Position numbers and translations under genes: made by a program
Origin: a virus
Strand: one strand, 5' to 3'
Virus record (IMG/VR): IMGVR_UViG_3300036799_000108
Span: 2,543-66,542 of that record
DNA length: 64,000 nt
The notes under the pieces: generated by a model
Seen by the model: only the letters and a program-made list of their open reading frames with translations
What the model was told of the DNA's origin: nothing
Databases searched by the model: none
Shown: positions 1-64,000 of the stretch, one piece after another
How the letters are laid out: each line of letters starts with the position of its first letter
Numbering within the stretch: the first letter of the stretch is position 1

Positions 1-3
1 GAT

Positions 4-408
4 ATGCATAAGATCGTCATCACGGACCCGGTGCGGCTTCGAGCCGCCATCGAGTTTGCGCAGGATCAGGGATGCCTCGAACAGTTTGGCGCTGATCTGT
101 GCCATCTGCTGCAAGTGCTGACCGCCGACATGATCCGCTATCCCGAGAGGGGTGGCGAGATCACTGCGGCCGTGGGTAGTTACACCGCCGAGATCCATGC
201 CGACTGGGCGCCATACTCGTTCGGCTTCGCTATCTGGAACATGACGGGGGAAAGCGAGAAAAGCCGGTCGAACCTCGTGCTGCATGGCGGTTGGATTTAT
301 TCCGGCCCTGACGTGCCGAGCGACGGCAGCTTCGCTTCGCTGACGGTCAATCTGCCAGATGTCATGGGGCAGTCGCGGCCAACGCACACATGGCGGTGTC
401 ACACGTAA
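4..408 (+). CDS. DUF4120-like protein (ICE/plasmid-associated family)
   Basis: Motifs DWAPYSFGF, GGWIYSGP and C-terminal WRCHT resemble the family pattern DFAPYSF..GGL.YHG..WSIHT. Confidence 0.6.
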   Translation: MHKIVITDPVRLRAAIEFAQDQGCLEQFGADLCHLLQVLTADMIRYPERGGEITAAVGSYTAEIHADWAPYSFGFAIWNMTGESEKSRSNLVLHGGWIYSGPDVPSDGSFASLTVNLPDVMGQSRPTHTWRCHT

Positions 409-671
409 TGGCCAAGCCACTGACGATCACAGGCTTGGCGCCAGTTCGCAGGACGGCGCCGGGTCTGTCTCGACATGAGCAGATCGTCCTCGAGGTTGTC
501 TGCCGGTTTCCGAACCGGCGGGCGATCACCGATCGGATCGATGGCGAACGGCAGATGACGCGGGCGGATTGGAGTGCTGCCCGCGCGTCGCTGATCGGCA
601 AACGGCTTTTGAACGCGGCGGGCGAGATCACCCTCGCCGGTCGCGTGATCGTGGGAGACACCACATGCTGA
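408..671 (+). CDS. Hypothetical protein, possible winged-helix
   Basis: TAATG overlap with the upstream stop; ends SLIGKRLLNAAGEITLAG. Confidence 0.6.
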   Translation: MAKPLTITGLAPVRRTAPGLSRHEQIVLEVVCRFPNRRAITDRIDGERQMTRADWSAARASLIGKRLLNAAGEITLAGRVIVGDTTC

Positions 672-1057
672 AACCGGGCGCACTCGAACTCGGGCTGGCA
701 CAGTTCACCGGCACCGAGCAATGGACCCGTCATGCTTTGGCATCGAACATGCTGATGACAGACGGCGTCCTGTATCTACGTGAGAATGCGGATTGCTACT
801 GGCTGGTCGATGCCATCGCATCCTACGTCGCCCACTCCCCCGAGCTGAAAGGGGAGCACTTCCAGGCATGGACGTTTGAGCGCGTTCATGAGGTGACGAA
901 ACCGCACCTGCTCTACGTCACGGACGGCAACGGCGACAAGCGGCTTATCACGCAGGAGATCGACTACAGCGACTTCCCGTTGCCGAAGATCACGCTCTGG
1001 GCGGTCTACGACGGAGGCTTCAAAGCCTTCGTCTTAATGCTGCCGAGCGAATACTAG
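665..1057 (+). CDS. DUF6876-like protein
   Basis: LAQFTGTEQW..TDGVLYL...YWLVDAIAS and C-terminal MLPSEY; ATG at 665. Confidence 0.75.
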   Translation: MLKPGALELGLAQFTGTEQWTRHALASNMLMTDGVLYLRENADCYWLVDAIASYVAHSPELKGEHFQAWTFERVHEVTKPHLLYVTDGNGDKRLITQEIDYSDFPLPKITLWAVYDGGFKAFVLMLPSEY

Positions 1058-1121
1058 AGAGGAGCTGACGACCAGCAGCGCAATCCCGCGCCGCTGTCTC
1101 CAACCCTGGAGTGCTATCGAC

Positions 1122-1541
1122 ATGAGACGGAAAGGTACGCTGACGAACGTCCAAACCGGGCGTCCGTTCTCGGTGACCGTTCATCACAGCGACGACGGCT
1201 GGCAGGCCAAAGCCATCCGTGCAACCGCGGGCACGCGCTTCGGCATGATGCTGCTGTCCGCGTTGGGCCTCGAGCCAGACCACCCTCCGAGCTGCGGCAG
1301 GCCGTGTGTGACGTCGGACGGCTTCCTGATCGGCCACTACGTCGGCCGTGATGGCGAAAGCCACATGGGCGCGATGCTGGGCGATGTGTCCGACCTGGAG
1401 GCCAACATCATGGGCTTCCCGAAGCACATCCACATGACGCCGGCGGAGAGGAAGGACTTCTACGCCATGTGGCGCAAGTGGATCGCGGATGACTGTCGCT
1501 CGCCACCCGGTCTGCGGCTAGACGATGGGAGGACGCGATGA
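1122..1541 (+). CDS. Hypothetical protein
   Basis: ORF track; ATGA-coupled to the next gene. Confidence 0.7.
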   Translation: MRRKGTLTNVQTGRPFSVTVHHSDDGWQAKAIRATAGTRFGMMLLSALGLEPDHPPSCGRPCVTSDGFLIGHYVGRDGESHMGAMLGDVSDLEANIMGFPKHIHMTPAERKDFYAMWRKWIADDCRSPPGLRLDDGRTR

Positions 1542-1900
1542 AGCGCACCCTCATCATCACCATCGAGACAACCGGCGAGGACACCTACCGCACGATGGAG
1601 GCCGCCGAGGAGGCGGTGCTGGATAACTGCGACGCCATCGCCAACAGCTATCAGGGCTGCTCAGTGAACGCCGAGATCTGCGTTGAGGCTATGGCGGACG
1701 CGCTGATCTCCGAGCTTTGCAACACAGGCAATGGGAGGACAATCCAAGACGCCCTCGAGCGCGCATGGTCGCATGTTCACCGATCCCTGGAGATTGCTGA
1801 AGGGGACGAGGACCCGCCCGAGGACATTGATGGTATGCGCTCTGACCTGGAGGCAATCGAGACGGCACAGAAACTCCTCATCGAGGAGCAAACGCCATGA
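1538..1900 (+). CDS. Acidic hypothetical protein
   Basis: ATGA overlaps at both ends; GGGAGG RBS. Confidence 0.75.
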   Translation: MKRTLIITIETTGEDTYRTMEAAEEAVLDNCDAIANSYQGCSVNAEICVEAMADALISELCNTGNGRTIQDALERAWSHVHRSLEIAEGDEDPPEDIDGMRSDLEAIETAQKLLIEEQTP

Positions 1901-2085
1901 GCGATGATTGGTGGCAATGCCGGTGTGGCTCTGGTCAATCCAAGCGCGCCCTCTACGACGCCAGGGGCATCTTCTGCACATACATCTGTGACGACTGCGA
2001 GCAGGAGAAGCGTAAGGAGTTCCGCGCCGAGATCTTCACGGACGGCAATTACGACCACGACGAGCCAATCGAGGAGGATGAGTGA
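1897..2085 (+). CDS. Small Cys-rich (Zn-binding) hypothetical protein
   Basis: CRCGSG...YDARGIFCTYICDDC; coupled overlaps. Confidence 0.75.
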   Translation: MSDDWWQCRCGSGQSKRALYDARGIFCTYICDDCEQEKRKEFRAEIFTDGNYDHDEPIEEDE

Positions 2086-2291
2086 TGGCCAGGAGAGACA
2101 TCGCCAAGGGCGTCGCTGACACGGACAGGAGGCTCCTGTTCCTGCGCAACGAGGTCACGAAGTTCCTTTGCGACAAGTTCAAGTTTGAGGACGTTGGGGG
2201 CGGCTTTGGTTTAGGCCAAGCCGATGTTGATCTGGAGACCCCGGACGGCTTCACCGTGAATGTGTCGATCTGCATTCTGGAGGACGAGTGA
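2085..2291 (+). CDS. Hypothetical protein
   Basis: TGATG overlap, GAGGAGG RBS. Confidence 0.65.
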   Translation: MARRDIAKGVADTDRRLLFLRNEVTKFLCDKFKFEDVGGGFGLGQADVDLETPDGFTVNVSICILEDE

Positions 2292-2461
2292 TGGACGATG
2301 ATGACGAACTGGTCGCCATGATCCCGATCACGGAGACGGAAGCGAAGGTGCTGTGGCAACTGCTGTTCAACGCCAGCAGCGACACAGTGGTCGAGCTGAC
2401 CGCAGACGTGGCCGAAAGCTTACTGGGTAAGCTTCGCCATGCACACTTCGAGGAACGCTGA
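2291..2461 (+). CDS. 56-aa hypothetical protein (below the ORF-track cutoff)
   Basis: Translated by hand: MDDDDELVAMIPITETEAKVLWQLL...HFEER; TGATG overlap upstream, next ATG at 2463. Confidence 0.6.
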   Translation: MDDDDELVAMIPITETEAKVLWQLLFNASSDTVVELTADVAESLLGKLRHAHFEER

Positions 2462-2462
2462 G

Positions 2463-2906
2463 ATGGCCACATGGCACCAGATGCAGGCGCGCAAGCGTCC
2501 TGGGTTCAAGCTCTACCACGAGACGATGTGGTCAGTGCTGTATGATCCGCCGAATGAGATGGCGAGCATCATGCTGTTCGCCACATACAGGGAAGCGCAG
2601 GCGTATCGCAGCAGGTTTTCGCCTGATCGCTCGGATCACACCATGATCCTGCGGCCGGCGAAGCTGATCTGGGTTGAAGTCGATGAAGCTCGCTATGACG
2701 AAATGCTCAACATCCTGCCGCCAGCGATCTGGATCGAATACGGCTTCATGGTGGGTGAGCCGTGGGACCACGGCCCCGACGGTCGGCCAAGGTTCCCGAC
2801 ATTCGTCAAGCTGCGCGGCCACTACTACGAGGCCACGCTGCCGATGACCGTCGGTGAGTTTAAGGCACTCGATCTAAGCACCGTCGGAAGGAAGGAGGAG
2901 CTATGA
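2463..2906 (+). CDS. DUF1419-like protein
   Basis: EVDEARYDEMLNILPP..W...GFMVGEP.DH motif. Confidence 0.7.
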   Translation: MATWHQMQARKRPGFKLYHETMWSVLYDPPNEMASIMLFATYREAQAYRSRFSPDRSDHTMILRPAKLIWVEVDEARYDEMLNILPPAIWIEYGFMVGEPWDHGPDGRPRFPTFVKLRGHYYEATLPMTVGEFKALDLSTVGRKEEL

Positions 2907-3205
2907 CAGAGCAGGAGCTTGGGCCCGAACCGTGCGTGCCGAACAATGGCATCTCGACCCTGAGTTGGAGGTATCGCGCTGCACTCGCTGCCTGGACGTT
3001 ATGGTGTGCGAAATGCGCTGTCCTTCGCTTCTCAGCACTGACGGACTCAGTCGAGATATGGGCCTTCCATGTCGCTGCCGAGGAGGTGCGCACCCAAGCC
3101 GGCGACGATGCAGCTACCGAGTTCTTCATGGCGGCCTTCCCGCCCAACTCTGAAGCGAGGGCAGCAGCAATGCGACCGCTCTCGCCAAGACACGAAGATC
3201 CCTGA
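2903..3205 (+). CDS. Hypothetical protein
   Basis: GGAGGAG RBS, ATGA overlap. Confidence 0.55.
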   Translation: MTEQELGPEPCVPNNGISTLSWRYRAALAAWTLWCAKCAVLRFSALTDSVEIWAFHVAAEEVRTQAGDDAATEFFMAAFPPNSEARAAAMRPLSPRHEDP

Positions 3206-3255
3206 CCCATACGCCGGGAGCCTGCATCACGCAGGCTCCTTGGTATGCGTCCAGG
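3201..3255. promoter_or_regulatory. Extended intergenic hairpin
   Basis: GGAGCCTGC(3217-25)/GCAGGCTCC(3231-39), with outer CATAC/GTATG and CCTG/CAGG pairings. Confidence 0.55.
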
Positions 3256-3306
3256 CGCAGAACGTTCGCCAATCCCGGTCGGACGTAGCTCACTTAGGAG
3301 CCTCTT

Positions 3307-4398
3307 ATGGCAACCCAAAAGCGCAAACGAGCGCAAGCACTGAATGCTGTCGTGCCTGCGAAGCAGCAGGCTAACGGCGGCGGCGATAAGCCTGAACCCA
3401 AGGTCGAACTGATGGCCATCCCTGCCGCTCTGTTGCTCGCGGCTGAGACCATCACGGCCAAGGCGCCGAAGGATCGGACTGACCTGCAAGGCGTCCTGCT
3501 GCACCAGAAAGACACTGGTGTCGCCAGGATCGTGGCGGCTGATGGCTTCCGCTACTTCATCGGTTCGTTCGAGGCAAAGCCTGCACCCTCGTGGCTCAAG
3601 GGCGGCATCATGGTGTCGCGTGAAGCCCTGAAGGCGCGCGTCAACATGCTGGTGAAGGTGGCAGAGACGCAGATCGTTGTGCTGGCCTACGCCAAGGGCG
3701 CAAGCACCCTGACCATGATGGACGTGGGCAGGACGATGGAGTTCAAAGTCCCGGCCGCGGAGGTGAAGGAGCTGCCCGACTACGAGCAGAACATCCAGGT
3801 CAAGACCTTCGCTGACATGAACGACGAAGCTGGCGGGATAGCAGCCCGCCCTGAGTGGGAGCCGGTCGGTTTCAACTCGCGACACATGAAGGATGTGGGC
3901 GACATCGCCAGGATCCTCGAGGGTGGCATGGACAAGCGGCTTCGCGAGAAGAACGGCATGACCATCCGGGTGTTCGACCAGGGCAACGTGAATGCGCCGC
4001 GCATCTTCGACTTCCAGGGCTGGGATGGCGCGATCCTGATTGTCGGCGCGATGGCTCTCCCAACGTCACAGTTGCCGCTGCTGACGGCCAAGGTGCTCGC
4101 GCCGGCGGTCAGAGGCACGGTGGCTGCGCTGAGAGCCCATGCCACGCGCTGGATCGATGCGGCGGCGGAAGCCACGACGGAAGACCAGAAGGTCGCCTGT
4201 CTCGCCAAGGCCGAGGACTTCCAGCGGCGCGTGGCGGCTGTCCTCGAACGGGCACCGGAGAAGACGGCGATCGCCGGCCCCATCGCGGGCACGGACAAGC
4301 TGGAAGCCCCGGATGAGCCACTGACAACGGGCGAGAAGTCGGCTGCGACGAAGCGGAAGCGTGCGGCCGCCAGGGCGGCGGCGGTGGTGCTGCACTGA
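3307..4398 (+). CDS. DNA polymerase III beta-clamp-like protein with C-terminal extension
   Basis: DRTDLQGVLL..RIVAADGFRY matches beta-clamp DVRYYLNG..TVATDGHRL; LPDYE and VGFNSRHM match FPDYR and IGFN; TTAGGAG RBS. Confidence 0.65.
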   Translation: MATQKRKRAQALNAVVPAKQQANGGGDKPEPKVELMAIPAALLLAAETITAKAPKDRTDLQGVLLHQKDTGVARIVAADGFRYFIGSFEAKPAPSWLKGGIMVSREALKARVNMLVKVAETQIVVLAYAKGASTLTMMDVGRTMEFKVPAAEVKELPDYEQNIQVKTFADMNDEAGGIAARPEWEPVGFNSRHMKDVGDIARILEGGMDKRLREKNGMTIRVFDQGNVNAPRIFDFQGWDGAILIVGAMALPTSQLPLLTAKVLAPAVRGTVAALRAHATRWIDAAAEATTEDQKVACLAKAEDFQRRVAAVLERAPEKTAIAGPIAGTDKLEAPDEPLTTGEKSAATKRKRAAARAAAVVLH

Positions 4399-4403
4399 GC
4401 GGA

Positions 4404-4447
4404 GCGGCCTGGCGTGGTCTGGGGAGTAGCCAGACCACGCCTGCCGC
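4404..4447. terminator. GC-rich hairpin with GGAGTAG loop (terminator or regulatory)
   Basis: Perfect 12-bp stem GGCGTGGTCTGG(4411-22)/CCAGACCACGCC(4430-41); no U-tract. Confidence 0.5.
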
Positions 4448-4532
4448 CAGCTTGCGCCAGCGCGTCACGGTGCAAAGCGCGACGGTCCTACACGGACAGT
4501 GCATTATAGGGCGTAAAGCCCGAGAGGGGACC

Positions 4533-5417
4533 ATGACCGTTATCGGAACGGGTATCTCGTGGACGAACAGCACCTGGGGCCTGGCGGTTGGCTGCCACAA
4601 GGTCTCGGACGGATGTAAAAACTGCTACGCCGAGGGACTGGTTAACCGTCTCAGCAGCTTCGGCCAGCGGTTCGATGAGGTGAAGCTGAAGCTCGATCGG
4701 CTTGATCACGTCAGGAAGTTTCGACCTATCGTCGGGCCTGACGGACTGTTACCGCACATGGTCTTCGTGAATTCCATGTCCGATTTCTGGCACGATGCGA
4801 TACCGGAAGAAGCCATCTCGCAGATCCTGGACGTGATGGAGGCTCATCCCTTCGTTGTGTTCCAGATCCTCACGAAACGCCCAATCCGGGCACGGCGCAT
4901 CCTGACCGCGCGCTACGGTGGCAAGGGCATACCGCGTCACATCTGGATCGGCGTCAGCACAGAGGACAACCGGGTCGCGAAGCGGCTCGACATCATGCGG
5001 ACGATCAAGGAGCGGTGCGGCGGCGGGACGTTCTTCGTGTCGGTGGAACCCATCATCGGACCAACGAACGAACTGGACTTTGCCGGGATGGATTGGGTGA
5101 TCACTGGCGGCGAGAGCGGTCCCGGTGCACGACGAATGGAACGGCAATGGCTGATAGATGCCGTCCACAGGTCGCAATGGCATCGCGCGGCGCTGTGGCA
5201 CAAGCAATCCGGCACAGTGCCGAGCCATCCCAACATCGACCGGGCGCCCACTCGGCTCAAGCCCGGCGACAGGTTCCGCTGGCTCCGCGACAACGGCTGG
5301 GAAGTGCTGCCGCACGAGAAAGGCGGCGCCACGATCGATCGGCAGACCTACCGCGAACTGCCTCGCGCCTACCACGAGATCAAGGAGGCGATGAACGCAA
5401 ACCTGTTAAGTGCCTAA
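4533..5417 (+). CDS. DUF5131 / phage Gp37Gp68 family three-Cys-motif protein
   Basis: ISWTNSTW..GCHKVSDGCKNCYAE (CX6CX2C), VFVNSMSDFWH, FQILTKRP, DWVITGGESG, KQ; ATG after GAGGGG. Confidence 0.92.
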   Translation: MTVIGTGISWTNSTWGLAVGCHKVSDGCKNCYAEGLVNRLSSFGQRFDEVKLKLDRLDHVRKFRPIVGPDGLLPHMVFVNSMSDFWHDAIPEEAISQILDVMEAHPFVVFQILTKRPIRARRILTARYGGKGIPRHIWIGVSTEDNRVAKRLDIMRTIKERCGGGTFFVSVEPIIGPTNELDFAGMDWVITGGESGPGARRMERQWLIDAVHRSQWHRAALWHKQSGTVPSHPNIDRAPTRLKPGDRFRWLRDNGWEVLPHEKGGATIDRQTYRELPRAYHEIKEAMNANLLSA

Positions 5418-5425
5418 TCGACTGA

Positions 5426-5440
5426 ATGTGCAAAGGAGTA
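5426..5440 (+). repeat. ATGTGCAAAGGAGTA RBS-containing repeat, copy 1
   Basis: Identical 15-mer at 6402-6416. Confidence 0.85.
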
Positions 5441-5447
5441 ACCGGAT

Positions 5448-5792
5448 ATGACTACGCCACGTTTGCTTATGGCCGCTGTGGCCATGAGCGTTGCCCTCAC
5501 GGCATGCGGGAGATCATCCTCGCAGTATCAGACAACAACCTACAGCCCGTCATTGCCACCACGACCGGCTGGATGCCCTGACGCGGCTTACGAGGAACAA
5601 CTGCTGCGCACGACCGGCCATCTGTGCCCCGAAACCGAGCGGCTGAACCAAGCGATACAGAGCAATCAGCAAGAGATCTACGACCTCGATGTCCAGCAGT
5701 ATGGCCGGAAGGCTGTCCTCGAGTGTCGTTCGCGCATGTCGTGGCGCGCGCCGACCTACCCCTACTGCCTCGAAGCTAACCGGGGGCGATGA
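5448..5792 (+). CDS. Predicted lipoprotein
   Basis: Signal peptide with lipobox VALTA-C. Confidence 0.75.
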   Translation: MTTPRLLMAAVAMSVALTACGRSSSQYQTTTYSPSLPPRPAGCPDAAYEEQLLRTTGHLCPETERLNQAIQSNQQEIYDLDVQQYGRKAVLECRSRMSWRAPTYPYCLEANRGR

Positions 5793-6055
5793 AAATGGCA
5801 GACGTCCCGGAATGGGAGCCGCGCGTGCGAGTGCTCGAGGAGATCGCGGCGGCAACCAAGGACGCACTTAATCGCATCGATGCGCGGTTCGAGCACCTGG
5901 ATGGCAAGATGACGGCCGGGTTCGATCGCCTGGACGGCAAGATCACACGCCTGGATGAGAAGCGCGAGCGAGACTTCCGAGTGCTGTTCGGCGCCATCAT
6001 CGTGACCACGATTGGACTGGCCGCCCTGATCGCCCGCACGCAACACTGGATCTGA
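5789..6055 (+). CDS. Coiled-coil protein with C-terminal TM helix (DUF1640/CCDC90-like)
   Basis: Heptads RFEHLDGKMTAGFDRLDGKI, then DFRVLFGAIIVTTIGLAALIA. Confidence 0.65.
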   Translation: MKMADVPEWEPRVRVLEEIAAATKDALNRIDARFEHLDGKMTAGFDRLDGKITRLDEKRERDFRVLFGAIIVTTIGLAALIARTQHWI

Positions 6056-6069
6056 CGAGGGAGTGACAG

Positions 6070-6372
6070 GTGGACGAAGAATTAGAACGCAGGTTCGACG
6101 CGATGATGCGTCGGATCAACGACAACCACGAGAGGTTGCTACTCAGATTGCGCGATAGGCAACCTGATGTGCGCTCAGTGTTGGACTGGGACTGTCTCCA
6201 CTTCGCTGCGAGGTGGAACGACGTCGCGCGCCAACAGGGATGGGACCATGCCCAGCAAGTGATGGCGCTGCTGTCCATCATCTGCGCGAGGACCGCGGAA
6301 GGGGACGAAAACCTCATGCTCCACGTGGTCGCGATAGGTGAGCTGATGACGCCCCCTGATCTGGGGGCTTAA
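6070..6372 (+). CDS. Hypothetical protein
   Basis: GAGGGAG RBS, GTG start. Confidence 0.55.
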   Translation: MDEELERRFDAMMRRINDNHERLLLRLRDRQPDVRSVLDWDCLHFAARWNDVARQQGWDHAQQVMALLSIICARTAEGDENLMLHVVAIGELMTPPDLGA

Positions 6373-6401
6373 AGCACGACCGCGCCGGGCGGTTTCCCGG
6401 T

Positions 6402-6416
6402 ATGTGCAAAGGAGTA
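6402..6416 (+). repeat. ATGTGCAAAGGAGTA RBS-containing repeat, copy 2
   Basis: Identical to 5426-5440. Confidence 0.85.
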
Positions 6417-6420
6417 GACG

Positions 6421-7194
6421 ATGAGAAAGACGACAAGACGGAAAGGGATCGGTGGTCCCTTCAAGGGACGCGCGCCCAAGGTCGTTGAGACCAAGGCGGT
6501 CGAGACGCCAGATGAGCCGCTGCCGGAGACCAAGGAAGCGGTGATCGAGGCAATGGCCAAGCTGTGCGACGAGGTTGACGTGCAGATGGCCGCTGAAGTC
6601 ACCGGCGAGAAGCGCATCGAGCGCAGCTTCAAGCGCTTCTGGCAGCAGACACAACCCTGGCGCGGCTACCACGACCGGCGCGACAAGCTGACCGACAGGC
6701 TCCGCGATCTGCTGGACGATGAGACCAATCTGGACGACTACCTCCGCAACCAGCTCGCAGACCAGAGGATCGTGCCGAGCTTCGCGCGGCCAAGCTTCTT
6801 CGTGATCTGGATCGACTTCATCCCGGTCGGCTGTTCGTGGGAAGGCTTCATCGCGCCCGATGCCAAGGTGTGGGCCATTGATCCCGACAGGCCGTGGATC
6901 AACCCGGAGGGTATGCGCTGGGTGGACGACCAGATCGGTGATCGGGACCTGAACGTCGAAGATGTGTTCAGGAACGAGATCACCGGCTGGACGACCCACC
7001 TCAGCTACGCGACGAGAGGCAAGAAGCCGGCTACGCCATCATTCCAGCCGGTCAGCTTGACGCCACAAGGCAGACAGCAGGCTGGAGCGATGCTTGAGGG
7101 GATGCCGTGGTTGCGGCCGATCCTGCAGCGTGGACCGGTTAATGCTATCCGCATGCCACCACACATCAAGTCAGTGCAGTTGGCGCTGGCCTGA
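6421..7194 (+). CDS. Hypothetical protein (possible remote plasmid leading-region family)
   Basis: Strong RBS; AIDPDRPWINPEGMR weakly recalls the AVD.DKPFLSETGYR motif of rhizobial plasmid proteins. Confidence 0.75.
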   Translation: MRKTTRRKGIGGPFKGRAPKVVETKAVETPDEPLPETKEAVIEAMAKLCDEVDVQMAAEVTGEKRIERSFKRFWQQTQPWRGYHDRRDKLTDRLRDLLDDETNLDDYLRNQLADQRIVPSFARPSFFVIWIDFIPVGCSWEGFIAPDAKVWAIDPDRPWINPEGMRWVDDQIGDRDLNVEDVFRNEITGWTTHLSYATRGKKPATPSFQPVSLTPQGRQQAGAMLEGMPWLRPILQRGPVNAIRMPPHIKSVQLALA

Positions 7195-7200
7195 TCGTTC

Positions 7201-7246
7201 CGCTGGACCTGTCTAAACCGACTTAGACAGGTCCAGCGTCTTTCTC
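7201..7246 (+). terminator. Intrinsic terminator
   Basis: Perfect 16-bp inverted repeat CGCTGGACCTGTCTAA/TTAGACAGGTCCAGCG followed by TCTTTCT. Confidence 0.8.
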
Positions 7247-7267
7247 GTGCAAGGAGTGAGCAAAACC

Positions 7268-7580
7268 ATGCGTAAGATCATCGAAGGCAAGACCTACAAT
7301 ACCGAGACCGCCGACTATGTGTGCGACGTATCCGGCCCCGATAAGGACCGGAGCCACTGGGGCTAACGACACTGGGCTTTACCGCTCTGCCAAGGGACAG
7401 TTCTTCATCTCCGGCCACGGCGGCCCGCGATCAACGTGGGGGGTATCGACGGGGCAAAATAGCTGGAGCGGCGGCGAGGGGCTCAGAGTGGTTGAGACTG
7501 ACGAGGCGCGCGCGATGTGCGAGCGGCACGCCAAGCCCGAGACTTACCGGAAGTTCTTTGGCGAGCCAGAGGAAGGCTGA
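7268..7580 (+). pseudogene. Frameshifted conserved phage hypothetical gene (MRKIIEGKTYNTETA...GLYRS..GQFFISGHGG)
   Basis: The ATG 7268 frame stops at TAA 7364; the +1 frame continues the family motif; one extra G in TGGGGC (7358-63). Confidence 0.7.
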
Positions 7581-7590
7581 CCTAGCGCGA

Positions 7591-8232
7591 CTACCCCTCG
7601 TCCTGCTTCGGCACCGTTTCGCCCAGCAGGACGAGGCCCATGTAGGTCACGCGCGATCCCTTATCGCCATCGGCCTGCCAGCGGCGTTCGATGCTGGCAT
7701 GCATGATCTCGCAGATCCGGCGCAATGCGCGCTCGATGATGTCGTTGCGCGCCGCACCCATGCCCGGCATGTGGTGTTTGATGCGCGCCAGCTTCGCCAG
7801 CGCCTTGCTGGTGCCGCCCATGTTCATCTTCAGCCCTGTGCCCTCGGTGATCACGAGGCCCATCCGATCGCCCGGGGCGAGTGGCCGCCGCACGGCGATG
7901 AGGTAGAGCTGTTCCCACGGGCTGCCCCAGTGATCGCAGTCGAAGATGGTGAACTGACTGAGATCGATCGCGCGCAGCACTCGTCGGTTGTCGGCAACGT
8001 AGGCTGCGCGATCATCGTGCGGATAGAACTGCTTGTCGCAGCCAATGTAGCCGGCGGCCTGGTGCCACACGGCACGATACATCGCGCCCTCACCCGCGAA
8101 GCAATCGAACACCCGAGCATTCTCGGCGCCGATCGCGCCCAGCACCATCTCGCGGATGCGGGCTTTCGCGTTCTCCGCGGCCTTGCTGTTATCGCGCTTG
8201 CCGTAGCGCAGGAGATCCTGGCTGATGTCCAC
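7591..8232 (-). CDS. SAM-dependent methyltransferase-like protein (TcmP-like partner of DUF5131)
   Basis: VFDCFAGEG (motif I), DNRRVL, FDCDHWGSPW. Confidence 0.7.
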   Translation of the reverse strand: MDISQDLLRYGKRDNSKAAENAKARIREMVLGAIGAENARVFDCFAGEGAMYRAVWHQAAGYIGCDKQFYPHDDRAAYVADNRRVLRAIDLSQFTIFDCDHWGSPWEQLYLIAVRRPLAPGDRMGLVITEGTGLKMNMGGTSKALAKLARIKHHMPGMGAARNDIIERALRRICEIMHASIERRWQADGDKGSRVTYMGLVLLGETVPKQDEG

Positions 8233-8233
8233 G

Positions 8234-8647
8234 TCAGTCCCTCGCCCTGGCGTTCCAGGGCTTGAACGCGCGCATCGCTTCTGGCGTCAGCAACGGGTTG
8301 TCCCAGCTTCCATCGAACCGGACACAGCGATCGTCGATGGTCAACCATGCGGCAGGCTTCTTGTCGGCGAAGCTGAACGTCAGCGGCTCGGTCGGATGGC
8401 GCTGGCCACCGCCCTTGATCCAGGCATTGCGTTGCTCATGCAGCCAGAGCGTCATCGCGACGATGCCGGCTTCGTCTTTCGAGCGCGACGAATAGATCAC
8501 CAGTTCAAAATCGTGGCGCACGCGCTCGACCCACTCGAAGAAGCCCCGCACCACATCGCCGTAAATGGTGCCGTCCTGCCAGCCCTTTTCGTATGAGTGG
8601 ATAACCCCATCGAAGTCGATGCAGATGGTGGGTTTGAACTCAGCCAT
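8234..8647 (-). CDS. HAD-superfamily phosphatase
   Basis: DFDGVIH (motif I), YSSR (II), K (III), IDDR (IV). Confidence 0.85.
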
Positions 8648-9236
8648 CGCTCATCCCTGCGGCGTTGAGGATTGCTTGCGCCGCGATGCGTTCTGCCATA
8701 CTCGGCGCCTGCTTGGGCAGCACCTCGACCACCGCACCGCCAACAACATCCCAGCCGCCATGGTCGTCGCGGTATGGCTTCAGCCCCGACGGCTTTCCAT
8801 CAGCGCGACGATCGATCTCCTTGGTGTCGGAAATGATCTGCCGCTCGCCGGCATCGTCGTAATAAGCGATGTGGACGGACACCACCTCGCGGCGATCCTC
8901 CGCATCTCTCGGCCGCACGGCGTCCACCCTGGCGTGGAATTCGGCTTGGCTCTCGCTGCTGGCTTGCATGACATGCCGGACCCAGGCCTCGCCAACGTAG
9001 ACCACCGCGATTGCCTCGTGCGCGACGGCATAGACGCGCACCATGTCGAGGTAGGCGGCCTTTTCCGCGTCATCACTCCAGGGCGTCGGGATAGCGTGTA
9101 TCGCGTCCTTGGTGTGCACGATGTACATCGCGTTGACGCTGCCCTGCTTGACCAGCGTCTTTTCCGCGAATTGCATGTCGAACCTGAGTTGCTTGGCCCA
9201 GTCGCCGCCGGCCGTCTTCGGTCTGGCTACCATCAC
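8640..9236 (-). CDS. Hypothetical protein
   Basis: Coupled overlaps; EAW..REVV pattern. Confidence 0.8.
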
Positions 9237-9829
9237 GTATCCTCCACGGTGCCAACCTCGATCGTCACACTAGGGAACTCTCCCAGCAATGTCTTCATCC
9301 GCTGCAGCGCCTCGGCCTGCATCGAGAGCGGCCCGCGCACCCCGATCCAGAAGTCATCGGTCACGGTCGAAGTCTCGATCTCATACACGTCGAGGTCTTT
9401 GATCTCGGAAGCATCCAGCAGCTTGTTCGCTTCCTCGACCGAGTAGCCGGTCGCCAGCCAGTCGCCTTCCTGGATGTCGCTGAGCAGATCGGCAACCCGT
9501 CGGTGATCCAACTCCGACAGTGCGGCGAGCCGGTCGTCGGACAGCATGATCCGGTCGGCATCCTTCTGATCGATGTCGAGGAACACCACCCCGATTTCCG
9601 ACCAGCCAAGCCGCCGCGCAGCGGTGTGCACGCCATGCCCGGCGATCAGCATGGAATTCGCCTTGCGTGCCAGCAGCGGCCGCGTCTGACCGTCGCGGCG
9701 CAGTGCGGCCATCAGCCGGTTGATCTGGTCCTCGCTGTGCTTGTTCGGGTTGCGCGGGTTGGGCCGCAGTTCGAGGATCGGGATAACCTCGACCTGTGGC
9801 GGCGGACGCTCGGTCGGTTTACGCGCCAT
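9233..9829 (-). CDS. ParB/Srx N-terminal domain protein
   Basis: LRPNPRNPNKH...GQTRPLL...LIAGHG..AARRLG. Confidence 0.88.
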   Translation of the reverse strand: MARKPTERPPPQVEVIPILELRPNPRNPNKHSEDQINRLMAALRRDGQTRPLLARKANSMLIAGHGVHTAARRLGWSEIGVVFLDIDQKDADRIMLSDDRLAALSELDHRRVADLLSDIQEGDWLATGYSVEEANKLLDASEIKDLDVYEIETSTVTDDFWIGVRGPLSMQAEALQRMKTLLGEFPSVTIEVGTVEDT

Positions 9830-10007
9830 CGGCGACCTCCGTTGCCCGCCCAGCTACCCACACAATGCCCTCGCGATATTCGCCATTGCTCTGACGGACG
9901 AAGTATCGCGAACCCCAGTTTATGACCTCGGCTGGTGGGCTGAACGGCGGCACCATGACCTTGACCACGAACTCGCCGGTGCGCGTCAGCAACCTGGTTG
10001 GCGTCAT
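9819..10007 (-). CDS. Small hypothetical protein
   Basis: GGGAG RBS, overlaps with neighbours. Confidence 0.65.
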   Translation of the reverse strand: MTPTRLLTRTGEFVVKVMVPPFSPPAEVINWGSRYFVRQSNGEYREGIVWVAGRATEVADGA

Positions 10008-10882
10008 GCAGCACTCCCGTAGAAATGGTCAGCCAGCCGCGCCATGCCGCTGGAGATCAGCTCGGAGGCTGTGTGGGTGCCGACGCGCCACTGGTCGCTG
10101 TAGCCACGCACGGTGCCGCCCAGGCAGACCCACAGCACCGGAGGCCACCATTGCGCACCGAGGATCGCTGACGCCTCACGCACCTTGCGGCAGGCCCGGA
10201 TGTGCTGATCGGTGATCGGCTGGATCAGGAACCCGGAGACGGCGACGCTGCCCACTCGTCCGGCCCCGAGCGGCGGCGCGACCTGCTCGAGGTGGCGGCG
10301 CAGCTCGCCGGCGGCATCGACCTCCCGTGCACCGATGGATCCGGCGCGCTTGAGCACGTCGACCGGATCGACCCGGTAGGCCCGCCGCAGGCGGCGGTTC
10401 GGATTGCGCGGATCGACCGCCCGGTCGTCCACCTCAACGTCGAGATCGCGCAGCAGACGGCCGTGCTTGTCGCGGCTGGCTCGGCGCCGCAGACCAGGTC
10501 CGAGGTCGGCAACTGTCTTTTCCTCGACCCCCCTCGTGCGGGCGCTAGGACGAGGCTGGATGGCCTTGGGCGGTCCGGCCGCTGTCTGACACCGGGGAGG
10601 CGCCTCGATGGCACCCTGCCCTAGGCCGGGCGGCGGCGTGTGGCCGTAGCGCCAGGGATGGATCGTGGCATCCGCCGGAACCTGGCAGGCCGTCAGGCGG
10701 CCACAGTCGAGCCTGAAGCGGTCCGCCCTCGGGTCGCCGGCCGTCCGCAGCGTGACCACACCGAGGATCCGATAGACCGTCTTGCCGCTGGCCGACGCCA
10801 TCAGCTCGCCGGTCCGCGGCGGATCGCCGGTCAGGCGCCGGGCCCGGAGCGTTACGACGGTTCGGATGGTCGTGGATGCCAT
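10004..10882 (-). CDS. DUF6456-like protein, putative late-transcription (Q-like) regulator
   Basis: C-terminal DPVDVL....EVDAAGELR...VLWVCL...GMARLADHF; position after the replication genes. Confidence 0.55.
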   Translation of the reverse strand: MASTTIRTVVTLRARRLTGDPPRTGELMASASGKTVYRILGVVTLRTAGDPRADRFRLDCGRLTACQVPADATIHPWRYGHTPPPGLGQGAIEAPPRCQTAAGPPKAIQPRPSARTRGVEEKTVADLGPGLRRRASRDKHGRLLRDLDVEVDDRAVDPRNPNRRLRRAYRVDPVDVLKRAGSIGAREVDAAGELRRHLEQVAPPLGAGRVGSVAVSGFLIQPITDQHIRACRKVREASAILGAQWWPPVLWVCLGGTVRGYSDQWRVGTHTASELISSGMARLADHFYGSAA

Positions 10883-11058
10883 AGCGCCTTCGCCTCGTTG
10901 ACCACCAACAGGAGCGAACGCATCGCCTCCTGCGCCGCTTGCTTGGCCTGCTCATCGCGGATGTCTTCCGGCTTGGGAAGCAACCGGGCGAACGAATTCA
11001 TCAGGGCGTCGCATCCCACGATCAGCTTGCGCACCATCTCCCGCTCGGCGTCTGTCAT
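10852..11058 (-). CDS. Hypothetical protein
   Basis: ATGA overlap with upstream gene. Confidence 0.6.
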   Translation of the reverse strand: MTDAEREMVRKLIVGCDALMNSFARLLPKPEDIRDEQAKQAAQEAMRSLLLVVNEAKALWHPRPSEPS

Positions 11059-11249
11059 GGCCGCAGCGTCTCAGTGCCGACGCGCACGCACTCGACCAGC
11101 ACCATCGGTGGGTTGTGCAGCGACAGCACCTCGGCCCGCGCGTCGCGATGTCGCACGAAGTCGAGCACGCGGGCATACAAGAATTCCTGCTCGTCCCAGA
11201 TCAGCAGGGTCGCGAAGGTCGATGCTTCACCGCGAATGTCCTCGGTCAT
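11055..11249 (-). CDS. Hypothetical protein
   Basis: Coupled overlaps. Confidence 0.6.
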   Translation of the reverse strand: MTEDIRGEASTFATLLIWDEQEFLYARVLDFVRHRDARAEVLSLHNPPMVLVECVRVGTETLRP

Positions 11250-11512
11250 CTCTCATCCTCCGCGAGCGACGACAGCGGCGGCAGCGTCGATGTGCCTCGG
11301 TGCAATCGCTTCGCGGCTGGCTCGCGCGGCTCTGCTGGAGGGATCGGCGACGGCCTGTTGGGCAATCCGCAGTGTCGTCGCTGACGGCTGATCGTCTCCT
11401 CCGAGCAACCCAGACGCCGCCCCATCTCCTTGAGCGACAGCCCTTGCGCATCGAGATCGCGAAGCCGAGCCAGCTTGTCCGCTGGCCAATGTGAGCCAGG
11501 TTTTCCTGTCAT
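11246..11512 (-). CDS. GcrA-like HTH regulator (N-terminal domain only)
   Basis: W..DKLARLRDL.AQGLS.KEMGRRLG.S...I......GLPNRPSPI. Confidence 0.7.
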   Translation of the reverse strand: MTGKPGSHWPADKLARLRDLDAQGLSLKEMGRRLGCSEETISRQRRHCGLPNRPSPIPPAEPREPAAKRLHRGTSTLPPLSSLAEDER

Positions 11513-11757
11513 GGATCGAGCCCCTTGCTAGCAATGCGCGTTGTCTCGAGCTCGGCACGGAGCCGTTTGAGCGCGTCGGAATATCGCTCGCCGGGCGCCA
11601 TGTCGAAGCTCTGATGCTTCGCGTTAGGGTGTGTGTATTGGTGCAACAGGCCGCCCTGTGGCGGCTGCTCGACGAAGCCGAGCTTGATCATCTCCGCCTC
11701 GAACTCGAGGAACGCCATGCCGCCACGGCGATGCGCGCGGTCGCTGCTGCTCATCAC
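11509..11757 (-). CDS. Hypothetical protein
   Basis: Coupled overlaps. Confidence 0.6.
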   Translation of the reverse strand: MMSSSDRAHRRGGMAFLEFEAEMIKLGFVEQPPQGGLLHQYTHPNAKHQSFDMAPGERYSDALKRLRAELETTRIASKGLDP

Positions 11758-11945
11758 CAGAATGCTCCTTCCCGCCTGATCTCTCGCTCCAGGCGGCGCA
11801 CGTATTCCAGCAGCTCGCGCGTCCAGGCCCGGCTGATCATCATCAACGCTGGCGTATCGCTCGCCATGACAACGCCCTCGAACTCAGAGAGCCCGTCGGG
11901 GCCGGCAGACGGACTGTCGATCGATGTCAGGTGCAGGATCATCAT
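11754..11945 (-). CDS. Hypothetical protein
   Basis: Coupled overlaps. Confidence 0.55.
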   Translation of the reverse strand: MMILHLTSIDSPSAGPDGLSEFEGVVMASDTPALMMISRAWTRELLEYVRRLEREIRREGAFW

Positions 11946-12445
11946 TTCACCAGTTGCAGCACGCGTTTCACGCCATTCGGCAGCGGATTGACGATGTCGA
12001 GTTGCCCCGGCGAGAGATAGGCGGCGCGAGGTCTCGCCTGATCATCGCGCCGCTCGCTGAACGGGCTGTGCATGTTGGCGACGATCTCCTGCACGCAGGC
12101 ACGGACATGCGCGATCTCTTCCTCGGACGGCGGCACGCGCGGTTCGAGCGGCGGCGCCTCCCTAGGCTTCTCCAGCAACGGCGGCAGTGGGCGATGCTCG
12201 CGCCACCAGTCGGACAGCCACGCCGCGAGTTCGCCGTAGGTCGGGAAGCCTTTCACCGCCTTGGCGGCGACGTGCTCCAGGCTGGCGGTCGTGAAGGCGC
12301 CATCGGGGAAGCGATCGAACAGCAGCGGCACGTAGGCCGCGAGCTTCATCTCGGCTTCCTGGCGCGAGATGCTAACCGCTGACAGCACGCCGAGGGATTG
12401 GCACCACTGTCGCACCACCGGGATGTGTGTCTTTTGGTTCGGCAT
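11942..12445 (-). CDS. Putative replisome partner / helicase-loader-like protein
   Basis: Directly follows the YdaU initiator; KGFPTYGEL motif; function inferred from synteny. Confidence 0.5.
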   Translation of the reverse strand: MPNQKTHIPVVRQWCQSLGVLSAVSISRQEAEMKLAAYVPLLFDRFPDGAFTTASLEHVAAKAVKGFPTYGELAAWLSDWWREHRPLPPLLEKPREAPPLEPRVPPSEEEIAHVRACVQEIVANMHSPFSERRDDQARPRAAYLSPGQLDIVNPLPNGVKRVLQLVK

Positions 12446-13013
12446 CGATCGTCTCCTGCAGGTCGGCGAAAGTGCTACCGACGAACCCGTTCCGAGGTTC
12501 CTTCACCCTTCCACCATCATAACGAGCCGCCCGCGTTTCCCCCCGATCGGGGGGAATTAAAGGGGGGGCTTTCTGTGTTCTTGGTTGTGGATCTGGAGTC
12601 GCGCGCACGCGGCCGTGATCGCGCGAGTCATCGCTATTTTCTGGATGGCATATGCCATCTTCTCCGTTGGCATGTGCCATTTTCCATCGGCGGCTAGCGC
12701 CTTGTTTTCCAGCAGCTTGCTTGACTTCGCTCACATTCCTGGCGCGCTCCCGTTCAGTGTCGATCCTCCGATGCACCCAGCATCCGTCCTGGCAACTGAA
12801 AAGCGCCATCGCGGGAGCCGCTTGGCGACGCCATTGCGGCACGCTGATCTTGGCGATCCTGGCCAGCGCTGCCTCGTCGGTCGGCAGCTCGCCGCGCTTG
12901 AAGTAATGCATGATCAGCAAGAGGTAGATGCCGTGCTGAAACGTGGTCAGATGCATCGTGTCGGCGAGGTAATCGCCCACGTTGAATCGCATCCAATGGT
13001 CGGTCGAGGCCAT
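12372..13013 (-). CDS. YdaU/DUF1376 family replication initiator
   Basis: WMRFNVGDYLADTMHLTTFQHGIYLLLIMHYF..GELP.DE..LARIA; ATG at 13013. Confidence 0.9.
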   Translation of the reverse strand: MASTDHWMRFNVGDYLADTMHLTTFQHGIYLLLIMHYFKRGELPTDEAALARIAKISVPQWRRQAAPAMALFSCQDGCWVHRRIDTERERARNVSEVKQAAGKQGASRRWKMAHANGEDGICHPENSDDSRDHGRVRATPDPQPRTQKAPPLIPPDRGETRAARYDGGRVKEPRNGFVGSTFADLQETIDAEPKDTHPGGATVVPIPRRAVSG

Positions 13014-13014
13014 C

Positions 13015-13239
13015 TCAGAGCAGACCAAGCACACGGTAATGACGCTCAACCTTGGCCAGCGACATGCCGAACATTTTTGCGACCTCCTCTGGGCTCGGCA
13101 GCAGCCCGGTCGCGGCTAGCTGGCGATCGGCAAATGCCTTGATGCTGGCGGTGCGCGGCGTAGCGTCTGGATGATCACCGCGGTAGCGCTGATAGAGCGC
13201 GGTCTTCTGCCCGCCGCCATGTCGGTATGCGTGGGCCAT
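13015..13239 (-). CDS. Small HTH-like hypothetical protein
   Basis: PSPEEVAKMFGMSLAKVERHYRVL. Confidence 0.6.
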   Translation of the reverse strand: MAHAYRHGGGQKTALYQRYRGDHPDATPRTASIKAFADRQLAATGLLPSPEEVAKMFGMSLAKVERHYRVLGLL

Positions 13240-13274
13240 CACGGCCAGAACTCATCGGGGTGCGGCCAGCCAGA

Positions 13275-13317
13275 AGGGCAGGAGCTAGCCCGGCGAACCG
13301 GACTAGCCCCCTGCCCT
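13275..13317 (-). terminator. Long hairpin with UUCG loop directly after the 26-aa ORF
   Basis: About 19-bp stem; the two imperfect pairs are G-U only in minus-strand RNA. Confidence 0.65.
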
Positions 13318-13396
13318 ACCGCCGACGTATGCTGATCTTGACCTTCACGGCCACGACCACCACTATCCACGGCAGGAACTTGCGATGTTCTAGCAT
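13316..13396 (-). CDS. 26-aa cationic hydrophobic peptide MLEHRKFLPWIVVVVAVKVKISIRRR, putative type I toxin
   Basis: Translated by hand; RBS GAGGGAG 6 nt upstream; flanked by hairpins. Confidence 0.6.
   Translation of the reverse strand: MLEHRKFLPWIVVVVAVKVKISIRRR
13338..13366 (+). promoter_or_regulatory. Sigma70-like antisense promoter inside the peptide ORF
   Basis: TTGACC(13338-43)-N17-CACTAT(13361-66). Confidence 0.5.
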
Positions 13397-13450
13397 CACA
13401 TGCTCCCTCTGAACGCCCGTCAGGCCCATCCTGGCGGGCGTTGCCGTTTT
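13373..13450 (+). ncRNA. Predicted ~75-80 nt antisense RNA covering the peptide start codon and RBS
   Basis: Promoter above; ends in a 13-bp hairpin (13412-13442; G-U pair only in + RNA) followed by GCCGTTTT. Confidence 0.45.
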
Positions 13451-13477
13451 GAGGCCGACGAGGTGCGCGACGCAAGG

Positions 13478-13759
13478 TCATGCTGCCTGCTCCGGTAGCT
13501 CGAGCGGACAATCAACCGTCCGGTAGGTGACGCCAGTCGAGCGCACGCGAATGATGTAGTGGCCGCGCCTGTGACCGACATCGATCATTCCCTGCTTCGC
13601 GAGCCATGCGATCGAATGCGAGAGCCGGTATGGATCGATCGTTTCGGACAGCATCACGCTGATCTCGTGAAGAGGTGGCAGCTCCTCGTCCTTGCGCACG
13701 ACCAGCCACTCGTAGAACAGCATTGCAGCGCGGTGGGTCCATGAGCGGGAAGAGGTCAT
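13478..13759 (-). CDS. Winged-helix-like hypothetical protein
   Basis: LPPLHEISVML...SHSIAWLAKQGMIDV; ATGA overlaps. Confidence 0.6.
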   Translation of the reverse strand: MTSSRSWTHRAAMLFYEWLVVRKDEELPPLHEISVMLSETIDPYRLSHSIAWLAKQGMIDVGHRRGHYIIRVRSTGVTYRTVDCPLELPEQAA

Positions 13760-14019
13760 GATACTCGGTCCGGAGATGCTGAGACGATTTGGTCCCACCG
13801 TCTGTCGTAGAGATGCATGCCCCAGACACTTCGATCGTCGCAAAGCGCAAACAACCGCACCCCGCCATCATTGGCGCAGGCGGAGATCTGAACGATCTGC
13901 ACTCCTGATGGCGGACCAACGGGCAACGAAGGGCGTAGCTGGGGTGTGCCGTCCGAGATGCTCAAGCCACTTCTTAGAGCCTTGGCAGCGCGCGTGGTCC
14001 ATGAGCGGGCGGAGGTCAT
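13756..14019 (-). CDS. Hypothetical protein
   Basis: LFALCDDRSVW; coupled at both ends. Confidence 0.55.
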   Translation of the reverse strand: MTSARSWTTRAAKALRSGLSISDGTPQLRPSLPVGPPSGVQIVQISACANDGGVRLFALCDDRSVWGMHLYDRRWDQIVSASPDRVS

Positions 14020-14642
14020 TGGGTAACCTCGCTGAGAAAGGTCGAGCGATCATTTGGCGATGCGCGCTTCCAGGCGCGACGGAGCACGGTAAGCTGGGAA
14101 GTCTCCGTGATGATGCCGGCAGCGAGCGCAGCGGCACGGGCTGATCGGAACTCACCAGCGGCGAGGCGTTTGGCGAACTCCGGAGCGTCACGCTTGAGGC
14201 GGCCGATCAGATAGGCGGAACCACGGCCGATAAAACCAGTAGTGTTACTATCGGTTTTATGTCCACGCCCTGGGCCTGCATGAATCGCCGGTCCTGCGGC
14301 GGGCACCGCGTCGACCACGTCCCGCAGGAGCTTGCGATCGTCCTCCTCGACCATGATCGCGCGTACAACCTCGACACGCATCCCGAGACCGAACGGCTCC
14401 GGGTATTGGACGAAGTCCTCCCAGGTCGAGAATGTCGATCCATCACGATCGGTCAGTTTGGTGAAGTGCTGATCCTTCGCGAACGAGAGCAACCGATACT
14501 TGAGGCTGGACACCGCGCTCTGTGATTGGCGCTTCAGTTCTCGGATCCGTTCTAGGGCGGCCTTGCACCACGCGGCCGATCCGGAGGGCGCGTTCGGATC
14601 GCCGACGTCGAATAGCTGCGAAGTTCGCGTGATCGCGTTCAT
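14016..14642 (-). CDS. Conserved phage hypothetical protein
   Basis: C-terminal GSAYLIGRLKRD.PE.A.RLAAGEFRSARAAALAAGI motif; ATGA-coupled to the helicase. Confidence 0.7.
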   Translation of the reverse strand: MNAITRTSQLFDVGDPNAPSGSAAWCKAALERIRELKRQSQSAVSSLKYRLLSFAKDQHFTKLTDRDGSTFSTWEDFVQYPEPFGLGMRVEVVRAIMVEEDDRKLLRDVVDAVPAAGPAIHAGPGRGHKTDSNTTGFIGRGSAYLIGRLKRDAPEFAKRLAAGEFRSARAAALAAGIITETSQLTVLRRAWKRASPNDRSTFLSEVTQ

Positions 14643-16357
14643 AACGGATACCAGCGCGGCAGATCGACATACCAAAGCTGGCGCAGCTCGTTCTCCGTCA
14701 TGACTTCGCGGTTCTTGCCGCAACGGCGGATTATCTCGCTGTTGATGGCATGCGCGCGTTCGCCGGCCTGCTCGCCCTCGCGCTCAGCGACGGCGTGCAC
14801 ATGGGCATCACACCATTTCTTCAATTGGTCGGTCCGCTGTGTCGGCGTCAGTGGTGACGCGGCGTCGCCATCGTCATCATCTTCATCCTCACGGCCAGTC
14901 GCTTCCAGCACGTCATCGATGAACCGCTTGAGCGCCAGTGGTGACGCCGACACGCCGTTACGCTCCGCCGCCGCACAAATGTCCCGGTATTCCTTGTCGC
15001 TGGTCGCAAACCCGGTTTCGAACTCGCTGGCGCGAATTGCACCGATCGAGCCGTTCATAGGCACGATGCCACCCGATCGGTCACCGCCGTTGCCGCCGCC
15101 CGTCGCGCTGCGCTCACGCATGAACGGCTGTTGCTGCGCACGGATTGTGGTGATGATCGAGTTCATAAGCGGATCATCAGGGCACCAGATATGCGCGGCC
15201 TGCGTTGACCATGCCCCCGCTTTGTCATCGAATCGCGTAGCCCGTGCGAGGGCTTGGTAAATCCAAGGCATCGACCGGATATGCGTGAGCAACGCAACGT
15301 GAGTGATTGAGGGGCAATCCATCCCCTCATAGGCCATCGCCACCGTGACCAGTGCATCGAGGTGCGGTCGTTCATTGCCCTTTAGTCGCTCGATATTCCG
15401 CAGAGCGTCGGCGGTGTCATCACTGGTGGCGATGCCGCAATGCGGAAGGCCGAGGCGTTGGATATGCTTTTGAAACCGCTGTGCCAGCTTCTTCCGTGGA
15501 GCGATGCAGAGGAATTTAGCGTGTGGATGCCTCTGTCTATACGAATTGAAGTGAGCGACCGCCTCGCTCAATAGCTCAAGCGCGTATGTTTCCTGTAGCA
15601 CTGTGAAGATTGCCGACCGCGCGTCGTCATCATCCGCTGCACTAATCCTGTCGACAAGTCGTTCGTTGTTGCCGTTGTCGCGCCACTGTGCGCTGCCATC
15701 GACATGATGGAACACAAGCGGGATGATCGCTTCCTCGTTCAAGGCATTGCGCCAGTCATAGCGGAATACCTGTTGCGCGGCGGTGTTTTCTAGGTTCGCC
15801 TGTGACTTGCCATGCGCGAGTGGGCCATAATCGAGGAACGCAACCTGCTGCTCATCGTGCCGCTGGAACGTTCCCGACGCCAGCAAGGTGACCGGAGCCA
15901 GTTTGACCAGTTCTGCAAGTTTCCGGTGACGGGTGGAACCATCAACAATGTGATGCCCCTCATCGATGATCAGGCCGGTCCGCTTCCGGCGGAAATAGTC
16001 AATATGCAGATCGATGCGGTCATCTGCCGCGTCGAAGGTCGTGGCATACCCAAACGTGCCACCGTCAGCATTCAGAGGATTGCCTGGCGCGGCCTTAATT
16101 TCAAGCTGGTGACCGATCAGATGACGCAGCCAGGGCGCGACGAACACATGCTCGGCCTGTGAGCACAGTGCGACGCGAGGGCAGAGCCACACCAGGCCAT
16201 CGATGATGCCGCGTGTATGCAGCCGGTGCGCCATGATGGGTCCAAGGCTAGACTTCCCTCCGCCTGGGCAAACGTCGCCGAGTAGCAACCGAATGTCAGT
16301 GCCGCATTCCTGTGCACGCACGAATTGATCGAACTCATACTGAAACCGCCGGAACAT
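14639..16357 (-). CDS. SF2 DEAD/DEAH-box (ResIII-like) helicase
   Basis: PGGGKS (Walker A), IIDEGHH (II), SGT (III), MAYEGMDCP (V), QALARATR (VI). Confidence 0.92.
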   Translation of the reverse strand: MFRRFQYEFDQFVRAQECGTDIRLLLGDVCPGGGKSSLGPIMAHRLHTRGIIDGLVWLCPRVALCSQAEHVFVAPWLRHLIGHQLEIKAAPGNPLNADGGTFGYATTFDAADDRIDLHIDYFRRKRTGLIIDEGHHIVDGSTRHRKLAELVKLAPVTLLASGTFQRHDEQQVAFLDYGPLAHGKSQANLENTAAQQVFRYDWRNALNEEAIIPLVFHHVDGSAQWRDNGNNERLVDRISAADDDDARSAIFTVLQETYALELLSEAVAHFNSYRQRHPHAKFLCIAPRKKLAQRFQKHIQRLGLPHCGIATSDDTADALRNIERLKGNERPHLDALVTVAMAYEGMDCPSITHVALLTHIRSMPWIYQALARATRFDDKAGAWSTQAAHIWCPDDPLMNSIITTIRAQQQPFMRERSATGGGNGGDRSGGIVPMNGSIGAIRASEFETGFATSDKEYRDICAAAERNGVSASPLALKRFIDDVLEATGREDEDDDDGDAASPLTPTQRTDQLKKWCDAHVHAVAEREGEQAGERAHAINSEIIRRCGKNREVMTENELRQLWYVDLPRWYPL

Positions 16358-16553
16358 CCTTCCCCCCCTTAGTCAGATTGCAGCGCTGACAAAGTGCCTG
16401 CATGTCGTGCACGTTGGTGTCGTGCGTGATGCGGAATGGCGTGATGTGGTCGGCGTGAAAGCTGCGATCGAGCGGCTTGCCGCATTCGCGGCACTGACCG
16501 TTTGCAGCGAGCCAGAGGTCGATCCGCTGATTTTTGGTGGCGCGCCGTCTCAT
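16335..16553 (-). CDS. HNH endonuclease (72 aa)
   Basis: CRECG...HADHITPF...MQALCQRCNLTKG. Confidence 0.88.
   Translation of the reverse strand: MRRRATKNQRIDLWLAANGQCRECGKPLDRSFHADHITPFRITHDTNVHDMQALCQRCNLTKGGKDVPAVSV
16362..16368 (-). repeat. G7 homopolymer at the HNH/helicase junction
   Basis: Minus strand ACT AAG GGG GGG AAG GAT GTT; the helicase ATG is in the +1 frame. Confidence 0.9.
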
Positions 16554-16783
16554 GCCGCCCTCTCACTGCCGAGCAGCCCCGCATGGAAGCTGCATAAATT
16601 CCGATCTGGTTGGGCACGTTGCAGCAGGATGCCTGCCTCGCGGACCGCGACCTGGCCGACGATGACAACGGTTACTGGCTTGCCGCAGACGCGGCACCGA
16701 CGCTTGTCGTAGAGCGCGCGCAACTCGGCGCGGAACTCCTCGATCGCCTGCTTGTCGCTGGGTGTGACTGTGCGGCGTTTCAT
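16550..16783 (-). CDS. Small CxxC-containing hypothetical protein
   Basis: CRVCG..LCSFH; ATGA overlaps. Confidence 0.6.
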   Translation of the reverse strand: MKRRTVTPSDKQAIEEFRAELRALYDKRRCRVCGKPVTVVIVGQVAVREAGILLQRAQPDRNLCSFHAGLLGSERAA

Positions 16784-17214
16784 GGTGCCATCACCTCATG
16801 CGGAATCATGAGGCCCCAGCGGTTGGCGGTGTCGTGAACCTGCCAAATGGTCCAGCAGATTTTAATCGGCACCTGGGCCTTCTTCAGCCCCAGCATGAAC
16901 TCGACCTGGTCGTCGCTAGGATGTTCGGCTTCGTACGCGTTGCGTTTCAGCTCGATGGCGAAGCCGCGACCGCGATGCCAGAACAGATAATCGCAGATTC
17001 CCGGTTTGACGCCGCGAGCCTTTCGCTTCTGCGCCTGGAGGAAACCTATCGGCCTGCCGTTGCGGCCGATGGTGGGGTCAAGCGTGTGCGCGTGATCTAC
17101 GGCGGTCCACTGGACTGTGGACAGCAGAAGCCGCGTGAGCATGTTGGTGCAGTCGATCTGCAGCTCATGTTCAAGCCGCTCTGGCGCCTCGAGGATGAAT
17201 GCTGTGCGGCCCAC
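16780..17214 (-). CDS. VRR-NUC-like PD-(D/E)xK nuclease
   Basis: EHELQ...GVKPGICDYL...AIELK...SDDQVEF. Confidence 0.8.
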   Translation of the reverse strand: MGRTAFILEAPERLEHELQIDCTNMLTRLLLSTVQWTAVDHAHTLDPTIGRNGRPIGFLQAQKRKARGVKPGICDYLFWHRGRGFAIELKRNAYEAEHPSDDQVEFMLGLKKAQVPIKICWTIWQVHDTANRWGLMIPHEVMAP

Positions 17215-17226
17215 TACATGGGCCGA

Positions 17227-17829
17227 TCACATCATGGCCGCTTGATCTCCGTTGGCCTTGGGGCGGCCGCGCTTGCGGGCTGGCGTGGCGCCATTGGTGC
17301 TTTTCTTGGCTCCCTTTGGTCCCATCTCGCTGGCGATCTTCTTCTGCGCCGACAGCCAGACCTTGTGACCTCGCGCCCAGCCCTTGTCCCAGGCGACATG
17401 CTCGGCTGATCCGGCCTCGTGCGGATTGGTATCGCGCTCGTGGCCAGCCTCGCCGGCCTTGTAGCCGTCGCCGCCAGCGGCCCATTCGCGCTGCTCCTCC
17501 GCTGCTTGGGCGTCGACGGTGGCGGGCTCGGGCTTGCCCCACATGTCGAGCTGCATACCGATCGGCAGCTCGATCCATTTGGCGTAGAGCTGGAGATGCT
17601 TGAGCTGCAACTCGGCCTCGTCGGTGTCGAGCCCGGCGAGCTTCTCCAGCCACTTCAGCGCATCGAGGTCGATACCGACGTTCTTCGCCGCCTTCTTGGC
17701 CCTGGCGACCGCGGCAGCGGCATCCGCCTGGGCGTCCTTGCAGTCGCGGATCTCGCGGTAGTGCTTCAGGAAAACGTCGGGCGGCACGTTGTGCGACCGA
17801 GCTTCGGCTAGCGAGGCGGTTTTCGCCAT
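17227..17829 (-). CDS. GapR/DUF2312-like domain fused to an RMF-like motif
   Basis: AKNVGIDLDALK..D.DE...L.LY matches GapR AKGNGFDVKVLK..LDLY; GYKAG..G..RDTNPH..W.KGW resembles ribosome modulation factor. Confidence 0.65.
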   Translation of the reverse strand: MAKTASLAEARSHNVPPDVFLKHYREIRDCKDAQADAAAAVARAKKAAKNVGIDLDALKWLEKLAGLDTDEAELQLKHLQLYAKWIELPIGMQLDMWGKPEPATVDAQAAEEQREWAAGGDGYKAGEAGHERDTNPHEAGSAEHVAWDKGWARGHKVWLSAQKKIASEMGPKGAKKSTNGATPARKRGRPKANGDQAAMM

Positions 17830-17847
17830 TGAGCTTTCCCCCTGGGT

Positions 17848-18078
17848 TCAGGCCGCTTTTCTCCTCCGTGCCGGCGGATCCCAGATGTCGGGCCGCAGCA
17901 CATGCAGAGGCAGGCCGAACACCTGATTCAGTGCCTTCGCCTGGGCTGGTGGGATCTGATTTCGCTCCCGCCGCCAGAAGTTGACGCACTGATAGGTGAC
18001 CCCCAACACCGCCGCTGCCTGCCTGCTGGTCAGGCGGCATCGGATGAACGCGAGGTCGATGTCGGACCTGGGCCGCAC
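17848..18078 (-). CDS. Cro/YdaS-like HTH regulator
   Basis: SRQAAAVLGVTYQCVNFW...IPP...LPLHVLRPDIW; divergent from the repressor; start uncertain (GTG 18078). Confidence 0.82.
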   Translation of the reverse strand: MRPRSDIDLAFIRCRLTSRQAAAVLGVTYQCVNFWRRERNQIPPAQAKALNQVFGLPLHVLRPDIWDPPARRRKAA

Positions 18079-18228
18079 CCAGCTATAAAATAACTTCCCG
18101 TGATCTTTGGCAAGGCCTCGGTTTAGACTTGATCCGACTCTATACACGGTGTTATCGAATAGTTAAGACTCCGCAACCGAATTGAGGAAGGATTTCTGGC
18201 TATCCAAGAGCATCTTTCCAACCTGCGG
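18079..18228. promoter_or_regulatory. Divergent immunity-switch region (cI/cro intergenic)
   Basis: AT-richer spacer between divergent HTH genes; operators not resolved by eye. Confidence 0.6.
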
Positions 18229-18804
18229 TTGTTCGCTGCTCGGCTGAAGCAGTTGCGGCTCAACTATGGCACGCAAATCGAGAAACCGGGTCTATCGGCG
18301 CGTCAGTTCGCGAACATCCTCGGTATCGCGGCGCAGCGCTATCGCCGCTACGAGCGGGCCGAGATCGAGCCGCCGCTGGAAGTGCTGGCGCTGCTGCGGC
18401 GTTTGACCGGGGTCTCCCTGGATCGGCTGGTGGCTGGCATGCGGCCGGGCGATGCGGATATGGTCGCGCAGCACGGGGAGCGTGATGAGACGTCTCTGGT
18501 GACGGCTGATCGGCTGCGCATGTCCCGCGAGGCGGCGAACCTTTCGATCAAGGATGTCGCCGAGCTAATGAAGCTCGAGATCGACGACTGGCTCCGCTGG
18601 GAAGCCGATCTGGATACGCCGCCAATTGATAAGCTTGTAGAATACGCCGCGAGATTTTCGGTCACGATCCAGTTTCTGACGGACGGCGAGCTGACAGGGT
18701 TACGACCCGAGATCCGGCAGATGTTGGTCGCGAGGTTTCCCGAGTTGGAGGGACCGTTGCCTCACAACACAGAGGCCGCTGACCAGGAAAAACACACGGC
18801 ATAG
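18229..18804 (+). CDS. CI-like repressor with two tandem XRE HTH domains, no S24 peptidase
   Basis: ARLKQLR..LSARQFANILGI..YRRYER and DRLRMSRE..LSIKDVAELM..WLRWE; start TTG 18229 or CTG 18196 (after GAGGAAGG). Confidence 0.85.
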   Translation: MFAARLKQLRLNYGTQIEKPGLSARQFANILGIAAQRYRRYERAEIEPPLEVLALLRRLTGVSLDRLVAGMRPGDADMVAQHGERDETSLVTADRLRMSREAANLSIKDVAELMKLEIDDWLRWEADLDTPPIDKLVEYAARFSVTIQFLTDGELTGLRPEIRQMLVARFPELEGPLPHNTEAADQEKHTA

Positions 18805-19075
18805 GTGTGCAGCGGCACACTGGCCATGGGGTGACGCCGCCGCTTGGCGACAGGCGGGCCAAGCCCCGGACTACCTGACGGACGACATCTTCCAACTCAT
18901 CATCGTCCTCGACCCAGCATTCCCAACTCGCCTCCCTTATGTCACCGACAACCGAATAATTGACGTTCTTATTTGTGTCGAACGGCACGTCCACCTCCTT
19001 GGCGCGAAGGGATACGGTGGTTGTAAAACCGTCGGGTGCAATAGCAATCCTGCTGCCAATCTCATAATGTGACAA
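18662..19075 (-). CDS. Hypothetical protein; 3' end overlaps the repressor in antisense
   Basis: AT-richer 5' part, ATGA-coupled to a 14-aa upstream ORF with AGGAG RBS; 143-nt antisense overlap makes the end doubtful. Confidence 0.4.
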   Translation of the reverse strand: MSHYEIGSRIAIAPDGFTTTVSLRAKEVDVPFDTNKNVNYSVVGDIREASWECWVEDDDELEDVVRQVVRGLARLSPSGGVTPWPVCRCTPMPCVFPGQRPLCCEATVPPTRETSRPTSAGSRVVTLSARRPSETGS

Positions 19076-19136
19076 GCATGTAATTACTCACGTATTTGGT
19101 ATACATCGTCTCCTGGATACGTTCCGCCAACGCGCA

Positions 19137-19165
19137 TTGACGTGATAACGCCACGTTGCCATGCT
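19137..19165 (+). promoter_or_regulatory. Sigma70-like promoter for the recombination operon
   Basis: TTGACG-N17-CATGCT with TG extension. Confidence 0.6.
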
Positions 19166-19192
19166 GGCGGTCGGCCAGCCATGGGGACTGCC

Positions 19193-19345
19193 ATGTGGTG
19201 GAACGTTTACGTGCGTTGGAGCAACGGGCGCCGCGAGACGATCCGAACGCAAACGCCCTCACAATTGCCCTCCGGTGGTGGCGGCCGCCTCTGGGTGCTG
19301 GCCTGCCTGCCGGTGCCGACGGTCAGCGTGCGGCTGGGCCGATGA
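19193..19345 (+). CDS. 50-aa hypothetical protein
   Basis: GGGGA RBS; ATGA overlap with the next ORF. Confidence 0.45.
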   Translation: MWWNVYVRWSNGRRETIRTQTPSQLPSGGGGRLWVLACLPVPTVSVRLGR

Positions 19346-19449
19346 TGGGATGGCGGTCCGCTCTGATCGGCGCGACCTGCGGCCTGCTGGTCTGGGCGGC
19401 GATGACGCTCCTGGTCGTGGTCGCAATCTTCACGATCGCCGGTAACTGA
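19342..19449 (+). CDS. 35-aa single-TM membrane peptide
   Basis: MMGWRSALIGATCGLLVWAAMTLLVVVAIFTIAGN. Confidence 0.55.
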   Translation: MMGWRSALIGATCGLLVWAAMTLLVVVAIFTIAGN

Positions 19450-19469
19450 ACACCACAAGGGACTGGAAG

Positions 19470-19652
19470 ATGGAGGAGAAACTGCTCGCATGGCTCACAC
19501 CACATCAGGGCCTGATCGAGGGAGCGTTCGTCGCTATGGGCACCGAGCGAGAACCGGCCCGCCGCGTGTGCGGCAGTGAGCGCGAGGCGCGCTGCTGGAT
19601 CGAGCATGAGGCCGCGGCGCTCGGTGCTGCCGTTGCCTGGGTAGCTGGGTGA
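19470..19652 (+). CDS. Hypothetical protein
   Basis: AAGGGA RBS; GTGA overlap with the next gene. Confidence 0.6.
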   Translation: MEEKLLAWLTPHQGLIEGAFVAMGTEREPARRVCGSEREARCWIEHEAAALGAAVAWVAG

Positions 19653-20599
19653 GCGGCGAAGCGCCTCGCCTGCGCATCACGGAGCCCGGCATCTATGATG
19701 GGATGTCGGAACTGGACTATCACGCCGATCCAGTAGCGGCTGTTTCGATCTCGCGATCGGAGATGAAGATCCTCATCGAAGCCTCGCCTGCGCACCTATA
19801 CGCCAGGCATCCGAGACTGGGCGGCACGGCGCCGACCGGGCCAGCATCCGGCGACGATGATATGGACATCGGGACGGCAGTCCACTCGGCCTTCCTGCAG
19901 GGTATCGATAAGGTCGCGCACGTTCCGTTCGACAGCTTCCGAACCAATGCAGCCAAGGAATTCCGCGATGAGGCGCGAGCGGAGGGGAAGATCCCGCTCA
20001 AGACCAAGCTGTACGACAGCGTGATGCGTGTCACTGATAGCCTGGAAACTAACCGGCGGACGACCGGCATGTTCACGCACGGCAAACCTGAGCAGACCCT
20101 GATTTGGGACGAAGGCCAGCTCTGGTGCAGGGCGAGGATCGACTGGCTACCTGATGATTCAGCGGCGCCGTTACTCGACCTAAAGACCACTGGCAGCTTG
20201 GCGACAACGGCAGGTTGGGGACGCACGGCTTTCCAATTCGGCGCAGACCTCCAGGCCTCACTCTATCCCCGTGGATGCGAGTTCCTACGCGGCGAGCCAC
20301 CCGATGGGATGCTTTTCGTAGTGGTCGAGACGGATCCACCATATGCGGTCCGAGTGTTCGGCCTCGATCCCATTGCTGTCGAGGTCGGCGCAGCAAAGGC
20401 CGCTGCAGCGCGTGCATTGTGGGTGCAATGCCGTCGCGCCGGCCATTGGCCGAGTTATCCCCTCGATACCGAATGGATATTGCCGCCGCCATGGATCGTG
20501 CGGCAATGGGAAGAGACAAAGATCGGCGGCTTCGGTCGCGCGGTCGAAGACACCGCCTTCATCGAACGGTTGATCGCAGCGGGACAATTTGGCGGATGA
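19649..20599 (+). CDS. Exonuclease VIII/RecE-like PD-(D/E)xK nuclease (DUF3799)
   Basis: PGIYDGMS..DYHAD..ISRS..SPAH, GTAVH, CRARIDWL, LLDLKTT. Confidence 0.9.
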   Translation: MSGEAPRLRITEPGIYDGMSELDYHADPVAAVSISRSEMKILIEASPAHLYARHPRLGGTAPTGPASGDDDMDIGTAVHSAFLQGIDKVAHVPFDSFRTNAAKEFRDEARAEGKIPLKTKLYDSVMRVTDSLETNRRTTGMFTHGKPEQTLIWDEGQLWCRARIDWLPDDSAAPLLDLKTTGSLATTAGWGRTAFQFGADLQASLYPRGCEFLRGEPPDGMLFVVVETDPPYAVRVFGLDPIAVEVGAAKAAAARALWVQCRRAGHWPSYPLDTEWILPPPWIVRQWEETKIGGFGRAVEDTAFIERLIAAGQFGG

Positions 20600-21390
20600 G
20601 CCTGAGACATTTCATCCTCCGTGACCTAACCGAACCCGTCGCGAAACGCCGATGGCACGATCCAGAACGCATAGGCGCCAAGATACGTGACTCCCACCCT
20701 TTCGAACTATCCGCAGTCGCTCCAGCCTTGTTCGATCTGAGTGAATCATTGTTGGATCACTGGAACCCAGGTCGCCTTGCTTTCTTACCATTCGAATTGA
20801 CTTGGGTAGAATGGAAGAACCCAGTTGGGTGGAGGATAGCATTCCTGTTGGAACGGCGAGACGACGGTAGATCTGAGTTTCACTTCGTAAGTGAACGCCA
20901 GTCCTCTCACTGCGGCGACTTCCCCTTGGCAGCGGCGATTAAAGAAATCGGCGTTGATGATCAGTTCATTCAGCTAACCCAGGCGTGGATGAAAGATCAG
21001 AAGGACCAAGACCATGCGCACGCAATGGTCGCTATGATCTATGGGGCTCTCCTGCTGATAAACCACCCAAAGTCCGTCGGCCGCATCGAGCATCCGCCGC
21101 ATGCTGGATTGCAGCGCAAGATCGCCGCGGCGGAAGGACAGACCGGCAAGGCATACCTATTGGGTGAGACCGAGATCATTCTGCGTGTCACACCACAGCC
21201 AGACGAGAGAGAACCGGGAGACCCATCCGTCCTCGTAGGGAAGCGAGCCCTGCACTGGGTGCGCTCTTACATTCGGCGCAATGCACGGTTGCCAGTGATC
21301 GAGCATATGCGCGGCGATCCCCGACTCGGTATCAAGAAAGGCCGTTACCGCTTCGGACCTTCCGACGAGCCGCCCAAGCTCAATGCCTGA
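20596..21390 (+). CDS. Hypothetical protein
   Basis: ATGA overlap; C-terminal RALHWVR...HMRGDPRLG motif; visibly AT-richer. Confidence 0.7.
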   Translation: MSLRHFILRDLTEPVAKRRWHDPERIGAKIRDSHPFELSAVAPALFDLSESLLDHWNPGRLAFLPFELTWVEWKNPVGWRIAFLLERRDDGRSEFHFVSERQSSHCGDFPLAAAIKEIGVDDQFIQLTQAWMKDQKDQDHAHAMVAMIYGALLLINHPKSVGRIEHPPHAGLQRKIAAAEGQTGKAYLLGETEIILRVTPQPDEREPGDPSVLVGKRALHWVRSYIRRNARLPVIEHMRGDPRLGIKKGRYRFGPSDEPPKLNA

Positions 21391-22600
21391 CGGAACACCA
21401 GACCTCACCTATCGACGCGCAGTCAGAGGCCGTTTCGCGCCGCTGCTTATGATCTCGGGCCCGAGCGGCACCGGCAAAACGTACTCGGCCCTGCGACTGG
21501 CTCGAGGCATGGCCGGGCCGGATGGCCAGATATTCGTTGCTGACACGGACAATGCACGAGCCAGGCTTTACGCGAGCGCCTTCGACTTCATGCATCTCGA
21601 TTTGCGTGAGCCATTCCGCCCGATGTTGTTCGAGCAAGCCGCCATCGCCGCACAGAAGCAGAAGGCTGCCGTGCTGATCATCGACAATTTTGCGGCCGAG
21701 TGGGTTGGACCGGGCGGTGTGCTGGAATGGGCCGACGAAGAGTTGAACCGCATGGCTGGCGACAATCTCTCGCGCCGAGAGTCGCTGAAGATGGTCGTAT
21801 GGGCAAAGGTAAAGCCGCCGCACAAGCACATGTTCCAGCGGCTTTATCAATTAAACATGGCAATAATACTTTGTTGCGCTGCCGAGAAGAAGATCGCGAT
21901 GATCAAGCAGACTGAGGGCAAGGACAAGGGTAAGGTGATCCCGGTCGATCAGGGCTTCCAGCCGATCGGCGACAAAGATGCCGCTTACGCTATGACCGCC
22001 AGCCTACTGCTCGATGACGTGAACCGGCCAGGAACACCGAAGCCGATCAAAGCATTGTTGCCGGATCTGCAGCCGATCATCCGCCTCGATCGCCCGCTCG
22101 ATGAGGAAACCGGCCGGCGTATTGCTGCCTGGGCACGCGGCGAAAAGGAGCCCGCCGCTCCGGGGGGGATACAGGCGGGCTTGAAGGATGAGGAGGTAAA
22201 GTCTCGACCGGCACCGTCGCATGCCCCCCCCGATTCGGAGAAGCAGCGGGATGAACCGCCGCCGCCGGCGGACGACATCCCGCCCGCAGATGACATACCG
22301 CCACCGCCCGAGGACCAGCGACAAGATGATGCTCCCTCTCCCTCGCCTCCTCCCTCGAACAAGGAAGCGGACATCGAGGAAGGCGCGAAGGTGATCGGGG
22401 CCAAGTTCCTCAACACCGCAGACCGGCGCGCGCACCTCGCCCTGGTCGATGACCCCGAGCTGCGCAAGCAGATCGAGTGGCTGCGGCGCCACCGGAAGGC
22501 GCTGTATGACCGCGAGGTCGGATCCGCCATCAAGGCGTCCTGGCAGCGCACGGAGCCTCCAAAGCCGGGCGAGGCCAAACAGGGAGACCTGATCCAATGA
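21383..22600 (+). CDS. AAA_24 / Sak4-like ATPase recombinase with Pro-rich linker
   Basis: ISGPSGTGKTYSALRLA, VADTD, LIIDN. Confidence 0.85.
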   Translation: MPDGTPDLTYRRAVRGRFAPLLMISGPSGTGKTYSALRLARGMAGPDGQIFVADTDNARARLYASAFDFMHLDLREPFRPMLFEQAAIAAQKQKAAVLIIDNFAAEWVGPGGVLEWADEELNRMAGDNLSRRESLKMVVWAKVKPPHKHMFQRLYQLNMAIILCCAAEKKIAMIKQTEGKDKGKVIPVDQGFQPIGDKDAAYAMTASLLLDDVNRPGTPKPIKALLPDLQPIIRLDRPLDEETGRRIAAWARGEKEPAAPGGIQAGLKDEEVKSRPAPSHAPPDSEKQRDEPPPPADDIPPADDIPPPPEDQRQDDAPSPSPPPSNKEADIEEGAKVIGAKFLNTADRRAHLALVDDPELRKQIEWLRRHRKALYDREVGSAIKASWQRTEPPKPGEAKQGDLIQ

Positions 22601-22842
22601 CCAAGCTGATCTCGCTGCGGGTGACCATGGCGTGCGACGACGCGGTGGACCTCAAGGACGTCAAGCCGCGGCTGTCGGCCATGATCTCGGCCGCAGGCAC
22701 GGAGACCGTCGGCGAGAACGGGGGCGGCCGCGTGCACTGGGGCACCGTGGAGGTTCTGCAGGGGCCAGAGCGGATGGTGCGCAGGGGAGGCAAGAAGGGC
22801 GTCGTCGGAGTGGTGGCACAGACGGACATGCTGGCGTCGTAA
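22597..22842 (+). CDS. Hypothetical protein
   Basis: ATGA overlap. Confidence 0.6.
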   Translation: MTKLISLRVTMACDDAVDLKDVKPRLSAMISAAGTETVGENGGGRVHWGTVEVLQGPERMVRRGGKKGVVGVVAQTDMLAS

Positions 22843-22854
22843 GGAGGAACAAAC

Positions 22855-23139
22855 ATGAGCTTCGATGAAGAAGCGGCGACCCAGGCATCAACTCAGTTCC
22901 GCCGCGAGGTAGCGAAGATGGTCGCCGAGCGACCGGGTGAAGTTGACGAGATCAACAGCGGTCTCGCCGAGGCGTTTGGAGGCCACCCGCAAGCCCTTTG
23001 CTTGGCCGCGATGGCCGACGCCCTCTCGCATGTCCTCTCGGAGTTTCCGGCGCAGCAGCGTGCCGTGATGGTCATGGCGTTCGCTGACATGACCCTCCAG
23101 ATGGCGACGATCCGTGACGAGATAGGCTCGGATGGATGA
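22855..23139 (+). CDS. Hypothetical protein
   Basis: TAAGGAGG RBS. Confidence 0.75.
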   Translation: MSFDEEAATQASTQFRREVAKMVAERPGEVDEINSGLAEAFGGHPQALCLAAMADALSHVLSEFPAQQRAVMVMAFADMTLQMATIRDEIGSDG

Positions 23140-23336
23140 AGCTCGGGTTCCGGCGCGACTTCGACCCGACCCTGCTCTCCTGGGGCGGCCCTGATGAAGC
23201 GCCGACAGAGACATGCTCGATCTGCGATGCGGTCCTCGAGGAGGATGATGTGCCGCTGATCATGTGGCGTGAGGACGGCTGGTGCGTGCGCCTCTGCGAC
23301 GCCTGTGTCGCGCGTTGGATCGAGGTGAAGCGGTGA
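23136..23336 (+). CDS. Small Zn-finger protein
   Basis: CSICD...LCDAC. Confidence 0.7.
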   Translation: MKLGFRRDFDPTLLSWGGPDEAPTETCSICDAVLEEDDVPLIMWREDGWCVRLCDACVARWIEVKR

Positions 23337-23347
23337 AGCGGTGAAGC
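23324..23347 (+). repeat. (GGTGAAGC)x3 tandem repeat at a gene junction
   Basis: Three exact 8-mers spanning a stop and a GTG start. Confidence 0.9.
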
Positions 23348-23544
23348 CATTCACCTACGGGCAGCGGGTGAACGTGGTGGGCGAGATGCCCTCGTTTTCC
23401 TGCATTGTGCTGTGGGAGCAAGGTACATGCGAGGAGTGCGGCGTCCCGATGTATCGATGCCTCATGGAGAAGTGGAACCTCAGAGGCGACTTCTGCTCGT
23501 CTGTGATGCGCCTGTCGAACGACCAACCGGAGGCATTGCAATGA
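23341..23544 (+). CDS. Small Cys-containing hypothetical protein
   Basis: CEECG; ATGA overlap. Confidence 0.6.
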   Translation: MKPFTYGQRVNVVGEMPSFSCIVLWEQGTCEECGVPMYRCLMEKWNLRGDFCSSVMRLSNDQPEALQ

Positions 23545-23633
23545 GCGTCTGGTATTGTCCGGCCTGCCGAATCGCCTACGCGCCACAGCCCCATTGTCCG
23601 AGGTGCGGTGAGGTTGGGGTCCGTCAGCCATGA
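23541..23633 (+). CDS. 30-aa Zn-ribbon microprotein, copy A (MSVWYCPACRIAYAPQPHCPRCGEVGVRQP)
   Basis: Translated by hand; GGAGG RBS; ATGA overlaps; paralogue at 25673. Confidence 0.75.
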   Translation: MSVWYCPACRIAYAPQPHCPRCGEVGVRQP

Positions 23634-23851
23634 CCGACAACCGCGCCAAGATCGAGTTCGTCAGCATCGAGCAGGCCGAGGAGGCCGACGTGATGGTGTG
23701 CATGCCGTGGACGAGCCCGCTGATCCTGCCCGACAACCACCGGGCCAAGTGCGGCGTGTGCGGCCACATCGTCCAGCACCGTCCGGATGTGCCCAAGCGG
23801 CCGATGAAGGTGTGCCTGGACTGCGCGCCATCTGTGATCAGGCCGCAATGA
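23630..23851 (+). CDS. Small Zn-finger protein
   Basis: CGVCG...CLDC. Confidence 0.7.
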   Translation: MTDNRAKIEFVSIEQAEEADVMVCMPWTSPLILPDNHRAKCGVCGHIVQHRPDVPKRPMKVCLDCAPSVIRPQ

Positions 23852-24060
23852 CGGACGACCGGGCCGGGATTGAGATGACGCAGGCTATCCTCCGGGCCGT
23901 CGCGCCGATCGTGGACGGCCAGCCGAGTGAACTGGTGATGGAGGCGTTTGCGGCGGCGCTGGCGGCGGCGCTGGCAGGCAGCGGTTCGGACAAAAAGGGG
24001 GCTCGATTGGTGCTGCACCGCTATGCCGAGCGCATCCTCGATTTCGCGGAGATGATCTGA
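23848..24060 (+). CDS. Hypothetical protein
   Basis: ATGA overlap; MTDDRAG start. Confidence 0.6.
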   Translation: MTDDRAGIEMTQAILRAVAPIVDGQPSELVMEAFAAALAAALAGSGSDKKGARLVLHRYAERILDFAEMI

Positions 24061-24075
24061 CAAGGGAGAGAGCCC

Positions 24076-24486
24076 ATGACGATGAACGACCGACCGATTG
24101 AAAATCCGAACCTCCAGGCCGGCCTCGATGAGATCAAGGAGATCATGCTGCGCCGAGGGCTGGCTGGCTGCGCAATGCTGGTTGCGCCCGAGGAAGCGGC
24201 GTTCACCTACGGCATGCACGCGCCCTGGTCGGCGCTGCGGCCGGATCCGACCCTGCCACTCGGCTTCCGGTTCCGGGCCGTATCCGCCGAGACCGGCAAG
24301 GAGGAAACCAAGCGGCGTGTCGAAGGCGCCATGCACACGATCTGCCAAATATGCGACTTCGGCTACCAGACGGCGGCATGGATGGACGACCTGAAGGACA
24401 TGCTGCGCAAGGCCGGGATCGACTTCGATCACACGCCGTATGGCGGGAGGCCGTTGCCTCACCTGTTGAGTGATCGCCCCAGTTAG
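24076..24486 (+). CDS. Hypothetical protein
   Basis: AAGGGAG RBS. Confidence 0.75.
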   Translation: MTMNDRPIENPNLQAGLDEIKEIMLRRGLAGCAMLVAPEEAAFTYGMHAPWSALRPDPTLPLGFRFRAVSAETGKEETKRRVEGAMHTICQICDFGYQTAAWMDDLKDMLRKAGIDFDHTPYGGRPLPHLLSDRPS

Positions 24487-24570
24487 ATGTGTTGCGTCGG
24501 CGCCACAGCAAAACCGGTATCGTCACAAACGCATAACACCGAGTTGCATGCTCACCGGGACCGATGCTGG

Positions 24571-24586
24571 GATTACCTCGGTAATC
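24571..24586. promoter_or_regulatory. Palindromic operator candidate GATTACC-TC-GGTAATC
   Basis: Perfect 7-bp inverted repeat 23 nt upstream of the RHH gene start. Confidence 0.5.
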
Positions 24587-24609
24587 TAACCCCGAGGAGA
24601 GCCGAAAAT

Positions 24610-25029
24610 ATGCCTAACGATGACAGCCCAGACTTCAAGCCGTGGAACGTCAAAGACTTGCCGGTCGCCATCCGCAGCCAGATCACCGACTTGGCCGCGC
24701 GCCAGGGCGTCACGGTGGCCGAGTGGCTCACCGAGTACTTCACGCTGCATGGCCTCGACGGCCAGGATTTACCAGCTATTCCACGGAGAGATCGCCCGGC
24801 TAATCGCGACACCGATACCCTCGACCGGGTCATAGACCGCGCCTGCAGGCTCGCCCAGCACACGGCCTCAATGCCGAAGGCGGTGGCTGATCTGGCCTAC
24901 GGGCTGGTGAAGGCAGAGCTGCGGGATCTGCGAGCCGAGGCGCCGGTTTTACCGCGGTTACCGTCGGGAAAGTTCGCCCGATTAGAACCATCGGAGACAC
25001 GAACTGAAACCGCCGAGATCGGAGCGTAA
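24610..25029 (+). CDS. Ribbon-helix-helix DNA-binding protein (plasmid-type)
   Basis: KPWNVKDLPVAIRSQITDLAARQGVTVAEWL; GAGGAG RBS. Confidence 0.7.
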   Translation: MPNDDSPDFKPWNVKDLPVAIRSQITDLAARQGVTVAEWLTEYFTLHGLDGQDLPAIPRRDRPANRDTDTLDRVIDRACRLAQHTASMPKAVADLAYGLVKAELRDLRAEAPVLPRLPSGKFARLEPSETRTETAEIGA

Positions 25030-25038
25030 TAGGATATT

Positions 25039-25326
25039 ATGGCAGCAGAAACAGGGCCCAAGCTGATCCACTCCGAGCCTACGCCAGGGCAGATCATCAC
25101 CGAGCTGCACTGCTGGATTGCGACCTACCAGGACGGCTCCGAGGGGATCATCGCTGGCGGGGTTCCGGACATGGGCATGACGCCGCTGCTCACGTCGCGC
25201 CTGCATGTCGCCAAAGGCATGGAGAGTATGGCGCGACAGGTGATGCGTCTGTCGCACCAGACCAAGCACCCGGTCGTCAGCGTGCGGCTGGTGACCTTCA
25301 CCTCGACCGAGGGAACCCGGTCATGA
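25039..25326 (+). CDS. Hypothetical protein
   Basis: TAGGA RBS; coupled. Confidence 0.7.
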   Translation: MAAETGPKLIHSEPTPGQIITELHCWIATYQDGSEGIIAGGVPDMGMTPLLTSRLHVAKGMESMARQVMRLSHQTKHPVVSVRLVTFTSTEGTRS

Positions 25327-25676
25327 CCATCGGTCCTGACTTCGACGCCATCTTTTGCGTGGTCGGCGGCAGGGATAACCTGAGCGACAGCACGCGCGCC
25401 GACGTCGTCAGGCACCTCAACGGGACAGTGCGCACCAGCACGACCGGCGGGACGGTTCACCTCGCCGTCGATGGGTTCGACGATGACCCACGCGAGCTGT
25501 GGGAAATCCCAGAGGTGCGAGAATACGTCAGGCGCCTGGTCCTCGACCTGGATACGGAGGTGGCACTCCGCCTCGATGAGCTGTCGAGGATCCTCGGGGC
25601 GGTCTGCTGCGGGCTGCTGCGGCCGGTGGGGCGTGACCCGGTGACCGGCAACACCCGATTCGAGAGGACGACATGA
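25323..25676 (+). CDS. Hypothetical protein
   Basis: DDDPRELWEIPEVR; coupled. Confidence 0.7.
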   Translation: MTIGPDFDAIFCVVGGRDNLSDSTRADVVRHLNGTVRTSTTGGTVHLAVDGFDDDPRELWEIPEVREYVRRLVLDLDTEVALRLDELSRILGAVCCGLLRPVGRDPVTGNTRFERTT

Positions 25677-25765
25677 GCGTCTGGTATTGTTCGGCCTGCA
25701 AGATCGCCTACGCCTCGGTGCCCTACTGCCCGCGTTGCGGCGCGGTCGGAGTTCGCCAGCCATGA
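25673..25765 (+). CDS. 30-aa Zn-ribbon microprotein, copy B (MSVWYCSACKIAYASVPYCPRCGAVGVRQP)
   Basis: Translated by hand; GAGAGGA RBS; paralogue of 23541. Confidence 0.75.
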   Translation: MSVWYCSACKIAYASVPYCPRCGAVGVRQP

Positions 25766-25941
25766 ACGACCGCGAGATGGCGCTGCAGGAGGCTGGCGAC
25801 GCCGCTGCCGACTGTGTGCAGCGCCTGGAGCGCATCAAAGGGTGGTTGGACGACCTGACACCCGAGGAGGCCCAGCTCTGGTTCCTGGCGCGACAGGCGT
25901 GCGACCGGCTCTATTTGGCCGTCAATAAGCGCCAGCCATGA
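25762..25941 (+). CDS. 59-aa hypothetical protein ending KRQP
   Basis: ATGA overlaps at both ends. Confidence 0.65.
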   Translation: MNDREMALQEAGDAAADCVQRLERIKGWLDDLTPEEAQLWFLARQACDRLYLAVNKRQP

Positions 25942-26234
25942 GCGAGACGGTGCAATTCTGCCCGAGGTGCCTAACCAAGACCTGGTTCGTGGGTGGTGTG
26001 TGCGAATGGTCGGACGGTCATCGCTGGCGCCAGGGCGACCGCGTGATGATCGCCATCGGACCGGACAGCACGCCTGGGGTGGTGATCCTAGCGTCGGGCA
26101 ACGGCAAGTCACTGATGCTGGAGTTTGAGGCAATCCTGCATGGCCATGTCGGGACGATGCCGGTGCTGCTCGAGGACGACGGCTGCTTTCGCTCTGTCGT
26201 CACAGGAGAGGTCGTAACTCTTCTTGGAGAGTAG
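25938..26234 (+). CDS. Hypothetical protein with N-terminal CxxC
   Basis: FCPRC; ATGA overlap. Confidence 0.65.
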   Translation: MSETVQFCPRCLTKTWFVGGVCEWSDGHRWRQGDRVMIAIGPDSTPGVVILASGNGKSLMLEFEAILHGHVGTMPVLLEDDGCFRSVVTGEVVTLLGE

Positions 26235-26236
26235 CC

Positions 26237-26488
26237 TTACGGCCTCTCGATCACCTCAACGTCGTCCAGCTTCAGGACGCACGCGAAACCGATGTCGTGC
26301 AGCATCCATCCCGTCGCGAATGGCGCTCCTTGGTGCCAGTGCGCAAGCACGAGGTCGCCAGCGCGCTTCACCGGCTTCCTGTTCGCGCCAGTGACATCCG
26401 TCCGAAGGCGCAGGACGGCATAGCCGTTGTGAGATCGCCAGGGGCGGAAGAATGGTTCGGTCGTGCGTGCCATGCGCCTCCTACTCAT
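26237..26488 (-). CDS. Hypothetical protein
   Basis: TAGGAGG RBS; convergent with the + operon. Confidence 0.65.
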   Translation of the reverse strand: MSRRRMARTTEPFFRPWRSHNGYAVLRLRTDVTGANRKPVKRAGDLVLAHWHQGAPFATGWMLHDIGFACVLKLDDVEVIERP

Positions 26489-26491
26489 GGG

Positions 26492-26884
26492 CTAATCCGC
26501 CGGCGGCACGATCGACAAACAGGGGGGAGAGCCGGGGGGGTCGCGTGGGGCTGCACCATAGGCGTCATAGAGTTGCTGCGACGGAAGGAGGTATCGGCCG
26601 CGGCGGATCGACGTCGCCTCGCTGCCCCAACGGCGGTGATGTTCCTCGGAAATCTCGTCTTCGGCAAAGGCTTTGGAGATCGCACCGTCGATCGAGAATA
26701 TGTTGCACCCGAGCACCTCCGCCAGCGCTCGGCGCGTGGGCAACGACCTCTGTTGCTCGTAGAGCGCGCAGATGATCCCCAGCAGGGGCGCTGCCAGGGG
26801 ATCCAGCACGTTGCGATGGTCGGCCAGCCACTCCTCGATCGCTCTGATGCGGTGGGCGGGGATTTCGGGCACCGAGTTGTCCAT
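26492..26884 (-). CDS. Winged-HTH-like protein
   Basis: LPTRRALAEVLGCNIFSIDGAISKA. Confidence 0.6.
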   Translation of the reverse strand: MDNSVPEIPAHRIRAIEEWLADHRNVLDPLAAPLLGIICALYEQQRSLPTRRALAEVLGCNIFSIDGAISKAFAEDEISEEHHRRWGSEATSIRRGRYLLPSQQLYDAYGAAPRDPPGSPPCLSIVPPAD

Positions 26885-26947
26885 CACGGGTTTTGTCCCT
26901 CCAATTTGCGATGCCGGGGCAAACTGCCAGTCGCCGCAACTGAGCAC

Positions 26948-26980
26948 AAAAAAAGCCCGGCCTCACACGGGAGGACCGGG
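26948..26980 (-). terminator. Intrinsic terminator (minus strand)
   Basis: CCCGGTCCTC-loop-GAGGCCGGGC followed by T7. Confidence 0.75.
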
Positions 26981-27022
26981 ACCGGGAGAGTATGTTCAGT
27001 TATCGCGCGCAACGCTACGGGC

Positions 27023-27303
27023 TTGCGGCGCCTCGCGCAACGGTAGCAGAATAAGGCGGGACGCAGCCGGGCTCTGACCCCCGACTACGTCCCTAACCAT
27101 AGGACGAGCTCGAGGACTGCCCCATGGCTGCGATTAAATTGCACGGTTTGCTGTGCGTCGCGAAGCGGCCTTGTGCCGCTGGGGCGGGCTGGGCGCGTGA
27201 TCGCGCCGTTAAAAATCAGTCTCGCCAATCAGTTAGGGTTCCGGCAGGCTGGTTACAGGCCCGACTCGGTGTCGGGTCGCCGCTGGAGCAACACATGACC
27301 TAA
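27023..27303 (+). promoter_or_regulatory. Structured leader upstream of rep: promoter, hairpin and 59-aa leader ORF
   Basis: TTGCGG-N18-CAGAAT; hairpin 27058-27093; ORF 27124-27303 with GAGGA RBS. Confidence 0.45.
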
Positions 27304-27455
27304 AACGCCGAAAGCCGCCACAAGGGCGGCCCTCCGCAGTCGATGATTAGGTACCTGGCAGTCCTGATCATCGTACAAGCAGCGCCCGAAATCAAGCCCG
27401 TCTTGGCTACGGAGGTGCGCGTCCAAATGGATGGCCTCGGCATGGGGGGAACACC

Positions 27456-28052
27456 ATGACGAAGCGCAGACCAAGTTCTGATCGTATCCGCCCCTGGCAC
27501 CGCGGCTCGGTGTTCGGTGACGGCCGACGCCGGCCTATGAACCGCGATGAAAAGGGCATCTGGCGGCGCCTCGTGCATCGCCACGTCAGGGCCGGCGGGA
27601 TCGGCCCCAAGGGCGCCTGGGCGCTGGAGGTGCTACCGGACTACCTCGCGCGGGACGGCCGCTGTGACCCGTCACACGCCCGTCTGGCGGCTGATGCCGG
27701 AGTGGGGGAGAGCACGGTCGCGCGGGCCCTGGCGGACGCCAAGGCCGTTGGGCTGCTGGATTGGGATCGCCGGCTCGTGCGCACCGGCTGGCGGGCCGAG
27801 CAGACCAGCAACGCCTATGTGCTGATCGTGCCGGGCAGCAGGGCAGGGGAGGGAGCACCGCCGCCTCAGCCTGCACCGCCTATCAAGAGCTTAAAGCTTG
27901 AATCTGGTTACACTGTCGCCGTGAATGTCGCAGCACTGCCGGTGATGGATCCCGCCGCCCAACAGGCCAGGATCGCGGCTAAATGGGCAGAGGAACGGCG
28001 GCTGCGGCTCGCCCGACTCGGTGCGAATCGAGGGGTGAATCGCATGGGCTAG
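27456..28052 (+). CDS. Plasmid-type HTH replication initiator (HTH_36-like)
   Basis: DGRCDPSHARLAADAGVGESTVARAL..GLLDWDRRLVRTGWRAEQTSNAYVL, the pattern of Acetobacteraceae-type plasmid HTH Rep proteins. Confidence 0.7.
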   Translation: MTKRRPSSDRIRPWHRGSVFGDGRRRPMNRDEKGIWRRLVHRHVRAGGIGPKGAWALEVLPDYLARDGRCDPSHARLAADAGVGESTVARALADAKAVGLLDWDRRLVRTGWRAEQTSNAYVLIVPGSRAGEGAPPPQPAPPIKSLKLESGYTVAVNVAALPVMDPAAQQARIAAKWAEERRLRLARLGANRGVNRMG

Positions 28053-28081
28053 TTTTGTTCTGACGGCCCGACGGCCCACGG

Positions 28082-29077
28082 TCAGAAGATCGTGGTGATC
28101 ATCGGGCCGATGCTGGGGATCGTGGCCACGCCGGCGGCGGCCCAGTGCTCAATGGCGGCCTGGGTGACCCAGACGGGCGGCGGGGCCACGCCAGCCCAGT
28201 GCTCCAGCGCGGCCTGCGTCACCGCGATCTGAACGAAGCCGCTGGTCGTGGTGGCCCAATGCTCGAAGGCGACCTGGGTGACCCAGAGCGGCGAGGCATC
28301 CGTGCCGCCCCACTCTTCCAGCGCGATCTGGGTGACCTGTGCCGCCGGGCTGCCGGCACCCCACTCCTCGATGGCGATCTGGGTGACCTGCGCATCGGGG
28401 AACAGAACTTGCCACTGCTCGACCGCCGCCTGGGTGAGCCACATCTGTGGCACCGGGAGGTACCACTCCTCGACCGCGGCCTGGGTGACGAGCGCGTTGG
28501 TATTGATCGTGGCGCCTGCGGTGAAGCCGCTGGTGAAGCCGCTCGGGACTGTGCCGCTGAACGCGCTGTCACCGAAGTTTGCGACGATATTGCCTGCGCC
28601 GTTGAAATACGCCCAGGGGTACAGCGGTAAGCCCAAACCGCCTGTGATACCGATGCCCCCAACGCCGGTCCCCGGTGAGGCTGCGGCGCTATTGTTCCAG
28701 TTCCCCGATGGCGCTACACGAAACCAGATCAGACGATTGGAAAGATCAACCGCAACGCCATACACATCTCCGGACGATCTGACGCCAAGTTGTATCCCGG
28801 TAGAGACGTTATCGACAGAAATGGTTCCGTTTATATTCACGACTGCGGAAGGGGCTACCGTGGTCGATATTCCAAGCGTGGTGTTGATACCCACCAAACC
28901 TATATAGGTGGCTGAATTGGTAGTGTTCATGGTAAATTCTAAATAGAACTTCCCGCTGGCTTGCCGGTCTGCGGCGCGAAGTCCTTGAGCGACAGTAATC
29001 GTTGTCGCCGTCAGATTGCCATTCGACAACGTGACGCTGGCGGTTTTGTCGGTGGTGCTCCATGTGGTGCCAGCCAT
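28082..29077 (-). CDS. Tail-associated SPRY/ConA-like protein with 7 C-terminal (V/L)TQxAxExW repeats
   Basis: TLSNGNLTAT, SGKFYLEF, GDVYGVAVDL, NFG..F.GTVPSGF. Confidence 0.8.
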   Translation of the reverse strand: MAGTTWSTTDKTASVTLSNGNLTATTITVAQGLRAADRQASGKFYLEFTMNTTNSATYIGLVGINTTLGISTTVAPSAVVNINGTISVDNVSTGIQLGVRSSGDVYGVAVDLSNRLIWFRVAPSGNWNNSAAASPGTGVGGIGITGGLGLPLYPWAYFNGAGNIVANFGDSAFSGTVPSGFTSGFTAGATINTNALVTQAAVEEWYLPVPQMWLTQAAVEQWQVLFPDAQVTQIAIEEWGAGSPAAQVTQIALEEWGGTDASPLWVTQVAFEHWATTTSGFVQIAVTQAALEHWAGVAPPPVWVTQAAIEHWAAAGVATIPSIGPMITTIF

Positions 29078-29095
29078 CGCTTAGCTCACAACTCG

Positions 29096-29110
29096 TGCTA
29101 CATTATCGGC
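29096..29110 (+). promoter_or_regulatory. Extended -10 (TG-C-TACATT) 6 nt before the HNH ATG; leaderless promoter candidate
   Basis: Same geometry at 31201-31215. Confidence 0.55.
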
Positions 29111-29701
29111 ATGAGACATGCGAGCATCACAGCCGACTGTGTGGTCTGTGGAACCGCCTTTCATCCGTGGCGGCACGCGATCGGACGCGCGCGCTTCTGT
29201 AGCCGAGCCTGCTATAAGAACAGATTGGGCAGCAACACCGAGGAAAAGTTCTGGACAAACGTCGTGAAAGGCGATGACTGCTGGATCTACAAGCGTGTAG
29301 GCCGGCGTGGTTACGGAAAGATGCTGGCGGATGGTAGGCATAAGCGGGCTCACCGGATCGCCTGGGAACTGAACAAGGGGGAAATACCCGCAGGACTGTT
29401 CGTTTGCCACACTTGCGATAACCCGTCCTGCGTTCGACCTGACCATCTGTTCCTCGGTACAGCCGCCGACAACACTGCCGATATGCTGGCGAAGGGGAGG
29501 CGTGTCGCACCAAGCACCGCCAACAGACCGCGCGGTGAACGTCACCACAATAGCAAGATCACTGCCACCGAAGCTCGTCGCATCAAAGCGCTTTGGGCAA
29601 AAGGCGGCAGAAGACAGGCAGACATCGGTGCTATGTTCGGTGTCAGCCAGACTGCCGTGTATCATATCGTTCATGGGCACAGTTGGGCACATATCAGCTA
29701 A
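29111..29701 (+). CDS. HNH homing endonuclease 1 (antisense to the tail operon)
   Basis: CW..GYG..AHR.AW..VCHTCDNPSCVRPDHLFLGT..DN..DM; C-terminal HTH ending WAHI. Confidence 0.93.
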   Translation: MRHASITADCVVCGTAFHPWRHAIGRARFCSRACYKNRLGSNTEEKFWTNVVKGDDCWIYKRVGRRGYGKMLADGRHKRAHRIAWELNKGEIPAGLFVCHTCDNPSCVRPDHLFLGTAADNTADMLAKGRRVAPSTANRPRGERHHNSKITATEARRIKALWAKGGRRQADIGAMFGVSQTAVYHIVHGHSWAHIS

Positions 29702-31178
29702 TTACGACCGGGCCGATTTGGCAATTATCCGCATTGGCCGCCGTCCAGGCCGAGCCGGTGTTCGGATCGGTGAGATCCATGCGCCATGCCCACTGCCAGC
29801 CGCTGTTGGTCAGCGTGAGTGTCGGCGAGGCGACAGTCGTGGAGCCAGACTTGATCCGCATCGAAGCGGTGCGCGAACCAGCATCGGACTTCTGCATATA
29901 CCCGCGTGTAGTCATCGCGATGATGGCGCCAGGGGTAGGCGTTGGCGTGATGGTGCCGAAGGCGTAGAAGTCCGCGTCGTTCACCGTGCTGTCGTAGACA
30001 TAGGTTGCTGTGCCGTCCTGCTGGGCTTCACTGACCACATCGCAATTCGCGCTGATCGTAAAAGTTATCGAACAGAGTGCCGCGTTGCTGGTGGTCATAG
30101 CGGGCGAGGCCGCAGGGAAACTCGCATACGAGGTCGTGCTGGTACCTCCTGATGTCACGGTTCCGCCAAAGCTAAAAGTGCCGGACGACGTATCGCTGAC
30201 AAAACCGAACCAATACTGTGTTCCTTTAGCCACCGTGACTGGTGTTCCAAAGGTAAACGTATTGATCCCCGTTACGGGGTTTGTGATGGCGGTAGCCGAG
30301 CCCAGCACCGTCGTCGGTGCACTTCCTGAAGACGCGAAGATCGAGCACTTCATATTGCCCGTGTAGCCAGCGCCCAGGGTGACAGTTGCCGTGCCAATCG
30401 TGCCGTCCCAGGCGGCCACAAAGGACGAGTATCGCGGCTGCCCTGCTGTGATGCCGGCGTTCGATATGATCGTGTAGGGCGTTTGGATGGCCGTCGTCGG
30501 CGACCGCGAGAACTGCACACTCGCATCGCTCGCTGGCATCCGGGTGTAGCACCGAATGTCGCCTATCCACGCCACGCTCGATGCGTCGGAGCGCCAGAAC
30601 AGATCATCGACCTGTTGGTTAACACTCGCGTTCACTCCGAATGTCAGTCGGTTGGCGTAAGCATTTACAGAGTTCTGCGTATCCAGGCTGCCCAGCGCGT
30701 GGTCGTTGCTAGTGTTGCCGTTCTTGCGCACCACCCAACTGCCGGTCGTGTTGTTGATCACCACTTCGATCTCGAACGCATACCATGTGGCGCTTGCTGT
30801 CACCGCGCCGGTATAGGTGTCCAGCGTCGTTCCTGCTGGACCGCCGGAAGTCAGCAGGATCGCGCCGTCGCTACGGAACACTACAGAGCATTGCGCTGTA
30901 GCTCCGTCTCCCAAGGAAAAGTAGGTAACACTTGACGTTCCTGATAGAGCTGCGGTCTGATAAAACGCGCAGACGATGTGGTGAACAGCATCGTTTTGCC
31001 CACTGTTCTTGATGAGGTTCATGCCAAGGGTGGCACACTGCAAGGCACGACTGCCCGCAAATCGGCCGGCTACTAGGGTGTAGTTGACGGAGCTGCCTGT
31101 GATGGCGTCCCAATACCCGTTGATGGCATCGGCGGCCGCCGTATACAGATCGAACCCGTCACCAAAGGACCATGCCAT
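29694..31178 (-). CDS. Tail-associated lectin-like (ConA/LamG-like) protein, paralogue 3
   Basis: FGDGFDLY N-terminus; C-terminal TTRGYMQKSDAG..DPNTGSAWT shared with two paralogues. Confidence 0.8.
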   Translation of the reverse strand: MAWSFGDGFDLYTAAADAINGYWDAITGSSVNYTLVAGRFAGSRALQCATLGMNLIKNSGQNDAVHHIVCAFYQTAALSGTSSVTYFSLGDGATAQCSVVFRSDGAILLTSGGPAGTTLDTYTGAVTASATWYAFEIEVVINNTTGSWVVRKNGNTSNDHALGSLDTQNSVNAYANRLTFGVNASVNQQVDDLFWRSDASSVAWIGDIRCYTRMPASDASVQFSRSPTTAIQTPYTIISNAGITAGQPRYSSFVAAWDGTIGTATVTLGAGYTGNMKCSIFASSGSAPTTVLGSATAITNPVTGINTFTFGTPVTVAKGTQYWFGFVSDTSSGTFSFGGTVTSGGTSTTSYASFPAASPAMTTSNAALCSITFTISANCDVVSEAQQDGTATYVYDSTVNDADFYAFGTITPTPTPGAIIAMTTRGYMQKSDAGSRTASMRIKSGSTTVASPTLTLTNSGWQWAWRMDLTDPNTGSAWTAANADNCQIGPVVIS

Positions 31179-31200
31179 CTCACGTCACCATGCCGAGTTG

Positions 31201-31215
31201 TGCTATGTTCGCTCG
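31201..31215 (+). promoter_or_regulatory. Extended -10 (TG-C-TATGTT) 6 nt before the HNH ATG
   Basis: Same geometry as 29096-29110. Confidence 0.55.
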
Positions 31216-31821
31216 ATGAGCCAGCCAAGCCTCACGGTCAATTGCATCAACTGCAACAAGGTCTATCACCCCAGGCCGTCTCAGTTCAGGCGGAGCACAC
31301 GTCACTTTTGCAGCCGCGCATGTGCGGACGGTCGTAGAATGGGAACCGTGGAGGAGCGGTTCTGGCGAAACGTCGTCCACGGGCGGGGATGTTGGACCTA
31401 CGAGAATGTGGGAGGAAATGGATACGGGAAGTTGCTCGTCAATGGAAAACACACACGCGCGCATCGTCTTGCATGGAAACTGACCAACGGGGTCATCCCG
31501 ACCGATATGCTTGTCTGCCATTCCTGCGACAACCCGTCCTGCGTGAGACCCGACCACCTGTTCCTTGGCACCAACGCTGATAATAGTGCGGACATGAACG
31601 CCAAAGGACGGACTGCCAGAGGAGAAAGATGCGCCCCCAGGAATCCTGCACGAGGCGAGCGTGATGCCAACGCGGTCTTGACCGCAGCCAAAGTCAGACG
31701 CATCCGGCTGCTTTACGCCACTGGACGAATTAGCCAGCAGAAGATCGCCGACAGTTTTGGGGTTAATCAAACTTGCATCTCCGCAGTCGTGCGACGGTTT
31801 ACCTGGGCACATGTCAGGTGA
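31216..31821 (+). CDS. HNH homing endonuclease 2 (antisense to the tail operon)
   Basis: CWT..GYG..AHRLAW..VCHSCDNPSCVRPDHLFLGT..DN..DM; ends WAHVR; paralogue of HNH 1. Confidence 0.93.
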   Translation: MSQPSLTVNCINCNKVYHPRPSQFRRSTRHFCSRACADGRRMGTVEERFWRNVVHGRGCWTYENVGGNGYGKLLVNGKHTRAHRLAWKLTNGVIPTDMLVCHSCDNPSCVRPDHLFLGTNADNSADMNAKGRTARGERCAPRNPARGERDANAVLTAAKVRRIRLLYATGRISQQKIADSFGVNQTCISAVVRRFTWAHVR

Positions 31822-33313
31822 CTATCGCCGGACCGATATTGACAGCATCCACCGCCGCGGCCGTCCACGCCAAGCCGGTGTTGGGATCGACGAGGTCGGT
31901 GCGCGATACCCACTGAAAGCTCTGAGCTGCCAGGGCCAGCGGCGACGAGGCCACGGTTGTGCCGCCCGATTTGATCTGCACCGCGGCGCTGCGGTTACCG
32001 GCATCGCTCTTCTGTATATACCCGCGTGTAGTGACGCCGACGATGGTCGTGGGCGTGCTGGCGATGGTGCCGATGCTGTAGAGATCGGCGTGGCCGACGG
32101 CGTTGTCGGAGACGTAGCTGGCGGTGCCGTCCTGCTGCTGCTCGTTGACAAACTGAGCGTTGGCAATTGTCGTTGGGGTGATGCTTGCCGTAAAGACACG
32201 CGGGGAGGCGCCGGACGTGACTACTGGATTGCTAGTCGGGAAAGAGGCATAGGTGTCGCTGGACCGAAAGTAGGCTGTCGTTGTATTGCTTGTCACGTAT
32301 TGCCCCGAGCCTGCATCGGCATTGAAGGCAATGAAGTATAAGGTTCCTGCGACGACGGACGGCGGTGATGAAAAAGTAAACGTATTGTTTCCCACCCCTG
32401 GTGCGCTGATCGGTGTGGCCGAACCTAAAGCCGTCGCCGGCAAGCCTCCAGAACTTGAATAGAGAGAGCATTTGAAGTTTGCAGTTGAGGCGACAGCGAT
32501 GGCTATCGTCAACGAAGTGAGCGTGCCAGAGGCAATCGGTGTGAATGGAATGTATTGGCCTTGGTTGGCGAGGACCGCTGTAGATGACTGGTTCGGATAT
32601 GGTGTCATCGGCACCACGCTACCGGAGCGGGTGAACTGCACCGATTGATCGGCCAGGGGCATCCGGGTGAAGCACCGCACGTCGCCGGTCCACGCGACGC
32701 TCGATGCGTCGCTGCGCCAGAGGAAGTCGTCGATGGTCTGTCCAAGACTGGTAGCAAAGTTCGAGCCGACTGCAATCTTATTCGCATAATTGTTGGCTGA
32801 AGCGCGGGTGTTCAGCGAGCCGAGCGTGAAGTCGTTGCTGGAATTGCCGTTCTTGCGCACACTGATCGACCCGGTCGTATTGTTGATCACCACCTCGATC
32901 TCGAACGAGTACCAAGTGTTAATCGCCGCTATTGCCCCGGTATAAGTCGCCAGCGTCGTTCCACCCAACGCACCTGATTGCAACAAAATCGCTCCGTCGC
33001 TGCGGAAGACGATCGTGCATTGCGCCGTAGCGCCATCAGATAGCGTGAAGAATGTTCCATTGGTCGTTCCAGTAAGAGGGGGCACCTGTAGAATGGCCAC
33101 TGTAATATGATGCACGGCATCATTGATGCCGGAAGTTTTGCTTATGTAGGGTGTAATGCTGCTGGTGGGAGACAACAGGCCGCGACTGCCGGCGAACCGA
33201 CCGCTTGCAGACAACGCCAGCGATGCTGTGCTGCCAAACGTCGCATCCCAATAGGTGCCGCAGTCGGTGAGTGTCGCGTAGAGATCGAACCCGTCGCCGA
33301 AGAAGAATGCCAT
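31814..33313 (-). CDS. Tail-associated lectin-like protein, paralogue 2
   Basis: MAFFFGDGFDLY; same architecture. Confidence 0.8.
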   Translation of the reverse strand: MAFFFGDGFDLYATLTDCGTYWDATFGSTASLALSASGRFAGSRGLLSPTSSITPYISKTSGINDAVHHITVAILQVPPLTGTTNGTFFTLSDGATAQCTIVFRSDGAILLQSGALGGTTLATYTGAIAAINTWYSFEIEVVINNTTGSISVRKNGNSSNDFTLGSLNTRASANNYANKIAVGSNFATSLGQTIDDFLWRSDASSVAWTGDVRCFTRMPLADQSVQFTRSGSVVPMTPYPNQSSTAVLANQGQYIPFTPIASGTLTSLTIAIAVASTANFKCSLYSSSGGLPATALGSATPISAPGVGNNTFTFSSPPSVVAGTLYFIAFNADAGSGQYVTSNTTTAYFRSSDTYASFPTSNPVVTSGASPRVFTASITPTTIANAQFVNEQQQDGTASYVSDNAVGHADLYSIGTIASTPTTIVGVTTRGYIQKSDAGNRSAAVQIKSGGTTVASSPLALAAQSFQWVSRTDLVDPNTGLAWTAAAVDAVNIGPAIVT

Positions 33314-33326
33314 CCCACCCTCGCTG

Positions 33327-34811
33327 CTAGCTGACGATGATCGGCCCGATCTGGGCGCTGTTCACCGCGGTTGCGGTCCAGGCCGCGCCTGTGTTCGGGT
33401 CCGTGACGTCGGTGCGGTAGAGCCACGTCCAGACGCCCGCAGACAGGCTGCCAGCCGGTGTCGACTGGACCGTGGTCGAGCCAGACTTGAGCTGCATGGC
33501 AGTCGAGCGCGGCCCGGTGTCGCTCTTCTGGACGAACCCTCGTGTGGTCACCGCGATCGTCCCAGCCGGCGTGCTGCCGATCCCGGCGACGTTGTAGAAG
33601 TCCGCGTGGCTGACCGTGCTGTCGATGACATAGGATGTGGTGCCGTCCTGCTGCGCTTCGGCAACCACACTGCTGTTGGTGCCCACCGAGATCGTCAGCG
33701 AACAGACCACCGCTGCGGCGGCGCTGGTGGTCGGTGATGCGGCCGGGAAGCTCGCATAGGCAGTCGTGCTCTGGAGGCCGGTCGTGCCGCTGGCCACGCT
33801 CCAAGTGCCGGAAGCCGTGTCGCTGTCAAAGCCAATCCAATATTGCGTCCCCTTGGCCACGGCAACCGGCGTGCCAAAGGTGAGCGCATTGGAGCCACTG
33901 GCCGGGTTCGTGACGACGGTCGCAGATCCAAGCACGGTCGTTGGTGCGGTGCCGGAAGAAGCGAAGATGGAGCACTTGAGGTTGCCGGTATAGCCAGTGC
34001 CGAGCGAGACCGTCGCGGCGCCGATTGTGCCGTCATACGCCGCCGTGAATGCAGTGTAGCGGGCGGTGCCATTCGCGACGGCTGCGGTCGTCGATGCTGT
34101 GACTGGCGTCTGCGTGTTGACGGTTGGCGTCCGCGAGAACTGCACGCTGGCATCGGAGGCTGGCATGCGCGTGTAGCAGCGGATGTCGCCCATCCAGGCC
34201 ACGCTGCTCGCGTCGCTGCGCCAGAAGAGGTCGTCGATTGGCTGACCTGTCACCAAGGTGTTCAACCCAACCAACAGCTTATTAGCGTAGGCATTCGCCG
34301 AGTTCTGCGTGTCTATGCTTCCACTCGCAAAGTCATTGCTGGTGTTGCCGTTCTTTCTGACGTTGAACGCGCCGGTCGTGTTGTTGATAACGATCTCGAA
34401 TTCGAACGCATACCATGTATTGATCGTCGGGAAGGCTCCTGTGTAAGTCGCAAGGACCGTTCCGGCAGGCCCACCGGAGGTCAGCAGAATGGCACCATCG
34501 CTACGGAACACGATGGAGCATTGCGCTGTCGCCCCATCAAACAGTCCCAAATACAAACCCAAATTAGAGCCGGTGATCGTCGCAGTTTGCCTGAATGCAC
34601 ACACGATGTGGTGCACGGCATCGTTGACGCCAGACGTTTTGGTTAGAGAAACACTAAGGGAATTTCCGAGCTGCCACGCCTGACTGCCGGCGAAGCGTCC
34701 TGCGACCAGCGTGGTGAGCGAGCCAACCGTTGCGGCTGAGTCCCAATAGCCTTGGATCGCGTCAGCCGCCGCCGCATACAGGTCGAATCCGTCGCCAAAG
34801 TTGAACGCCAT
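33327..34811 (-). CDS. Tail-associated lectin-like protein, paralogue 1
   Basis: MAFNFGDGFDLY; same architecture. Confidence 0.8.
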   Translation of the reverse strand: MAFNFGDGFDLYAAAADAIQGYWDSAATVGSLTTLVAGRFAGSQAWQLGNSLSVSLTKTSGVNDAVHHIVCAFRQTATITGSNLGLYLGLFDGATAQCSIVFRSDGAILLTSGGPAGTVLATYTGAFPTINTWYAFEFEIVINNTTGAFNVRKNGNTSNDFASGSIDTQNSANAYANKLLVGLNTLVTGQPIDDLFWRSDASSVAWMGDIRCYTRMPASDASVQFSRTPTVNTQTPVTASTTAAVANGTARYTAFTAAYDGTIGAATVSLGTGYTGNLKCSIFASSGTAPTTVLGSATVVTNPASGSNALTFGTPVAVAKGTQYWIGFDSDTASGTWSVASGTTGLQSTTAYASFPAASPTTSAAAAVVCSLTISVGTNSSVVAEAQQDGTTSYVIDSTVSHADFYNVAGIGSTPAGTIAVTTRGFVQKSDTGPRSTAMQLKSGSTTVQSTPAGSLSAGVWTWLYRTDVTDPNTGAAWTATAVNSAQIGPIIVS

Positions 34812-34814
34812 GGC

Positions 34815-36260
34815 TCAGCTCCACGTCACGTTGAGGCTCAGCAGCGCATCGGTCGGTGAGCTGGTGACGCCCGAGATGACGGCGGTGATGTGCTGACCGG
34901 CGGTGAAGGTGTTCGCGGCGGTGGCCGTCGCCGTGGCCGCGGTCGTGTTGTTGACGGTGACCGCGCCAAGTCCCGTCACGTTCGTGCCGGCTATCTTCAC
35001 CGCAACGACGAACGAGCCGACCTCGGTGAAATAGGTGAGCGAGTTGATCGTGCCGTTGTAGGGCGGGTCGTAGGCGAAGAAGATCGTATCATTTTGAACG
35101 ATCGCCCCTGACACCCATTGGGCTTGCATGCGGGCAGCGCTGCGGGCTGATCCCGCCGGTCCGGTTGGACCGATGAGGTTCGCGACGACGGTGTAGGCAC
35201 CCGAGATCTTCTGGGAGACGTCGCCGGTCGTGTCGTTGAGGTAGAAGTCGCCATTGACGCCAAGGCCACTCGACGGTGCTCCTGTGCCGTTGCGCCAGAC
35301 GCTTCCTGCTGCCCCAGCAGCTCCCGTCGTGCCAGTCGCGCCGGCAGGCCCTCGCAGGTTCGCGACGACTGAATAGAGGCCAGAGGCCTTCAGGTAGACA
35401 TCGCCAAATGTGTGCTCGAGGTAGTAGTCGCCCTCGATGCCGAGAGTGCTGGCTGGCGGACCGGTGCCATCGCGCCAGGTCGTGCCATGGTCGCCTGTGC
35501 GGGTGAAGGTGAAGCCGAGATCGTCCAGACTGGAGAATGGGCTGGCGCTGGATTGCCCGATCGCGACAACGGCAAGCTCGGCATAGCCGGTGTGGGAGAT
35601 GTAGTCCGTGACGGAGAAGACCAGGAACTTTGTGCTGTCGAGGACATTGTAGAGGCGCACGGTGCCTTTCTCGGTGCTCGTGCCGGTATCGATGCTGGCC
35701 AGCACGCTGGTCCAGTCCGAACCGCTGAGATCGATGTTATCGAGGTAGATCCCGGTGGAGGCATTCTGCGTCGTGGCACTCAGCCGCAGCCGTCCCGCCC
35801 CCGGATCGGCATTCGTGGTCGTGGCGTCGAACTGATAGACCATCGAAACACCGCCACCAGCCGCCCCAGACACGCCAGGAGGGCCGGGGCCGCCAGTGCC
35901 GTAGCCGATGGTGTCGAAGCCGGTGCACTGGATCACAGCCCCGTTGCCGGCCGGTAGCGCGAAGGTCGCGCCCGTGAGCCCTCCCACGGTCACGGCAGCC
36001 GTGCCGGTGTTGCGCACCACGAACACGCGCTTGGTCAGGGGGATGATCAGCGAACGGGTGGTGCTGACGTTGGTGCAGACGAAGACCTGAAATCGCGTGA
36101 ACTGCGTCGTGGTGAGCGTGATGTTGCCGGCCGAGAAGTCCAGCACCAGTTGATCCTGCAGCGCTCCCTCGAGCTGCACGATCCCGTCGTTCATGGTGGT
36201 GGTTTTGTCGGTCTGCGTTGGCGCAGTCAGCGGGATCGACAGGATCGGTGAGACTGCCAT
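34815..36260 (-). CDS. Tail fibre protein with DUF2793-like N-terminus and collagen-like segments
   Basis: SPILSIP..QTDK..MND..LE; GPAGATGTTGAAGAAG; two WRxGTGxP..G..GDxYL repeats. Confidence 0.78.
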   Translation of the reverse strand: MAVSPILSIPLTAPTQTDKTTTMNDGIVQLEGALQDQLVLDFSAGNITLTTTQFTRFQVFVCTNVSTTRSLIIPLTKRVFVVRNTGTAAVTVGGLTGATFALPAGNGAVIQCTGFDTIGYGTGGPGPPGVSGAAGGGVSMVYQFDATTTNADPGAGRLRLSATTQNASTGIYLDNIDLSGSDWTSVLASIDTGTSTEKGTVRLYNVLDSTKFLVFSVTDYISHTGYAELAVVAIGQSSASPFSSLDDLGFTFTRTGDHGTTWRDGTGPPASTLGIEGDYYLEHTFGDVYLKASGLYSVVANLRGPAGATGTTGAAGAAGSVWRNGTGAPSSGLGVNGDFYLNDTTGDVSQKISGAYTVVANLIGPTGPAGSARSAARMQAQWVSGAIVQNDTIFFAYDPPYNGTINSLTYFTEVGSFVVAVKIAGTNVTGLGAVTVNNTTAATATATAANTFTAGQHITAVISGVTSSPTDALLSLNVTWS

Positions 36261-37427
36261 TTACCGCATCCTTCTCGCGCCGATGAAGCCAGTACAGCTC
36301 AGAGTGCCGCCAGCGAAGGTCACCATCGCAGACAGGTAGACGGTCGCCGTCGCTGCGAGAGAGAGCCGCATTCTGCCTGTCGTCAGGACGATCACATCGC
36401 CACCTTGCGTGGTTAACCCGTTGGTCCGCTGGAGTCCTCCCTGCAGCGTCGCCGGGTAGGCTGCGGATGTCGTGGACGGCCAGACAGAGATGTCGCTGAT
36501 CTTTGTTCCAGATGCTGGGATGGTCCCGACCTGCCCCTGCACATCCCAATCGCCAGCCGTCAGGCTGATGGTCGTCACATTGAGAGCCACCGCGTTGCTT
36601 GTGGTCACCCCTGGGCTCGCGACCGAGGCTGATATGAATTCGCCAATCTGTCCTGCTGCAGCATTGTCGTTGGTGGTGGTGCCAGCGCGGACTTGGGCTT
36701 GTGTCTGATACCCGGCCGGGTTGTTGGCGGCATACCTGCTTGTATCTACGGGATGTACATGATCGGCCCGGGCCCATGTCGTGCCGGTGCCGACCGCAAC
36801 AGTCCCGTCCATGGCTGGCGGCGTGCTGGAGGCGACAGGCACAACAGCGGTGACCTGGGCCGCGGTCTGGAAGCCACTCGGGTTGCTCGCCGCATAGCGC
36901 GACGTATCGACAGGATGGGTATGATCGCCGCGGGCGAAGCGCTGCGAAACACCGGCTGTTGGCGTACCGTTCATGAGCGGCGGCTGGGTCGATCCCTGGT
37001 TCTGCACGTATTCGGTCGTCGCAACGAGTTCGGAATTGTCGTCTATTGCCGGCGTATCGGTGCGGAGCGTGCCGGATCGGGCGAGGTCATGGACGAATTT
37101 CGTGGTCGCTATCGCATCCGAACTATCGGACGGCAGCATGCTGGGCGCTGTCGGTGAGCCTGTGAACTGCGGTGAGTTAATTGGTGCCCGCGAGGCGTCG
37201 GTGGGATGAATGTGGTCGGCGCGAGCGTACTGCTCCATCTTGCCCGCGCTTGGTGGCTGGTCCGACATCTCTGGTGGATGCGAACTGGCGAGCACAGTGA
37301 CGTATGTCGCGAAGACGTCTAGCGACGCATTCAAAGGCGCGTCGATACCGACCCGTGCGATCGGCACCACGTCATTGGCGAACAACTCCACGACAGGCGT
37401 CGCATCACTGATTTTGACGTCAGGCAT
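36261..37427 (-). CDS. Tail fibre protein with three RxDHxHP repeats
   Basis: ARADHIHP, ARGDHTHP, ARADHVHP; C-terminal NAAAGQIGE..LTAGDWDV. Confidence 0.8.
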   Translation of the reverse strand: MPDVKISDATPVVELFANDVVPIARVGIDAPLNASLDVFATYVTVLASSHPPEMSDQPPSAGKMEQYARADHIHPTDASRAPINSPQFTGSPTAPSMLPSDSSDAIATTKFVHDLARSGTLRTDTPAIDDNSELVATTEYVQNQGSTQPPLMNGTPTAGVSQRFARGDHTHPVDTSRYAASNPSGFQTAAQVTAVVPVASSTPPAMDGTVAVGTGTTWARADHVHPVDTSRYAANNPAGYQTQAQVRAGTTTNDNAAAGQIGEFISASVASPGVTTSNAVALNVTTISLTAGDWDVQGQVGTIPASGTKISDISVWPSTTSAAYPATLQGGLQRTNGLTTQGGDVIVLTTGRMRLSLAATATVYLSAMVTFAGGTLSCTGFIGARRMR

Positions 37428-37433
37428 CGCGTG

Positions 37434-40400
37434 TCATCCCCAAATGAAGCCAGACCAACTGCCGGTGCCGTCCTCGAGCCCTATCGTCAACGAGCCACCA
37501 GGCGGCTCCAGAACATGCAGCCCTGGGAAGCCCCGGCCGACGACAGCACTGATCTGATAGATCACGGCGTAGAGGATGCTGGTAGTGATGTCGAAGCCGT
37601 CCGTGGTCATTTGGGTCGCGGTGTAGGTCAGTGTCGCGCTGGTGAGGCCGAGGAAGGCACGGGTGTAGGTTGCTGGCACTGTCGGATCAAAGAGGGAAAC
37701 GTCGGCGCTCGGCATCAGATAGACCTCGTAGGCCTCGCTCTCCTCGCCGAGTGGCGCGGTGTCGGTGCCGTCCACCAGGAGGCCGCCGAGACGGGTGCGG
37801 CGGACCCAGGTCAGCACGAGGTTGCTGCCGCTGATGCCGCGCTTGGCGTTGACCGGTGCATACGGCATCAGGTCGAACGCGCGATAGGCGAAGCTATCCG
37901 CCGTTGTGCTATCGAGGAAGCGTCCGCTCGGCACCAGCTTCCAGAGCGTGGTCACGCCGCGCTGGGCCAGCGACAGCCTGCCGGGCTGTATCTTGGTCAC
38001 CTCAAGCATGACAACCAACTCACCGAGGACATGCTCGCCGCACGCCCATTCGGTGCCGCGGCGTCCGCGCAGCAGGATGCTCAGTGTGTAGGAGCCATCG
38101 GCGTTCCGCGTCGCCGTCTGGAACTGGATGATCTCGCGCCCTACCAGGACCGGGTTCACGCCGTTCATCATGTCCAGATACGTGCAGCTCGTCGGCGTCG
38201 CCGAACCGGCTGTCGGGGCATAGGAGACGGTATTCAGATAGTCGGTGGCGAAGGCGGCGACCGTGTCGCCAAGTACGGTGGTGGCGCTGCCCCAGTCAGC
38301 AAAGTTCGCGAACGTGCTGAACACCGGCCACGCGTTGCCATCGGTGCTCTGGTAGAGGGTCGCGGTGGTTGACGTCGAGATCGAGCCGCTTCCGCCGCCA
38401 GCGTAGTAGATACGCATCTCGGTGCCGCCGGTATCGTCGCTGTCCTGCAGCAGCGGCACGTTGAACTGCATCAGCTCCATCGGGCTGGACTGCGTGATGG
38501 TCTGCGGGAGGAATGAGACAAGTGCCCCGCGCGCGTTCGATGCCACGAATGTCTCGACATCCTCGGAGGCGAGGTCGAGCTTCATGGTGTAGTCGTCGCC
38601 CATCTCCGTGGTCTGGATGCGAAGGGTGACCTGGTCACCGGACTCGAATACGACGGTGATGTTGTCGCAGGGATCGAGCCACATGTACTTCTGGCCCATC
38701 ATCGTCTTGAACGTGTCGCGTTCGGCCCACATCGTATAGAGCCAGGTCTCTGCGATGTTCTGTGCACCTGGATTATGCGCGACGACCGGCAGGTCCAATG
38801 TCTTCACGCGTTGGCTGAACACCGTCGGCACCGGCAGCGCAATGCGCTTGGCGTAGGAAGCGCCGGGCTGGAAGTCGAGATCGATGTCGGTATATCGCAC
38901 GTTGATCTGGAGCGGCATCTCCTGCTCGACCGTGCGCTTCTGCTCCCAGTATTTCGATGGGTCGTTTGGGTCGCTCGATGAGAGATCGGATTGCGGGATG
39001 GTGACGATCGGGCCGGCGCCGCGCTGCACAAACTTCAGCTTATAGTCACTCTCCGTCATGTCGATCTGGTACGTGTGGCAGAGGTCCATGATGGCGCTGC
39101 CGTAGCTCTTCTCCGCGGTGATCGCGTAGCCGACGGTGCTGGCCGAGACGTTTGTCACATCGATTGAGGCATCATCAATCCCGGCGCGCAGGCAGAGATC
39201 GCGGAGGATGTCGGCAACCGGCACCTCGTTCGCTGCGGCACGCTGCAGGTAGATGACCCACATATCATGGGACTGGTTGTACTCGTCGATGACCATCGCG
39301 TTGAGGGCGCTGGAGTAGCCCCACATGAAATCCGCGTGAACCTGCGGGCCGCTGGTGTGGTATTTGACCGACTGCCCACCGTCGATGCTCTGAGTGACCC
39401 AGTAGTCGTTGCCTCCGCCTTGCGTTGCCCCCAGACGGCCGGCATCGAGCATTGTGTAGGCAGAGGCCGTGTAGCTCTGCCACGCGCCCGCAATTTTTCC
39501 TGGCGTGATCCAGATGAAGCGGCCATCTCGCCATTTGAAGGTAACGTTACCGACGAGATCTGCTGTGATGATGAGCGAGTCATCCGATGGGTCATAATTG
39601 ACCTGTACCCCCCACCAGAAGCCGAAGACCGCCTCAAGAGAAGGGAGGCCAAGATCAGCCGGCAGAATGGCGGCGACTTCTTCGCATCTAACTCCAGCTG
39701 GGTCTTGGCTATTGGCGACGACTTTATGGATGTAAAGGAAGTCAACGTCTGCTGGTGGGCCAAGAATTCCCGGCGACGCCTGCACGATCCAAAGCTCGGT
39801 GAAGCCGCTGATTGTGTCCTGGTTGCCAATGCACGCAGCGGAGAAGTAGCCGCCCGGATAACCGCCGTTGTAATGCGTTGGCAGAATGCCTGAGAGCGTC
39901 CCGAACTTGGGATTGACGACGTACCAGAGTTCCCAGTTGTAGGTGGCAACCAAAATCATGCAGAAGGGATCGACGCCATATGCCTGGATCTGGAAGGGGA
40001 TGAGTGTCCAGGGCCAATCGTTGTTCCAAATGGACGCCGAACGCCACAACGGGAATGAATAGGTCATCCGCATCGTATCAGCATCGACCGCAATAAGATG
40101 CGGGCCGTCAGCAGCTACGGTCGTGACATAGAGATCGCTCTCACCTTGGCACACAGCGACGCCGCCACCCAGCATAAAAAGCGGAGCAGGAACTGCGGTT
40201 GGGTTGACGGATAGTATCTCCGCAATGGTCGCGTGCTTGACCTCCGCGCCAGACAGCATGTCGAACACGGTCAGCACCGTGTTGGACTGATCAGGTAACG
40301 ACAGCGGGTTCGCCAACTGGTAGACGCGATTGCTCGTCCAATCGACCGCAACGCTCTGGATGTCGACCAAACTGCCAACATCCGAAATGGCGTTGCCGGC

Positions 40401-41054
40401 GCTCCGGACCAGTTTCTTGGTGATGATCCTGTCATCCCAATCCGTCGCCCACGCCGCGGTGACGTTGGGCATCCGGTTGCCGTAGTGCGCGAGGTCGATG
40501 TTGTCGAAGACCAAATAGCAAAGGCCGCGATAGGCTGGACAGGACTCTGGCGGGATGACGAACTGCGACACCCAGTTGGCGATCTGCGGATCGGGAAGCT
40601 GGTCTTCCGCGCCTTCATAGAGGCGAATGGCGAACGTGTTCTTGCTCAGCTCGTGCGGGTCGGTCGACGTGTTGTCGTAGAAGAGGTTCCCGTCGAGCCA
40701 TAGCTTGAGTGGCCGGGCGACACCCTGACAGAACGCGAAAGCCGCTGACTGATGGTAGCTGTAGGTGGTGTTGCCGAACCCCTTGCCGATGCCGTGCTTC
40801 TTAGTGGAGATGTCGGTCTCCCAGATCACCGTCGCGGGAAACCGGCCCTGGCCGTAGAGGATCGGGATGAAATGCCCATAGGAGCTTGATGCGAATTGGG
40901 CATCGGCGATCAGCGGTTTGGCCGCGCGATTGAATATCAGCGAGCCGATCAGGCCGCCGGCGAGGCCGCCGATCGCGCCGCCCACCGGGCCGAAGAATGA
41001 TCCAATGAGTGTGCCGCCCACCGAGAAGGCGGTCATGCCTGCTTGCTGGCCCAT
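37434..41054 (-). CDS. GTA-type host-specificity / central tail tip protein (RcGTA g15 / lambda J-like)
   Basis: SSYGHFIPILYG, PAYRGLCYLVF, EIIQF..A..LLRGRRGTE, WVRRTR, PLGEESEAY. Confidence 0.9.
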   Translation of the reverse strand: MGQQAGMTAFSVGGTLIGSFFGPVGGAIGGLAGGLIGSLIFNRAAKPLIADAQFASSSYGHFIPILYGQGRFPATVIWETDISTKKHGIGKGFGNTTYSYHQSAAFAFCQGVARPLKLWLDGNLFYDNTSTDPHELSKNTFAIRLYEGAEDQLPDPQIANWVSQFVIPPESCPAYRGLCYLVFDNIDLAHYGNRMPNVTAAWATDWDDRIITKKLVRSAGNAISDVGSLVDIQSVAVDWTSNRVYQLANPLSLPDQSNTVLTVFDMLSGAEVKHATIAEILSVNPTAVPAPLFMLGGGVAVCQGESDLYVTTVAADGPHLIAVDADTMRMTYSFPLWRSASIWNNDWPWTLIPFQIQAYGVDPFCMILVATYNWELWYVVNPKFGTLSGILPTHYNGGYPGGYFSAACIGNQDTISGFTELWIVQASPGILGPPADVDFLYIHKVVANSQDPAGVRCEEVAAILPADLGLPSLEAVFGFWWGVQVNYDPSDDSLIITADLVGNVTFKWRDGRFIWITPGKIAGAWQSYTASAYTMLDAGRLGATQGGGNDYWVTQSIDGGQSVKYHTSGPQVHADFMWGYSSALNAMVIDEYNQSHDMWVIYLQRAAANEVPVADILRDLCLRAGIDDASIDVTNVSASTVGYAITAEKSYGSAIMDLCHTYQIDMTESDYKLKFVQRGAGPIVTIPQSDLSSSDPNDPSKYWEQKRTVEQEMPLQINVRYTDIDLDFQPGASYAKRIALPVPTVFSQRVKTLDLPVVAHNPGAQNIAETWLYTMWAERDTFKTMMGQKYMWLDPCDNITVVFESGDQVTLRIQTTEMGDDYTMKLDLASEDVETFVASNARGALVSFLPQTITQSSPMELMQFNVPLLQDSDDTGGTEMRIYYAGGGSGSISTSTTATLYQSTDGNAWPVFSTFANFADWGSATTVLGDTVAAFATDYLNTVSYAPTAGSATPTSCTYLDMMNGVNPVLVGREIIQFQTATRNADGSYTLSILLRGRRGTEWACGEHVLGELVVMLEVTKIQPGRLSLAQRGVTTLWKLVPSGRFLDSTTADSFAYRAFDLMPYAPVNAKRGISGSNLVLTWVRRTRLGGLLVDGTDTAPLGEESEAYEVYLMPSADVSLFDPTVPATYTRAFLGLTSATLTYTATQMTTDGFDITTSILYAVIYQISAVVGRGFPGLHVLEPPGGSLTIGLEDGTGSWSGFIWG

Positions 41055-41485
41055 TAGAGGTCGAGCCCCGGAAAGCCGAACAAGCCGATAAGACGCAGAT
41101 GGTTACGCGGCATGTGCTGCCACGCCTCCTCGAGCACGCAGCCAGGGCTGATGCGGGCGTGGATGAGATGCACGGCGTTATGCTTCTCGCTGAAGATGCC
41201 GACGTGCCCTGGCAGACGGCGCTCGGCGAACACGCCGATGGTGCCGGGCAAGGCGGTCGAGGGTGGAATGGCGTCGAGAAAGCGGCCGAGCTTCTTCAGG
41301 ATCATCAAGTCCTGCCGCGGCCACAGGGAATAGTCGTGCTCGTCCTCATGTGGGATGTCGAAGGCGCGTCCCACCACGATCAGGAAGCCGATGCAGTCCA
41401 GGCCATCAGCCGTGCGCCCACGGTGAAGGTAAGGCACCCGCAGCCACTTCCGAGCCTCGGCCTGGACCTCTCCGCGCGTCATCAT
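41054..41485 (-). CDS. NlpC/P60 tail peptidase (GTA g14-like)
   Basis: ARKWLRVPYLHRGR..GLDCIG..HVGI..IHA. Confidence 0.9.
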   Translation of the reverse strand: MMTRGEVQAEARKWLRVPYLHRGRTADGLDCIGFLIVVGRAFDIPHEDEHDYSLWPRQDLMILKKLGRFLDAIPPSTALPGTIGVFAERRLPGHVGIFSEKHNAVHLIHARISPGCVLEEAWQHMPRNHLRLIGLFGFPGLDL

Positions 41486-42822
41486 CAGGCATCCGGGTAG
41501 CTCAGCAGCTTGTCCAACATCGGCATGTCCGGCTCGGCGCGGAAGTTGATGATGTTGTTGAACGTGCTGAAGCAGGTATCGCGCCGCTTGTCGCAGCCAG
41601 GATAGGCGAAGAACTTGTCGCCGACCTGGATCGGGAAGTTCATCTGGAGCCACAGATGGATCGTCCCGGTCGAGGTATCGTAGGTCTTGATCTCCATCGA
41701 CCGGCCAGCATTCAGTCCGTCGATCCAGGTGACGGTGCCGCCATCGAACGGTGCGGCCTGGAAGTTCTGGACCACGATGCCACGCAAGCTGTCGCCGATC
41801 TTGATGATGCTGCCTGGAAGGCCGGACGAATTGTTAAAGAAGACGGTGTCGGTGGTCTGCGTGACTGCTATGGCCCAGTCGGTGTGGTCGATCATGAATG
41901 CGTAGAAGGCAGCCTTCGCGTCGGTGCGCTTTTGGTCGTAGGGCCAGAAGTATGCGTGACTGATCGCGCCATCCGAGACGGTGATCTGAGTGCCCGTGCT
42001 GACGTTGTCGCGGAAGGAGATCGACGCGCTGTTGGAGGTGACACCCGGCGCTGCGGGAACCTGGAGGATGGACACGAACTGCCGCTGGTTGATCGCCGTG
42101 TCGACGGCGAAGATGCCGCGCCAGAACGGCATCGAGATCCATGAGATGGTGTTGTCCGCAGTCGTAGAGTCGATGGACGTATTCCACGACGGCTCTGTGG
42201 CTCCCGTGGTGCCTGCGCCCTGGGCCCGGAAGATAGCCACCTTCAGGTCGTCCGATGTCTGTGTCGCTGCCTGCACATAGAAGTCCTGGGCAACGGACAG
42301 GTGTGGTGACCATTGCCGCGGCTTGATCGGCACCTTGCATTTGGCGTCGCCGAGATCGGCCCGGCAGAGCGGCATGTAGTCGCTGCCGAACTCCTGCACG
42401 AGCGCTTGCGTCATGCCCCTCAGTTCCGCCGTGAAGATCCCGGCCGGAGACAGCGTGCATTCCCCCAGCCAGCCACGACGCAACCGGCAAATGCCCTGGC
42501 TCAAGTTGGCCCAGTTCACCGCGAACACGTAGATGGTGGCGTAGTCGAACAGGCCGTTCTTCAGGTCTTGCTCGGTGATGGCGTCGGGCTGGAAGAAGCC
42601 GATCACATCCACATTGTCGACCTCGCCGGTCGAGTTGGTCTGGATCGCGCTGCGCGTGAACCCCGCGGTCGATGAGTAGGTGATGCCGCCGACCACCAGG
42701 TCATCGTCGAACGAGGTGAAGGCGAACTGCACGCCATCGGTCCGCACAATTTGCCAGCAGATCGCAATGGTGGTGACCGGCTGCGCCAAGTGCGTGCGCA
42801 GGGTCGGGGAGATCGTCTTCAC
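41485..42822 (-). CDS. DUF2163 tail hub protein (GTA g13-like) with internal insertion
   Basis: R.DG..F.FTSFD, CRADLGDAKC, GCDKRRDTC..FNNIINFRAEP. Confidence 0.9.
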   Translation of the reverse strand: MKTISPTLRTHLAQPVTTIAICWQIVRTDGVQFAFTSFDDDLVVGGITYSSTAGFTRSAIQTNSTGEVDNVDVIGFFQPDAITEQDLKNGLFDYATIYVFAVNWANLSQGICRLRRGWLGECTLSPAGIFTAELRGMTQALVQEFGSDYMPLCRADLGDAKCKVPIKPRQWSPHLSVAQDFYVQAATQTSDDLKVAIFRAQGAGTTGATEPSWNTSIDSTTADNTISWISMPFWRGIFAVDTAINQRQFVSILQVPAAPGVTSNSASISFRDNVSTGTQITVSDGAISHAYFWPYDQKRTDAKAAFYAFMIDHTDWAIAVTQTTDTVFFNNSSGLPGSIIKIGDSLRGIVVQNFQAAPFDGGTVTWIDGLNAGRSMEIKTYDTSTGTIHLWLQMNFPIQVGDKFFAYPGCDKRRDTCFSTFNNIINFRAEPDMPMLDKLLSYPDA

Positions 42823-43472
42823 TTGATCTCCCTCGTTTCGACAATTGGAATTGGCTGCCAGGAGAAGTTGTCGACCATGGTGGTGGTGAGCTTCATGTCG
42901 TCCGTGTCGAACCGGCACGGCACATCGAACTCGCACACCACAGCGATCTGGTGACCGGTGGTGGTGTAGATGGACGAATTGAGGGTGATGATGCCTGTCG
43001 TGAGATCAACGGTGAAGGCGAATGTCTGCACGCCGTTGTTCAGCATCTGCACGGTGCCGGCGACGGGCTTGGCAATGGTTCGCACATACGATCCCGCCGT
43101 ATCGCCATAGACCTTCACGATCTGAAAGGTCCGGGTTGTGCCATCGGTGGTGAACTGCACCTGGATGGGCGCGAGATCGCCGGGGACGTCGACCCAGCGC
43201 GGCAGGCGATAGTCCGCCCAGTCCTTGAAGCGAAAGCCGTAGGCCTTGCCGTTCCGCGCATGGAAGAACGCCAGGAGCTGCTCGACCTGCGCGTCGGTCT
43301 TCAGGCCGTGGCTGACGTCCCACTCGCCGCGCGACTTCGCCCAGTTGATGTTGCGCTGCTCCGTGCCGCCCGAGAGCGTCGTGACGGTGGTCGAGAAGCG
43401 CGGACCGCCGACGGCGCCCATCGAGATCGATGGTGGGAACTGGATCTCGTGAAACGCCGGCACGCGGCTCAC
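42819..43472 (-). CDS. DUF2460 distal tail protein (GTA g12-like)
   Basis: FHEIQFP..GGPRFST..FF.AR.G..GFRFKDWAD..EFDVPCRFDTD. Confidence 0.93.
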   Translation of the reverse strand: MSRVPAFHEIQFPPSISMGAVGGPRFSTTVTTLSGGTEQRNINWAKSRGEWDVSHGLKTDAQVEQLLAFFHARNGKAYGFRFKDWADYRLPRWVDVPGDLAPIQVQFTTDGTTRTFQIVKVYGDTAGSYVRTIAKPVAGTVQMLNNGVQTFAFTVDLTTGIITLNSSIYTTTGHQIAVVCEFDVPCRFDTDDMKLTTTMVDNFSWQPIPIVETREIK

Positions 43473-46400
43473 ATCCGATTGCGCTGCACGGTGCGGCTTA
43501 TCCCGGCCGCCGCCCTGGCGGTGATCTGAGGCTGCGACGAGCGGAAGCTGTTCGCGTCAGGCGTCGAGATGTTGAACACCACATTGCCGGCAGGCGCTCC
43601 ACCGCCGTGGCCCTCGCGATCGCCGCTGGCGACGTGGCCGAGGACGCCCTCGAGGCGACTGTTCTGGTTGGCGGTGAGCACGCGCTCGGAGCGGTGCAGG
43701 ATGGCCGCGAATTCATCGTTGGCGAAGCCGTGCTGGAAGTGCGGCGCGAGGTCGAAGGCGCTCGCTGCCGTCGAGCGATAAGGCACCGTGTCGGTGCCGA
43801 CCAAGCCGCCCGTGTGGTAGAGGCCGGGAAGGTCAGTCGACAAAGGCGCAGGCAGTGCATCTGCCAGGGTCTGGGAGCTTTGCGCGAGACTGTCGAGGCT
43901 CGGCATACCGCTCGGCAGGGCACCCGCACCGCTGCCGCCCGTGAGGCCGAGGTAGCCGGGGCCGAGGAAGCCACCGGCCTTGTAGAAGCCTTCGCCGAAG
44001 ATCTGGTCTGGTATCCAGCCGAACAGGCCGCCGGCATGACCCGCGATCTGGCTCAGGAGGTCGCCGCCGCCTGATGATCCGGCCTTGGGACTCCCCGCAC
44101 CTCTTCCTCCGCCAAACAAGCTGCTCAATAAGCCGCCCAAGCCTCCCCCAGAGCTGCCGCCGCCAAGGCTGGCAGTCGCGCCAGCGCCAGCGCCCCCGCC
44201 GCCACCGAGCCCCAGCAGCCCGCCAAGCCACGACAAGATGCCGCCACCACCAAGGCCGGAAACAGCCGGCGCCACCTTCAGGGCGCCTGTCGCCACGTCG
44301 ACCGGCAATTTGGCGAGGCTATCGTCCGCCGCACTGGTGTTGTTGATCGTTATGTCCGTCGGCGGGATTGGCGGGATTGGTAGCGGAAGGCCATCGCTGC
44401 CGAGACCTGGAGGGACTGGTGGGATCGGCAGTGGAAGACCGTCACTTCCCATTCCAGGGACGCCAGCCCCGTTGCCGATGCCGGGGAGGCCGAGGCCGCC
44501 GCCGCCCACGCTTATCACGCGCATGGCGTTCATTGCTGCATCGATTGGCAGGCCGCCTGTGGTGCCGGTGAGGGCCTTCAGCGCGTCTGAGGCGACGTTG
44601 TCGTTGGCGGCGGTCTTGTCACCACCACCCAGCTTCGACAGGGCGCCTCCGACGTCGCCAAGCTCCGGGCGACCGCCGCCGAACAGCGCGTTGAGCAGCG
44701 GGTTGACGATGGCCAGTTTGCTGAATTCCTTGATGACGTCGTTGACGATGCTGCCGAGCGCGTCGCTCCAGACCTTCGCGGCGTCAGCGCCCTTCTGGAA
44801 GCTCGCCACCATGGCATCGCCGATCGTGTTCGCAGCGGTGGTGCCAAAGTCCTGCAGCTCCTGGAACCCGGCCTTCTGCTTGTCGACCTGGGTCTTGAGA
44901 TCGGCGGTCTGTTTCGCGGCATCAAGCGCGCGCTGCTGCTCGGCGTTGGGTGTCTCGCCAGGCTTCAGGTTCATGGCTTGACGCGCCTGCAGCGCAGCAG
45001 TCTGACGGTTGATCTCCTCCGTCGTGGCGCCGATCAACCTCGCCTCAAGCTGGAGCTGCTCGTTCTGCTTGCTGAGTTCTTGGATCATGCTGGCGGCAGC
45101 GTTCGTGCGCTTCGCCTCCGAGTTCCGATCGTAGGCTTCGGTCAGCGCGGTGACAGCGGTGGCATATTCCTTCGTGCCTTGTGCGCCATACTTCAGCGCG
45201 TCAACGGTCGCCCTCTCGAAATTGGCCGAGTGCTCCAAAAACTTGCCGCCAATTTCGGTCGCGGTGGTCAGGGCATTCTGGGCATTGGTCTCGCGATCGA
45301 GTGCGTCGACGGTATCCTTCAGTTCGCTGAGATGTCTCGCCTTCACCGCGTTGAGCCCAGCCGTCAGGGCCGTCTGGTCGACAATGCCGCCATTGGCGGC
45401 ACGAGCCGCCTCCCTATACCGTTCTTCCTCCATGGCCAGATCGCGCGCCGCGCCTGCGGTCGCCGCCAACGGGCGGTTGGCGTCCTCGAGGGAGCGCGTC
45501 ATCTTCTGCTGCTCGGTGATCAGGTCGGTGGCGTCGCCACGCAGCTTGTTGAGGATTTCAGAATAACGGATTGCCTCAGCCGAGGCCGTTTTGAAGGCCT
45601 CCTCTCCACCAGGAGTGGCAAGCGCCTGTTTAGCCCGCACGAGCGCGGCATCGATGTTTCGCTGCATGTCCTGTTGAGCAGCTTGGTTATCTCTGATCCG
45701 CACAGAGAGTGCGTCCTTGGACGCCTGAGTTGCCTTGTTGATGTCTTCTTGGCTGACACCACCGAGGTTCGTGGACGGCGTGCCGGCGAACGCCTGATCG
45801 AGGCCCTTGGAGATGATCTCAGGCGCAACCTTATGGCCGGTCTCGCGATTGGCTATCGCCTGGATGACCTGCCGCGCCACTTCCTTGTCATGCACATTGA
45901 GCGGCGCGTTCGGATCGATGCCAGTCTCGGCGACAACGGCCTTGATGTAGGCCGCGGTGTCGTTCTCGTTCGGGGGCGCCCATTTCGTGATCTGCTGCGC
46001 GAGCGTCGTGATCTTGTGCTGATCCATATTGATCTGCAACTGCCGCACGCCCGCGGCGATGCTCTCTTCCGGTGTGCCGAAGGTCTGGAAGCCCTTGGTG
46101 GCACCGGTCGGACGCAGACCGACCAAATTTTGCCCTGCTTCTGCTCCACCGCCCAATCCGACCTTGCGATCGATCGCGGCCAGAGCCGGCACATGGCGGT
46201 CAACCCAATCGCCGAATTCGCGGACCTTGTCGAGCGTCTCGAGAATTTTTCTTACGATGTCGAGCAAGGTCGCCAGCATATTCCCCAGGAACGTGCCGAT
46301 ACCACCGATGGCACCGTGTGTGCTGGTTAGTTCCTCAACGAATTTGTGCCATGCCGTTGCGAGCTTAGTGGTTTCGTCACCGGCACCGCTCGCTGTTTGC

Positions 46401-48781
46401 CGGATGATCTGTTGCAGCTTTTGGTAGGCCGCAGCGGTGCCATCGGTCTGCTGGGTGAGACGAAGCTGGTCGATCGCCGCCTGAGTAAGGCCGGGGAACC
46501 GAGACCCCACCTGATCGCGGAGCTTCTGGGCTGCTCCCGCGGCATCATCGATGCCATCAGCCAGGATCTTCGTGGCCGTTGGCAGGTCGCTGCCCAGCAC
46601 CTTGGAGAGGTCGTAGGCCAGCTTAATCATCTGCTGCAGGGCGTCGCGCGATCCCTCAAACCCGGCTGTCACCAACGTGCTCCCAGCCGTGAATGCGTCA
46701 GCTCTGGCGATCGGTGTCGTCGCAGCCAACTGGCGCGACGCCGCTTCGACATCCGCTGCCCTGGCAGACCTGGTGGCGAAATCCCCGCCAACAGCCCGCA
46801 GCCTGTTCCCCAGGTCGGAGAGGCGCTGGGCCGCCTGCTCGGCGCGGACAGTTATCAGGGCCAGGGATGCCGCGATGGCGACGATGCCAGCCACGATCAG
46901 GACAAACGGGTTCTTCGTGATCCAACCCATGATGGCGTTGAACGTGTTCGCAATCGCCGTTCCTAGCGCTTTGACCGAGACGCCAGCAGACAACATGACG
47001 TCGATTATCTGATGCCCCTGCTGGATCAGGGTCATGAAGATAGGCTGGCCGGTCGCAAAGCCCTGGAACGTCTGCACCGCCTGCACGCCCAACTGGCGCA
47101 TGGCGAACTGCGTCTGGCCGGTCGTGCCGGTGAGTTGGCTGAGCGTCGTCCCATGGGCTTTCAATGCCGGATTGGACGCGGCGTATCCTGCGGTCACACG
47201 CTCCAGCGCCGCCTGGGTCTGCTTGTGCGTGAAGCCCAGCTTCGCTGCAGCCGCTTCTACGAAACGCAACTCGGTTTCGTATTCCTTCGAGGCACGATAA
47301 ACGGGGTCGATCGCGGCGCGCAGCTCATTCATTCCAGAGACAGCGGCGGCCTCGGCCCGCATCATTGATACAGCCGCACGGTTTCGTGCCTCAGCGGCCT
47401 CGGTTGCCGAGATCGCGGCGAGCTTCTCTGCTTCGGCCACGCCTTCCATTGTCTTCTTGTAGGAGAGCGCCGCAGCCGCCAGCGGGCTGTACTTCGCCGC
47501 CAACGCATCCAAAGCTGCAGCCTGCTTCGCGACATCCTCGGGACTTATCGGGCCGAACTGCACGGTGCCCATTCGAGTATTCGCGGCCTGCGCTTGCGCC
47601 TGGGTGATTGGGCCGAATTGCTCCGACCCGTAGCGGGCGTTGGCGGCCTGCGACTGTGCCTGCGTAATTGGGCCGAACTGCTCGGTCCCATAGCGGACGT
47701 TGGCGGCATTGGCTGCCCTTCGTGCGGCCTCCACTTGTGCCATCGTGATTGGGCCGAACTGCTCCGACCCATAACGCATATTCTCGGCCTGCGACTGTGC
47801 CAGCGTGATTGGGCCGAATTGATCAGTCCCGCGACGAACATTGGCGGCATTGGCGGCCGCTCTAGCGACCTGCACCTCCTGCTCCATCACAGAAGCAAAG
47901 ACGCCCTCAAGCTCTTGCTGTCTCGCCGCACGGTTCACGTAGCTCGGCCCCTGGACGCCGAACTGGCTGGGGGACGGTATGGCTTGCTGCTGGCGCTGCT
48001 GGAACGCCTGGAATGAGCGAGCAAGCTGCTCGCCATACAGTTCTGCGCCTGCCGTGCCTGGTGGCGGCGTGACGCCGGCCAACCCGTAGGCCGTCCCGCC
48101 GGTCAACTGCATGGCACCGAAGCGACCGCCGATACGCGACTGAGCGAGAAGGCCCTGTGCGCGAAGGTCGCGAATGGCCGCCGAAGCACCCTGGCCACCG
48201 AGAGTTCGGTCATAGCCCAGTGTGGCGAGGCCCTGAATGTCCACGCGGCCTGTGGCAATCGCTTGCAGGATGTCCCGCTGCTGCTGTGTGACTCTCGGCT
48301 GCGGAGTGGGCGGCGGCGGCGCTCCCCTGACGTCGGCCACCATCTCGGCCTGCCCTCGTCGCACGGCCTGCATGACTTGCACGAGCTGCTGCAGCGCTCG
48401 CACTCGCTGCTCGGCGGTCGTGCCCACTGCCCCCATCGTCTCGGCAAATTGCTTCGCCGCGGTGCCGGCCGTGCCGAAGCCCTTCTCGACGGCCTCCATC
48501 ACGGTTTTGTACATTCCCAGATCGCGGCCGTTGGCGAAGGCCTTCTGCAACGTCTGGATCGTCTGCGCATACTTCTGCGCTTCGGCATAGCCATCGATAA
48601 ACTTGCGGGCGATCACATCGAACCCACGAGACGCATCCAGCAACTGCCGCCCCATGGCAGAGCTGGTCTGCGTGATCTGTTGCATCGTTTTCGTCGCCTC
48701 GGTGGCAATCTCGCGTAAGCCCTGTTTCATGGGCTCCGCGTTCATGCCGGCGACGATGGTGGTCCGCTTCTCAACGTCCAT
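43469..48781 (-). CDS. Tape measure protein with internal repeats and a lysozyme-like domain
   Basis: 1770 aa, Ala-rich; QQGHQI (lambda TMP motif); FGTPEESIAA..KWAPPNENDTAAYI domain; C-terminal FRSSQPQI. Confidence 0.95.
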   Translation of the reverse strand: MDVEKRTTIVAGMNAEPMKQGLREIATEATKTMQQITQTSSAMGRQLLDASRGFDVIARKFIDGYAEAQKYAQTIQTLQKAFANGRDLGMYKTVMEAVEKGFGTAGTAAKQFAETMGAVGTTAEQRVRALQQLVQVMQAVRRGQAEMVADVRGAPPPPTPQPRVTQQQRDILQAIATGRVDIQGLATLGYDRTLGGQGASAAIRDLRAQGLLAQSRIGGRFGAMQLTGGTAYGLAGVTPPPGTAGAELYGEQLARSFQAFQQRQQQAIPSPSQFGVQGPSYVNRAARQQELEGVFASVMEQEVQVARAAANAANVRRGTDQFGPITLAQSQAENMRYGSEQFGPITMAQVEAARRAANAANVRYGTEQFGPITQAQSQAANARYGSEQFGPITQAQAQAANTRMGTVQFGPISPEDVAKQAAALDALAAKYSPLAAAALSYKKTMEGVAEAEKLAAISATEAAEARNRAAVSMMRAEAAAVSGMNELRAAIDPVYRASKEYETELRFVEAAAAKLGFTHKQTQAALERVTAGYAASNPALKAHGTTLSQLTGTTGQTQFAMRQLGVQAVQTFQGFATGQPIFMTLIQQGHQIIDVMLSAGVSVKALGTAIANTFNAIMGWITKNPFVLIVAGIVAIAASLALITVRAEQAAQRLSDLGNRLRAVGGDFATRSARAADVEAASRQLAATTPIARADAFTAGSTLVTAGFEGSRDALQQMIKLAYDLSKVLGSDLPTATKILADGIDDAAGAAQKLRDQVGSRFPGLTQAAIDQLRLTQQTDGTAAAYQKLQQIIRQTASGAGDETTKLATAWHKFVEELTSTHGAIGGIGTFLGNMLATLLDIVRKILETLDKVREFGDWVDRHVPALAAIDRKVGLGGGAEAGQNLVGLRPTGATKGFQTFGTPEESIAAGVRQLQINMDQHKITTLAQQITKWAPPNENDTAAYIKAVVAETGIDPNAPLNVHDKEVARQVIQAIANRETGHKVAPEIISKGLDQAFAGTPSTNLGGVSQEDINKATQASKDALSVRIRDNQAAQQDMQRNIDAALVRAKQALATPGGEEAFKTASAEAIRYSEILNKLRGDATDLITEQQKMTRSLEDANRPLAATAGAARDLAMEEERYREAARAANGGIVDQTALTAGLNAVKARHLSELKDTVDALDRETNAQNALTTATEIGGKFLEHSANFERATVDALKYGAQGTKEYATAVTALTEAYDRNSEAKRTNAAASMIQELSKQNEQLQLEARLIGATTEEINRQTAALQARQAMNLKPGETPNAEQQRALDAAKQTADLKTQVDKQKAGFQELQDFGTTAANTIGDAMVASFQKGADAAKVWSDALGSIVNDVIKEFSKLAIVNPLLNALFGGGRPELGDVGGALSKLGGGDKTAANDNVASDALKALTGTTGGLPIDAAMNAMRVISVGGGGLGLPGIGNGAGVPGMGSDGLPLPIPPVPPGLGSDGLPLPIPPIPPTDITINNTSAADDSLAKLPVDVATGALKVAPAVSGLGGGGILSWLGGLLGLGGGGGAGAGATASLGGGSSGGGLGGLLSSLFGGGRGAGSPKAGSSGGGDLLSQIAGHAGGLFGWIPDQIFGEGFYKAGGFLGPGYLGLTGGSGAGALPSGMPSLDSLAQSSQTLADALPAPLSTDLPGLYHTGGLVGTDTVPYRSTAASAFDLAPHFQHGFANDEFAAILHRSERVLTANQNSRLEGVLGHVASGDREGHGGGAPAGNVVFNISTPDANSFRSSQPQITARAAAGISRTVQRNRM
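47550..47850 (-). repeat. Five QFGPI(T/S)xAQ repeats in the TMP
   Basis: DNA repeats of the form GATTGGGCCGAA(C/T)TG. Confidence 0.85.
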
Positions 48782-49196
48782 GTGACTGCCTGCGCTGACT
48801 TTGCTGTTCTCGCCACGCCTGATGGTCTTTGCGGCTTTCCGCCTGCGCGACCAGCCACAAGCGGTCGAGGATCAGAATGGTCTTCACCTCGGACGCACGA
48901 ATATCGGTGCCGGTGAGACCGGCCCATGCGGCGATGTCACTATAGGAGAAGGGATTCGGTCCCCAGCCATTGCCACCGCGTGCGATGTGCAATTCCTGGA
49001 ACCAGTCCCAGAGGTACGACAGTTCCAACGGCATGTCGGGACCGTCGAGGTCGGGAGGTCGGCGGCCTGTCTGACGTTCGACGCTCTCGAGAATCTCCCG
49101 CGCTGTTGCCTGGCCATCGGCAGTTACGCGGCTGAGTCTGAATTCATGCTCAGCGAAATCGAGGAGTTCTCCGAGGGCGTCGGGCGGAAGTTTCCC
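48771..49196 (-). CDS. Tail assembly chaperone T segment (gpGT via -1 frameshift)
   Basis: The -1 frame is open from the slippery site to 48771: KLPPDALG...YLWDWFQEL..AW..L. Confidence 0.85.
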   Translation of the reverse strand, partial: GKLPPDALGELLDFAEHEFRLSRVTADGQATAREILESVERQTGRRPPDLDGPDMPLELSYLWDWFQELHIARGGNGWGPNPFSYSDIAAWAGLTGTDIRASEVKTILILDRLWLVAQAESRKDHQAWREQQSQRRQSHGR

Positions 49197-49585
49197 AGGT
49201 CATTGACGAAGTTCGAGACCTGATCACGCAACCACTGAACGTCATGATAGAGCGCGAGGGCATTTTCCGGCGTGCATGGCTCGTTGATCGGCGTGCCATC
49301 CGGCATCGCAAGGCACCATGCCTTGGTCAGGTGCGCCAGCTTCTCGATGACGTTTTCCTCGATGTCTTTGGCCGCGGCCCGCTGCGCGCGCCGGCGCAGG
49401 GTCTTGTCCAGCAGCCTGCGATCGATCCGACGACCAATGTCGCTTTGAGACGGATGCAGCTCGATCCAACATTCCTCGCCCGTGTCGCTGCGCACGATGG
49501 GTTCGGGCTCCCACGGGTTCATCAGTGTCATCCTCGCGGGCGCCTCCGAGATTTGGAGCCCAGCGAACTTGCTATTCAACGCCAT
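49124..49585 (-). CDS. Tail assembly chaperone G
   Basis: Between tube and TMP; ends QVSNFVNDLGNF, typical of the family. Confidence 0.88.
   Translation of the reverse strand: MALNSKFAGLQISEAPARMTLMNPWEPEPIVRSDTGEECWIELHPSQSDIGRRIDRRLLDKTLRRRAQRAAAKDIEENVIEKLAHLTKAWCLAMPDGTPINEPCTPENALALYHDVQWLRDQVSNFVNDLGNFRPTPSENSSISLSMNSDSAA
49190..49196 (-). other. Programmed -1 ribosomal frameshift site G GGA AAC
   Basis: X XXY YYZ heptamer in the G frame that joins the T frame; frames checked by hand. Confidence 0.88.
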
Positions 49586-49689
49586 AATGTCTCCCCCTGC
49601 CGGTGGGTGATGGGACGGCCCCGGCAGGTGCCGCCCCACCCCTCGAACGCGCGCGCCGAAGCGCTATCCCGCTGCCGATCGGGATCCGT

Positions 49690-51036
49690 TTATTCCGCTG
49701 CCATCGCCATTCGGGATGCGCGTGATGGCATGGCCGCCCCACTACCGAGGTCGACGCCGGCTGGAGCGACGAGGGTGCTGCGACCCAAACTGGCCGGCGC
49801 CTCCGTGTCGCTGATGACGATGGTGGTCTGCGGCATGCCTGCCGCGGATCCTACATACTTCAGCGCCTGGAAGCCGAAGCTGACCGACTGGCCGCCCTCG
49901 CCCGTGAGATTGATCGCCGCGGTGCTGAACTTCAGCCGAGGCATGAAGATCGACATGGCCGGACTGTTGGCGGCGGACGACGAGGTCATCGTCAGCAGGA
50001 AGCTCACCTCGGCCTCGTTGATGAAGTCGTCGATGAGATCCTGGCTATCGAGGAACGCGGTGATCGTGCCGGTGAGGTTGGCGCGGCCAAGGAAGATCTC
50101 GGCCGAGAAGTTCTGGCCGATGACCTCTGCCGGGGTCGGCGTGAGGTTCATCGTCATGTCGGCCGAGGTTGCCACCCCGACTTTCTCAGTGCCGAAGTAG
50201 AGCGATCCGTTGACGGCCGTCAGCACGGGCGTGTTCGTCTCGGCTGCGGGGTCCGTGAAGTAAGGCCCGGTCGCCGGGTCAAACTGCGCACGACCCAGCA
50301 CGTTGAATTCGACCGTGCCCATACCGGTTGCCGGGAGCGCCAAGTGGTAGCTGCCGATGCGGCACTCACGATAGAGCCGCGCGATATTCAGATCCTCGTG
50401 GAATACCTCGACCCCGAACTTACGCTTCACGAAGTTCGAACTGGGCACCATTGTCGTCGCGCCAGGCGCCGCCGCCGTGAAGGTGGTAACCGGCACGGTC
50501 ACATCGGCGGTCGGCGCTGGTGTCACAGCCACCACCCGATTGGTGGTGCCGCTGAAGCCGAGGACGGTGAAGTTGGTGTTGTCGACCACGCTACCGGAAC
50601 CGGTCACCCTGATGACCGATCCGACGCCGAAGCCCGCAGCCACAGGATCGCCGCCACCGAAGGTGATCGTGCTGGCCGACTTGCTTGCGGCAATGCTGGT
50701 GAGCGTCGTCTGATCAGCCGTGGCGCCGGCAGTGCGTGTGTCGCGGTGCACGGCCTCGAAGAAGTCCATGTAGGTGCCGAGGCTGATCTCGCCCGCGATG
50801 TTTCCTTCAGCCCGCTGGACGCCATGTCTGAAGTCCACGATCTGTCGGTCATTGCGAATTTCCGCCGACTGATACGTGTTCTTCGCCAATGACAGCGTGC
50901 TGCTGACGCGACGCAGGATCTGGCCACCGGTCGGTCCGGGCGCAGTGGTCGGATCATCGAGTTCGTTCGCGGTGATGTCGCCCGTTGCGTAGGCGGCATA
51001 AGCTATTCTAGCTGAAACTCCTTCTGAGAGCGGCAC
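49690..51036 (-). CDS. Major tail tube protein
   Basis: AAGGAGG RBS + GTG; LSLAKNTYQSAEIRNDRQ..DFRHG; internal extra domain. Confidence 0.88.
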   Translation of the reverse strand: MPLSEGVSARIAYAAYATGDITANELDDPTTAPGPTGGQILRRVSSTLSLAKNTYQSAEIRNDRQIVDFRHGVQRAEGNIAGEISLGTYMDFFEAVHRDTRTAGATADQTTLTSIAASKSASTITFGGGDPVAAGFGVGSVIRVTGSGSVVDNTNFTVLGFSGTTNRVVAVTPAPTADVTVPVTTFTAAAPGATTMVPSSNFVKRKFGVEVFHEDLNIARLYRECRIGSYHLALPATGMGTVEFNVLGRAQFDPATGPYFTDPAAETNTPVLTAVNGSLYFGTEKVGVATSADMTMNLTPTPAEVIGQNFSAEIFLGRANLTGTITAFLDSQDLIDDFINEAEVSFLLTMTSSSAANSPAMSIFMPRLKFSTAAINLTGEGGQSVSFGFQALKYVGSAAGMPQTTIVISDTEAPASLGRSTLVAPAGVDLGSGAAMPSRASRMAMAAE

Positions 51037-51114
51037 GGTCACCTCCTTGACTAAACAGGGAATGCGGCGCCTCTCGACGTCGCTGGACGTCTTGCCCAAG
51101 GACGGCTTAGGGCC

Positions 51115-51894
51115 TTACCGAACTCTCAATCCGGTAATAGGTTTGTCTGTAGGTTTTCTTCCGGCCATGCTGGTCAGCATCCGTGCGCGATATTCTGGAT
51201 CGCGCCATCTGGCCGCCTGATCGCTGCTTTGCTTTGCTCGGTGGGGCTCCATGGCGAGACGTTTCTTTTCCGCGTGGTCAGCACTCTGCTTTTTGCCGCG
51301 CCATGCCTTGCCAGCTAGGGCCGCCCGCTCTGGCGACATCTTCTTGCCCTTAGTCCGAGCTATGGATGCCTGAATGGTGGCATCGCTTGGCCTACGCCCT
51401 TTTGCCACCTCGGAACGTCTCGTCCGCTCCTCCGCGCTCTGCTTGCGTCCTCTGTTCTTGTTCGCAGCCTGCTTTATGGCTGCCGCCCACTTAGGACTTT
51501 TCCGCCTGCCGTCTGCTGCCTTTCGTTGCGCATCAAGTGAAAGGGCGGCGGCGCATATGGCATCGCCTCCATCCGTGATGTTGCCGAGCGGCCCCAGCAT
51601 TCTGTAGTAGGCGATCCACCAACGCTCTACGGCCTGCCATTCAGAGGATTCGACGGTCTCCAAAACCATCAAACCTGGGCGACCTCCGTCAGCAATTATC
51701 TCCCGTATAGTCGGCCCTGATCCGCACTGGCGCCCGGCTATAGCGTCGCAGATATGAGCGCGAAGTCTTTGCGCCGGCCGATTTATCGTCTTGCCGACGT
51801 AGAATACGCGCCCATCGCGTGGATCAGTCAGCACATAGATCGTGACAGGTCTCGCCGCACGCGCCGTACGCGCGGTAGCCTCATCATCAGCCAT
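51115..51894 (-). CDS. GIY-YIG homing endonuclease with NUMOD3-like C-terminal repeats
   Basis: IYVLTDPRDG..FYVGKT..RL..H; E..WI; basic GRKQS.E repeats. Confidence 0.88.
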   Translation of the reverse strand: MADDEATARTARAARPVTIYVLTDPRDGRVFYVGKTINRPAQRLRAHICDAIAGRQCGSGPTIREIIADGGRPGLMVLETVESSEWQAVERWWIAYYRMLGPLGNITDGGDAICAAALSLDAQRKAADGRRKSPKWAAAIKQAANKNRGRKQSAEERTRRSEVAKGRRPSDATIQASIARTKGKKMSPERAALAGKAWRGKKQSADHAEKKRLAMEPHRAKQSSDQAARWRDPEYRARMLTSMAGRKPTDKPITGLRVR

Positions 51895-51910
51895 CGTGTA
51901 GCTCCAAGAT

Positions 51911-51983
51911 ACTCGGTGGTCAGGAGCCCATTCGCTGTTTCCGCAGCGATGGGCTCCGCACATTTCAGCAGTTCACTCCGAGT
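51911..51983 (-). promoter_or_regulatory. Structured leader of the GIY-YIG gene
   Basis: 14-bp stem 51923-51957 with one bulge, enclosed by an outer ACTCGG/CCGAGT pairing. Confidence 0.6.
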
Positions 51984-51989
51984 CGGGCC

Positions 51990-52463
51990 TCAGCCCGGAA
52001 AGCGGAACGCGAAGACTTCGAGGTAGCCGCGCGTAAACCAGACGCCATTCTCGGTCGGGCCCCAGTCGAAGCCGCTGCCGGAACCGATGAACGACAGATC
52101 CCATTCGTCCTGTTGCACACGATACGAACGGAAGATCGCGGTCGCGGCGCTGATCAGTCGCAGCGCCTCGTCCTCATCACCAATGGTCACCGAAGCGAAG
52201 TTGCGCAGGATGACCGAGCCATACTGGACGCGGAGATTACGAAAGCGCCCGCCGCCGAAGCCGATGATCTCCTCGCGTCCGAAGTCGATCTCGTTCCTGA
52301 AGAAGTAGGGCAGTCCCATTCCGTTGCTGCTGTGGCCGCTGATCGGATCGATCAGTGGCAGCGGCTCGTTCTCGCGCCAGAGCACCGGCACGTCGGTTCG
52401 CGTCCAACTGGCAGTCCAGGCCGCCATCACGGCCTGCTTTATGACCAGATAGAGGTCGTCCAC
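51990..52463 (-). CDS. Putative tail terminator / completion protein
   Basis: Synteny; FGGG..R..YG.V..F..G.E..AL. Confidence 0.7.
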   Translation of the reverse strand: MDDLYLVIKQAVMAAWTASWTRTDVPVLWRENEPLPLIDPISGHSSNGMGLPYFFRNEIDFGREEIIGFGGGRFRNLRVQYGSVILRNFASVTIGDEDEALRLISAATAIFRSYRVQQDEWDLSFIGSGSGFDWGPTENGVWFTRGYLEVFAFRFPG

Positions 52464-52466
52464 CTG

Positions 52467-53258
52467 TCACTCGCGGTTGGTGATCAGGATCGATGGGTAG
52501 CGGACCTGGGTCTCCAGCATGCCGTGCCGGGTCCGCGGCGAGTGGCTGTGACGCCAGCCTCCCTTCTCGAAGTGGCGCGGGATCATGCCCTTCGCACTCA
52601 GCGTCCAAGACCCGGAGAGATCGGCATAGCTGTAGGTGAGGTTGGCCAGATTGCCGAACTTGCTTTTGGCGACGATGGCCGTCTCCTCGACAATGTGCGG
52701 CGCAACTTGCCTCACGAACGCTCGGCCGGATTCCGTCTTGCCAACCTCCAGGCGCCGCGCATACGGCACGCTCGCGACGAAGCGGACCTCACTGGTGTCC
52801 ATGTCTATGTCGGCAAGCTCGCCGGGCGAGCCGTCGATGAAGATCAGCAACCCCTCAATGTAGCGGCCAGTCAGACGCGGCGACCGCTGCACCAGCGCCT
52901 CATAGGTGCGCGTCGCGATCTCCGGCATGTAGTTCCACAGCAGGACGATGGTGCTGTCGGGCGTGATCGCGCTCAGCGGGGCGTCAGCGACCCCATCAAT
53001 GACCTGTCGCCCGAGTGGAGCTATCCCGCCCGACCGTGCGCTCTCCTTAGCTACGACCTCCTGGCGGGCGGCAATCGTCTGTTGTTGCAAGGCCTCGATG
53101 GCGGCTTCTTCCGCCAGATCCTTGATGCCGGTGACGATGTTACGCTGCCACGCGTCGAGCTGGTCGGCGCTGAACATCACCGGCAGGGCGGCGCCGGGGA
53201 CCGGACGACCCTCCTTGCGCCAGGAGACGACCTCGCGGCCGGACCAGGACGCGGCCAT
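52467..53258 (-). CDS. HK97 gp10-like neck/tail completion protein
   Basis: SPRLTGRY and VPYARRLEVG motifs. Confidence 0.7.
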   Translation of the reverse strand: MAASWSGREVVSWRKEGRPVPGAALPVMFSADQLDAWQRNIVTGIKDLAEEAAIEALQQQTIAARQEVVAKESARSGGIAPLGRQVIDGVADAPLSAITPDSTIVLLWNYMPEIATRTYEALVQRSPRLTGRYIEGLLIFIDGSPGELADIDMDTSEVRFVASVPYARRLEVGKTESGRAFVRQVAPHIVEETAIVAKSKFGNLANLTYSYADLSGSWTLSAKGMIPRHFEKGGWRHSHSPRTRHGMLETQVRYPSILITNRE

Positions 53259-53611
53259 CAGCCGCTGCCTCGCAGCGTCAGGTCGTGACGGACATCCATG
53301 CCGAGCAGGTCACGGCTGGCACAGCCGAGGATCATGGCGGAATAGCGCTCGTCGATGATGTAGAGCAGATCGCCGCGGCGGGGCGGCCCAGGCCACTGCT
53401 TCGCCTCGATCTCGGTGTTACTGATGATGCAGAGGCGATCGATCTGTGCGACGCCGCCCGCCCGCTCGATCTCGTAACGCATCTCGGGTGTGGCCACAGT
53501 CACCCGCGCCATGCACTGCACATCGAGGCGCATGCCGACGGCGGTCATCCGCCGCAGGATCACCGGCTTATCCGAGCCAGACAGGAAGCTGAAGGTCGCG
53601 CTGAGCTGCAT
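53258..53611 (-). CDS. Putative head-closure / stopper protein
   Basis: Synteny; PRRGDLL; coupled. Confidence 0.65.
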   Translation of the reverse strand: MQLSATFSFLSGSDKPVILRRMTAVGMRLDVQCMARVTVATPEMRYEIERAGGVAQIDRLCIISNTEIEAKQWPGPPRRGDLLYIIDERYSAMILGCASRDLLGMDVRHDLTLRGSG

Positions 53612-53838
53612 CAGGCGATGGGTTGAAAGAAGCGGACCGTAGGCAGGCCAATCAGCAACGCTATGACCATGTAGAGCGCGATCAAGGCCACCACGAGGAG
53701 GTAGAGCCGCTGCACGCTCCACTCGATTGGCCATTGGAACCAGTTGGCGACCATGACGATGATCGCGCCGATCAGCACCAGCACCGCTACCACGATGGCG
53801 ATGTTGATGATGCCGAGCAACAGACCGACGAGCGTCAT
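53611..53838 (-). CDS. Two-TM membrane protein
   Basis: Two hydrophobic stretches; GGGAGG RBS. Confidence 0.8.
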   Translation of the reverse strand: MTLVGLLLGIINIAIVVAVLVLIGAIIVMVANWFQWPIEWSVQRLYLLVVALIALYMVIALLIGLPTVRFFQPIA

Positions 53839-53857
53839 GATTAGCCTCCCACGATCG

Positions 53858-54277
53858 TCATCGCACCACGACCCGGCCACCGAGGAAGGTGTTCACCCAG
53901 GTTCCGGTGGTGACGAGCTTCAGCCGAAGCCGGTTACCGAGAATGCCGCCCAGGACGGTGTCGTCGGACAAAGCCGCATCGGTCGCGTCGAACGTTGTCG
54001 AAGTCATATCAGCGGCGATGTTGAAGACGCGCCGCTCGCTGCCGCTGAACAGGCAACAGGCGAGATCGATCGGCGTGTTGCCGTCGTCGAGAGACGTCTG
54101 GAGGAAGGCGCGAACATCAGCCTCGCCACCTGTCCCGGCGCGGAAGTCCACCATGACCGATGCCGAACTCATGCCGTCGAGGTCCGTCAGCCAGTCGCCC
54201 ACATACGTGCCGGCGTTGGTGATGGTGAAGTCGGTGCCGCCGATCAGCAGGAAGTAGGAGCCTGGACTGTCCATCAC
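53858..54277 (-). CDS. Hypothetical beta-rich virion protein
   Basis: ATGA-coupled to the adaptor gene; QTSLDDG..DLA. Confidence 0.7.
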   Translation of the reverse strand: MMDSPGSYFLLIGGTDFTITNAGTYVGDWLTDLDGMSSASVMVDFRAGTGGEADVRAFLQTSLDDGNTPIDLACCLFSGSERRVFNIAADMTSTTFDATDAALSDDTVLGGILGNRLRLKLVTTGTWVNTFLGGRVVVR

Positions 54278-54951
54278 ATCCTCATATCGATATGCTTTTC
54301 CAACAGTCCGACCGCCTCGGGCGGCAGCGCCGACTGATCGGGGCCCGCCCAGTAGCTCTCTTCCTGCACACCGGGGACGTTGATCGACCGCAGATACGGA
54401 TCGCGGCCATGGCTGAAGTAGCGCACCCTGATTGCCGTCATTGCGGCCTGCTGCACGTCGGGCGGCACGTCAGCGAGGCTGTAGCCAGCCACGTAGGTGA
54501 CTGCGACCGTGTTCGCACAATGGGTCCAAGGCATGATCGTCGCGCCGTCCCACTGGTAGAGCAGCCCTTTGTCCTTATCGACGAAGTAACCCGCGGGATC
54601 GAGCAGATCTGCCCCCGACCACACGGACGTAATGGACGAGACCGGGTAGCGTGCCAGCACAAGCGGTTTCGGCTTGCCATCATGACGATGGGAATGCTGC
54701 CAGCCCCAACCCCAACCCCAACCGTAGCCGTAGCCGCCGAAGTAGGACGAGTAGAAGGTCTCGATGACCGTTTCCTCGCGCCAGACACGGCGCGTATGGG
54801 TGGCGATGATCGAGGAGGCTGAAGTAATATAGCGCTTCAGGCGCGTATCCTGGCCGCGCGCGGCGCCCAACTCATCACGCACATCGGCCAGCGTCACCAG
54901 ATCCTGGTTCGGCGCCGGCGTCACGACCTCGAGGAGACGAACGTCCTCCAT
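54274..54951 (-). CDS. Head-tail adaptor (gp6 / phiE125 gp8-like) with aromatic Gly-rich insertion
   Basis: LVTLADVRDEL, YVAGY..VPPDVQQA; insertion YFGGYGYGWGWGWGW. Confidence 0.85.
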   Translation of the reverse strand: MEDVRLLEVVTPAPNQDLVTLADVRDELGAARGQDTRLKRYITSASSIIATHTRRVWREETVIETFYSSYFGGYGYGWGWGWGWQHSHRHDGKPKPLVLARYPVSSITSVWSGADLLDPAGYFVDKDKGLLYQWDGATIMPWTHCANTVAVTYVAGYSLADVPPDVQQAAMTAIRVRYFSHGRDPYLRSINVPGVQEESYWAGPDQSALPPEAVGLLEKHIDMRM

Positions 54952-55638
54952 TCATGACCCTTCGCGATGGAAGGCGAAGCTGGCGATGCTCTCGCGGCCG
55001 AGCACGCTCTCGGTCCAGTTTTCTTCGACGCAGTCCCAGCCGAGATCGCGCATCACCTTGATGAACCCATCGGCCGTGAAGTACCAGTAGTGCTCATCCG
55101 TGCGGAAATGCCGCGAGGCGAGGACATCAGCCTCGCAGGCAAAGACCGGCAGCGAGACGAACGCCCATTCCAGCACATTGGCCAACAGCTCTTGGAAATA
55201 CGAGATGTGTTCGAGCGAGTCCCACATCGTGACGGCTCGGCAGGGGTCGATGTAAGGGTTCCAGTAGCGCTCGACGGCGTGCAGCCAGCACACGGCCGAG
55301 GGATTGATGTCGTAGCCCCAGGTCAGCGGGCGTCCCTTGATGAACGACCCAGAGCCTATGCCGATGTCCACGACAGAACCGTCGGTATGCCGCGACACCA
55401 GACCGTAGCGAGCGGCTTCAAGCGCGGCTCCCATCGGCGTCTGGGCGTAGCCGACATACTTGGCGAAATACGCGGCGTCGTATGGCGCATGCACCGGATC
55501 AACCGGGTAGTAGCCGAAGCCGGGATCCTCGAACCAGATCAGTCTGCGGCGGATTGGTGGCGGCTCGTTCTCAAAGTGGGCAAGCGCCGCCTCCAGCGCT
55601 GCCACTGCGCGTCCAGGTTCGGAATCTCCTTTCTGCAT
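54952..55638 (-). CDS. Class I SAM-dependent methyltransferase
   Basis: VVDIGIGSG, GYDINP, WDSLEH, HYWYFT; start uncertain. Confidence 0.85.
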   Translation of the reverse strand: MQKGDSEPGRAVAALEAALAHFENEPPPIRRRLIWFEDPGFGYYPVDPVHAPYDAAYFAKYVGYAQTPMGAALEAARYGLVSRHTDGSVVDIGIGSGSFIKGRPLTWGYDINPSAVCWLHAVERYWNPYIDPCRAVTMWDSLEHISYFQELLANVLEWAFVSLPVFACEADVLASRHFRTDEHYWYFTADGFIKVMRDLGWDCVEENWTESVLGRESIASFAFHREGS

Positions 55639-56471
55639 TGGTGCCTCATGTCCATGCATTGGCAAAACTCCTTGGGCACCGCGAAGCCGATATGCGCCGC
55701 GTCCATCGCCGGATGCAGCAGACGCTGCGGGGCATTCATGCCGCCGTTGCCACCCAGCACCACGAAGGTCGGCGTGCCGAGTGCCGCGGCCGCGGGAACG
55801 ATCCAACCCACCGGACCGACCACCACGGCTGCATCGCGCACCACAGCGAGTAGTTGGCGAGGGCCCAGTTCGCCCTTGGTCAGTGCAAGGTTGCACGGTG
55901 GCATCACACCGCCGGCCAGCACCTCGCGATCCACCTGGATGTCGCAGATCACGATGGTCGCAAAGCCACGCGATTTCAGATCGGCAGCGACATGCGAGAC
56001 ATACTCGGGCAGCGGATTGCGTGCCTCGTTGTCCCACTCGGTTCGCCGCAGCACCGGGCGGATCAGCGCCAATGGTGCGCTACCAGAGTCCACGGGACAT
56101 TCACCGAGGTCTGGCAAATCCCACACCGGCTTCGTCACCATCGCCATCGGCATCTTGCACGCCATCGCGGTGAAGACGTCGCCGGTTGCCAGTTCGATCG
56201 GGCCGTAACCGAGTGCCACTCTGGGAATGCCAGGAGGCGGCTTGACCCAGAGTGCGTCCGACTGGCTCAGCACATTCCGCATCTGCAGCCGCAGGCCCTT
56301 TTCGCCGCGGACGAAGTGCACCGGAAGATCGGCGTAGAGTTCCGGCCAGGGCGTCTCGAGGAAGACCTCGCGCTGCAGGGCAGCGTCGCGAATCAAAGGA
56401 CGCGAGTACAGGCTATCTCCTAATCCCCACGGACCATGAATCAAGAGAGGTTGGGCGCGGACCCCTATCAC
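55539..56471 (-). CDS. GT-B glycosyltransferase (GT9-like)
   Basis: GLGDSL.SRP; DAAVVVG.VGW..AAAALGTPT. Confidence 0.75.
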   Translation of the reverse strand: MIGVRAQPLLIHGPWGLGDSLYSRPLIRDAALQREVFLETPWPELYADLPVHFVRGEKGLRLQMRNVLSQSDALWVKPPPGIPRVALGYGPIELATGDVFTAMACKMPMAMVTKPVWDLPDLGECPVDSGSAPLALIRPVLRRTEWDNEARNPLPEYVSHVAADLKSRGFATIVICDIQVDREVLAGGVMPPCNLALTKGELGPRQLLAVVRDAAVVVGPVGWIVPAAAALGTPTFVVLGGNGGMNAPQRLLHPAMDAAHIGFAVPKEFCQCMDMRHQCRKEIPNLDAQWQRWRRRLPTLRTSRHQSAAD

Positions 56472-56653
56472 GAGGGGCGCTTCGCTCGCTTGCCCCTGGC
56501 CTCGTCCAGCACCTGCTCCTGCTCGCGCAGCACATCAGCTTCCAGTTCAGCACGTGCCTGACGCCAATATTCATCCGCTTGCCCATCTGGGCGCCCGGCC
56601 TGCTCCCACAGCTCGTAAGCGCGCTCGCGCACGCGCTCCTCGGCATCGCTCAT
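56468..56653 (-). CDS. DUF2934 domain protein
   Basis: EERVRERAYELWEQAGRPDGQADEYWRQA. Confidence 0.9.
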   Translation of the reverse strand: MSDAEERVRERAYELWEQAGRPDGQADEYWRQARAELEADVLREQEQVLDEARGKRAKRPS

Positions 56654-56666
56654 CGGGCGTTCTCCT

Positions 56667-56933
56667 TCATGTGTCAGCGTCCGGTGGCGGTGGCGGCCCG
56701 TTGCCGTTCCGGGCGGCCAGCAGCAGCGCAAGAACGGCTGCCAGTGCCTCCGCCCACACTTCGCGCACTTGTGTGGAGACGTTTTCGCACGCGCCGATCC
56801 GGTATTCGCCGCGCATTATCATCATAAAACAGCCAACGCCCGCAAAGATCGTTACGCCAACTTCGGCGAGCACGATGATCGTGAGCAACCAAAATGCAGC
56901 CCGCAACATGGAGAAGGGAGGACGCGCCATCAC
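56667..56933 (-). CDS. Putative holin (two TM segments)
   Basis: Hydrophobic; directly downstream of the amidase. Confidence 0.55.
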   Translation of the reverse strand: MMARPPFSMLRAAFWLLTIIVLAEVGVTIFAGVGCFMMIMRGEYRIGACENVSTQVREVWAEALAAVLALLLAARNGNGPPPPPDADT

Positions 56934-56953
56934 GCCTCTCCCCCGATAAAGGC

Positions 56954-57343
56954 TCAGGCTTCAGGCGACGCGGTCTCTATGACGGCGAAGGCGTCCGCAT
57001 CGTCACACGGCGGTCCCTTGCCACCCTTGGCTCGGATCACGCGCCGCGCGACCGGATGGTTGATCCACTGGTCCAGCACAGTGATGCCGCCTTTCTCGTC
57101 CGCATCGAGGAAGATCGCGGCATGGGAACTACCATCGGTCTGGTTTTTGTAACGACCATCAGGCCCGAACGTAGCAATGGCGGTGCCGGATGCGAGCCAG
57201 CCCGCCTGCCACACCCTGCGCCCCTCGAACCACTCATTGGTGGGCGGCAGTCCGTTCATCGCTGTGCGCACGAAATCAACGCACTGACCTGACCCTACGA
57301 TCTGGCCAAAGTATTGCTCCGGGCACACAGCGACGAACGGCAT
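56954..57343 (-). CDS. BPSL0067 / Tae-like Cys-His peptidoglycan amidase, probable endolysin
   Basis: GQCVDFVR...GTAIATF..GRY...SHAAIF...VLDQW. Confidence 0.8.
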   Translation of the reverse strand: MPFVAVCPEQYFGQIVGSGQCVDFVRTAMNGLPPTNEWFEGRRVWQAGWLASGTAIATFGPDGRYKNQTDGSSHAAIFLDADEKGGITVLDQWINHPVARRVIRAKGGKGPPCDDADAFAVIETASPEA

Positions 57344-57355
57344 TGTGGTTAAACC

Positions 57356-58051
57356 TTAGCCGTGCGGCGTCGGCTTCAGCGTCGGATCGATACTGACATA
57401 CCGCCAGCCAACGCCGGGAATGCCGCATACCACCCAGTATGTCTGCGGCTTTGGCAGGCCCTGGTCAGGTCCAGGCTGCGATCCAGGTAGCCCCTGGTCA
57501 GGATGCGGCTGGCCACCTGGAAGACCCTGATCCGGTCCCGGCGGCAGGCCCTGGTCTGGCGCTCCAGGCTGCCCCGGTAAGCTTTGATCAGGCGCACCCG
57601 GCTGCCCAGGAAGGCCCTGGTCAGGACGACCGGGCGATCCACCCGGCAGCCCCTGGTCGGGACGTCCCGGCCCACTAACCGGCGGCCAGATTACGCCCGG
57701 TGGCGTGTTCGGCGGTGCCGGCTGAATTGGATGCGATGGCGTGAGCGGCGGCCATACGCCGGGCGGGCTTGGCGGCAAACCCTGATCCGGATGGTTGCCA
57801 CCGAGCGGTGGTAGACCGGGCAACCCCTGATCCGGACGCTCGATGCCAATGCCCCAGCCTGGATCGACCGGACGACCACCAGGCGCAATGGGATGCCCAG
57901 GGCGCGGCGGGCGTCCTGGTAGCCCCTGATCCGGATAGCCGCCGCCACCGGGCAGTCCTTGATCGGGGAATGGCGGCAGACCTTGGTCAGGATACCCGCC
58001 GCCAGCCGCCTCGACCTGAAGGTAACCTCCAGTCACTCTCACTGTCGTCAT
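57356..58051 (-). CDS. Pro/Gly-rich protein with 12 PDQ(G/S)LP repeats
   Basis: Counted 11 PDQGLP + 1 PDQSLP; CAGGAG RBS; C-terminal YWVVCGIPGVGWRYV. Confidence 0.85.
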   Translation of the reverse strand: MTTVRVTGGYLQVEAAGGGYPDQGLPPFPDQGLPGGGGYPDQGLPGRPPRPGHPIAPGGRPVDPGWGIGIERPDQGLPGLPPLGGNHPDQGLPPSPPGVWPPLTPSHPIQPAPPNTPPGVIWPPVSGPGRPDQGLPGGSPGRPDQGLPGQPGAPDQSLPGQPGAPDQGLPPGPDQGLPGGQPHPDQGLPGSQPGPDQGLPKPQTYWVVCGIPGVGWRYVSIDPTLKPTPHG

Positions 58052-58134
58052 TGTGTATATACTCCTGTGGTTATAGTGACGCGCGTATCCATACGCTCAC
58101 CCGATCATGCGCCGTGTGACAGTATGGGATCGTT

Positions 58135-58326
58135 TCAGCCACGCTTGCGTCGCGCTGGCGGATCGGCGGGAACCTTGATCTTCTTCTTCTCGTTGATCGC
58201 CACCATGGCCAAGCCGAGGCGGATCAGTTCCCGAGAGCGATACTCACTCGCCTCGAAAACATGACCCGGCTCGACCTGGCCTTCATGGTCTGGGTTGTAC
58301 CAGGGCCTGAGAGCCCGCAGCAGCAT
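58135..58326 (-). CDS. Small capsid-adjacent protein
   Basis: TAATG overlap with MCP; G..FE..A..LI..GLA pattern. Confidence 0.7.
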   Translation of the reverse strand: MLLRALRPWYNPDHEGQVEPGHVFEASEYRSRELIRLGLAMVAINEKKKIKVPADPPARRKRG

Positions 58327-59537
58327 TAGGCAAGGGCGCCATAGATAAATGCCGCCGGGCGGTACACCGCGAGTGCGAGACGCTCTTCCGCCCGGATCGT
58401 GATCATGTTCCGAACGAAATTGTCCTGGTCCTCCGTGCTGATCAGGACTTCCATCGTCAGCCGGTCGAAGATCTGCGCACCAAGGCGGAAGGCGCCCGTC
58501 AAGAAGTGGGACACCGTCATTGCTGGCGTCTGCACCACCGGCAACGTCCAGAGCCGCGCAGCAATCTGATTCTGCGGGTCGCCGACGATGTATCTCGCCT
58601 GGGTGTCTTTGGTCAGTTCGATCTTCGCCCAGTCGGTCGGATGCAGCACGAAGCCGGTCGCCGGATACAGCGCCAAGGTCGCCTGCAGAGCCGCAAGCCG
58701 CAGCGTGTCGATGTTCTGCGCATTGGCCGGCGTGAAAGCGGCTGAGTAGGCGGTGGCCTGGGGCACGATTCCTAGCAGATGTTGGCCGGTCCCGTCGCCG
58801 TACAGCAGCTCGGTCTCCTCCACATACCCGAGGCCGAACCGCAGCCGTCCGTCGATGTAGCTTTGCAACTGAGGCACGTCGTCCATTATCTGACGCGAGG
58901 CTTTCATGAAGTGCGCGATGGTGCGAACCGGCGTGGACTTCAGATCGAACGTGATGTTTGACTGCGGTTTGCGCGCGCCTTCCGACACCACAGCCGCCCC
59001 GGTCACCAGCGGATCATCGGTCTCCACCGGATACTCTATGGCATTCGAGGTCGTGGATCCCGGCGTGATCAGATCACGCACGACTAAAGCGCGGAGCGGC
59101 ATCGGCACGATCGGCTGCCGATCGGCCACCACCAGCGAGGTGCTTGGCGAGACCCCAGCACCCAACGTGGGCGGCCCTGTCATGATGTCCTTGAGTTCGA
59201 TGGTGAGCCGCGCTTGGCCGTTCTTCTGCTCCAGCAACGCCTTCACAGCTTCGGACTCAACGACGTGCTGACCGAGGGACTTCCACTGCGGCTGTCCGTC
59301 ACCTGGGCTACGCCGCGCAACCTTCTGCTCGATCTCTGTCAGGCGCGCCGAGATGGTGTTCATCTCGGTCAGCGCCTTGTCGGCATTGGCCTTCGTCTCG
59401 GTCGTCGCAATACCGAGGTTCTTCATCTCGGTCTGGACCTTCTCGGCGAAGGTCTTCACCTCGTCGGTCGCTTTCTTCAGGTCGATCGTGAGGTTTTTCA
59501 GCTCCAGTTCCGTTGGAACGTCGCCACCATCTGGCAT
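58326..59537 (-). CDS. HK97-family major capsid protein
   Basis: EGARKPQS, TIAHFMKASRQIMDD, F.RNMITIRAEERLAL..RPAAF. Confidence 0.97.
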   Translation of the reverse strand: MPDGGDVPTELELKNLTIDLKKATDEVKTFAEKVQTEMKNLGIATTETKANADKALTEMNTISARLTEIEQKVARRSPGDGQPQWKSLGQHVVESEAVKALLEQKNGQARLTIELKDIMTGPPTLGAGVSPSTSLVVADRQPIVPMPLRALVVRDLITPGSTTSNAIEYPVETDDPLVTGAAVVSEGARKPQSNITFDLKSTPVRTIAHFMKASRQIMDDVPQLQSYIDGRLRFGLGYVEETELLYGDGTGQHLLGIVPQATAYSAAFTPANAQNIDTLRLAALQATLALYPATGFVLHPTDWAKIELTKDTQARYIVGDPQNQIAARLWTLPVVQTPAMTVSHFLTGAFRLGAQIFDRLTMEVLISTEDQDNFVRNMITIRAEERLALAVYRPAAFIYGALA

Positions 59538-59538
59538 G

Positions 59539-60456
59539 TCACTCTCCAAATTTGAGGGAAAAGCCGGAAAGGACGCGCCGGATCTCGCCGACCGCTTCCT
59601 TCCTGGCCGCGCTTGCTGCCGCGCTGTCTCCGCTCTCATCCCGAGGCAGTGACTTGAAGACGAGTTCGGCTACCTCGTCAGCCTGCTTGCTGCTGAAGCC
59701 CCGACCGCCCTGTTCCACAGGGAGGTGCAGCCACTTCTTCAGTTCACGCAGTTGTTCGAAGTGCGCCTTCATCACTACCGGCATCTCTGCGCCGGTCAGG
59801 TGACGATAGGCGTCCTTCAGATGTCCTGTGATCTGGTTGCGCTCGCCGGCTGTCGGCGCGTCGCCGCCGCCCATACAGTCGACGCACATCTGATGCGCCT
59901 GCTGGATCGCATCCGTCGCGGCCTGGTGGTTCGGCATAGTCATCATGGCCTTGACGCTGTCGACGCGGGCGTGAGGATTAGAGGGATCGGCCACGAGGTC
60001 TATGGAATGGAGATACTTGATCTCGTTGATCGTCCGTAAGGGATCGCCGGGGGTTTTGCCCTTGACGAAGCCATCCGGTTTCAGGTTGTAGGCTATCGAG
60101 ATGCCTCCAGTTAGGCCCTCTTTCGTCAGCCTATGAACCCTTGCGACATCAGGGTGATCCAGGGCGACGAAGCGACCTTTTACCCTCAATCCCCGCTCAT
60201 CAGGTTCAACCTCGTCCCAAACACCGATCGGATACGGGTCGCCTCCGATGAAGGCAAAACTGTGCTCACCAAACATCGGCATCTTACGGCCGGCGGCTTT
60301 CTGCTCGGCGAGCGTCTTATCGAATGCACCACGCATGATGACATCGCGATGCGAGTCGAGAATGCCATAAACCGTGGCATATCCGCTGACTTCGCCGGCA
60401 CCAGGATCGCCCACGAACTTCACTTCGGCAGCGGTCGAAAAATATTCTCGCAGCAT
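59539..60456 (-). CDS. HK97-family prohead protease (S78)
   Basis: SGYATVYG..D..RDVI..GAF, EH, GISIAY, SIDLV..P.N..A. Confidence 0.92.
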   Translation of the reverse strand: MLREYFSTAAEVKFVGDPGAGEVSGYATVYGILDSHRDVIMRGAFDKTLAEQKAAGRKMPMFGEHSFAFIGGDPYPIGVWDEVEPDERGLRVKGRFVALDHPDVARVHRLTKEGLTGGISIAYNLKPDGFVKGKTPGDPLRTINEIKYLHSIDLVADPSNPHARVDSVKAMMTMPNHQAATDAIQQAHQMCVDCMGGGDAPTAGERNQITGHLKDAYRHLTGAEMPVVMKAHFEQLRELKKWLHLPVEQGGRGFSSKQADEVAELVFKSLPRDESGDSAAASAARKEAVGEIRRVLSGFSLKFGE

Positions 60457-60467
60457 CGCAAGTTCCC

Positions 60468-61748
60468 CTATGTCGCCGCGGGCGGCGTGACCTGACCCTG
60501 CTGCCGGGCGGGATCATTCGGTTGCGGTGTTGGTGGTTGCTGCCCGAGCATTTCGAGCGGCATGCGGCCCGCCGCCATGGTGAGCTGATCGCCGCCATCG
60601 AGCGGTCCATCGTTGTTCTTGGCGCGCATTTCGTTCGGGGTGTTGATCCCGGCGTCCACCAGCGTCTTCATCATGATGGCGCGCTTCTCGCTGTCGGTGC
60701 GCAGCAGACCGTCCACGTTGAATTCGGCGTAGTAGAGGATGCGTTGGGCCGGCGTGAGAATGGATCGCGTGATTTCCTGCTCGATCGCCCGCAGCCACGG
60801 CCGCAGCCCATAGGTCAGGAACCACAGGTTCATCTGTTCCAACCCGGTGCCCCAGGCCGTCGACTTGTCCATGTGCCCGACCATCACCGGGCTCACGCCG
60901 TACCAGCGGCAAATCTGCTCCACCGAGTAAGCCCGCGTCGCCAGCAGCTCCGCATCTTCGGGCTTCATCGTTATCTGATCGAGCGACCATCCGCCCTCGA
61001 CCAGCGGCACGCGACCGGCGTTGATCGAGCCGGTGAACTTCTCCATCCACGAGTCGTTGTAGCGTTCTCTTTGGACGTCGGTGAGGAAGTTCGGCGCCTT
61101 CATCACCAAGCTCGGCCGCATGGCGTTGCGGAAGAAGCTCGCCGCGGACTTCTCGGCCGCCATCGCGATGCCGAGCGTTTCCCTGGCCTGCGAGATCGGC
61201 GATAGGCCGACGATGCCGTCCAGCGAGAACCCCTTGATGTGCAGGATCTGGTCTTCGGTATAGTCCTGCCGGACGTTCATGTAGGCGTAGTGGTAGAGTA
61301 GCGAGCCGTCAGTCTGCCGCGTAATGGTTAGCCGGTTCGGCATCAGCGGCGTCAACGCGATCACCGTGCCATCGCCGCGCCGCTCGATCGCCGCGTAGGC
61401 ATTCCCCCAGAGCAGCAGGCACGCCACCATGGCGGTCCAGAACGTGGTGGCCGTCATGTCGGCGTTGGGCTGGTCGTGCAGCAGCGAGTAGAGCGGGATG
61501 TCGCGGACAGGCACGCCACGACCGTCTGGCAGCTTCTGGAAGACTTGCAGCGCCATGGTCGAGATCGTCGTCGAGATCAGCCGCACGCAGGCCCACACGG
61601 TCTCCACGCGCAGCGCACTCTCCACACTGACTATCTCGCCGGCATAGGTCTCGCCGCCGCCGAAATACTGGTAGAGCCGAGGGTCGGTCAGCCCGATGCC
61701 ACGGGCGATGGTCGAGACGGCTTTCAGGTAGAGCCACCATCTCCGCAT
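60468..61748 (-). CDS. HK97-family portal protein
   Basis: TVWACVRLIS, LLWGNAYA, GLSPI, ICRWYGVSP, TPNEMR. Confidence 0.96.
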   Translation of the reverse strand: MRRWWLYLKAVSTIARGIGLTDPRLYQYFGGGETYAGEIVSVESALRVETVWACVRLISTTISTMALQVFQKLPDGRGVPVRDIPLYSLLHDQPNADMTATTFWTAMVACLLLWGNAYAAIERRGDGTVIALTPLMPNRLTITRQTDGSLLYHYAYMNVRQDYTEDQILHIKGFSLDGIVGLSPISQARETLGIAMAAEKSAASFFRNAMRPSLVMKAPNFLTDVQRERYNDSWMEKFTGSINAGRVPLVEGGWSLDQITMKPEDAELLATRAYSVEQICRWYGVSPVMVGHMDKSTAWGTGLEQMNLWFLTYGLRPWLRAIEQEITRSILTPAQRILYYAEFNVDGLLRTDSEKRAIMMKTLVDAGINTPNEMRAKNNDGPLDGGDQLTMAAGRMPLEMLGQQPPTPQPNDPARQQGQVTPPAAT

Positions 61749-61767
61749 GGACGCCCTCGCAGTTCAG

Positions 61768-61836
61768 TCAGTTGTGGAGATGATGGCGAGCGAGAAACCA
61801 GATGGCCGCGAACATCAGAACCAGCAGCAGGTTCAC
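61768..61836 (-). CDS. 22-aa hydrophobic peptide MNLLLVLMFAAIWFLARHHLHN
   Basis: GTG start overlaps the terL stop (ATGTGA). Confidence 0.35.
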   Translation of the reverse strand: MNLLLVLMFAAIWFLARHHLHN

Positions 61837-63569
61837 ATCACCGGCCGCGCCAGGAAGCCCTCAAGCCCAGCCTGATCGTCGGCCATTGAGCTGCCGATCG
61901 CCATGATCATCGCGGTCGCACCGTCGATCCTTCCAATGCTGACCTTCTTCGTCGGCATCTGGTTCTCATTCTTGTCGGTCTGCACGCGCATGTTCAGCGC
62001 CATCCAGCGCAGCACCGGATTACCGCCGTGGTCGATCTTGTTCGCCAACAGCCACGCCAGTAGTTCCTTCGTCGGCGCGGTGTAGGACCGGATGCCCTGA
62101 ATGAACTCCTTCATCGTCATGCCGCTGTTTTGCAGGCTGACGGCAAGCTGGATCGCGTTCCACGGGTCGAAGGCAATGCTGGCAATGTCGAAGAGGCGAG
62201 CGTCCTCGAGGATCGCACGCTCAACCTCCGTGTGGTCGATGATGTTGCCCTGTGTCGGCTCGATCAGACCCTCATCGATCCAGCGCCGATACTGCACCTG
62301 ATCGCGATCCGACTTCTGATCGACGGTATCGGCAGGCATCCAGAACCGCGGAACCACCCGCCAACGGTCACCGTGTTCGAGCGGCGGGAACAGCTTCACC
62401 CAGGCCGAGAGGTCGATCTTGCTCGACAGGTCGAGGCCTGCGAAGCAGCGCCGGCCGTGCATCTCCGCAGGGTCGAACGGACCCAGCGAATTGGTATCCC
62501 ATAGCGGCCCGGTGATGAGCTGCGACGCAGAGGCCGTCCGCATGTTCAACCGCAGTCGCTTGAACTCAATCTGCTTCGCCGGATTGTTCTTCGCCGCCCG
62601 GCACTGCCGCGTCAGGTCATCGAGCTTGACGCTGACGCCGAGGTTCGGGTTCGCTTTGCCCCAGACGCTTGGGTCATCCCAGCGGTCCTCGGCATCGAGT
62701 GTGGCAATGAACACAAACCACTCGTCGTCAACGAAGTTGCCCGCCACCACGTTGGCCGCATAGGCATGCTCTTGCGCGTAGACGCTCTCAGGGTTGTCGT
62801 CGCCGGCGGTGGTGATGATCCAGAGCAACGGTTGTCGTCTCGACCCCATCGCCGTGTCCAGCACATCCAGCACGGCGCGGTTGCGGTGCTTGTGCAATTC
62901 GTCGATGACGATGCAGTGCGGGTTCAGGCCATCCAACGTGCGATCATCGGACGAGAGGGGTTGGAAACTGGATAGCGTGCGGTCAACCGCAAGCGAGGCG
63001 CGGTAGACCGAAACGATCTTCTGCAGGTCTTCCGACCTCATCACCATGCGACGGGCCTCGTCGAACACGATGCGCGCCTGATCTTTCTTGGTAGCCGCCG
63101 AATAGACGTCAGCACCCGGCTCGTCGTCAGCGACCAAGCACTTCAGCGCCACAGTGGCCGCGCTGGTCGACTTGCCGTTCTTCCTGGCGACTTCCTCGTA
63201 GACCACCCGGTAGCGCCGCAGCCCATCATTGCGCAGCCACCCGAAGGCGGACCCTCGAACGAAGCATTGCCACGGCGAAAGCTTCAGCCGCCGGCCCGCC
63301 CACTCGCCCTTGGAGTGGCGGCAATACTCAGCGAATTCGATGGCATACTTCGCGATGTCGGGGCGCCAGACGAAGCCCTTCTTCTTCGCCTGCTCCAGAT
63401 CGCGGAAGTGTCGCTCGCACGCCGAGCGGACCAAGGCGCCTACGACGACCTTCCCCTTCAGAACGTCCCACGCATAGGCGCTGACCGGATCAGTGGATGG
63501 CTTGCGGTCGGGGAGCGTTGGCGAGGTATGTTTCGAGGCTCTGGCGCGGGGCGTCTTTGGCGCGGCCAT
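61833..63569 (-). CDS. terL: Terminase large subunit (Terminase_1, HK97-like)
   Basis: EVARKNGKST, IDELH, ITTAG, AGLDLS, RIDG. Confidence 0.97.
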   Translation of the reverse strand: MAAPKTPRARASKHTSPTLPDRKPSTDPVSAYAWDVLKGKVVVGALVRSACERHFRDLEQAKKKGFVWRPDIAKYAIEFAEYCRHSKGEWAGRRLKLSPWQCFVRGSAFGWLRNDGLRRYRVVYEEVARKNGKSTSAATVALKCLVADDEPGADVYSAATKKDQARIVFDEARRMVMRSEDLQKIVSVYRASLAVDRTLSSFQPLSSDDRTLDGLNPHCIVIDELHKHRNRAVLDVLDTAMGSRRQPLLWIITTAGDDNPESVYAQEHAYAANVVAGNFVDDEWFVFIATLDAEDRWDDPSVWGKANPNLGVSVKLDDLTRQCRAAKNNPAKQIEFKRLRLNMRTASASQLITGPLWDTNSLGPFDPAEMHGRRCFAGLDLSSKIDLSAWVKLFPPLEHGDRWRVVPRFWMPADTVDQKSDRDQVQYRRWIDEGLIEPTQGNIIDHTEVERAILEDARLFDIASIAFDPWNAIQLAVSLQNSGMTMKEFIQGIRSYTAPTKELLAWLLANKIDHGGNPVLRWMALNMRVQTDKNENQMPTKKVSIGRIDGATAMIMAIGSSMADDQAGLEGFLARPVM

Positions 63570-64000
63570 CCGTGGCTCTCAGCGTTTCGCCGGTCGCTGG
63601 ACCACCAGCAAAGATCCGTGGCCGTGAAACCGGTGTGAAGCCAAGCTCGCTCGCGGCCTTGAGCATTGCGGCGCCCTGACGGCTGATGATGCCGATGAAC
63701 GGTGACGGCACCATCTGAGGCCCCTGGCGGAACAGCAGCCCTTTGAAGGAGCGACCAGATGCCGCCAGGGCGTTCTGCTCGCGCGTGGCCGCGCGGTGAA
63801 GACAGTGCGCGACGACCCAGGCTTCCAACGCGGATCCATCGATCCGCTTGAGCAGGCCGGGCGGCGAGTGACGCAAGGCATATTCCCAAACCTCGCGCTG
63901 CTCTGCGTTGAAGTGTTCCGGACAGTCGCTCGGATTATCCACAAGATCGCCATCGGGGATCGGCTCGGCAGAATTACGCGGCTCTTCCGAGCCATGCAGG
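63490..64000 (-). CDS. terS: Terminase small subunit, P27 family (5' end outside the window)
   Basis: W..L...D..ALE.W..A..SP..ASELGFTPVSR; frame is open to the window edge (LHGSEEPRN..). Confidence 0.9.
   Translation of the reverse strand, partial: LHGSEEPRNSAEPIPDGDLVDNPSDCPEHFNAEQREVWEYALRHSPPGLLKRIDGSALEAWVVAHCLHRAATREQNALAASGRSFKGLLFRQGPQMVPSPFIGIISRQGAAMLKAASELGFTPVSRPRIFAGGPATGETLRATDGRAKDAPRQSLETYLANAPRPQAIH

Follow-up and report, generated by a model that had tools for sequence, protein, structure and literature searches.

The window analysed here is a 64,000-nt stretch of a soil-metagenome phage genome, which contains a minus-strand tail operon with two HNH genes inserted on the plus strand (Table 1). 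HNH1 and HNH2 are matched by Pfam PF13392 with scores of 55.8 and 49.7 bits, respectively (cut-off 24.8), and by PHROG HNH families with E = 1e-28. In HNH1, a Cys-rich region at the N-terminus and the HNH core are followed by a helix-turn-helix at the C-terminus, which ends with WAHIS. The core columns V-C-H-x-C-D-N-P-x-C...P-x-H-x-F-L-G-T...D-N are invariant among five divergent members, and the Cys/His metal-binding and catalytic residues are present. Judged by the family profile and these conserved residues, the plus-strand genes are real HNH_3 endonucleases. HNH2 shares 50% identity with HNH1 (BLASTP) and is placed closer to L118 and L119 than to HNH1 in the tree. Among the tail paralogues, tailB shares 53% and 65% identity with tailC and tailD, respectively. 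tailA is homologous to the MANTxW genes located immediately after the tail paralogue in relatives without the HNH (L001, L002, L006, L009, L014-L017).

Table 1. Genes, open reading frames and junctions at the two HNH insertions (positions in the window).
Feature	Position	Strand	Description
tailA, downstream tail-region gene	28082..29077	-	331 aa, N-terminus MAGTTWS; phrog_10080; ORF list
Cassette 1 right-hand junction copy	29075..29089	-	GTG AGC TAA GCG ATG; last codons of the bridge (V S), stop, tailA start
Bridging ORF 1	29081..29692	-	203 codons; codon-aligned mirror of HNH1 and the 30-nt upstream region
Extended -10-like element TGCTACATT and 6-nt spacer before HNH1 ATG	29096..29110	+	putative leaderless promoter
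HNH1, HNH_3 homing-endonuclease gene	29111..29701	+	196 aa; Pfam PF13392, PHROG
tailB, tail paralogue	29694..31178	-	494 aa, ends QIGPVVIS; phrog_2448, weak DUF4082 match
Cassette 2 right-hand junction copy	31176..31188	-	GTG ACG TGA G ATG; last codons of the bridge (V T), its stop, start of tailB
Bridging ORF 2	31180..31812	-	210 codons; mirror frame of HNH2
TGCTATGTT and 6-nt spacer before HNH2 ATG	31201..31215	+	putative leaderless promoter, geometry as HNH1
HNH2, second HNH_3 homing-endonuclease gene	31216..31821	+	201 aa; Pfam PF13392
Unoccupied junction tailD->tailC, empty site in the same genome	33311..33329	-	TAG, 13-nt spacer with GAGGG, ATG
tailC, tail paralogue	31814..33313	-	499 aa, ends NIGPAIVT; Pfam/PHROG searches
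tailD, tail paralogue, no HNH after it	33327..34811	-	494 aa, ends QIGPIIVS; Pfam/PHROG searches
Unoccupied, directly coupled junction tailE->tailD	34809..34823	-	TGG AGC TGA GCC ATG

An earlier sequence-only reading of this DNA had described the strand opposite each HNH gene as an open reading frame that exactly bridges the flanking tail genes, and all the coordinates and motifs that it gave were found in the sequence. HNH1 overlaps the stop codon of tailB by 8 nt (29694-29701), and HNH2 overlaps that of tailC by the same length. The ATG of bridging ORF 1 (29692-29690), which comes from the reversed His codon of the C-terminal WAHIS of HNH1, lies 1 nt past the tailB TGA, and its TAA (29083-29081) lies 3 nt ahead of the tailA ATG (29077). 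Bridging ORF 2 begins 1 nt past the tailC TGA and terminates with a TGA 1 nt ahead of the tailB ATG (31178). The stop-to-start gaps (1 and 3 nt for cassette 1, 1 and 1 nt for cassette 2) are within the few nucleotides seen in coupled cistron pairs. The reading frames of the tail gene and the bridge are offset by one base; the bridge is a separate ORF and not an in-frame extension. The bridges end with RVVS and GMVT, and the tail proteins with VVIS and AIVT. The right-hand junction of cassette 1 resembles the native ends ATT AGC TGA T ATG (29690-29702) and TGG AGC TGA GCC ATG, the latter from the uninterrupted minus-strand junction at 34809-34823, and that of cassette 2 is identical to its left copy, GTC ACC TGA C ATG (31810-31822), at 10/13 positions.

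Upstream of the HNH genes, TGCTACATT (29096-29104) and TGCTATGTT (31201-31209) are each located exactly 6 nt before the ATG. No Shine-Dalgarno sequence precedes the HNH1 ATG, and a consensus sigma-70 scan of the HNH1 upstream element detected no -35/-10 pair. The leaderless geometry (TAnnnT, 6 nt, ATG) that had been pointed out in the window is kept in 7/8 members of the HNH clade described below. That these elements drive leaderless expression is inferred from their arrangement.

What is open is the antisense frame in codon register with the HNH gene (the mirror frame), in which stops arise only from sense TTA, CTA or TCA codons; the other four alternative frames carry 4-11 stops each. These three codons make up ~1% of the codons of this genome, and the mirrors of 6/19 of its genes of 150-270 codons are stop-free. 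Given the protein sequence, the probability of a mirror without stops is 0.27 and 0.19 for the two HNH genes under the codon usage of the genome, with a joint probability of ~0.05, and 0.064 and 0.027 under the codon usage of co-oriented HNH relatives. The GC3 of both HNH genes is low (0.63-0.65) with many A-ending codons, and their own composition predicts 1.9 (HNH1) and 4.0 (HNH2) mirror stops, where none is observed in either. The sequence-only reading had cautioned that antisense frames are often open in GC-rich DNA, and this caution is justified. The window by itself fits chance and constitutes little proof; a highly non-random pattern emerges only from the comparative survey, and the comparative data decide.

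For the survey, 211 related HNH genes (HNH_3 relatives) were collected as two independently drawn sets, and genes with opposite-strand genes on both flanks (backwards, n=32) were compared with co-oriented ones (n=76). The orientation of the neighbours was taken from our own simple ORF caller, not from curated annotation. Zero mirror stops are present in 18/32 backwards versus 2/76 co-oriented genes (Fisher p = 4.7e-10). The difference remains when the survey is restricted to genes with GC3 >= 0.5 (15/20 versus 2/39, p = 4e-8) and in the replication set alone, a separate collection of genome contigs of many phyla (10/17 versus 1/17, p = 0.002). Mirror stops occur at 1.7 per 100 codons in co-oriented relatives of equal GC3, and four cultured phages contain six annotated co-oriented HNH genes whose mirrors have 1-5 stops each. 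A phylogenetic independent-pairs test was underpowered. Both ends are measurable in 16 of the 18 stop-free cases, where the bridge start lies between -4 and +11 nt of the upstream stop and the bridge end between -14 and +14 nt of the next start codon, with ATGA, TGATG or ATGnnTRA overlaps in most cases. The proposed survey of homologues ties antisense openness to the backwards orientation, and the boundary coincidence, whose absence from other insertions would have refuted the sequence-only reading, is present.

The rule is not universal. Several backwards HNH genes with real-looking neighbours contain mirror stops (L149, 5; L235, 8; L223, 2; L131 and L257, 1 each), as do most of the AT-rich backwards cases. 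Across the relatives, the frequency of open mirrors is not explained by codon composition alone, as would be required of 'shadow ORFs' of GC-rich DNA, and the excess follows orientation. The sequence criterion of an ambigrammatic arrangement, a codon-register reverse frame that is stop-free over the whole gene and more often so than expected from composition, is fulfilled, whereas a requirement for translation of this frame is inferred. The survey demonstrates selection for stop-free mirrors in backwards HNH genes.

The two HNH genes of the window fall within a clade of eight (SH-aLRT 99), in which all the members are backwards and all are stop-free, over 1575 codons. The A-ending codon usage of each gene predicts 27 mirror stops for the clade, or ~20 after calibration on co-oriented genes, and none is seen. 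Synonymous sites within the clade are near saturation (same-codon fraction 0.41 versus 0.38 expected), so the eight members are effectively independent for codon choice and inheritance cannot explain the missing stops. Backward insertion at tail junctions may nevertheless have a single origin, because the eight cases form one clade. The clade bridges start 1-9 nt past the upstream stop and end -8 to +3 nt from the next ATG; the junctions are TGATG, ATGA, or a stop separated from the ATG by 1-3 nt, and those of other lineages are alike. At the end of every clade bridge, the last 3-4 codons and the stop of a tail gene are duplicated in frame, and the bridge ends RVVS, GMVT, KVIA and KATS mimic the tail-protein C-termini VVIS, AIVT, KVIS and KVTS. 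Seven of the eight members adjoin a gene of this tail family at its ...IGPxVxx-stop end. The HNH probably targets this conserved 3' end, although the evidence is an association only and cleavage is inferred.

The sequence-only reading had also called for HNH-free alleles, and these were found with the two genes directly coupled. At 13 junctions in 12 relatives that lack an HNH gene there, the tail gene and the next gene are 0-8 nt apart or overlap by 1 nt, which indicates that coupling is the native state. The presence of the HNH gene is sporadic: most of 37 related tail loci lack it and have directly adjacent flanking genes, and L030 and L118-L121 carry it at the same tail-gene 3' end. The criterion of sporadic presence for a homing endonuclease gene, namely collinear relatives without the gene at the site, is satisfied, and an empty site also occurs in the genome of the window itself.

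The orientation-linked openness, the repeated boundaries and the HNH-free coupled alleles support the interpretation that had been offered for the two cassettes. We consider it probable that backward HNH cassettes have a mirror frame selected to be stop-free for the passage of ribosomes to the next tail gene; translation of the bridge, for which there are no expression data, and its anti-polarity or coupling benefit are inferred. According to this model, each cassette is a free-standing HNH_3 gene that entered, in backward orientation, the stop/start junction through which a tail-fibre paralogue is normally coupled to the tail gene after it, and on the operon strand the cassette has the shape of one more gene. 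Upstream, the tail gene is closed by one copy of the native junction, and the bridge ATG 1 nt further on is supplied by the reversed codon of the conserved HNH His. The mirror of the entire HNH gene and its short promoter region then continues stop-free. Downstream, the native junction occurs again, as the final codons of a tail gene, a stop, 1-3 nt and an ATG; this copy closes the bridge and would pass the ribosomes to the next tail gene. Selection would purge TTA, CTA and TCA from the HNH gene, so that the late tail-operon mRNA could be translated across the ~620-nt insert. Such translation may preserve termination-reinitiation coupling, and mRNA covered by ribosomes may avoid Rho-dependent polarity or decay; the benefit would lie in the act of translation, not in the bridge protein. 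Coupling cannot be the sole benefit, since in some cases the downstream gene is preceded by a Shine-Dalgarno sequence of its own (L065). The HNH itself would probably be made from its own leaderless transcript, starting at its ATG from the extended -10 element. No cultured phage with such a cassette was found.

Two alternatives are improbable to a similar degree. In the first, the openness is a relic of origin: the cassette landed in frame within the final codons of the tail gene, where read-through made it a C-terminal extension, a stop and restart evolved later, and the frame is kept open by history without present benefit. The in-frame duplication at every clade bridge end is as expected from such an origin, and read-through HNH insertions have a same-strand precedent (PMC11855218). 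However, with saturated synonymous sites and ~20-27 stops expected, an unselected relic would have decayed, and unrelated lineages in other gene contexts are equally open. The relic accounts for origin, not for maintenance, and is compatible with the relay of ribosomes between tail genes. In the second, bridge translation mainly controls the endonuclease or its antisense RNA rather than the downstream tail genes; ribosomes might keep the operon strand from pairing with HNH mRNA, or might silence HNH at late stages of infection. The 3' end of the bridge contains the promoter and start of the HNH gene, an arrangement that cannot avoid convergent transcription, and ambigrammatic narnaviruses need translation of their reverse ORF, possibly for protection of the RNA by ribosomes (PMC8316113). 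Control of the endonuclease leaves the coupling junctions with the flanking genes at both bridge ends unexplained; there is no direct evidence either way.

It is less probable still that the bridging ORFs have a functional protein product in their own right, such as a tail-fibre assembly factor or an HNH inhibitor, which would make these loci true two-strand overlapping genes. Good start contexts, the highly expressed late operon, and a size (~200 aa) and position that fit tail-fibre chaperone genes are consistent with a product, and bridging ORF 2 is called as a protein in a public collection. However, neither ORF matches a Pfam or PHROG family, no relatives of ORF 2 were found in 5.8 billion proteins, and HNH-free relatives have no gene at this position. 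The bridge proteins are 28% identical where the HNH proteins are 50% identical, which is no more conservation than the HNH mirror imposes with saturated synonymous sites. Bridges in unrelated contexts (L065, next to a capsid gene; L107) share only their openness. The bridge product is not conserved in these sequence comparisons, and the AlphaFold model (mean pLDDT 28, pTM 0.13), which is based on a shallow alignment, does not predict that it folds. Finally, chance shadow ORFs with boundaries that are neat by coincidence or inheritance, for which the scarcity of TTA, CTA and TCA codons, the open mirrors of similar-sized genes, the unremarkable per-gene probabilities and a start codon supplied free by the conserved His codon could be argued, are very hard to reconcile with the low GC3 and A-ending codons of the HNH genes and with the replicated contrast between orientations.

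A backward HNH gene with a stop-free bridging frame is not described in the literature searched. The nearest publication found concerns the ShiLan-type 'hidden' HNH insertions in actinophage DNA methylase genes (Arsenault, Gosselin and Gogarten 2025, PMC11855218), which are on the same strand. There, too, the insertion is tolerated since the host frame is stop-free across the insert, without intron or intein splicing; the insertions are sporadic among related phages, and leaderless HNH initiation was proposed (PMC11855218). The window shares the stop-free host-strand frame, with zero stops in 203 and 210 codons. However, the ShiLan HNH is on the same strand, out of frame and within a gene, where read-through turns it into an internal insertion in the host protein, whereas the HNH genes of the window are on the opposite strand between genes and do not fit the same-strand criterion. 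Their open frame forms an independent ORF, and its start and stop codons are close enough to both neighbours for coupling.

In T4-like phages, the free-standing seg and mob homing endonuclease genes are likewise stand-alone ORFs between conserved phage genes, are missing in close relatives, must fit the transcription and translation programme of the host, and can have start/stop overlaps with their neighbours, such as the mobE UAAUGA (PMC2988022). All the T4 examples but segD are co-oriented with their neighbours; segD is considered to be expressed very weakly, a bridging frame is not discussed for it, and opposite-strand selection is not described (PMC2988022). In ambigrammatic narnaviruses, a reverse ORF spans the RdRp gene (Retallack et al. 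2021, PMC8316113); this codon-aligned frame is stop-free across the whole gene and lacks homologues among known proteins, and its translation as such, not its product, was proposed to matter (PMC8316113). In contrast to these RNA viruses of eukaryotes, in which both strands are RNA genomes or antigenomes, the window is a DNA phage operon, and its open frame is on the operon mRNA and bounded by coupling junctions. The ATGA, TGATG and TGAnATG at the bridge ends and at HNH-free junctions are those of termination-reinitiation coupling in bacterial and phage operons, except that the middle cistron of the window apparently has no product function and only relays ribosomes across foreign antisense DNA.

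The reading as a whole, in which gene-mimicking mobile modules with coupling-junction ends and a product-less relay frame constitute a widespread third route to silence, remains tentative and may well not hold in full. If it is true, a homing endonuclease would have a third way, beside introns and inteins, to be phenotypically silent, with silence achieved at the level of translation and not by RNA or protein splicing. With the onset of late transcription, the passage of ribosomes may in addition switch the endonuclease off. These cassettes would be the DNA-phage counterpart of ambigrammatic RNA viruses and would be widespread in soil phages and prophages of many phyla, where annotation pipelines would often call the relay frame in place of the endonuclease.

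The phage genome (69.6 kb, 62% G+C) comes from a soil-metagenome assembly, and 64 kb of it fall within the window. The sequencing runs listed as containing it are all soil-metagenome DNA, one of them its probable source, with no RNA run among them. Its tail region lies on the minus strand and is interrupted by two plus-strand genes, HNH1 and HNH2. Judged by their profile scores, both are clear HNH_3 endonucleases (Pfam HNH_3, 55.8 and 49.7 bits, cut-off 24.8; PHROG HNH match, E = 1e-28), which conserve the C-H-x-C-D-N-P...H...N residues, share 50% identity and are the only HNH_3 members in the genome. A PDB sequence search with HNH1 gave nothing at E <= 0.01. An alternative in which the opposite, minus-strand ORFs are the true genes and the likeness to HNH is fortuitous is excluded by these scores together with the gene-less site in relatives. 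The 6.9-kb region has no match in a near-identity DNA search of 50,697 phage records, and a protein search with the tail paralogue retrieved only weak matches, in Brevundimonas phages. tailB and tailC, each with an HNH gene behind it (29694-33313), have a G+C of 0.58–0.59 and a GC3 of 0.69; the unoccupied tailD and tailE (33327-36260) lie above them (0.62–0.64 and 0.76–0.81), and the HNH genes lie below (G+C 0.57; GC3 0.63–0.65, against ~0.78 for the genome). This pattern would be consistent with 3′ parts of the tail genes having been imported along with the cassettes, by co-conversion during homing.

Coordinates of the tail array, its two cassettes and comparable features on other contigs
Feature	Position	Strand	Remarks
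Tail region	28.0-41 kb	minus	
Tail protein	within 28.0-41 kb	minus	1206 aa
Tail-fibre-like gene	36261-37427	minus	
tailE	34815-36260	minus	
tailD	33327-34811	minus	~495 aa; paralogue of tailC and tailB (pairwise identity 53-65%)
tailC	31814-33313	minus	~495 aa
HNH2	31216-31821	plus	cassette 2
Bridge 2	31812-31180	minus	210 codons
tailB	29694-31178	minus	~495 aa
HNH1	29111-29701	plus	cassette 1
Bridge 1	29692-29081	minus	203 codons
tailA	28082-29077	minus	
L244 bridge	1440-2042		archaeal contig
L201 bridge	663-2138		Abditibacterium contig
L125 bridge	1532-2587		operon orientation; 351 codons
L016 HNH locus	7642-8376		backwards
L016 ORF	7642-8274	operon strand	210 codons

The sequence-only reading had described, opposite each HNH gene, an open frame that bridges the flanking tail genes, and re-examination of the sequence confirms all of its coordinates and motifs. 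Each HNH gene runs 8 nt into the upstream tail gene, over its stop. In both cassettes the bridge starts 1 nt past the tail TGA, with an ATG supplied by the opposite strand of the His codon in the C-terminal ...WAH of HNH, and it ends 3 nt (cassette 1) or 1 nt (cassette 2) before the next tail ATG. A point absent from that reading is the register: the open frame is antisense to HNH codon for codon, so that a bridge stop (a mirror stop) can arise only from the sense codons TTA, CTA and TCA. The remaining four alternative frames of the HNH genes contain 4–11 stops.

Within the window, this openness is by itself no more than chance. The three codons make up ~1% of codons in this genome, and 6 of its 19 genes of 150–270 codons have a stop-free mirror. 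When synonymous codons were resampled, the probability of an open frame was 0.27 (HNH1) and 0.19 (HNH2) with genome codon usage, 0.15 and 0.08 with that of tailB and tailC, and 0.064 and 0.027 with that of co-oriented HNH relatives. Each HNH gene has 30–33 A-ending codons, none of them TTA, CTA or TCA. The caution that antisense frames are often open in GC-rich DNA was justified, and the test had to be comparative.

We surveyed HNH relatives from viral and metagenome contigs (discovery set, 138 distinct genes) and from genome contigs (replication set, 73 distinct genes). For each gene the CDS was called, TTA, CTA and TCA were counted, and the expectation was derived from how often that same gene ends its other degenerate codons in A. 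Neighbours within 250 nt were classed by strand with a simple ORF caller; an HNH gene flanked on both sides by opposite-strand genes is termed backwards, and one with same-strand neighbours co-oriented. HNH1, HNH2 and their relative L030 were left out of the counts. One locus (L134) was conservatively kept among the backwards exceptions although its neighbours translate to junk and are probably non-genes.

HNH relatives with zero mirror stops, by orientation
Set	GC3	Backwards	Co-oriented	Fisher p
Discovery	all	8/15	1/59	
Discovery	>= 0.5	8/11	1/27	2.8e-5
Replication	all	10/17	1/17	0.002
Replication	>= 0.5	7/9	1/12	0.002
Combined	all	18/32	2/76	4.7e-10
Combined	0.5-0.75	14/19	1/35	4.7e-8

This survey, of the kind that the sequence-only reading had proposed, ties stop-free mirrors to the backward orientation. 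Among co-oriented genes, mirror stops occur at 1.7 per 100 codons (0.73 of expectation), and six annotated co-oriented HNH genes from four cultured phages have 1–5 each. Ralstonia GP4, Myxococcus Mx9, Pseudomonas BUCT566 and Pseudanabaena Pam5 were considered as cultured examples of backwards genes; their minus-strand matches are all co-oriented, and they served as controls only. Low-GC3 stop-free backwards genes include L198, L276 and L244, and chance openness is very unlikely at low GC3. Two genes with only one known flank (L148, L153) are also stop-free, where 7–8 stops are expected. We conclude that selection favors stop-free, junction-to-junction frames and that it is tied to backward orientation. 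The rule is not universal, as L149, L235, L223, L131 and L257, which have real-looking neighbours, and most AT-rich backwards cases retain mirror stops.

The bridge in L244, a contig binned as a Nitrososphaerota archaeon, is stop-free at a GC3 of only 0.29, and that in L201 covers a 420-codon HNH-containing gene with 13 stops expected and 0 seen. The bridging habit seems to have a reach much wider than this phage group.

A tree of 80 HNH proteins places HNH1, HNH2, L030 and L118–L122 in one clade (SH-aLRT 99). Within it, HNH2 falls with L118 and L119 and not with HNH1, so the two copies did not arise by a recent tandem duplication. All eight members are backwards, and their combined 1575 codons hold no mirror stop, against 27 predicted from their own composition, or ~20 after calibration. 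Inheritance of an ancestral open frame cannot explain this absence: at conserved HNH amino acids, 41% of pairs share the codon (38% expected at saturation), so the eight are effectively independent in codon choice. An independent-pairs test on the HNH tree was not significant, with too few supported branches. Further stop-free backwards genes branch from other parts of the tree or have unrelated gene neighbourhoods (L065, next to a capsid gene; L107; L139; the replication cases).

The matching boundaries likewise recur across the clade and in further stop-free backwards cases. Clade bridges start 1, 1, 1, 9, 1, 5, 1 and 5 nt past the upstream stop and end at +3, +1, -8, -1, -1, -4, -4 and -4 nt relative to the downstream ATG, in the forms TGATG, ATGA, ATGnnTAA, or a stop followed by 1–3 nt and ATG. 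Among stop-free backwards cases with both ends measurable, starts range from -4 to +11 nt and ends from -14 to +14 nt. The tail stop of L030 lies outside HNH, and a different ATG, likewise 1 nt past the stop, opens the same frame. In L125 the conserved His is encoded by CAC, and the bridge begins with GTG. The L125 bridge runs ~430 nt past the HNH gene; a backwards cassette of two genes, or an HNH extended at its N-terminus, may account for this length.

HNH-free alleles were found at most of 37 related tail loci, where the tail gene and the next gene are directly coupled. The HNH-free junction to the tailA homologue (MANTxW) reads ...IGP(K/V)V(I/V/T)(S/A), stop, 0–8 nt or a 1-nt overlap, and ATG, which indicates that the native state is a coupling junction; two junctions in the same genome are unoccupied. 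Every cassette lies between two diverged junction copies (cassette 2, left GTC ACC TGA C ATG and right GTG ACG TGA G ATG; cassette 1, left ATT AGC TGA T ATG and right GTG AGC TAA GCG ATG). The left copy closes the tail gene and opens the bridge, and the right copy closes the bridge in frame and opens the next gene. The last residues of the bridges are tail-like (RVVS and GMVT; KVIA, KIQA and KATS in relatives). In seven of the eight clade members the preceding gene ends ...(I/V)GPxVxx, while the downstream genes vary. These sequences fit recognition of the conserved tail-gene 3′ end by the HNH protein, with cleavage untested.

In L119–L121 the gene after the cassette is not the MANTxW gene but a conserved 70-codon ORF of unknown function, MTDV(R/N)..., whose start always overlaps the bridge stop as ATGA or TGATG. 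The backwards HNH of L016, a related phage, lies one gene further downstream, after the neighbour of the tailA homologue. There, an operon-strand ORF begins within the last part of the preceding gene and extends over most of HNH, with the next gene >100 nt away; it may be a partial or decaying bridge.

TAnnnT stands exactly 6 nt ahead of ATG in seven of the eight clade members, as TGCTAnnnT in both window genes, and is preceded by TGn (extended -10) in five of the seven. None of the seven has a Shine-Dalgarno sequence before the HNH ATG. This is the geometry expected of a leaderless HNH transcript, which is inferred and not shown. Scanning of 28000-34900 for consensus promoters found no sigma-70 pair, and in the same interval terminator-like sites do not exceed the shuffled expectation, with none flanking the cassettes.

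The bridge proteins match no Pfam or PHROG family and share 28% identity, against 50% between the corresponding HNH proteins. The AlphaFold bridge model is poor (mean pLDDT 28, pTM 0.13), which is weak evidence given its eight-sequence alignment. Together these results indicate that selection acts on openness, not on the bridge protein sequence. Bridge protein 2 matched only itself among 5.8 billion proteins, again weak evidence, in a search that needs shared 5-residue words. It is already present in a public collection as a called protein from the 69,648-nt source contig. Gene callers evidently can select the relay frame, and annotation may miss some backwards HNH genes.

The sequence-only reading had proposed homing endonucleases that avoid polarity by carrying ribosomes across the insertion. 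The comparative test supports this interpretation; the mechanism is plausible and experimentally untested. Ribosomes leaving the tail gene would restart 1 nt downstream on the bridge, translate the HNH mirror, stop where the junction is duplicated and begin again on the next tail gene. This would keep coupling and would cover ~620 nt of antisense RNA that otherwise lacks translation, so that Rho-dependent polarity or decay would be avoided. Both the translation of the bridges and the reason why it helps are inferred, and some downstream genes have their own ribosome-binding site (L065).

A full-text literature search found no account of a bridging frame across backwards endonuclease genes. T4 homing endonuclease genes are all co-oriented except segD, and the T4 review treats antisense transcripts solely as a hazard (PMC2988022). 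The nearest precedent for a stop-free frame over an HNH insertion is the ShiLan 'hidden HNH', which lies within a methylase gene, on its strand but out of frame, and leaves the host frame open throughout (PMC11855218); ambigrammatic narnaviruses are a conceptual parallel among RNA viruses (PMC8316113). We rate a free-standing homing endonuclease gene with translational pass-through as previously undescribed.

Homing endonucleases are thought to persist via introns, inteins or co-directional slots between genes, and backwards insertion into a tightly coupled structural operon is expected to be costly. The present findings suggest a general, simple solution, in which three codons are purged and operon ribosomes cross the insert. 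It would give a clean natural example in which translation itself, not a protein, is under selection. It would also provide a measurable signature for locating such inserts, in the form of orientation-dependent stop-free mirror frames, a warning that gene callers can annotate the relay ORF and overlook the endonuclease, and a design rule for antisense cargo in phage operons without polarity. It would further make directly testable the extent to which coupling and Rho polarity limit the landing sites of mobile genes.
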